From: an uncultured Candidatus Methylacidiphilales bacterium
Lineage (GTDB): Bacteria > Verrucomicrobiota > Verrucomicrobiia > Methylacidiphilales > CALFVM01
Direction of reading: 5' to 3'
DNA length: 17,113 nt
NCBI GenBank assembly: GCA_937928665.1
Contig: CALFVM010000270.1
Coordinates: forward strand, 1 to 17,113
Made by a program: the position numbers and the translations under genes. Within the stretch, counting starts at the first letter, position 1; each line of letters begins with the position of its first letter. Positions 1 through 17,113 of this stretch are shown here, piece by piece. Below the pieces are notes generated by a model. That model made no database searches and was not told the DNA's origin. It saw only the letters and a list, made by a program, of their open reading frames with translations.

Positions 1-715
1 CGGCCCGGAGTTTGCGCACCTCGCCGAGGTAGCGATTGACCCGGGCAAGGTCGGCGGTGAGATCGAGGGGACGGGTCACCTGCCAGACCCCATCGGTCTT
101 TTTCATCTCCGATTCACGGCCGTTCTCCCGTACCACGACGGCCTGGACTTCCGCAGGGGAAAAGTCAATCAGGTCCCGGCTCCGCCAATAATCCGCGGCC
201 TCAACAAATTGCCCTTCCAACATGCTGTCGATCAGAACGATCTCTTTGCGCCGTCCATCATTGACCAGAGCGTAATAAGTGCCCGGGCGGGCAGTCTGCC
301 CACCGACGGCCAGAGTCTGAACGTTTTTTCCGCGGACAAGCCTCACCAAAATCCGGGGTTCCGTCAGGCCGAAACGGCCAAGAAGTTCTGCAAAGTCATC
401 ATCACCCTCTCGCCGAACCACGCCCACGCGCTGGGCAAACTCCAGGTCAGAAAGGAGATTCCCGACGTTGGAGGCATCGGCCGGATAGACCACAGGACTT
501 TCCATGTCCCAGCCTCCCTGCGTGTTGCGGGCAAAAATATAGGTGCCGGAGGGGTTGGTCAGTTCAACCCGGTCCACCTGATCGGCTTTCAGGTCCAGCA
601 GGTAACGCTCACGCTCCCGGGCCGCCACCGTTCCCGGGCGGTCTTTTTCAAAATAGACAAAGGCGCAGGCGGCCAAAGCCACCAAGGCGATGATGAAGAG
701 GTTCCGATTATTCAT
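1..715 (-). CDS. DUF4340-like protein, N-terminal part; the 3' end of the gene lies beyond the window start
   Basis: Reverse-complement translation from the ATG at 715: MNNRNLFIIALVALAACAFVYFEKDRPGTVAARERERYLLDLKADQVDRVELTNPSGTYIFARNTQGGWDMESP... with an N-terminal hydrophobic anchor. The frame is open to position 1. The ORF track omits it because there is no stop inside the window. It starts 9 nt after the GldG-like gene, the usual place for DUF4340 partners of GldG-type ABC systems. Confidence 0.6.
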   Translation of the reverse strand, partial: MNNRNLFIIALVALAACAFVYFEKDRPGTVAARERERYLLDLKADQVDRVELTNPSGTYIFARNTQGGWDMESPVVYPADASNVGNLLSDLEFAQRVGVVRREGDDDFAELLGRFGLTEPRILVRLVRGKNVQTLAVGGQTARPGTYYALVNDGRRKEIVLIDSMLEGQFVEAADYWRSRDLIDFSPAEVQAVVVRENGRESEMKKTDGVWQVTRPLDLTADLARVNRYLGEVRKLRA

Positions 716-722
716 GGTCGGC

Positions 723-2204
723 TCAAACGCGCCGCCGCCACCAGACAGCGACACCGATGATCGCAATCAATCCGGGAACCACCACCAGGACCAGCAGAGC
801 GATCTTTTCCTGCTGCTCGGGCAACAGGGATGTCTTGAATTCAGTCGGTTCTTTCGGAGCGATGCCCAGGGCGTCTTCCTGCCCCACGAGCCAGTTGACC
901 ACATTGACGGCGAAGTCCACCTGCATCGTTCCGAGATTTTCATTGATCAGAAAAGCTGCTCCGCCAACCGCCACAGCTTTCGGCACGGCCAGGTCCACAT
1001 CCAGTCCTTCCACCGCTCCAACCTCAATGGCAGCCGCCAGCGTCAGTGGACCACGGGTGTCCTTGCCCTCGTCAAACTGGACGCCCTCCTTATCCTTTTC
1101 CGTCTCCCCCCAATAAGATTCCGGCGTGCGGACAAGTGCCGTTCCTTTCGCCGCCTCCCCCTCTGCGGGTGGACCGAGCACGAGAGAGCGACAGGCACCC
1201 AGGACCAGGTTGGCACCGAGGTTGCGGGCCCAGTCAATCGCCGGGTGGGCGGCAAACGTGGTGCCGATGGCGTCCGCCAAAATCCGGGTTTGGCCCAGCA
1301 TCGAAACCCGGGTCAGAGCCAGGTCATTGGCAAAAGTGAGTCCGTAAGGCGCAAAGAAATCTTCCAACCCGGAAGACGTTTCCGGATCGAGCATGATGAG
1401 CAGTTTGCCCGGCTTTTCTCCCAGAAAATAGGCCCGCAGCAGATCAATCTCCCCCTGGGTAAACCGGCTGCGCGGCCCGGCTACCACCACCAGGTCCGCG
1501 TCCGGCGGCACACCACCCTGCTCAGCCAGGTTGATCCGGAAAAGGTCGGCGTTTTGGCGTCGGAGATAGGAGCCGATCAGGGAATAGCTCATCCGCTCAT
1601 TGTCCGGTGCCAGCGGGTTGAATTCACCGTGGCCGGAGGTGAAATAGATTTTTTTTGTTTCACCCCGGACAAGCTGCTGAATGGCCGACGTGATTTCGCG
1701 TTCGCCCTTGAAGGCCACGAGGCGGGGCGGGCTACCGAACATCTCCCCGGAAGCATCGACCTCGGCTAAATCCGCCAGGCGAAGGACCTTGGAACGCTCC
1801 GCATACTCGACAATGACTACGTTTTCGTTGGTGGCGAGTTTGAACGTCTCCACAATGCCCCGGGCATCGTCGAAATTGATGAAGGGATCAATACGCCGGA
1901 CTTCGATCCGCCCGTTGCTGTTGTAGCGGTATTGGTCGAGGAGATCGAGAAGATCGCTCTGGACAAGAGGTGCCAATGGGTCGCCCTGAGGGGCAATGAA
2001 AGCGGTCAGGGTGACCGGCCCGGGCAGGTCGCGCACGACGTTGATCGACAGCTCGGAGAGCTTGACGTAATCAATCGGTGAGAGGTTGGTGCGTTTGAAG
2101 TATTTGTAGTTGAGGAACTGGGCGGCGGCGAAGATGACCAGCACCAGACCGATACTGATCCAATGATTGGTCCGCCAGCGAGCCCGTGTGTTTTTCTGCG
2201 CCAT
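723..2204 (-). CDS. GldG-like ABC-type transport system auxiliary component (ABC_transp_aux domain)
   Basis: 493-aa ORF. N-terminal TM helix is followed by ...KRTNLSPIDYVKLSELSINVVRDLPGPVTLTAFIAP..., which fits the GldG N-terminal signature. A C-terminal TM anchor (IALLVLVVVPGLIAIIGVAVWWRRR) follows. It sits directly downstream of the ABC-2 permease and ATPase genes. Confidence 0.8.
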   Translation of the reverse strand: MAQKNTRARWRTNHWISIGLVLVIFAAAQFLNYKYFKRTNLSPIDYVKLSELSINVVRDLPGPVTLTAFIAPQGDPLAPLVQSDLLDLLDQYRYNSNGRIEVRRIDPFINFDDARGIVETFKLATNENVVIVEYAERSKVLRLADLAEVDASGEMFGSPPRLVAFKGEREITSAIQQLVRGETKKIYFTSGHGEFNPLAPDNERMSYSLIGSYLRRQNADLFRINLAEQGGVPPDADLVVVAGPRSRFTQGEIDLLRAYFLGEKPGKLLIMLDPETSSGLEDFFAPYGLTFANDLALTRVSMLGQTRILADAIGTTFAAHPAIDWARNLGANLVLGACRSLVLGPPAEGEAAKGTALVRTPESYWGETEKDKEGVQFDEGKDTRGPLTLAAAIEVGAVEGLDVDLAVPKAVAVGGAAFLINENLGTMQVDFAVNVVNWLVGQEDALGIAPKEPTEFKTSLLPEQQEKIALLVLVVVPGLIAIIGVAVWWRRRV

Positions 2205-2216
2205 AACCGGTGCCCC

Positions 2217-2969
2217 CTAATTTTTCAGCCGCCGCCCCGCCAGGGCCCGCTCGGTCAGGAAAAGAAACAGCACTGCCCCGGAGAGATAGAGAATCACCGG
2301 GCGCGAATCAAAGGTGCCGTTGGCAAACAGGCGCATGTGGTTGAGTGACGAGATGTAATTGACCAACTCTTCCAACTGCGGATTGACGGTGAAGAAACCG
2401 AGGAAGCTGCAAAAGAAAAGCAGCGCGATCCCGGCAAACGCCAGGACCGCCGCCACCACCTGGTTTCGCGTGAGGGAGGAGGCGAAAAGGCCGATGGAAA
2501 TGTAAAAGGCACCAATGAGGAGGACCATGGCATAGCCCAGGAAGAGCGGTCCCCACTGCACCGGCGTCACATGACCCGTCAGGAATTGATAGATCGTGTA
2601 GAAAAGAGCACTCGGCACCCAGAGCAAAACGTAAAACAAAAATGCGGCCGTGAACTTGGCAATGACCACATCCCACTCACTCACCGGGGCGGTCAAAAGC
2701 GGCTCGACCGTCCCGGATTTGAACTCTTCGCTGAAAAGACGCATCGTCAAAATCGGGACAAACAAAATCAAGGCGAACCAGAAGAAGAACCAATTGAAGA
2801 AAATGAACATGATGGTGACGTTCTTTACCCCCTGCTGCATCGCCTCAACACACAGGGTGAAAGAAAACCCGTGCAACAGGGCAAAACAAGTCAGGAGCAC
2901 ATAGGCAATCGGCGAGAAAAGAATCGCTCCCAGTTCCCGCTTGGTCTGGACCAAAATGGTTCGGATCAT
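2217..2969 (-). CDS. ABC-2 family transporter permease (GldF-like)
   Basis: 250 aa, about six hydrophobic segments and the ABC-2 permease signature FSEEFKSGTVEPLLTAPVS. It lies between the ATPase and GldG-like genes with gaps of a few nt only, so operon-like. Confidence 0.8.
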   Translation of the reverse strand: MIRTILVQTKRELGAILFSPIAYVLLTCFALLHGFSFTLCVEAMQQGVKNVTIMFIFFNWFFFWFALILFVPILTMRLFSEEFKSGTVEPLLTAPVSEWDVVIAKFTAAFLFYVLLWVPSALFYTIYQFLTGHVTPVQWGPLFLGYAMVLLIGAFYISIGLFASSLTRNQVVAAVLAFAGIALLFFCSFLGFFTVNPQLEELVNYISSLNHMRLFANGTFDSRPVILYLSGAVLFLFLTERALAGRRLKN

Positions 2970-2973
2970 CCGC

Positions 2974-3900
2974 TCACTCCTGGGTTAGTTCCACAAAAAC
3001 GTCTTCGAGCGTTGGCTTGGCATAGCGAAACTCGCCCAGCGGCCACCGCTTGTCTTTAATCAGTTCATCCACGGTCCGCCGAACATCTTTCCCCGGCTTG
3101 GCCAGGCACTCGAGCTGAACCCAACCATCTGCCTCGCCCCGGATGTCCACCTGTCCAACGTCCGGCAACGCCTCAAGGGCCGCTTTGGCCTCGGCTCCCG
3201 CCACCTTGAGTTCGAGAAACAAGGAACCGCTCCGGACCCGTTTGGACAAATTCTCCAGCGTGTCCGAGGCCTCAATCCTGCCGCGGTTGATGATGATGGC
3301 ACGCGAGCAAACCATCTCGACCTCCGGCAGAATGTGCGTCGAAAGCAAAATTGTCCGGTCTTTGCCCAGCTCCTTGATCAGGTCGCGCACGGCGCGGATT
3401 TGGTTGGGGTCCAGCCCGGCGGTCGGCTCGTCTAAAATCAGTAGCTCCGGCTCGTGCACAATCGCATCGGCCAGACCAACCCGCTGCCGGTAGCCCCGGG
3501 ACAGAGCTCCGATCATTTTCCGGGACACGTCCGTAATGCCGCAACGCGCCAGGGCGTCGGAAACGCGATTCCGCAGCCCGCGACCCCGGATTCCCTTGAG
3601 GGCAGCCCGGTATTCCACATATTCCCGCACCCGCATGTCCATGTAGAGAGGCACATTCTCCGGCATGTAGCCCACCTTCCGCCGCACCTCCCGCGAGTTC
3701 TCCAGCAGATCAAGCCCAGCCACACTCACCTCTCCGGAAGTCGCCGGGAGAAAGCCAGTCAGGATCCGCATCGTCGTGCTTTTCCCGGCACCGTTGGGGC
3801 CGAGGAACCCGACGACTTCTCCCCGATTCACCGCAAAGCTGATCCCCTGAACAGCGGTTTGGCCCGCGTATTTCTTGACGAGGTTTTTGACATCGATCAT
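2974..3900 (-). CDS. ABC transporter ATP-binding protein (GldA-like)
   Basis: Walker A GPNGAGKST, ABC signature LSRGYRQRV, Walker B LLILDEPTAGLD and H-loop STH are present. I moved the start to the ATG at 3900 (MIDVKNLVKKYAG...). The 83-codon N-terminal extension in the ORF track (to 4149) is Gly/Arg-rich, non-ABC-like and would overlap the 3' end of thiC. Confidence 0.85.
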   Translation of the reverse strand: MIDVKNLVKKYAGQTAVQGISFAVNRGEVVGFLGPNGAGKSTTMRILTGFLPATSGEVSVAGLDLLENSREVRRKVGYMPENVPLYMDMRVREYVEYRAALKGIRGRGLRNRVSDALARCGITDVSRKMIGALSRGYRQRVGLADAIVHEPELLILDEPTAGLDPNQIRAVRDLIKELGKDRTILLSTHILPEVEMVCSRAIIINRGRIEASDTLENLSKRVRSGSLFLELKVAGAEAKAALEALPDVGQVDIRGEADGWVQLECLAKPGKDVRRTVDELIKDKRWPLGEFRYAKPTLEDVFVELTQE

Positions 3901-3916
3901 GGCGGATGAAGACGAA

Positions 3917-3946
3917 AAAAATATGGACCAGCCCAACTGTGTCAAG
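3917..3946 (-). promoter_or_regulatory. Candidate sigma70-like promoter for the ABC-2 transporter operon
   Basis: Minus-strand TTGACA (plus 3940-3945), a 16-nt spacer, then TATTTT (plus 3918-3923). The element sits in an unusually AT-rich island (gacgaaaaaaatatgg) between thiC and the ABC ATPase gene. Confidence 0.25.
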
Positions 3947-4007
3947 GTTGCATCTTCCGCCCGACCGGATCCCCCCTGGATTTTCCCTGCCGGCACCCGG
4001 GCCAACC

Positions 4008-6098
<2,091 letters not shown>

Positions 6099-6644
6099 TC
6101 AATTTTCCGCCGCACCAATCACCATCGCACGGAACGCCGCCTCGGCCTCACCCATGGCGGTGGCCGGACCCGTCATCCGCACAAAAACGTTTCCCCCGGC
6201 TCCCTCAAGAATCGCCCCCAACAACACCGTGTCCGGCACCGGCGTTGTCGGACCTCCCGGCATTCCGCTCGCGTAAGTCCCGGACGCACGGACAAAGGTC
6301 ACCCTGTTCCCGCCGATTTCTTCGGTCTCGACCTTCTCTTCTTTCCGGTCGCTCACCTGGCCCAGCCAACGCGCCACGTTATCCTGGGCCGAGCCGCCCT
6401 GGCCCGGGCCAAAAAAGAAAAAGACCGCCTCCCCCTTCCCATCCGGCGAACGAAGTTCGGCCTTCCGCATCGGGGAATCAGGGACCCGGTGCGCCCAGCC
6501 CTCCGGAACCGCGAAGCGGAACGGTCCGACCTGAAAGGCTTCTTCCGCTCCGTGGACCCGCCCTCCGAAAGCCACCAGCATGGCGGCTCCCAGTGCCATC
6601 CACCTATTCCGCCGCGTCCAAACCAAACCGCTTGCTCCATTCAT
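6099..6644 (-). CDS. Hypothetical small secreted/periplasmic protein
   Basis: Start chosen at the ATG at 6644, preceded by GGAGG plus a 6-nt spacer. N-terminus MNGASGLVWTRRNRWMALGAAMLVAFGGRVHG|AEE looks like a signal peptide (basic n-region, hydrophobic core, small-residue c-region). G-ending codon usage resembles neighbouring genes. An alternative start (MALGAA, 6599) would avoid the 41-nt overlap with the upstream gene. No recognisable domain. Confidence 0.5.
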   Translation of the reverse strand: MNGASGLVWTRRNRWMALGAAMLVAFGGRVHGAEEAFQVGPFRFAVPEGWAHRVPDSPMRKAELRSPDGKGEAVFFFFGPGQGGSAQDNVARWLGQVSDRKEEKVETEEIGGNRVTFVRASGTYASGMPGGPTTPVPDTVLLGAILEGAGGNVFVRMTGPATAMGEAEAAFRAMVIGAAEN

Positions 6645-6831
6645 CAACAACCTCCACACGGATGAGAGAAAGCCGCTCATAATCCCGTTCGACCTGGTCC
6701 TCCGTCCATCGCGGGTGAGAATCCCGGATGATCTGCAGGGTCCAGGCGCGGGCGATTTCAATATCGCTGCGGGTCAGCCGGGTGACCGCACGCCGATAAA
6801 GCAGGTCGTTAAATCGGCTGGTGACTTCCAT
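6604..6831 (-). CDS. Hypothetical small protein (about 75 aa)
   Basis: MEVTSRFNDLLYRRAVTRLTRSDIEIARAWTLQIIRDSHPRWTEDQVERDYERLSLIRVEVVDEWSKRFGLDAAE. Codon usage looks typical downstream of this ATG and turns to rare-looking codons (AGG/CGA/CTA/ACA) upstream, so I trimmed the 131-aa track ORF. RBS is weak and there is no recognisable domain. Confidence 0.35.
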   Translation of the reverse strand: MEVTSRFNDLLYRRAVTRLTRSDIEIARAWTLQIIRDSHPRWTEDQVERDYERLSLIRVEVVDEWSKRFGLDAAE

Positions 6832-6932
6832 CAAACGCACGCCCCGGAGCTTATCCGGTCGGAACCCATCGCGCAAGGCCCGTGCCGGATGCCCTTTGAC
6901 AACCCCGCTTACCCGGTCTAGCTCTGCCTCGC

Positions 6933-7310
6933 ATGTCCGATCCTGTCCAACTCCGCCACCGGGCCGAACGGCTCCTGGTCGATTTGGCCTCCCGATCACG
7001 GGCCCGACCCGGGCTGTTTCCTGTCCGCCACGTTGAGGATTTTCTGGCCATCATCGGCGACCGCCTCGGCTGGCAACCCGGCACCACCCTGGCTGACACA
7101 TCCGATTCGGCTGCCCTCTCCGCCTTCTGCGACCTCGCCCGCCAACTCGATTCCCATCCCGAACAATCCCATCACTGGTTCGCGTTAAGCCAGCTCCGGC
7201 GAGGCTTCCCTCCCCTTCACGCAGCCGCCTCTCCCGTCCCACCCGAGACTGAGGCAGCCCGGGATTCGTCCCTCAAACACGCCGTCCACCCAAAAACAGT
7301 CCGGCCGTAA
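6933..7310 (+). CDS. Hypothetical protein (125 aa)
   Basis: The only sizeable ORF in the 500-nt gap between the minus-strand genes ending at 6831 and 7334. It is C-ending codon-rich, especially in the first half. No homology recognised. It could be spurious. Confidence 0.3.
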   Translation: MSDPVQLRHRAERLLVDLASRSRARPGLFPVRHVEDFLAIIGDRLGWQPGTTLADTSDSAALSAFCDLARQLDSHPEQSHHWFALSQLRRGFPPLHAAASPVPPETEAARDSSLKHAVHPKTVRP

Positions 7311-7333
7311 GGCTCCCGCTACTCTCCCGCCGG

Positions 7334-8650
7334 TCAATCCCAAGCCGTGTCCGGTTCGAAATCCCGGATATATTGAACCCCGACCAACGCCCGCCGGATC
7401 GTGCTCCCATCCAGCAGATGGCGCATATCCAAAAACCTGCCCGCATCGATCACCCGCTGCACTTCCGCCTCCACCCGCCCCGGCGCTTCAGCCAGTGGCA
7501 ACGGGTCAAACACCACCGCATGATTGTGCAGCATCTCCGTCTGCGACCCCGTATTGGCCGGGTTCACATAAAAGGTGGCCTTCAGACTGGCCTGATCGAA
7601 AACCCCCAGATCACACGTCAAATCCAGCCCCGCTCCCGTCAACAGCCCCGTGATATTCCGGTGCCGCGGCGTCCGGTCCGCCTCAAACCACTGCGGGTAA
7701 TTGGACGGATCGGTAATCGGCAAGCCATTGGCCGGAGCAAAACGAGCGATCGGCGCTTTCACCACCCCGGCACCCAGCAACGCCGGCATCTCCGCCACCA
7801 CGGCCAATCCCAGCGCCCCCCGGAACGTCGGCCGCCGGGCCTTGGCAAAATCAAACAACACCCGGTAAAGCCCGCTGATCGTCAGGCCCGTCTCCGCATC
7901 CGCCGCCCGCACGTCGGCATAATCATGGAACGGGCCGGGCAGCGAAGCATTGAAGCCGGTCCGGATGGTCACCTGCCCCCGGTCATGTCTTGGAATCAAG
8001 TAATCCGGCGTGTCATTCCCATCCGTCGGCAGCCACACCATCGTCCCCGCCATTGTGATCATCTCCCCCATCAGCGGCAGACACGCCTCTACCGATGAGC
8101 CCAGGGCACCCAGCCCGATCGAATACGCGGTCCCGGAAAAAGATTTCGACCGCACCTCCGCTTCCGTGATCCGCGCCGCCAGGACATCCTTGATGTCTCC
8201 GGCAATTCGAATCACGGCCTCTCCTTCCTCAGCGGGCAGAACCCGAATCTCCGCCGTGCCAGGCACTACCCACCGCTCCGCCCCGCTCCAATCCAACTCA
8301 ACAGGCTCTCCCTTCACCCCAGAACCCGCCACCAGATCGTCCAACCCCGCCATATCCAGCACCTCCGCCACGTAGGGCCGAAGATTAACCAAAAGCAACT
8401 CGTGCCCCGCCGCCCGTTGGCCTTTCCAGGCCGTCACCAAAACCCGCACCCCTGCGGAACTGAGATAATCGACCCCGCCAAAATCCAGCGTCAACAGCTC
8501 CGGCCCCGAGGCCACCGCCGCACGAATCACCGGCTCCAACTCACCCGCCCCATGCGCGTCAAGTCGCCCCTCAAGCCGATACATCATTTGGTGCGGACCG
8601 GAACCGGAATCAGAAACAACTTTAAAGGGCATCCACTGAGGTTGCCCCAC
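7334..8650 (-). CDS. STAS-domain (anti-sigma-factor-antagonist-like) protein fused to a ~330-aa C-terminal domain of unknown function
   Basis: N-terminal ~110 aa: ...YRLEGRLDAHGAGELEPVIRAAVASGPELLTLDFGGVDYLSSAGVRVLVTAWKGQRAAGHELLLVNLRPYVAEVLDMAGLD. That is a SpoIIAA/STAS-like pattern (pre-established contrast, DxxxV..SSAG, short inhibitory tail). The GTG start at 8650 follows GGAGGG plus a 6-nt spacer; an in-frame ATG lies at 8633. The remaining ~330 aa have no motif I recognise. Confidence 0.7.
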   Translation of the reverse strand: MGQPQWMPFKVVSDSGSGPHQMMYRLEGRLDAHGAGELEPVIRAAVASGPELLTLDFGGVDYLSSAGVRVLVTAWKGQRAAGHELLLVNLRPYVAEVLDMAGLDDLVAGSGVKGEPVELDWSGAERWVVPGTAEIRVLPAEEGEAVIRIAGDIKDVLAARITEAEVRSKSFSGTAYSIGLGALGSSVEACLPLMGEMITMAGTMVWLPTDGNDTPDYLIPRHDRGQVTIRTGFNASLPGPFHDYADVRAADAETGLTISGLYRVLFDFAKARRPTFRGALGLAVVAEMPALLGAGVVKAPIARFAPANGLPITDPSNYPQWFEADRTPRHRNITGLLTGAGLDLTCDLGVFDQASLKATFYVNPANTGSQTEMLHNHAVVFDPLPLAEAPGRVEAEVQRVIDAGRFLDMRHLLDGSTIRRALVGVQYIRDFEPDTAWD

Positions 8651-8729
8651 TTCGCACCCTCCGACAAGGTTGCCGACCGACCCACGCCTTCCTTGTCCTC
8701 CACCGACTCCCCCCGTTAATGTTTCCCGG

Positions 8730-10037
8730 ATGCCCGCCGAAAAACCTCAACCCTCAGACGGTGCTCGCGCCGCCGTGGGCGTCCTCCTTGTCGGCCTCCT
8801 GGCCGCAGGCGCGGCTGAGAGCTTCGCCGGTGCCATTGACCTGATCTACACCAACGGAATCGAGCGCCTGGCCGCCCTGCCCCTCCCCTGGTTTCTGGCC
8901 GGTTCCTTGTTCATCGTTCTCTCCACCAGCGCGGCTGCCGGCTGGTTGATGTTCAAGTTTTGCCCGGAAGCTGCCGGCAGCGGCATCCCCCAAGTCAAGG
9001 TCGCCTACCTCGAAGGCCGGAACGGCATCCCCTTCCGCATCGTCTGGGTCAAGTTCCTCGCCGGTGCCCTCAGTATCGGCGGCGGCGCCAGCCTCGGGCG
9101 CGAAGGCCCCACCGTTCAAGTCGCCGCCGGACTGGCTTCCTGCCTCGCCCGCCACCTTCCCGCCTTCCGCCTCTCCCAGGGTGCCGCCCTCGCCGCTGGC
9201 AGCGCCGCCGGTTTGGCCGCCGCCTTCAAAGCACCCCTCTCCGCCGGAACCTTCTTCCTCGAGGAAATCGCCGGAGAACTCAAATCCCCATTCGTCTGGG
9301 CGGCCCTTCTTGGAGCCATCGCCGCCTCCGTCTTCCTCCGGGAATCCCTCGGCCAGTTGGCCGAAATCCAGATGGCCCCGCTCCGTGCGCCCGAGGGCTG
9401 GACCTGGCTCTGGATGATCCCGGTCGGGGCCCTCGCCGCCTTCATCGGCATGATTTTCCAACGGGGTGCTCTCGCCCTGCGCGGACGGGTTGCCGGCAAG
9501 CTTCCGGTCCCGCGCTGGACTCTGCCCATCTTCGGCGGAACCGCCACCTGGCTCCTCGGCGTCTCTGTCTTCATCAACACCGGACACCTCGGCGTCTTCG
9601 GACTCGGCTACCCCGACATGCTGGCCGCCCTCCACGGCGAAATCCTCTGGAACGCCGCCGCCCTTCTCGTGGCGGCCAAGCTCCTCGCCACCATCGCCAG
9701 CTACGGCCTCGGCGGTTGCGGCGGCATCTTCTCCCCGCTCCTCTGCCTCGGCGTCCTCACCGGCGCAGCCGCCTGCGGCGGCATCACCCTCGTCCAACCC
9801 CTCTCGCAAAACGACGCCACCGCCCTCATGCTCGTCGGCATGGGCGCCTGCATTGGTGCCGTCCTCCGCGCCCCGCTCACCTCCATCCTCATCGTCTTCG
9901 AAATGACCCGCGAGGCCCAAATGCTCCCCGGCCTGATGCTCGCCACCCTCGTTGCCCAGACCATCGCCCGCGTCATGGCCCGCGAGAACTTCTACGCCGC
10001 CCTCCTCCGCCAGGACGGCCATCCCCTGACCCAATAA
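8730..10037 (+). CDS. ClC-family chloride channel / H+-Cl- exchanger (EriC-like, no CBS domains)
   Basis: About 10-12 hydrophobic helices with ClC signature motifs GSGIP (AAGSGIPQVK), GREGP (gating-Glu position) and GGIFSP (GxFxP). I chose the first ATG (8730, MPAEKPQ...). The TTG at 8670 in the ORF track would leave only 19 nt for the divergent intergenic region. Confidence 0.85.
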   Translation: MPAEKPQPSDGARAAVGVLLVGLLAAGAAESFAGAIDLIYTNGIERLAALPLPWFLAGSLFIVLSTSAAAGWLMFKFCPEAAGSGIPQVKVAYLEGRNGIPFRIVWVKFLAGALSIGGGASLGREGPTVQVAAGLASCLARHLPAFRLSQGAALAAGSAAGLAAAFKAPLSAGTFFLEEIAGELKSPFVWAALLGAIAASVFLRESLGQLAEIQMAPLRAPEGWTWLWMIPVGALAAFIGMIFQRGALALRGRVAGKLPVPRWTLPIFGGTATWLLGVSVFINTGHLGVFGLGYPDMLAALHGEILWNAAALLVAAKLLATIASYGLGGCGGIFSPLLCLGVLTGAAACGGITLVQPLSQNDATALMLVGMGACIGAVLRAPLTSILIVFEMTREAQMLPGLMLATLVAQTIARVMARENFYAALLRQDGHPLTQ

Positions 10038-10143
10038 GGGTCAACCCGCCTCCAACCGTCCTGTGACAATCCGGTTGCGTGCAACAACCCGCTTGTCACT
10101 CACCCCTCTGCGCCACAACCTACCCGCTCACCCCGAAAAAAAC

Positions 10144-10148
10144 AGGAG
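10144..10148 (+). promoter_or_regulatory. Shine-Dalgarno AGGAG for the flotillin-like gene
   Basis: aaacAGGAGcttccc-ATG: a 6-nt spacer to the ATG at 10155. It is one of the few clear SD sequences in the window. Confidence 0.5.
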
Positions 10149-10154
10149 CTTCCC

Positions 10155-12140
10155 ATGTCACTGCTCGATCTCTTCAACCTCGCCATGATCGCCGCCGGCA
10201 TCATCGTTGCCCTCGTCGTCCTCTTTGTCATCGTCCGCCTTCTCTTCGCCTACGGCTTCCGCAAGGTCGATCAGGGCCAGGCTCTCGTCCGTAACGGCGT
10301 CGGTGGCACCCAGGTCTCCTTCTCCGGCATGGCCTTCTTCCCCGCTTTCCACGTCCTTGAAATCATGGATATCTCCGTCAAACGCGTCGAAATCGACCGC
10401 GGCGGAGCCACCGGCCTGATCTGCCGTGACAACCTCCGCGCCGACATCAAAGTCGCCTTCTTCGTCCGCGTCAACAACACCACCGAAGACGTCAAGCGTG
10501 TCGCCCAAACCATCGGCTGCGCCCGCGCCTCCGACATCAAAGCACTCGTCGAGCTCTTCGACGCCAAATTCTCCGAAGCCCTCAAAACCGTCGGCCGCCG
10601 CTTCGACTTCGTTGACCTCTATAACTCCCGCGAAAAGTTCAAAGAAGAACTCCTCCAAATCATCGGCACCGATCTCAACGGCTACACCCTGGACGACGCC
10701 GCCATCGATTACCTTGAACAAACCAAAATCGAACTCCTCGATCCCGAAAACATCCTCGATTCTGAGGGGATCAAGAAAATCACCGATCAGACCGCCCAAC
10801 AAAAAATCCTGACCAACCAAATCAACTGCGACCGGGAAAAAACCATTACCCAGCAGAACGTCGAAGCCCGCGAAGCCGTGCTTGAACTCGAGCGCCAGCT
10901 CGCCGAGGCCGAACAAAAACAACAGCGCGAAATCGCCGCCATCAAGGCCCGCGAAGAAGCCGAAACCGCCAAGGTCCAGCAGGAAGAACGCCTCAAATCC
11001 GAACGCGCCCGCCTCATCACCGAGGAAGAGGTCAAAGTCGCCGAAGAAAACCTCCAGCGCCAGGTCATCGTCGCCCTCCGCAACAAGGAGCGGACCGACG
11101 CGGTCGAAAAAGAACGGGTCGAAAAAGACCGCCTCCTCGAGGTCAACGAGCGCGAGCGCATCGTCACCCTCGCCGAAATCGAAAAAGAAAAAGCCATCGA
11201 GACCGAGCGCAAAGAAATCCAGGAAGTCATCCGCGACCGCGTCATGGTCCAGAAAACCGTCGTGGCTGAACAGGAACGGATCAAAGACACCGAAGCCTTT
11301 GCGGAGGCCGACCGTATCCGCCGCGTCAAAATCACCCAGGCCGAAGCCGAGGCCGATGCCCTCCTCGTCCAGGAAATCAAAGCCGCTGAAGCCGCCAAAA
11401 AAGCCGCCGAACTCAAAGCCCAACAAGAAATCATCGAGGCCGAGGCCCACAAAGACGCCGCCACCCTCGCCGCCGAAGGTAAAAAACAACTCGCCGAAGG
11501 CGTCACTGCCGAGACCGCTGCCCCCGGCCTAGCCGAAGCCCACGTCCTCGAAGCCAAAGCCCAAGCCGTCCGCGAGCAGGGCACCGCCGAGGCCGACGTC
11601 CTCCGCGCCAAAGCCGCGGCCGAAGCCGAGGGCATCACCGCCAAGGCCGAAGCCATGAAACTGTTCGACGGCGTCGGGCGCGAACATGAAGAGTTCAAAC
11701 TCAAGCTCAACGTCGAGCGCGACCTCCGCCTCGCCGAAATCCACATCCGCAAAGACATCGCCGAACAGCAGGCCGCCGTCCTCGGCGAAGCCCTCCAAAG
11801 CGCCAAGATCGAAATCATCGGCGGTGAACACCAGTTCTTCGACCGGATCGCCAACGCCGTGGGCACCGGCAAAACCGTCGACCGCCTCTTCGACCACAGC
11901 GGCATCCTCTCCTCCGTCCATGAGACCTTCTTCAACGAAGATCCCGACGCCTTCAAAACCCAGCTCCGCCGCCTCGTCGATCAATTTGGCCTGGCCAGTG
12001 AAGACCTCAAAAACCTCTCCATCGCCGGAGCCATCGGCCAGCTCCTCGCCCGCTCCACTGACGAATCCCAGCGCACCCAGCTCCGGCACCTCTCCGCCCT
12101 CGGCCAAAAACTCGGACTTCTCCAGCAGCCCGCCGCCTAA
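10155..12140 (+). CDS. Flotillin-like SPFH/band-7 domain membrane protein (YqiK/FloT-like)
   Basis: N-terminal TM helix (MIAAGIIVALVVLFVIVRLLF) and an SPFH-like domain (KVDQGQALVRNGVGG...FFPAFHVLEIMDISVKRVEI...IKVAFFVRV). A ~300-aa Glu/Ala/Lys/Arg-rich coiled coil with EA repeats and a C-terminal globular tail follow. This is the flotillin architecture. Confidence 0.85.
   Translation: MSLLDLFNLAMIAAGIIVALVVLFVIVRLLFAYGFRKVDQGQALVRNGVGGTQVSFSGMAFFPAFHVLEIMDISVKRVEIDRGGATGLICRDNLRADIKVAFFVRVNNTTEDVKRVAQTIGCARASDIKALVELFDAKFSEALKTVGRRFDFVDLYNSREKFKEELLQIIGTDLNGYTLDDAAIDYLEQTKIELLDPENILDSEGIKKITDQTAQQKILTNQINCDREKTITQQNVEAREAVLELERQLAEAEQKQQREIAAIKAREEAETAKVQQEERLKSERARLITEEEVKVAEENLQRQVIVALRNKERTDAVEKERVEKDRLLEVNERERIVTLAEIEKEKAIETERKEIQEVIRDRVMVQKTVVAEQERIKDTEAFAEADRIRRVKITQAEAEADALLVQEIKAAEAAKKAAELKAQQEIIEAEAHKDAATLAAEGKKQLAEGVTAETAAPGLAEAHVLEAKAQAVREQGTAEADVLRAKAAAEAEGITAKAEAMKLFDGVGREHEEFKLKLNVERDLRLAEIHIRKDIAEQQAAVLGEALQSAKIEIIGGEHQFFDRIANAVGTGKTVDRLFDHSGILSSVHETFFNEDPDAFKTQLRRLVDQFGLASEDLKNLSIAGAIGQLLARSTDESQRTQLRHLSALGQKLGLLQQPAA
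11290..11680 (+). repeat. Low-complexity codon repeats (gcc-gaa-gcc / gcc-gag-gcc) encoding the flotillin Glu/Ala-rich coiled coil
   Basis: Short degenerate tandem repeats of gccgaagcc/gccgaggcc, visible in phrases like AEAEADALLVQEIKAAEAAKKAAELKAQQEIIEAEAH and LEAKAQAVREQGTAEADVLRAKAAAEAEGITAKAEA. It lies inside the CDS and is not a mobile or CRISPR repeat. Confidence 0.5.
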
Positions 12141-12155
12141 GCCGGCCCCCACGCC

Positions 12156-15100
12156 ATGGCCCAGGCGCTCGAAGTCGGCACCTACGAAATCATCCGCGAT
12201 CGGCTCAAAGCCCGCGCGGTTGAACTCCGCGACCGGCTCAAACAACTCAACGCCGCCCGCAAAGAAACTTTCGGCACCCTCGAGTTCAAGCTCCAGCACA
12301 GCGATCGCGTCACTACCGAACACAACTGCACCCCGCGCGACATCGTCGCCCTCGGCTCCGACACCTTCCTCTTTGGCTACAACGTCCAGTTCGGACTCAA
12401 AACCGAAACCGACCTCAGCGACGTCTTCGCCCTTTACGCTTACCAGGACGGCGCCTTCCACCCGCTCCCTCTCGACCTTCTCCGCTCCAACGAGTTCGAA
12501 TCCGACTTCAAAAACCTCTACAAATATTACCGCCACACCACCCTTTCCAAATTCCGCCTCGACGGGCCCCACCTCTACATGGCCTTCCAGGTCGGCAAAT
12601 CCGTCGATGACCTCAAAACGTTTAAGTGGCTCCTCGCCGATGGCCAGCTCACCTACCTCGGCAACCGCTTCGATCACGAGTTCAAGTTCCCGCCCCTCTA
12701 CCAGTTCGACTGGAAACGGGCCACCCGCGACAGCTTCCGCTCCGGCAAACACCCCCACGTCTCGATCGAAGATCAAGTCTTCATCGATACCCTCGGCGGC
12801 ACCCTCACCATCAAAGCCGAGGACAACACCGCCTCGGGCACCGGCCTTTACCAAGAACCCGTCGACAACAAAGACCAGACCCTTGACGACGCTGAAATCT
12901 TCTACGCCCGGCTCGGTCACCTCACCGTCCTGAAAGTCAAACCCTACCAGGAACGCAACTACCGCTATTTCATCTACAACCGTAAAGCGGCTCACGCCGT
13001 CCGCCTCGACGCCCTCGGCTGGTCCTGCGCCCTCCTACCCGAAGATCAGGGCCTTATCTTCCCCGGCGGCTACTACCTCGCCACCGGCGATTACAAACTC
13101 TTCGACGGCGACTTTGCCGACATGATCTTCTCCCGACGCATCGACGCCCCTAATGGCGAGGACTCCCTCTACGTCTTCTATCACCGCGCCACCGGCACCT
13201 ACGCCCACCTCTCCTACAACCGCATCACCCAGACAACCGCCTCACCCCACTTCTGCAACGGCTACGCCCTCTTCCCCTCCGGTCGCATGTTCCTCTTTCG
13301 TGCCGAGCGCGAACCCCAGAAACATCACACCCTCCAAATCTGGCAAACCCCCTACCTCGGTCGCAACGTCGTTCTCGAACCCAAAACCGATTCCTTCCTC
13401 GCCAAACTCGGCAATAGCACCGTCGTCTCCGCCCTCGCCGAAGCCAACGAAATCCTCCACCTCCTCGAACGCGACGACATCTACGACGAACTCTACCTTG
13501 ACCTCGTCCGCCGCACCACCGCCGTCTCCGACGCCTACTTCTGGCTCGGTGATCCCGCCGCCTTCGGCCTCAAGGAAACCCTCCTCGACATCAAGACCGC
13601 CGCCGGAAACGCCCTCGACGAATTCGCCAAAGTCCGCGCCATCCAAAAATCGACCGCCGCCGACATCGATGCCGCCGCCACCGACACCGAAACCGCCCTC
13701 CGCGCCATCGTCCCCCATAACCTCACCGCCATCGACCACTTCGTCGCCCACCTCGCCTCTCTCCGCGGCCTCCGCGGCCGTCTCATCTCCCTCAAAGAGC
13801 TCCGCTACGCCGACCTCCCCCGCATCGAAACCCTCGAACAACGGGTCACCGAAAAAACCGCCGACCTCTCCAATCAAACCGTCGCCTTCCTCCTCGAACC
13901 CGGCGCCCTCGGCCCCTACGAAGAACGCATCGCCGCCGCTCGCGATGCCGTCCCCGCCCTCGCCAAAGCCGCCGATGCCAACGCCCTCGAGGCCGAAATC
14001 GACAACGCCGGGCAGCAACTCGAACTCCTGATCGAAATCGTTTCCAGCCTCAAAATCGATGATTCCACCCAGACCACCCGCATCATCGAAGCCATCTCCG
14101 CCCTCTACGGCACCCTCAACCAAGTCCGCGCCGCCATCAAAAACAAAAAGCGCGATCTTCAGGGCACCGAAAGTGCCGCCCAGTTCGCCGCCCAGGTCAA
14201 ACTTCTCGAACAATCCGCCACCAACTTCCTCGACCTCGCCGATTCCCCCGCCAAATGCGATGAGTTCCTCAGCCGCCTCACCCTTCAGCTCGAGGAACTC
14301 GAAGGCCGTTACACCGACTTCGACGACTACCTCGCCGCCCTCACCGAGAAACGCCAGGAAATCTACTCCGCCTTCGAAGCCCGCAAAGTCCAGCTCCAGG
14401 AAGCCCGCGGCCGCCGCGCCGCCACCCTCGCCGCCTCCGCCGAACGACTCCTCACCACCATCCGTTCCCGCGTCGATACCCTTAAAACCCTCGACGAAAT
14501 CAACGGCTACCTCGCCGCCGACCTCATGGTCGCCAAGGTTCGCGACACCATCGCCCAACTCCTTGACATGGGCGAATCGGTCAAAGCCGACGAACTCCAG
14601 AGCCGTCTCAAAACCCTCCAACAAGACGCCGTCCGCCAGCTCAAAGATCGCCTCGACCTCTTCACCGACGGCGGCAACGTCATCCGACTCGGTGCCTACA
14701 ACTTCACCGTCAACACCCAGCCCCTCGACCTCACCGTCGTCCCCCGAGACGACACCCTCGCACTCCACATCTCCGGCACCAACTTCTTCGAACCTCTCGC
14801 CGACCCCGCCCTCACCACCCTGCGCGACGTCTGGGACCTCGAATTCCCCTCCGAATCCCCCGACGTCTATCGCGCCGAGTTCCTCGCCTTCACCCTCCTC
14901 AACGCCCTCCAAGCGGACGGCCAACTCCCCACCGCCCTCCGCTGGACCGACCCCGAACGGCTCGAAGCCGTCCGCACCTTCATGGCGCCCCGCTACCGGG
15001 AAGGCTACGTCAAAGGTGTCCACGACGCCGATGCCGCCCTCCTCCTCGGCGCCCTCCTCCGTCTCCACCACGACCTCGACACCCTCCGCTTCCCACCCGC

Positions 15101-17113
15101 CGTCCGCGCCCTCGCCCGTCTCGCCTGGGCCTCCGCGCCTCCTGCACGGCGCGACCCCCTCGCCACCCGCCTGACCAACCTCGCCCAGGCCCAAACCGCC
15201 TTTCCCAACGCCCGTCCGGCCCCCGCGCTGGTGGCCGACCTTGAAACCCTCACTACCCACGCTCTGCCCCTCATCGCCCAGTTCACCCCCGACATCTCCC
15301 CCGCCCACGCCGCCGCCTATCTCCTCGCTGAACTCTCCACCCGCCCCCACCTCCTCATCAGCCAGGAAGCCCTCGACCTCGCCACCTCCTTCACCGCATC
15401 CCTCAAAAAGAAACGCGCTTGGGACGACCTCCAGACCGCCCGGCGCAAACTTCAGAAAGAACCCGCCTCCGCCCTCGCCCTGCTTTATCCGTGGCTCGAA
15501 GCCCATCATCGGGAAGAACATCCCGATCTCCCGGCAGACTTCCTCCTGGAAGCCGCTGCCCTCCTCCACCTGGACGCCCTCGATCCCGCCTACCTCCACA
15601 ACGCTTCCCGCACCGCCACCCTCAACGACCTCCACGGCACCCATCCTTGCCTGGCCGAAAAACCCTACCGCCTCGACTACCACGCCTTCATCCAACGGCT
15701 CGCCCGGCACCGGGACGAGCTCGTGCCCCGCTTTGAACAATGCGTCCGAGCCAAACACCATGCCCTCGAACAACGGCGCCGAGACCTCCGCCTCGACGGC
15801 TTCAAACCCAAAGTCCTCACCTCCTTCGTCCGCAGCCGTCTCATCGACGAAATCTATCTCCCCCTCGTCGGTGCCAACCTCGCCAAACAAATCGGCGTCG
15901 CCGGTGAAAACAAACGGACCGACCGCTCTGGCCTCCTCCTCCTCATCTCACCCCCCGGCTACGGCAAAACCACCCTCATCGAATACGTCGCCCACCGCCT
16001 CGGCCTCGTCTTCATGAAAATCAACGGGCCTGCCCTTGGCCAAAAGGTCACCTCCCTCGACCCCGCCGACGCTCCCAACGCCGCCGCCCGCGAAGAAATC
16101 ATCAAGCTCAACCTCGCCCTCGAAATGGGGGACAACGTCCTCATCTGCATCGACGACATCCAGCACTGTTCCTCCGAGTTCCTCCAAAAGTTCATCTCCC
16201 TCTGCGACGCCCAGCGCCGCATCGAAGGCGTCTGGAACGGCCAGCCGCGCTCCCACGACCTCCGCGGCCGCAAAGTCGCCGTCGTTATGGCCGGCAACCC
16301 CTACACCGAAACCGGCGACAAATTCAACCTCCCCGACATGCTCGCCAACCGCGCCGACACCTACAATCTCGGCGACATCGTCGGCACTAACGCCTCCGCC
16401 TTCGAACAGAGCTACCTCGAAAACTGCATCACCTCCAACCCCGTCCTCCAACGACTCGCCGCTCGCGGCTCCGCTGACGTCCGCGCCGTCATCCGCATCG
16501 CCGAAACCGGCTCCCGCGACGGAGCTCGCTTCGAGGGCAACTACTCCCCCGAAGAACTCAACGAGATGGTCGCCGTCATGACCCACCTCGTCGCCGTCCG
16601 CACCATCCTCCTCCGCGTCAACCGCGAATACATCCACTCCGCCGCCCAGACCGACGCGTTCCGCACCGAGCCCCCCTTCAAACTCCAGGGCTCCTACCGC
16701 ACCATGAACCGGCTGGCCGAAAAAATCCTCCCCGTCATGACCCCGCAGGAAGTCGAGGCCCTCCTCCTCGACCAGTACAAAAACGAAGCCCAAACCCTTG
16801 CCACCGGTGCCGAGGCTAACCTCCTCAAACTCCGCGAACTCCTCGGCCTCCTCACCCCAGACGAAGCCGCCCGCTGGGACGACATCAAAAAGAAGTTTCA
16901 ACGCAACCAACTCCTCGGCGGTGCCGGAGAAAACGATCCCGTCGGCAAAGTCGTCGGCCAGCTCGCCCTCTTCCACGAAAGCCTTGAACACCTCCGCGGC
17001 ACCCTCGCCCACGGCTTTGCCCATGCCGCCGAAGCCAACGCCAAAACCGCCGTCACCCTCCCCGCAACTCCCGCCCCAAGCCCCCCATCGGCCACCGCTC
17101 CAACACCCGCCCC
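12156..17113 (+). CDS. Giant multidomain protein (at least 1652 aa, 3' end beyond the window): ~1250-aa N-terminal region of unknown function plus a C-terminal AAA_5/MoxR-like P-loop ATPase core
   Basis: ATG at 12156, 15 nt after the flotillin stop and in the same frame. Manual translation (MAQALEVGTYEIIRDRLKARAVELRDRLKQL...) hits no stop in this frame to the window end, consistent with its absence from the ORF track. Walker A LLLLISPPGYGKTTL is at ~15949-15975, Walker B NVLICIDDIQ at ~16138-16158 and sensor 1 VAVVMAGNPYTE at ~16281-16301 (AAA_5/MoxR/McrB style). The C-terminal Pro/Ala-rich linker (PATPAPSPPSATAPTPA) runs to the window end. The uniform C-ending codon bias matches the flanking genes. 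Confidence 0.75.
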   Translation, partial: MAQALEVGTYEIIRDRLKARAVELRDRLKQLNAARKETFGTLEFKLQHSDRVTTEHNCTPRDIVALGSDTFLFGYNVQFGLKTETDLSDVFALYAYQDGAFHPLPLDLLRSNEFESDFKNLYKYYRHTTLSKFRLDGPHLYMAFQVGKSVDDLKTFKWLLADGQLTYLGNRFDHEFKFPPLYQFDWKRATRDSFRSGKHPHVSIEDQVFIDTLGGTLTIKAEDNTASGTGLYQEPVDNKDQTLDDAEIFYARLGHLTVLKVKPYQERNYRYFIYNRKAAHAVRLDALGWSCALLPEDQGLIFPGGYYLATGDYKLFDGDFADMIFSRRIDAPNGEDSLYVFYHRATGTYAHLSYNRITQTTASPHFCNGYALFPSGRMFLFRAEREPQKHHTLQIWQTPYLGRNVVLEPKTDSFLAKLGNSTVVSALAEANEILHLLERDDIYDELYLDLVRRTTAVSDAYFWLGDPAAFGLKETLLDIKTAAGNALDEFAKVRAIQKSTAADIDAAATDTETALRAIVPHNLTAIDHFVAHLASLRGLRGRLISLKELRYADLPRIETLEQRVTEKTADLSNQTVAFLLEPGALGPYEERIAAARDAVPALAKAADANALEAEIDNAGQQLELLIEIVSSLKIDDSTQTTRIIEAISALYGTLNQVRAAIKNKKRDLQGTESAAQFAAQVKLLEQSATNFLDLADSPAKCDEFLSRLTLQLEELEGRYTDFDDYLAALTEKRQEIYSAFEARKVQLQEARGRRAATLAASAERLLTTIRSRVDTLKTLDEINGYLAADLMVAKVRDTIAQLLDMGESVKADELQSRLKTLQQDAVRQLKDRLDLFTDGGNVIRLGAYNFTVNTQPLDLTVVPRDDTLALHISGTNFFEPLADPALTTLRDVWDLEFPSESPDVYRAEFLAFTLLNALQADGQLPTALRWTDPERLEAVRTFMAPRYREGYVKGVHDADAALLLGALLRLHHDLDTLRFPPAVRALARLAWASAPPARRDPLATRLTNLAQAQTAFPNARPAPALVADLETLTTHALPLIAQFTPDISPAHAAAYLLAELSTRPHLLISQEALDLATSFTASLKKKRAWDDLQTARRKLQKEPASALALLYPWLEAHHREEHPDLPADFLLEAAALLHLDALDPAYLHNASRTATLNDLHGTHPCLAEKPYRLDYHAFIQRLARHRDELVPRFEQCVRAKHHALEQRRRDLRLDGFKPKVLTSFVRSRLIDEIYLPLVGANLAKQIGVAGENKRTDRSGLLLLISPPGYGKTTLIEYVAHRLGLVFMKINGPALGQKVTSLDPADAPNAAAREEIIKLNLALEMGDNVLICIDDIQHCSSEFLQKFISLCDAQRRIEGVWNGQPRSHDLRGRKVAVVMAGNPYTETGDKFNLPDMLANRADTYNLGDIVGTNASAFEQSYLENCITSNPVLQRLAARGSADVRAVIRIAETGSRDGARFEGNYSPEELNEMVAVMTHLVAVRTILLRVNREYIHSAAQTDAFRTEPPFKLQGSYRTMNRLAEKILPVMTPQEVEALLLDQYKNEAQTLATGAEANLLKLRELLGLLTPDEAARWDDIKKKFQRNQLLGGAGENDPVGKVVGQLALFHESLEHLRGTLAHGFAHAAEANAKTAVTLPATPAPSPPSATAPTPA

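Follow-up and report, generated by a model that had tools for sequence, protein, structure and literature searches.

A flotillin gene paired with a giant beta-propeller/AAA+ ATPase gene in a Methylacidiphilales bacterium: a probable abbreviated copy of a widespread operon

Results

The gene pair

The window analyzed here is the whole 17,113-nucleotide stretch of contig CALFVM010000270.1 (assembly GCA_937928665.1) from an uncultured Candidatus Methylacidiphilales bacterium. It carries a flotillin gene followed, 15 nt later on the same strand, by a giant ATPase gene that runs open to the window end. The coordinates, the spacing and the open 3' end had been given in a first-pass annotation and agree with our ORFs and translations. 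The features, with their basis in parentheses, are as follows.

10155..12140, + strand: YqiK-type flotillin gene, 661 aa (ORF and translation, Pfam, BLASTP)
10179..10256, + strand: N-terminal hydrophobic membrane anchor of the flotillin, aa 9-34 (Kyte-Doolittle)
10263..10706, + strand: SPFH/Band_7 domain of the flotillin, aa 37-184 (Pfam PF01145)
11817..12137, + strand: C-terminal extension of the flotillin, aa 555-661 (outside the YqiK alignment; conserved in orthologues)
12141..12155, + strand: 15-nt spacer from the flotillin stop to the giant ATG (sequence)
12156..17113, + strand: giant beta-propeller/coiled-coil/AAA+ ATPase, residues 1-1652 of ~1740 (translation, Pfam, homologues)
12288..13346, + strand: predicted beta-propeller domain, aa 45-397, inside DUF3686 and after a 38-aa N-terminal helix (AlphaFold2, pLDDT mostly 70-86; Foldseek)
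13395..14660, + strand: long helical/coiled-coil region, aa 414-835, including DUF7902 (AlphaFold2 helices of 20-58 residues, pLDDT 70-89)
14871..15788, + strand: all-helical middle domain, aa ~906-1211 (second AlphaFold2 model, pLDDT mostly 80-95)
15837..16745, + strand: AAA+ ATPase module of the giant protein (AlphaFold2, Pfam, motifs)
15948-15974, + strand: Walker A, SPPGYGKTT (alignment)
16137-16166, + strand: Walker B, VLICIDDIQH, with invariant D-D (alignment)
16215-16262, + strand: pre-sensor-1 hairpin (AlphaFold2 model)
within 16281-16304, + strand: sensor-1 N1381 (alignment)
within 16332-16358, + strand: Arg finger candidate R1399 (alignment)
within 16677-16709, + strand: putative sensor-2 R1515 in QGSYR (alignment)

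The flotillin is composed of a membrane anchor, an SPFH domain, a long Glu/Ala-rich coiled coil and a conserved C-terminal extension. The anchor, where the Kyte-Doolittle profile (19-residue window) peaks at 3.26 at residue 9, is the sole hydrophobic segment across both proteins; the giant ATPase has none and is therefore considered cytoplasmic. The SPFH domain, which is the most conserved stretch of the protein among 66 orthologues, matched Pfam PF01145 (Band_7) with 28.4 bits (cutoff 23.6, E 2e-6), and a match to Pfam Flot was below cutoff. By BLASTP, the flotillin shares 29% identity with E. coli YqiK across 440 aligned residues (E 6e-43), and the alignment ends by aa 450 of the flotillin. 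Majority-residue conservation of the C-terminal extension is 0.42-0.74 in 66 giant-linked flotillins, and we regard these ~105 residues as a candidate docking surface for the giant ATPase. A PDB sequence search with the flotillin returned zero matches.

The spacer between the two genes has no Shine-Dalgarno motif, and no terminator-like site was found on the + strand in 9900-12400. Since 15 nt leaves no room for a terminator, co-transcription and coupled translation of the pair are likely, as judged from the sequence. A scan upstream of the flotillin gene returned no sigma-70-like promoter, a result that is uninformative for this phylum. It had also been argued that a shared extreme codon bias shows that the two genes work together. 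Third-position C is indeed 0.63 in the flotillin gene and 0.71 in the giant gene, but the unrelated ClC channel gene upstream has a similar value (0.65) and the STAS gene on the opposite strand has the mirrored skew (third-position G 0.54). The skew is therefore strand-wide and compositional, not gene-specific, and silent on co-function, and codon bias was rejected as evidence.

Architecture of the giant ATPase

The giant ORF begins with the ATG at 12156 and is open for 1652 codons, its 3' end lying beyond the window; as its homologues are 1700-1800 aa long, about 90 residues of the protein are missing here. About 1250 aa had been described as lacking any recognized motif. Pfam, however, places DUF3686 (titled "ATPase involved in DNA repair") at aa 23-462 (E 5.5e-171) and DUF7902 at aa 584-666 (E 2e-26), besides AAA and AAA_5 around aa 1261-1387; AAA_5, like the above-cutoff Band_7 match in the flotillin, had been anticipated. 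Two overlapping AlphaFold2 models were built from 14-sequence alignments of phylum-spanning homologues. The model of residues 1-880 (mean pLDDT 74.5) contains a 38-residue N-terminal helix, a beta-rich domain and then ~420 residues of long helices, and that of residues 836-1625 (mean pLDDT 81.8) contains a small beta unit, an all-helical domain and the AAA+ module, in which a pre-sensor-1 hairpin is present and the C-terminal part is helical. Foldseek matched the beta domain to the six- and seven-bladed propellers of CyRPA, Ycf48, prolyl oligopeptidase, PON1 and DDB1 with E values of 1e-4 to 3e-3, at a probability of 0.9-1.0 for CyRPA, Ycf48, prolyl oligopeptidase and DDB1. In the models, the giant ATPase thus carries its predicted beta-propeller distally, at the end of a long helical arm. 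Structural comparison of the N-terminal part, which the first-pass annotation had recommended, thereby identified the propeller, but for the all-helical domain at aa ~906-1211 it gave no recognizable relative, nor did Pfam give a family. A PDB sequence search with the giant protein found matches limited to ~60 residues around the P-loop.

The ATPase core is, in agreement with its initial assignment, of the AAA_5/MoxR-dynein-midasin type. Walker A, Walker B (IDDIQH), N1381, R1399 and QGSYR do not vary among ten sequences drawn from different phyla, showing that the set of AAA+ catalytic motifs in the giant ATPase is complete. By structure, its core belongs to the dynein/midasin/MoxR group and is nearest to CbbQ, NorQ, dynein and midasin. 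Compared with the MoxR-family chaperones (CbbQ-CbbO, NorQ-NorD, RavA-ViaA) and the AAA_5 modules of dynein and midasin, the enzyme differs in being a single AAA+ module that ends a 1740-aa protein. A helix-2 insert is not evident in the AlphaFold2 model, where aa 1291-1308 (pLDDT 70-86), which connect beta2 to helix 2, are largely coil and include a short helix but no hairpin. MoxR-type ATPases usually work with a VWA/MIDAS partner, whereas here Pfam found no VWA family in the giant protein and there was no such gene in the conserved neighbor clusters of 80 loci. Finally, the Walker B motif of the giant ATPase has D-D instead of D-E, and hydrolysis may for this reason be slow or switch-like.

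Distribution and gene neighborhood

A word-indexed search found at least 2817 homologues of the giant protein at E ≤ 1e-10 among 8000 candidates scored, ~50% identical across phyla and derived from Verrucomicrobiota, Planctomycetota, Desulfobacterota, Acidobacteriota, Bacteroidota and others; those that are named mostly bear the name "DNA repair ATPase". Scanning one genome per species yielded at least 600 giant-gene stretches, 598 of them confirmed, and tblastn against records of plasmids and secondary replicons extended the range to Pseudomonas, Vibrio, Photobacterium, Proteus, Halomonas, Streptomyces, Nonomuraea and Deinococcus. The propeller region formed 702 clusters at 50% identity in an exhaustive HMMER search of 1.84 billion representatives, and all full-length matches were proteins of 1590-2036 aa with the propeller at the N terminus. 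With only 702 clusters, a uniform position of the propeller and a mean pairwise identity of 0.50 across phyla, the giant family is widespread, has a single fixed architecture and is unusually conserved; the small number of clusters also indicates low diversification.

To define the neighborhood, all ORFs of 80 species-representative loci were clustered, the flotillin being counted in the 67 loci with >2.5 kb of upstream DNA and the YqiJ-like gene in the 61 with room for it. The giant gene is preceded, on its own strand, by an orthologous flotillin gene (35-59% identical) in 64 of the 67 loci, which come from Verrucomicrobiota, Planctomycetota, Bacteroidota, Desulfobacterota, Kiritimatiellota, Omnitrophota and Clostridia; the other three have no flotillin nearby, and seven additional contigs break within the upstream flotillin. 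The pair also occurs in replicons of Pseudomonas, Streptomyces and Deinococcus. The flotillin and giant genes are thus a conserved module across many bacterial phyla, as had been proposed, and their adjacency is not unique to the source genome. A mirror-tree comparison of the two proteins gave r 0.78 without phylogeny control and therefore shows co-inheritance alone.

Directly 5' of the flotillin gene, 56 of the 61 loci encode a YqiJ/NfeD-like protein of ~220 aa (median gap 15 nt), whose N-terminal TM helices are followed by an acidic linker and a small C-terminal beta domain and which has a weak Pfam NfeD match; an HMM of these neighbors matches E. coli YqiJ (E 3.5e-13). No gene cluster was conserved within 1.5 kb of the 3' end of the giant gene in the 80-locus set. 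The earlier suggestion of a two- or three-gene module was hence right in that a third gene exists, but that gene is upstream, none is conserved downstream, and the window locus lacks it. CesT_Tir_1 (E 4e-54) and PspA (E 5e-42) genes precede the triad in 17-19 of the 80 loci, all from Bacteroidota, and a divergent HTH+S24 (LexA-like) regulator adjoins these extended operons. In P. fluorescens SBW25, the triad of pQBR103 is located after DUF2491, DUF350, DUF1190 and glutathionylspermidine-synthase genes, and the Streptomyces and Deinococcus replicons likewise carry the YqiJ-like/flotillin/giant triad.

The spacer between the flotillin and giant genes exceeds 500 bp in 23 of 71 loci and holds unrelated small genes encoding IS200-like transposase, PDDEXK_3, DUF559, AbiEii and lipoproteins, indicating that strict co-translation is dispensable. 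A fourth module gene in this spacer was considered and rejected, the contents being variable insertions.

In the window and in its two closest relatives (67-70% identity), the pair occurs without an adjoining YqiJ-like gene (tblastn, HMM). In the window, tblastn with 56 YqiJ-like sequences found no such gene, and an HMM of these 56 neighbors matched nothing in six-frame translations of locus L084 or of the window, where the best E was 5.6; the position upstream of the flotillin is occupied in the window by the ClC channel gene. No window ORF matched PspA or CesT_Tir, and the PspA dyad is absent beside the pair in the window and both closest relatives. The genes downstream of the giant gene in the closest relatives are convergent and unrelated.

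Discussion

The arrangement of a flotillin with a giant AAA_5 ATPase was regarded in the first-pass annotation as undescribed. However, the operon has already been described by comparative genomics by Ravi et al. (mSystems 2024, PMC11237479; bioRxiv 2020), who reported that CesT/Tir-PspA is combined with three other proteins, including a 3TM YqiJ/YuaF protein, and that abbreviated operons without PspA are more widespread. Their supplementary table draws a Dokdonia operon, which the Bacteroidota loci that we fetched match gene for gene. The association is thus already published in silico, and the window is a further, slightly reduced member of that operon family. As in the operon of Ravi et al., the flotillin has an anchor, a band-7/SPFH domain, a coiled coil and a flotillin C-terminal region, and its large neighbor has a beta-propeller, a coiled coil and an AAA+ ATPase; the two architectures and the gene order are identical, whereas the window and its two closest relatives differ in having neither an adjoining YqiJ gene nor the PspA dyad. 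We conclude that the locus is very probably a two-gene abbreviated copy of the widespread YqiJ/flotillin/giant ATPase operon. The published account is one paragraph, with no counts, structure or experiment, and literature on DUF3686, PF12458, DUF7902 and flotillin with "DNA repair ATPase" yielded no experimental work on any member of the operon family. Literature on flotillin with MoxR, or on flotillin or SPFH proteins with "DNA repair ATPase", likewise contained nothing relevant besides Ravi et al.

The operon is related to several known systems. It resembles the NfeD-flotillin pairs YqiJ-YqiK of E. coli and YuaF-FloT of B. subtilis in that the flotillin is a YqiK homologue and a YqiJ-family gene is 5' of it in most related loci. 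However, E. coli has no giant ATPase gene after yqiK, and the flotillin here is ~110 aa longer than YqiK, with the conserved C-terminal extension. HflK/C-FtsH and prohibitin-m-AAA protease also combine an SPFH scaffold with an AAA+ machine at the membrane; unlike FtsH, the giant ATPase has no TM segment and no peptidase family in Pfam, where M41 would be expected. With Vps4, which acts on ESCRT-III/PspA-family polymers, the operon shares the idea of an ATPase that recycles a membrane-bound polymer, and in Bacteroidota and Gammaproteobacteria it is linked to PspA.

Considering the adjacency in hundreds of species from about ten phyla at ~50% identity, the giant ATPase is almost certainly a working partner of the flotillin. 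The mechanism we favor is ATP-driven remodelling of the flotillin scaffold in membrane stress, to which we give slightly less than an even chance. SPFH proteins oligomerize into cages or patches at the membrane, and the flotillin, anchored by its N-terminal segment, would do so on the cytoplasmic face of the inner membrane. The giant protein would assemble into an AAA+ ring, whose coiled-coil arms and propellers might bind either the flotillin assembly or the clients that it holds, and a candidate site for this contact is the flotillin's C-terminal extension. Energy from ATP would then serve to build up, reshape or take apart the scaffold under membrane stress, which would be functionally comparable to Vps4 on ESCRT-III/PspA-type polymers, or to FtsH inside HflK/C minus the protease domain. 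Eukaryotic flotillins build large membrane-attached cages (PMC11260169), and a passage of PMC11188069 cites the finding that the SPFH protein YdjI of B. subtilis is needed to bring PspA to the membrane; both are precedents that support the general idea. The remodelling or quality-control role suggested by the first-pass annotation was thus a reasonable inference. Observations that speak against this mechanism are the D-D Walker B, the lack of a VWA/MIDAS partner in the conserved neighborhood, the 3 of 67 loci without flotillin, the insertions in 23 of 71 loci and the missing YqiJ gene in the window.

An alternative is that the giant protein is a MoxR-like chaperone of some other membrane complex and serves the cofactor insertion or maturation of a client encoded elsewhere, with the flotillin as a localization platform only. 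CbbQ matures Rubisco and NorQ matures nitric-oxide reductase, and these two are, with dynein and midasin, the nearest relatives of the AAA+ core; flotillins have moreover been viewed as platforms for other proteins (Ravi et al., PMC11237479). However, neither a VWA/MIDAS adaptor nor a candidate client gene is conserved nearby, and the constant partners are flotillin and YqiJ only. We therefore consider this alternative unlikely.

Defense systems often include large NTPases of several domains that have repeat sensors and membrane partners, and an anti-phage or conflict system, in which the propeller senses invasion and flotillin/YqiJ are the effectors or the platform, for example in abortive infection via membrane damage, would agree with the occurrence of the module on megaplasmids and of small selfish genes, including the AbiEii toxin gene, between the pair in some loci. 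There are also weak matches to LmuB in PADLOC (E 9e-7). Yet PADLOC-DB 2.0 gave no full-length defense match: the giant protein had a partial match of 26.5 bits to LmuB, confined to the coiled coil, and one of 29 residues around the P-loop to IetA, no defense ATPase head was matched, and the flotillin matched nothing. Searching 50,697 phage records with tblastn found no relative. The ~50% identity across phyla and the fixed gene order are unlike fast-evolving, patchy defense genes, the 702 propeller clusters point to low diversification, and the conserved neighbors are stress genes (PspA, CesT/Tir, LexA-like regulator) and not defense islands. The idea of a membrane-associated defense module, raised early on, thus found no support, and we regard it as improbable.

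Less probable still is a DNA-repair ATPase of the SMC/Rad50/SbcC kind whose link to flotillin is incidental or tethers DNA to the membrane. It is suggested by the title of DUF3686 and the NCBI name of the homologues, by the weak similarity of the long coiled coil to LmuB and TrlF, and by weak RuvB-family matches over the P-loop. However, RuvB scored ~20 bits against cutoffs of 282-299, and all NCBIfam matches of the giant protein (RuvB, PAN, CDC48, TrlF) were far below threshold. SMC/Rad50/SbcC proteins form an ABC head from their N- and C-termini, joined by an antiparallel coiled coil, whereas the giant protein has a single C-terminal AAA+ domain and begins with a beta-propeller. No nuclease, helicase or DNA-binding domain occurs in the protein or its conserved neighbors, and the conserved partners are membrane proteins. 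Literature support for the name was not found. The name "DNA repair ATPase" appears to be without basis; it may have arisen from the similarity to SMC/LmuB/TrlF-type proteins, which lies only in the coiled coil, and from the weak RuvB matches. That the adjacency is fortuitous in the source genome and the two genes act independently might be read from the missing YqiJ gene in the window and the 3 of 67 loci without flotillin, but chance is refuted by the 64 of 67 loci, spread over at least seven phyla, that keep the order and strand, leaving this reading hardly credible.

The best explanation overall therefore combines an abbreviated copy of the operon with the scaffold-remodelling mechanism, and we rate its chance of being correct as about even. 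In its most specific form, which is put forward tentatively and as rather less probable, bacterial flotillin cages would have in the giant protein a dedicated motor that uses ATP for their assembly and disassembly, a MoxR/dynein-like ring reaching the scaffold via its arms and propellers. The YqiK/FloT class of flotillins is not known to have an enzymatic partner. If true, such a motor would give bacterial flotillins an enzymatic cycle, analogous to that of Vps4 on ESCRT-III or NSF on SNAREs, and provide a direct experimental handle on flotillin function. Characterization of the giant ATPase would correct the misleading name "DNA repair ATPase" that is spreading through thousands of genome annotations, and could reveal whether flotillin scaffolds undergo active assembly and disassembly and in what way they are coupled to the PspA membrane-stress response.

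The giant ATPase and its variation among related loci

The Walker B motif of the giant ATPase, encoded at window 16137-16166, reads IDDIQH, and its Asp-Asp pair is invariant in all 10 of the aligned phylum-spanning sequences, whereas Asp-Glu is usual at this position.

Small selfish or mobile genes have been gained independently in many lineages in the spacer between the flotillin and giant ATPase genes. Among the related loci from other genomes or replicons that carry the giant gene, such insertions were seen in L016, L017, L019, L020, L023, L024, L026, L040, L071 and L076; they encode an IS200-like Y1 transposase, a PDDEXK_3 'GxxExxY' protein, a DUF559 endonuclease-like protein and an AbiEii toxin, and the rest of the operon is intact where they are present.

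A divergent Pedosphaera/Limisphaerales-type subgroup is formed by L018, L037, L054, L060 and L075, with a flotillin identity of only 35-41%. These five loci have no YqiJ gene, and an ORF of roughly 290 aa, in one orientation or the other, adjoins the giant gene at its 3' end; the ORF's product is coiled-coil and Pro/Ser-rich and belongs to no Pfam family.

Surroundings of the operon in the window

The following features lie between thiC and the flotillin gene:

5943-6665, plus strand: 240-aa candidate ORF between thiC and the STAS gene, no Pfam family
5959-6067, minus strand: TPP riboswitch 5' of thiC (Rfam RF00059, 65 bits, E 5e-11)
6099-6761, minus strand: 220-aa candidate ORF between thiC and the STAS gene, no Pfam family
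6933-7310, plus strand: 125-aa ORF between thiC and the STAS gene, no Pfam family
7334-10037: divergent pair of a STAS gene (minus) and a ClC chloride-channel gene (plus)

The mechanical ORF at 4008-6095 (minus strand) overshoots the start of thiC because it runs through the riboswitch. The 220- and 240-aa candidates are opposite strands of one region, 5943-6761. The STAS gene product is 438 aa long with an N-terminal STAS domain. The mechanical starts of the STAS and ClC genes leave a gap of only about 20 nt, and the real starts are probably further inward.

From about 6000 to 17113, the plus strand has a strong, strand-wide GC skew (−0.2 to −0.43), and third-position C reaches 0.63-0.71 in plus-strand genes; in the minus-strand STAS gene, third-position G is 0.54. 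Left of about 6 kb, the compositional skew is far weaker.

A plasmid-borne operon

In pQBR103, a megaplasmid of P. fluorescens SBW25 (L085; NC_009444.1, 87139-106326), the YqiJ-like, SPFH and giant ATPase genes are directly joined to DUF2491, DUF350, DUF1190 and glutathionylspermidine-synthase genes, a set which corresponds to the class of PspA operons that Ravi et al. (PMC11237479) describe as polyamine-type. Phospholipase D is encoded 9 kb downstream. P. fluorescens SBW25 pQBR103 is a carrier of the operon that is open to genetics.

Follow-up and report, generated by a model that had tools for sequence, protein, structure and literature searches.

The window, meaning the whole 17,113-nucleotide stretch of DNA that was analyzed, ends inside a giant ATPase gene. 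This gene is preceded on the same strand by a gene for a flotillin-like protein. The features of the locus are as follows, with amino acid (aa) numbers referring to the ATPase unless stated otherwise.

10155..12140, + strand: flotillin-like (YqiK-type) membrane scaffold gene, 661 aa, ending 15 nt 5' of the ATPase start.
12156..17113, + strand: giant ATPase ORF, 1,652 aa present, with the Pfam architecture DUF3686 + DUF7902 + AAA/AAA_5.
12159..12272, + strand: predicted N-terminal long alpha-helix, aa 2-39, conserved (DSSP on the AF2 model).
12222..13541, + strand: DUF3686 (PF12458) match, spanning part of the N-terminal helix, the propeller, and capping helices 414-465.
12288..13346, + strand: predicted irregular beta-propeller-like domain, aa 45-397, with ~28 strands in roughly seven four-stranded sheets.
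13554..14651, + strand: predicted helical rod, aa 467-832, with eleven helices of up to 58 residues, resembling spectrin-type three-helix bundles.
13905..14153, + strand: DUF7902 (PF25472) match inside the rod, aa 584-666 (E=2.1e-26, 92.4 bits, cutoff 26).
14679..14795, + strand: predicted small beta-strand unit, aa 842-880 (DSSP, AF2 model 2, local residues 384-422).
14871..15572, + strand: predicted all-alpha domain, aa 906-1139, the least conserved part of the ATPase (AF2 model and conservation).
15612..15785, + strand: predicted beta-hairpin and long linker helix leading into the AAA+ module, aa 1153-1210 (AF2 model).
15798..16505, + strand: single AAA+ module (Pfam AAA + AAA_5), lying mostly beyond the region under study, with a conserved block from ~aa 1215.

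The ATPase ORF is interrupted by the contig end, and its 1,652 codons run from the ATG at 12156 to the end of the window with no stop. The closest full-length relative among the matches listed is 1,739 aa long. The nearest in-frame stop 5' of ATG 12156 is the TAA of the preceding gene, which ends at nt 12140. In an alignment with 60 homologues, residues M1, L5, G8, Y10, and E11 show little or no variation, which supports ATG 12156 as the start of the protein.

The first ~1,250 residues had been described in the first-pass annotation as having no recognizable motif, and the check proposed there was to define the family and its phyletic spread. The region has more than 2,780 homologues at E<=1e-5 from many phyla. 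DUF3686 matches aa 23-462 over profile positions 1-448 of 448 (E=5.5e-171, 569.4 bits, cutoff 25). Because of this full-profile match and the number of homologues, the N-terminal region is judged to be real coding sequence under strong constraint. Its sequence matches identify the protein as a member of the DUF3686-DUF7902-AAA+ family, which is already catalogued, and the region as the non-catalytic portion of this protein.

Among the best 120 of the homologues, coverage of the 1,250 residues is 97-100 % (100 % in all but three), identity is 46-67 %, and the Pfam domains are those of the window ATPase. These proteins are collinear with it and are mostly 1,630-1,916 aa long; the few shorter ones are truncated gene calls. 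The DUF3686, DUF7902, and AAA+ domains are retained in relatives down to 29-30 % identity. The family is found in Verrucomicrobiota, Planctomycetota, Bacteroidota, Pseudomonadota, Actinomycetota, Deinococcota, Desulfobacterota, and other phyla, with ~48 % identity across distant phyla over ~1,700 aa.

The earlier description holds in that no catalytic motif can be placed: searches of Pfam, NCBIfam, PADLOC, and the PDB (sequence and profile) return nothing of known function for aa 1-1214. Whether the PDB was searched with the protein on its own or with a family profile of 61 sequences, the Walker A region alone is matched (p97, RuvB), and aa 1-1214 have no match. The statement that there is no motif is too broad, since DUF3686 and DUF7902 cover parts of the region and the architecture is published (PMC11237479). 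Both matched families are of unknown function. Nor is the protein a fusion of two separately known proteins; DUF3686 is the N-terminal part of the same giant architecture in every full-length representative (1,590-2,036 aa).

The published account is that of Ravi et al. 2024 (mSystems, PMC11237479). There the architecture and its operon appear as "beta-propeller + coiled-coil + AAA-ATPase". A supplementary row (ANH61663.1) belongs to the same treatment, which places the family in a CesT/Tir-PspA-YqiJ/YuaF-flotillin operon. Literature searches on DUF3686, PF12458, and DUF7902 returned no papers, and no other search of the paper library turned up an experiment on a family member. The ATPase is not mentioned in a survey of SPFH proteins of P. 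aeruginosa (PMC13086221).

The N-terminal 430 residues had been called aromatic- and Gly-rich with short strands. The aromatic content is indeed high (F+Y+W 13.7 %) and the segment is beta-stranded in the AF2 model, while Gly is modest at 6.5 %. All five peptides quoted in that description are present, at aa 71-105, 269-289, 376-400, 476-498, and 705-744. The AF2 model of aa 1-475 has a pLDDT of 89.5 and a pTM of 0.88, and the structure prediction and similarity search that had been suggested yield matches to propellers. Those listed share 5-14 % sequence identity with the region and superpose on only ~180 of its ~350 residues.

The predicted propeller is irregular. WD40, Kelch, NHL, and spectrin have no Pfam matches in the ATPase, and no blade-to-blade similarity is detected in the propeller (hhalign probability <=7 %). 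It thus differs from WD40, Kelch, and NHL propellers, whose family-specific blade repeat is absent. Its invariant polar motifs are HPHxSIED (aa 199-206), EDNTxSGxG (aa 222-230), DQTLDDAE (aa 240-247), and KHHxxQIWQTP (aa 389-399). Instead of docking a protein, the many invariant polar residues could make up the active site of an enzyme or a pocket for a ligand.

The following ~800 residues had been read as Leu/Ala/Asp/Glu-rich helical repeats. Composition and helicity agree with this reading: L+A+D+E make up 45.4 % of aa 431-1250 and F+Y+W 6.5 %, and the AF2 model of aa 459-1260 (pLDDT 85.5) is predicted to consist of long helices. The repeats are not borne out by Pfam or hhalign. A TPR, HEAT, or Sel1 array, for which repeat detection had been proposed, is rejected; there is no Pfam match at E<=0.01, the helices of the rod (~370 residues) are 20-58 residues long, and profile-profile comparison with hhalign finds no internal sequence repeat between rod segments (probability <5 %).

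Fold matches to the rod are limited to generic three-helix bundles and spectrin repeats, none of them significant. The rod resembles spectrin-repeat rods in predicted fold, without a Pfam spectrin match or a sequence repeat. Conservation is strong over aa 620-880. The all-alpha domain at aa 906-1139 has no beta strands in the model and is for this reason not a degenerate AAA+ domain.

The AAA+ module begins slightly before nt 15900, where the N-terminal region had been taken to end; its conserved block starts at ~aa 1215 (nt ~15798). Both Pfam AAA and AAA_5 score over their cutoffs, with AAA_5 ('dynein-related subfamily') at 27.5 bits against a cutoff of 22. The match at ~aa 1245-1390 is the sole AAA+ match in the ATPase (Pfam). 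Walker A is SPPGYGKTT (aa 1265-1273), and Walker B is ICIDDIQH (aa 1330-1337), with Asp-Asp instead of Asp-Glu. Sensor 1 lies within VVMAGNPYTE (aa 1376-1385) and a putative Arg finger within PDMLANRAD (aa 1393-1401).

Across 184 family members, each of these four motifs is conserved at 95 % or more, and by these motifs the AAA+ module of the family is predicted to be ATPase-competent. At the position where pore loop 1 would lie (GPALGQKVTSLD), there is no aromatic residue. Given this position and the Asp-Asp Walker B, the classical substrate-threading unfoldase mechanism is not assured. MoxR/RavA-type AAA_5 proteins differ in several respects. MoxR is ~300-500 aa long and has a VWA partner, whereas the window ATPase carries a 1,200-residue predicted propeller and rod and has a flotillin partner; the MoxR/RavA Walker B is DE, whereas that of the window ATPase is DD.

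The partner protein has an N-terminal TM helix, an SPFH/Band_7 region, a long Glu/Ala-rich coiled coil, and a C-terminal domain, as predicted from the translation and Pfam. The window copy matches Pfam Band_7 at 28.4 bits (cutoff 23.6), with a weak Flot match, and it is the only one of 25 partner family members to match Band_7. The partner family profile has a single PDB match, a weak coiled-coil match to QmcA (E=0.005). Source names of the homologues are 'flotillin family protein', 'flotillin', and 'YqiK'. The SPFH assignment of the partner family is marginal, resting partly on these source names and on published profile-profile analysis.

The gene order is well conserved. The flotillin-like gene lies directly 5' of the ATPase gene on the same strand in 69/69 informative loci, defined as those with at least 2.3 kb of upstream DNA. 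A YqiJ_N/NfeD-like gene lies 5' of the flotillin-like gene in 64/66 informative loci; the window is one of the two that lack it, which makes it unusual. Neither tblastn nor an HMM built from 64 YqiJ-like proteins finds such a gene in the window, and PspA likewise has no match there. The YqiJ/YuaF-like position is occupied there by a ClC channel gene.

Of the 86 loci that were compared, 14, all from Bacteroidota, have PspA_IM30 within the co-directional cluster, and the gene is also part of the cluster on plasmid pQBR103. A 15th of the 86 loci has a PspA_IM30 gene elsewhere, on the opposite strand. Along with PspA_IM30, the Bacteroidota loci add a CesT_Tir-like gene and a divergent LexA-family-type HTH+S24 regulator. 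The gene order on pQBR103 is YjfI, PspA, polyamine-related genes, SPFH, ATPase. Deinococcus and Streptomyces also carry the triad of small gene, flotillin, and ATPase.

The locus shares with the operon of Ravi et al. the order of propeller, helical region, and one AAA+ module, and the flotillin-like gene directly upstream. It differs as an 'abbreviated' form that has no PspA, CesT/Tir-like, or YqiJ/YuaF-like gene. [quoted passage not shown] In B. subtilis, PspA is reported to be connected to the membrane by SPFH proteins (PMC8581546).

The linkage of the ATPase and flotillin genes is an indication of shared function, and is not one of physical contact or of which protein acts on which. The data establish the domain families, the folds as predicted, the fixed architecture, the gene linkage, and the conservation of the ATPase motifs. 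For the ATPase, we infer an oligomeric state, physical contact with flotillin, a substrate, and a physiological role. The preferred interpretation, held with about even confidence, is that the protein is a catalogued family member and an ATP-driven remodeler of flotillin/PspA assemblies in membrane stress, the latter being the inferred role. The giant ATPase would work in the cytoplasm, driven by ATP, as the partner of the flotillin-like scaffold whose gene ends 15 nt before its own. Its AAA+ modules would oligomerize, with a ring of six as the probable form. At the tip of each rod, the conserved propeller may recognize the flotillin assembly, YqiJ/NfeD-type or PspA partners, or clients, and the rod would serve as a spacer or lever. 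ATP hydrolysis would then allow sub-membrane polymers to be assembled, remodeled, or recycled under membrane stress.

Tentatively, and with more doubt than belief, the two proteins may assemble at the membrane, on its cytoplasmic side, into an SPFH-AAA+ supercomplex of a kind not seen before. An AAA_5 ring bearing six propeller-tipped rods would grip the flotillin dome, and ATP would open, move, or dismantle the dome. On this reading, the invariant His/Asp/Glu cluster of the propeller might be a lipid or ligand sensor. If true, bacteria would possess a machine for membrane repair or microdomain turnover that has no characterized counterpart.

One functional analogy is HflK/C-FtsH, in which an SPFH membrane scaffold is likewise coupled genetically or functionally to an AAA+ machine; the analogy is one of 'works like' only. 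The window ATPase has no protease domain or TM segment, and its AAA+ module is AAA_5-like, as opposed to the classical FtsH type. Its scaffold is of the flotillin/YqiK type and is predicted to face the cytoplasm, as opposed to HflK/C. Vps4/ESCRT-III, and bacterial PspA with its associated AAA+ proteins, resemble the proposed system in concept, in that an AAA+ protein recycles a polymer on the membrane; in some phyla the locus is also linked to PspA/IM30.

In an alternative reading, polymers of PspA/IM30 (bacterial ESCRT-III) are the main target that the ATPase remodels, as Vps4 would, with flotillin acting only as the recruiting membrane platform. Such a role is unlikely. The co-directional PspA_IM30 genes of Bacteroidota and pQBR103 are consistent with it, and Ravi et al. 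(PMC11237479) present the operon as a partner system of PspA. PspA is, however, missing from the window and from most loci, whereas flotillin is present in every informative one. The ATPase has no MIT-like domain (Pfam), and its AAA+ module is AAA_5-like rather than of the classical Vps4 clade.

The database names point instead to DNA. Many database entries for homologues carry the NCBI name "DNA repair ATPase", and the Pfam description of DUF3686 reads 'ATPase involved in DNA repair', which would make the protein an SMC/SbcC-like coiled-coil protein acting on DNA. The coiled-coil region has weak matches to LmuB (E=8.6e-7) and TrlF (E=0.008), and the LexA-family-type regulator of Bacteroidota is in keeping with this reading. 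The similarity to SMC-like proteins is nevertheless limited to the helical rod, which is coiled-coil-like in composition. The C-terminal AAA+ module is the sole P-loop, with no split ABC/Rad50 head; the N-terminus is a predicted propeller; and Pfam finds no nuclease, helicase, or DNA-binding domain. The conserved neighbors are all membrane-associated, and none is a DNA-repair gene. On architecture and gene neighbors, a DNA-repair function is very improbable and was rejected. In COG, SbcC goes by the name 'ATPase involved in DNA repair', and for this reason the label is probably an inherited coiled-coil artefact. It has no support in the evidence examined and is unsuitable for functional inference. 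Conflict systems, too, commonly contain large ATPases that carry repeat or propeller sensor domains, which would fit an anti-phage system in which a large NTPase sensor with a propeller triggers a membrane-acting effector. Some copies of the ATPase gene are on megaplasmids, and there are matches to LmuB and IetA in PADLOC-DB 2.0. These matches are weak and partial, that to LmuB being restricted to the coiled coil and that to IetA to the P-loop (E=0.002), and the flotillin-like protein has no match in PADLOC-DB 2.0. None of 50,697 phage records contains a match, and no effector domain was found. The unusually high sequence identity across phyla over the full length, together with the fixed architecture and neighbors, is unlike that of rapidly diversifying defense genes. 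Membership in a defense system is thus highly unlikely, and was rejected on the PADLOC results and the lack of a phage match.

The first-pass annotation had compared the protein to dynein or midasin, mechanochemical motors in which a long helical array would transmit force from the AAA+ ring. In favor of this likeness, the AAA_5 match spans the whole module. The stretch between Walker B and sensor 1 may, by eye in the alignment, resemble a MoxR/dynein-type pre-sensor-1 insertion, and Foldseek gives a match to the dynein motor domain that is not significant (E=0.12, probability 0.23), as is true of the structural matches to dynein in general. Against it, there is one AAA+ module as opposed to six concatenated ones, with aa 906-1139 all-alpha. 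The window has no MIDAS/VWA domain, and the precomputed Pfam annotations include none for the 120 homologues listed, almost all of which are full length. The rod precedes the AAA+ module in the sequence and is not a stalk inserted in the ring. Membership in the dynein/midasin family is refuted by the single AAA+ module, and a motor of this type is most improbable.

The window itself adds little, as the region is explained as part of a catalogued family member. The wider interest lies in the family, which is among the larger conserved bacterial proteins with no experiment in the literature found, and which is tightly linked to flotillin. For the function of bacterial flotillins and the turnover of their assemblies, a dedicated ATPase partner would make the question directly testable. 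Cultivable hosts of the family include Hymenobacter, Streptomyces, Proteus, Vibrio, and P. fluorescens pQBR103.

Two metagenomic gene calls, each single and fragmentary, may join the neighboring genes. P0356 is a possible in-frame fusion of a flotillin C-terminus to DUF3686, and P0250 is a possible fusion of NfeD1b_N to DUF3686 + DUF7902.

The N-terminal region of the giant ATPase, ~1,250 residues long, is best interpreted as a targeting and lever apparatus within a flotillin-associated AAA+ machine. The open reading frame of the protein runs on the + strand from ATG 12156 to the last base of the window, a complete contig of 17,113 nt, and has no stop in its 1,652 codons. The gene before it ends in a TAA 15 nt ahead of this start, which is supported by residues M1, L5, G8, Y10, and E11, invariant or nearly so in an alignment with 60 homologues. 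Two structure models cover the region, one of aa 1-475 from a 61-sequence alignment (pLDDT 89.5, pTM 0.88) and one of aa 459-1260 (pLDDT 85.5).

Features of the giant ATPase (aa of the protein). Elements predicted up to aa 465 are from the model of aa 1-475, and those from aa 467 on are from the model of aa 459-1260. Each of the four motifs is conserved at 95 % or more across 184 members of the family.
2-39: predicted helix
23-462: DUF3686 (PF12458), Pfam, full profile matched, E=5.5e-171
45-397: ~28 predicted beta strands in ~seven four-stranded sheets (propeller)
414-465: predicted capping helices
467-832: eleven predicted helices, the longest of 58 residues (rod)
584-666: DUF7902 (PF25472), Pfam, E=2e-26
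842-880: predicted small beta unit
906-1139: predicted all-alpha domain
1153-1210: predicted beta-hairpin and long helix, into the AAA+ module
~1245-1390: AAA (29.5 bits) and AAA_5 (27.5 bits), Pfam, both exceeding cutoffs
1265-1273: Walker A, SPPGYGKTT
1330-1337 (window 16143-16166): Walker B, ICIDDIQH
within VVMAGNPYTE: sensor 1
within PDMLANRAD: putative Arg finger

The first-pass annotation, made by a model from the sequence alone, recognised no motif in the N-terminal region, parts of which are covered by two curated families of unknown function, DUF3686 and DUF7902. It was correct that no catalytic motif is recognisable, as judged by Pfam, NCBIfam, PADLOC, and PDB sequence searches. Further NCBIfam and PADLOC matches to the giant ATPase are weak and confined to the P-loop or coiled coil, and PDB searches with the single protein and with a family profile matched nothing except the Walker A region. 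All five peptides that it quoted are found where it placed them. Residues 1-430, described as aromatic- and Gly-rich, are indeed aromatic (F+Y+W 13.7 %) but just modest in Gly (6.5 %), and the second part is Leu/Ala/Asp/Glu-rich as described (L+A+D+E 45.4 % in aa 431-1250). Helical repeats of the TPR/HEAT/Sel1 kind are not borne out: these families have no Pfam match in the protein, and profile-profile comparison found no sequence repeat among rod segments or among blades. Overall, its observation was confirmed and its interpretation supported in part.

Searching 5.8 billion proteins for relatives of the region gave more than 2,780 at E<=1e-5. Of these, the best 120 align over 97-100 % of its length (100 % in all but three) at 46-67 % identity and are mostly 1,630-1,916 aa. 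All 120 carry DUF3686 and DUF7902, and all except one truncated gene call carry AAA or AAA_5. Named members belong to Verrucomicrobiota, Planctomycetota, Bacteroidota, Acidobacteriota, Desulfobacterota, Kiritimatiellota, and others, with members also in Pseudomonas, Proteus, Vibrio, Halomonas, Deinococcus, Streptomyces, and Nonomuraea. When the DUF3686 domain by itself was run exhaustively with HMMER against 1.84 billion cluster representatives, just 703 clusters came out at E<=1e-3, and the domain is N-terminal in every full-length representative (1,590-2,036 aa). The region is not a fusion of two separately known proteins, since the family shares one fixed architecture, with DUF3686, DUF7902, and AAA_5 retained at 29-30 % identity. 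Conservation peaks in the propeller and aa 620-880 and reaches its minimum in aa 919-1200.

The AAA_5 match spans the whole AAA+ module, and the classical AAA match its first half alone. Walker B is unusual in having Asp-Asp in place of the usual Asp-Glu; also unusual is the lack of an aromatic residue at the counterpart of pore loop 1. The likeness to dynein or midasin that had been proposed fails as membership, because the giant ATPase has a single AAA+ module.

The genes around the ATPase start are as follows.
8670-10037: ClC-type chloride channel gene in place of a YqiJ-like gene (Voltage_CLC, E=4e-77)
10155-12140, + strand: flotillin-like gene, 661 aa, with an N-terminal TM helix and Band_7/SPFH at 28.4 bits (cutoff 23.6)

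The flotillin-like protein has a long Glu/Ala-rich coiled coil and a weak Flot match, and its homologues carry the source names flotillin or YqiK. Pfam Band_7 was reached by the window's protein and by 0 of 24 other family members scanned, and the precomputed Pfam field is blank in all 120 homologues; the present Pfam model covers the SPFH domain of this subfamily poorly. Linkage to the ATPase is invariant. Across 85 related loci plus the window, a flotillin-gene homologue lies upstream of the ATPase on the same strand in 69 of the 69 that have 2.3 kb or more of DNA on that side. In 64 of 66 informative loci, the gene directly upstream of the flotillin gene codes for a membrane protein of 205-310 aa that has an acidic linker; Pfam YqiJ_N matches 11 of 21 such proteins scanned (best E=3.6e-8), and NfeD matches one. 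This YqiJ/YuaF (NfeD-like) gene is missing from just two of the 66, one of them the window. There, the ClC channel gene stops 118 nt short of the flotillin gene, and tblastn and profile searches of the whole window turned up no YqiJ-like gene. The NfeD/YqiJ-flotillin pairing has long been known (PMC2636767).

Possible fusions appear in two metagenomic gene calls, each a single fragmentary example. In P0356, from another organism, a flotillin C-terminus (54 % identity to aa 393-606 of the window's flotillin-like protein) is in frame with DUF3686 in one ORF, explicable as a natural fusion, as read-through of a stop codon, or as a sequencing error. In the window, the two genes share a reading frame, separated by one TAA and 15 nt (12138-12158). 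P0250 (1345 aa) has an NfeD1b_N (ClpP-like protease) domain at aa 74-215, N-terminal to DUF3686 and DUF7902, a single case that ties this ATPase family to SPFH-protein partners of the NfeD type.

Within this targeting and lever apparatus, the propeller may dock on flotillin, YqiJ/NfeD, PspA, or clients. The AAA+ modules would form a ring, and ATP hydrolysis would remodel or recycle sub-membrane assemblies under membrane stress. Functionally, such a machine would come closest to FtsH with the HflK/C cage and to Vps4 with ESCRT-III. The nearest rival is a PspA-directed, Vps4-like role. Bacteroidota have a longer version of the cluster, which also includes PspA_IM30, a CesT_Tir_1/YbjN-like gene, and a divergent HTH_3 and Peptidase_S24 regulator. 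On the P. fluorescens SBW25 plasmid pQBR103 (record 84452-101879), the SPFH-ATPase pair forms the tail of a co-directional cluster in the order YjfI, PspA, rhomboid, DUF2491, DUF350, DUF1190, glutathionylspermidine synthase, hypothetical, SPFH, and 'DNA repair ATPase'. Deinococcus and Streptomyces retain a small gene, the flotillin, and the ATPase as a triad.

The database label would make the protein a DNA-repair ATPase, which has no support beyond coiled-coil-level similarity. Its wording is the COG name for SbcC, pointing to an annotation artefact that was inherited. Defence is an unlikely role because the family is highly conserved, PADLOC gives nothing beyond the weak matches, no match turned up in 50,697 phage records, and no effector was found.

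Ravi et al. 2024 (mSystems, PMC11237479) describe this system, with its 'beta-propeller + coiled-coil + AAA-ATPase', as an operon of CesT/Tir-PspA and three further genes, including a YqiJ/YuaF-type TM protein, and give a wider distribution for abbreviated operons. A supplementary row of theirs for Dokdonia ANH61663.1 reads '<-cHTH+Protease CesT_Tir-> YqiJ-YuaF ...', the arrangement reconstructed independently here. The pQBR103 megaplasmid cluster joins two PspA neighbourhood classes that Ravi et al. list apart. Acidobacteriota with PspA-Band 7/NfeD neighbourhoods are described in PMC9239133, which includes Bacteroidota among phyla with Band 7 genes adjoining pspA. The window's gene is a further member of a known family whose description is computational. 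The finding is already explained by existing catalogues and the published comparative-genomics paper. None of the papers searched mentions DUF3686, PF12458, or DUF7902, and none was found with experimental work on the ATPase. The DUF3686-DUF7902-AAA+ family itself is an attractive uncharacterised target.

The rest of the window contains the following.
723-4149, - strand: three-gene ABC transporter cluster (ABC_tran ATPase, ABC-2 permease, ABC_transp_aux/DUF7088 accessory protein)
5959-6067, - strand: TPP riboswitch (RF00059), 65 bits, E=4.7e-11, upstream of thiC
downstream of the riboswitch, - strand: thiC (ThiC_Rad_SAM, E=2.9e-185)
6099-6761 (-), 6604-6999 (-), and 6933-7310 (+): ORFs with no Pfam match
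7334-8650, - strand: 438-aa protein, first ~107 residues STAS / anti-sigma-factor antagonist

All ORFs in the ~1.2 kb between the riboswitch and the STAS gene (6100-7330) are without a Pfam match, and the remaining ~330 residues of the STAS protein have none in Pfam or NCBIfam. The mechanical start of the thiC ORF, TTG 6095, is upstream of the TPP aptamer. The listed ORF passes through the aptamer, and the true start must therefore be downstream of nt 5959 on the minus strand. The + strand GC skew is -0.3 to -0.43 over the flotillin and ATPase genes (10000-17113), far more extreme than in the first 6 kb, and may reflect codon or amino-acid usage, or replication strand.
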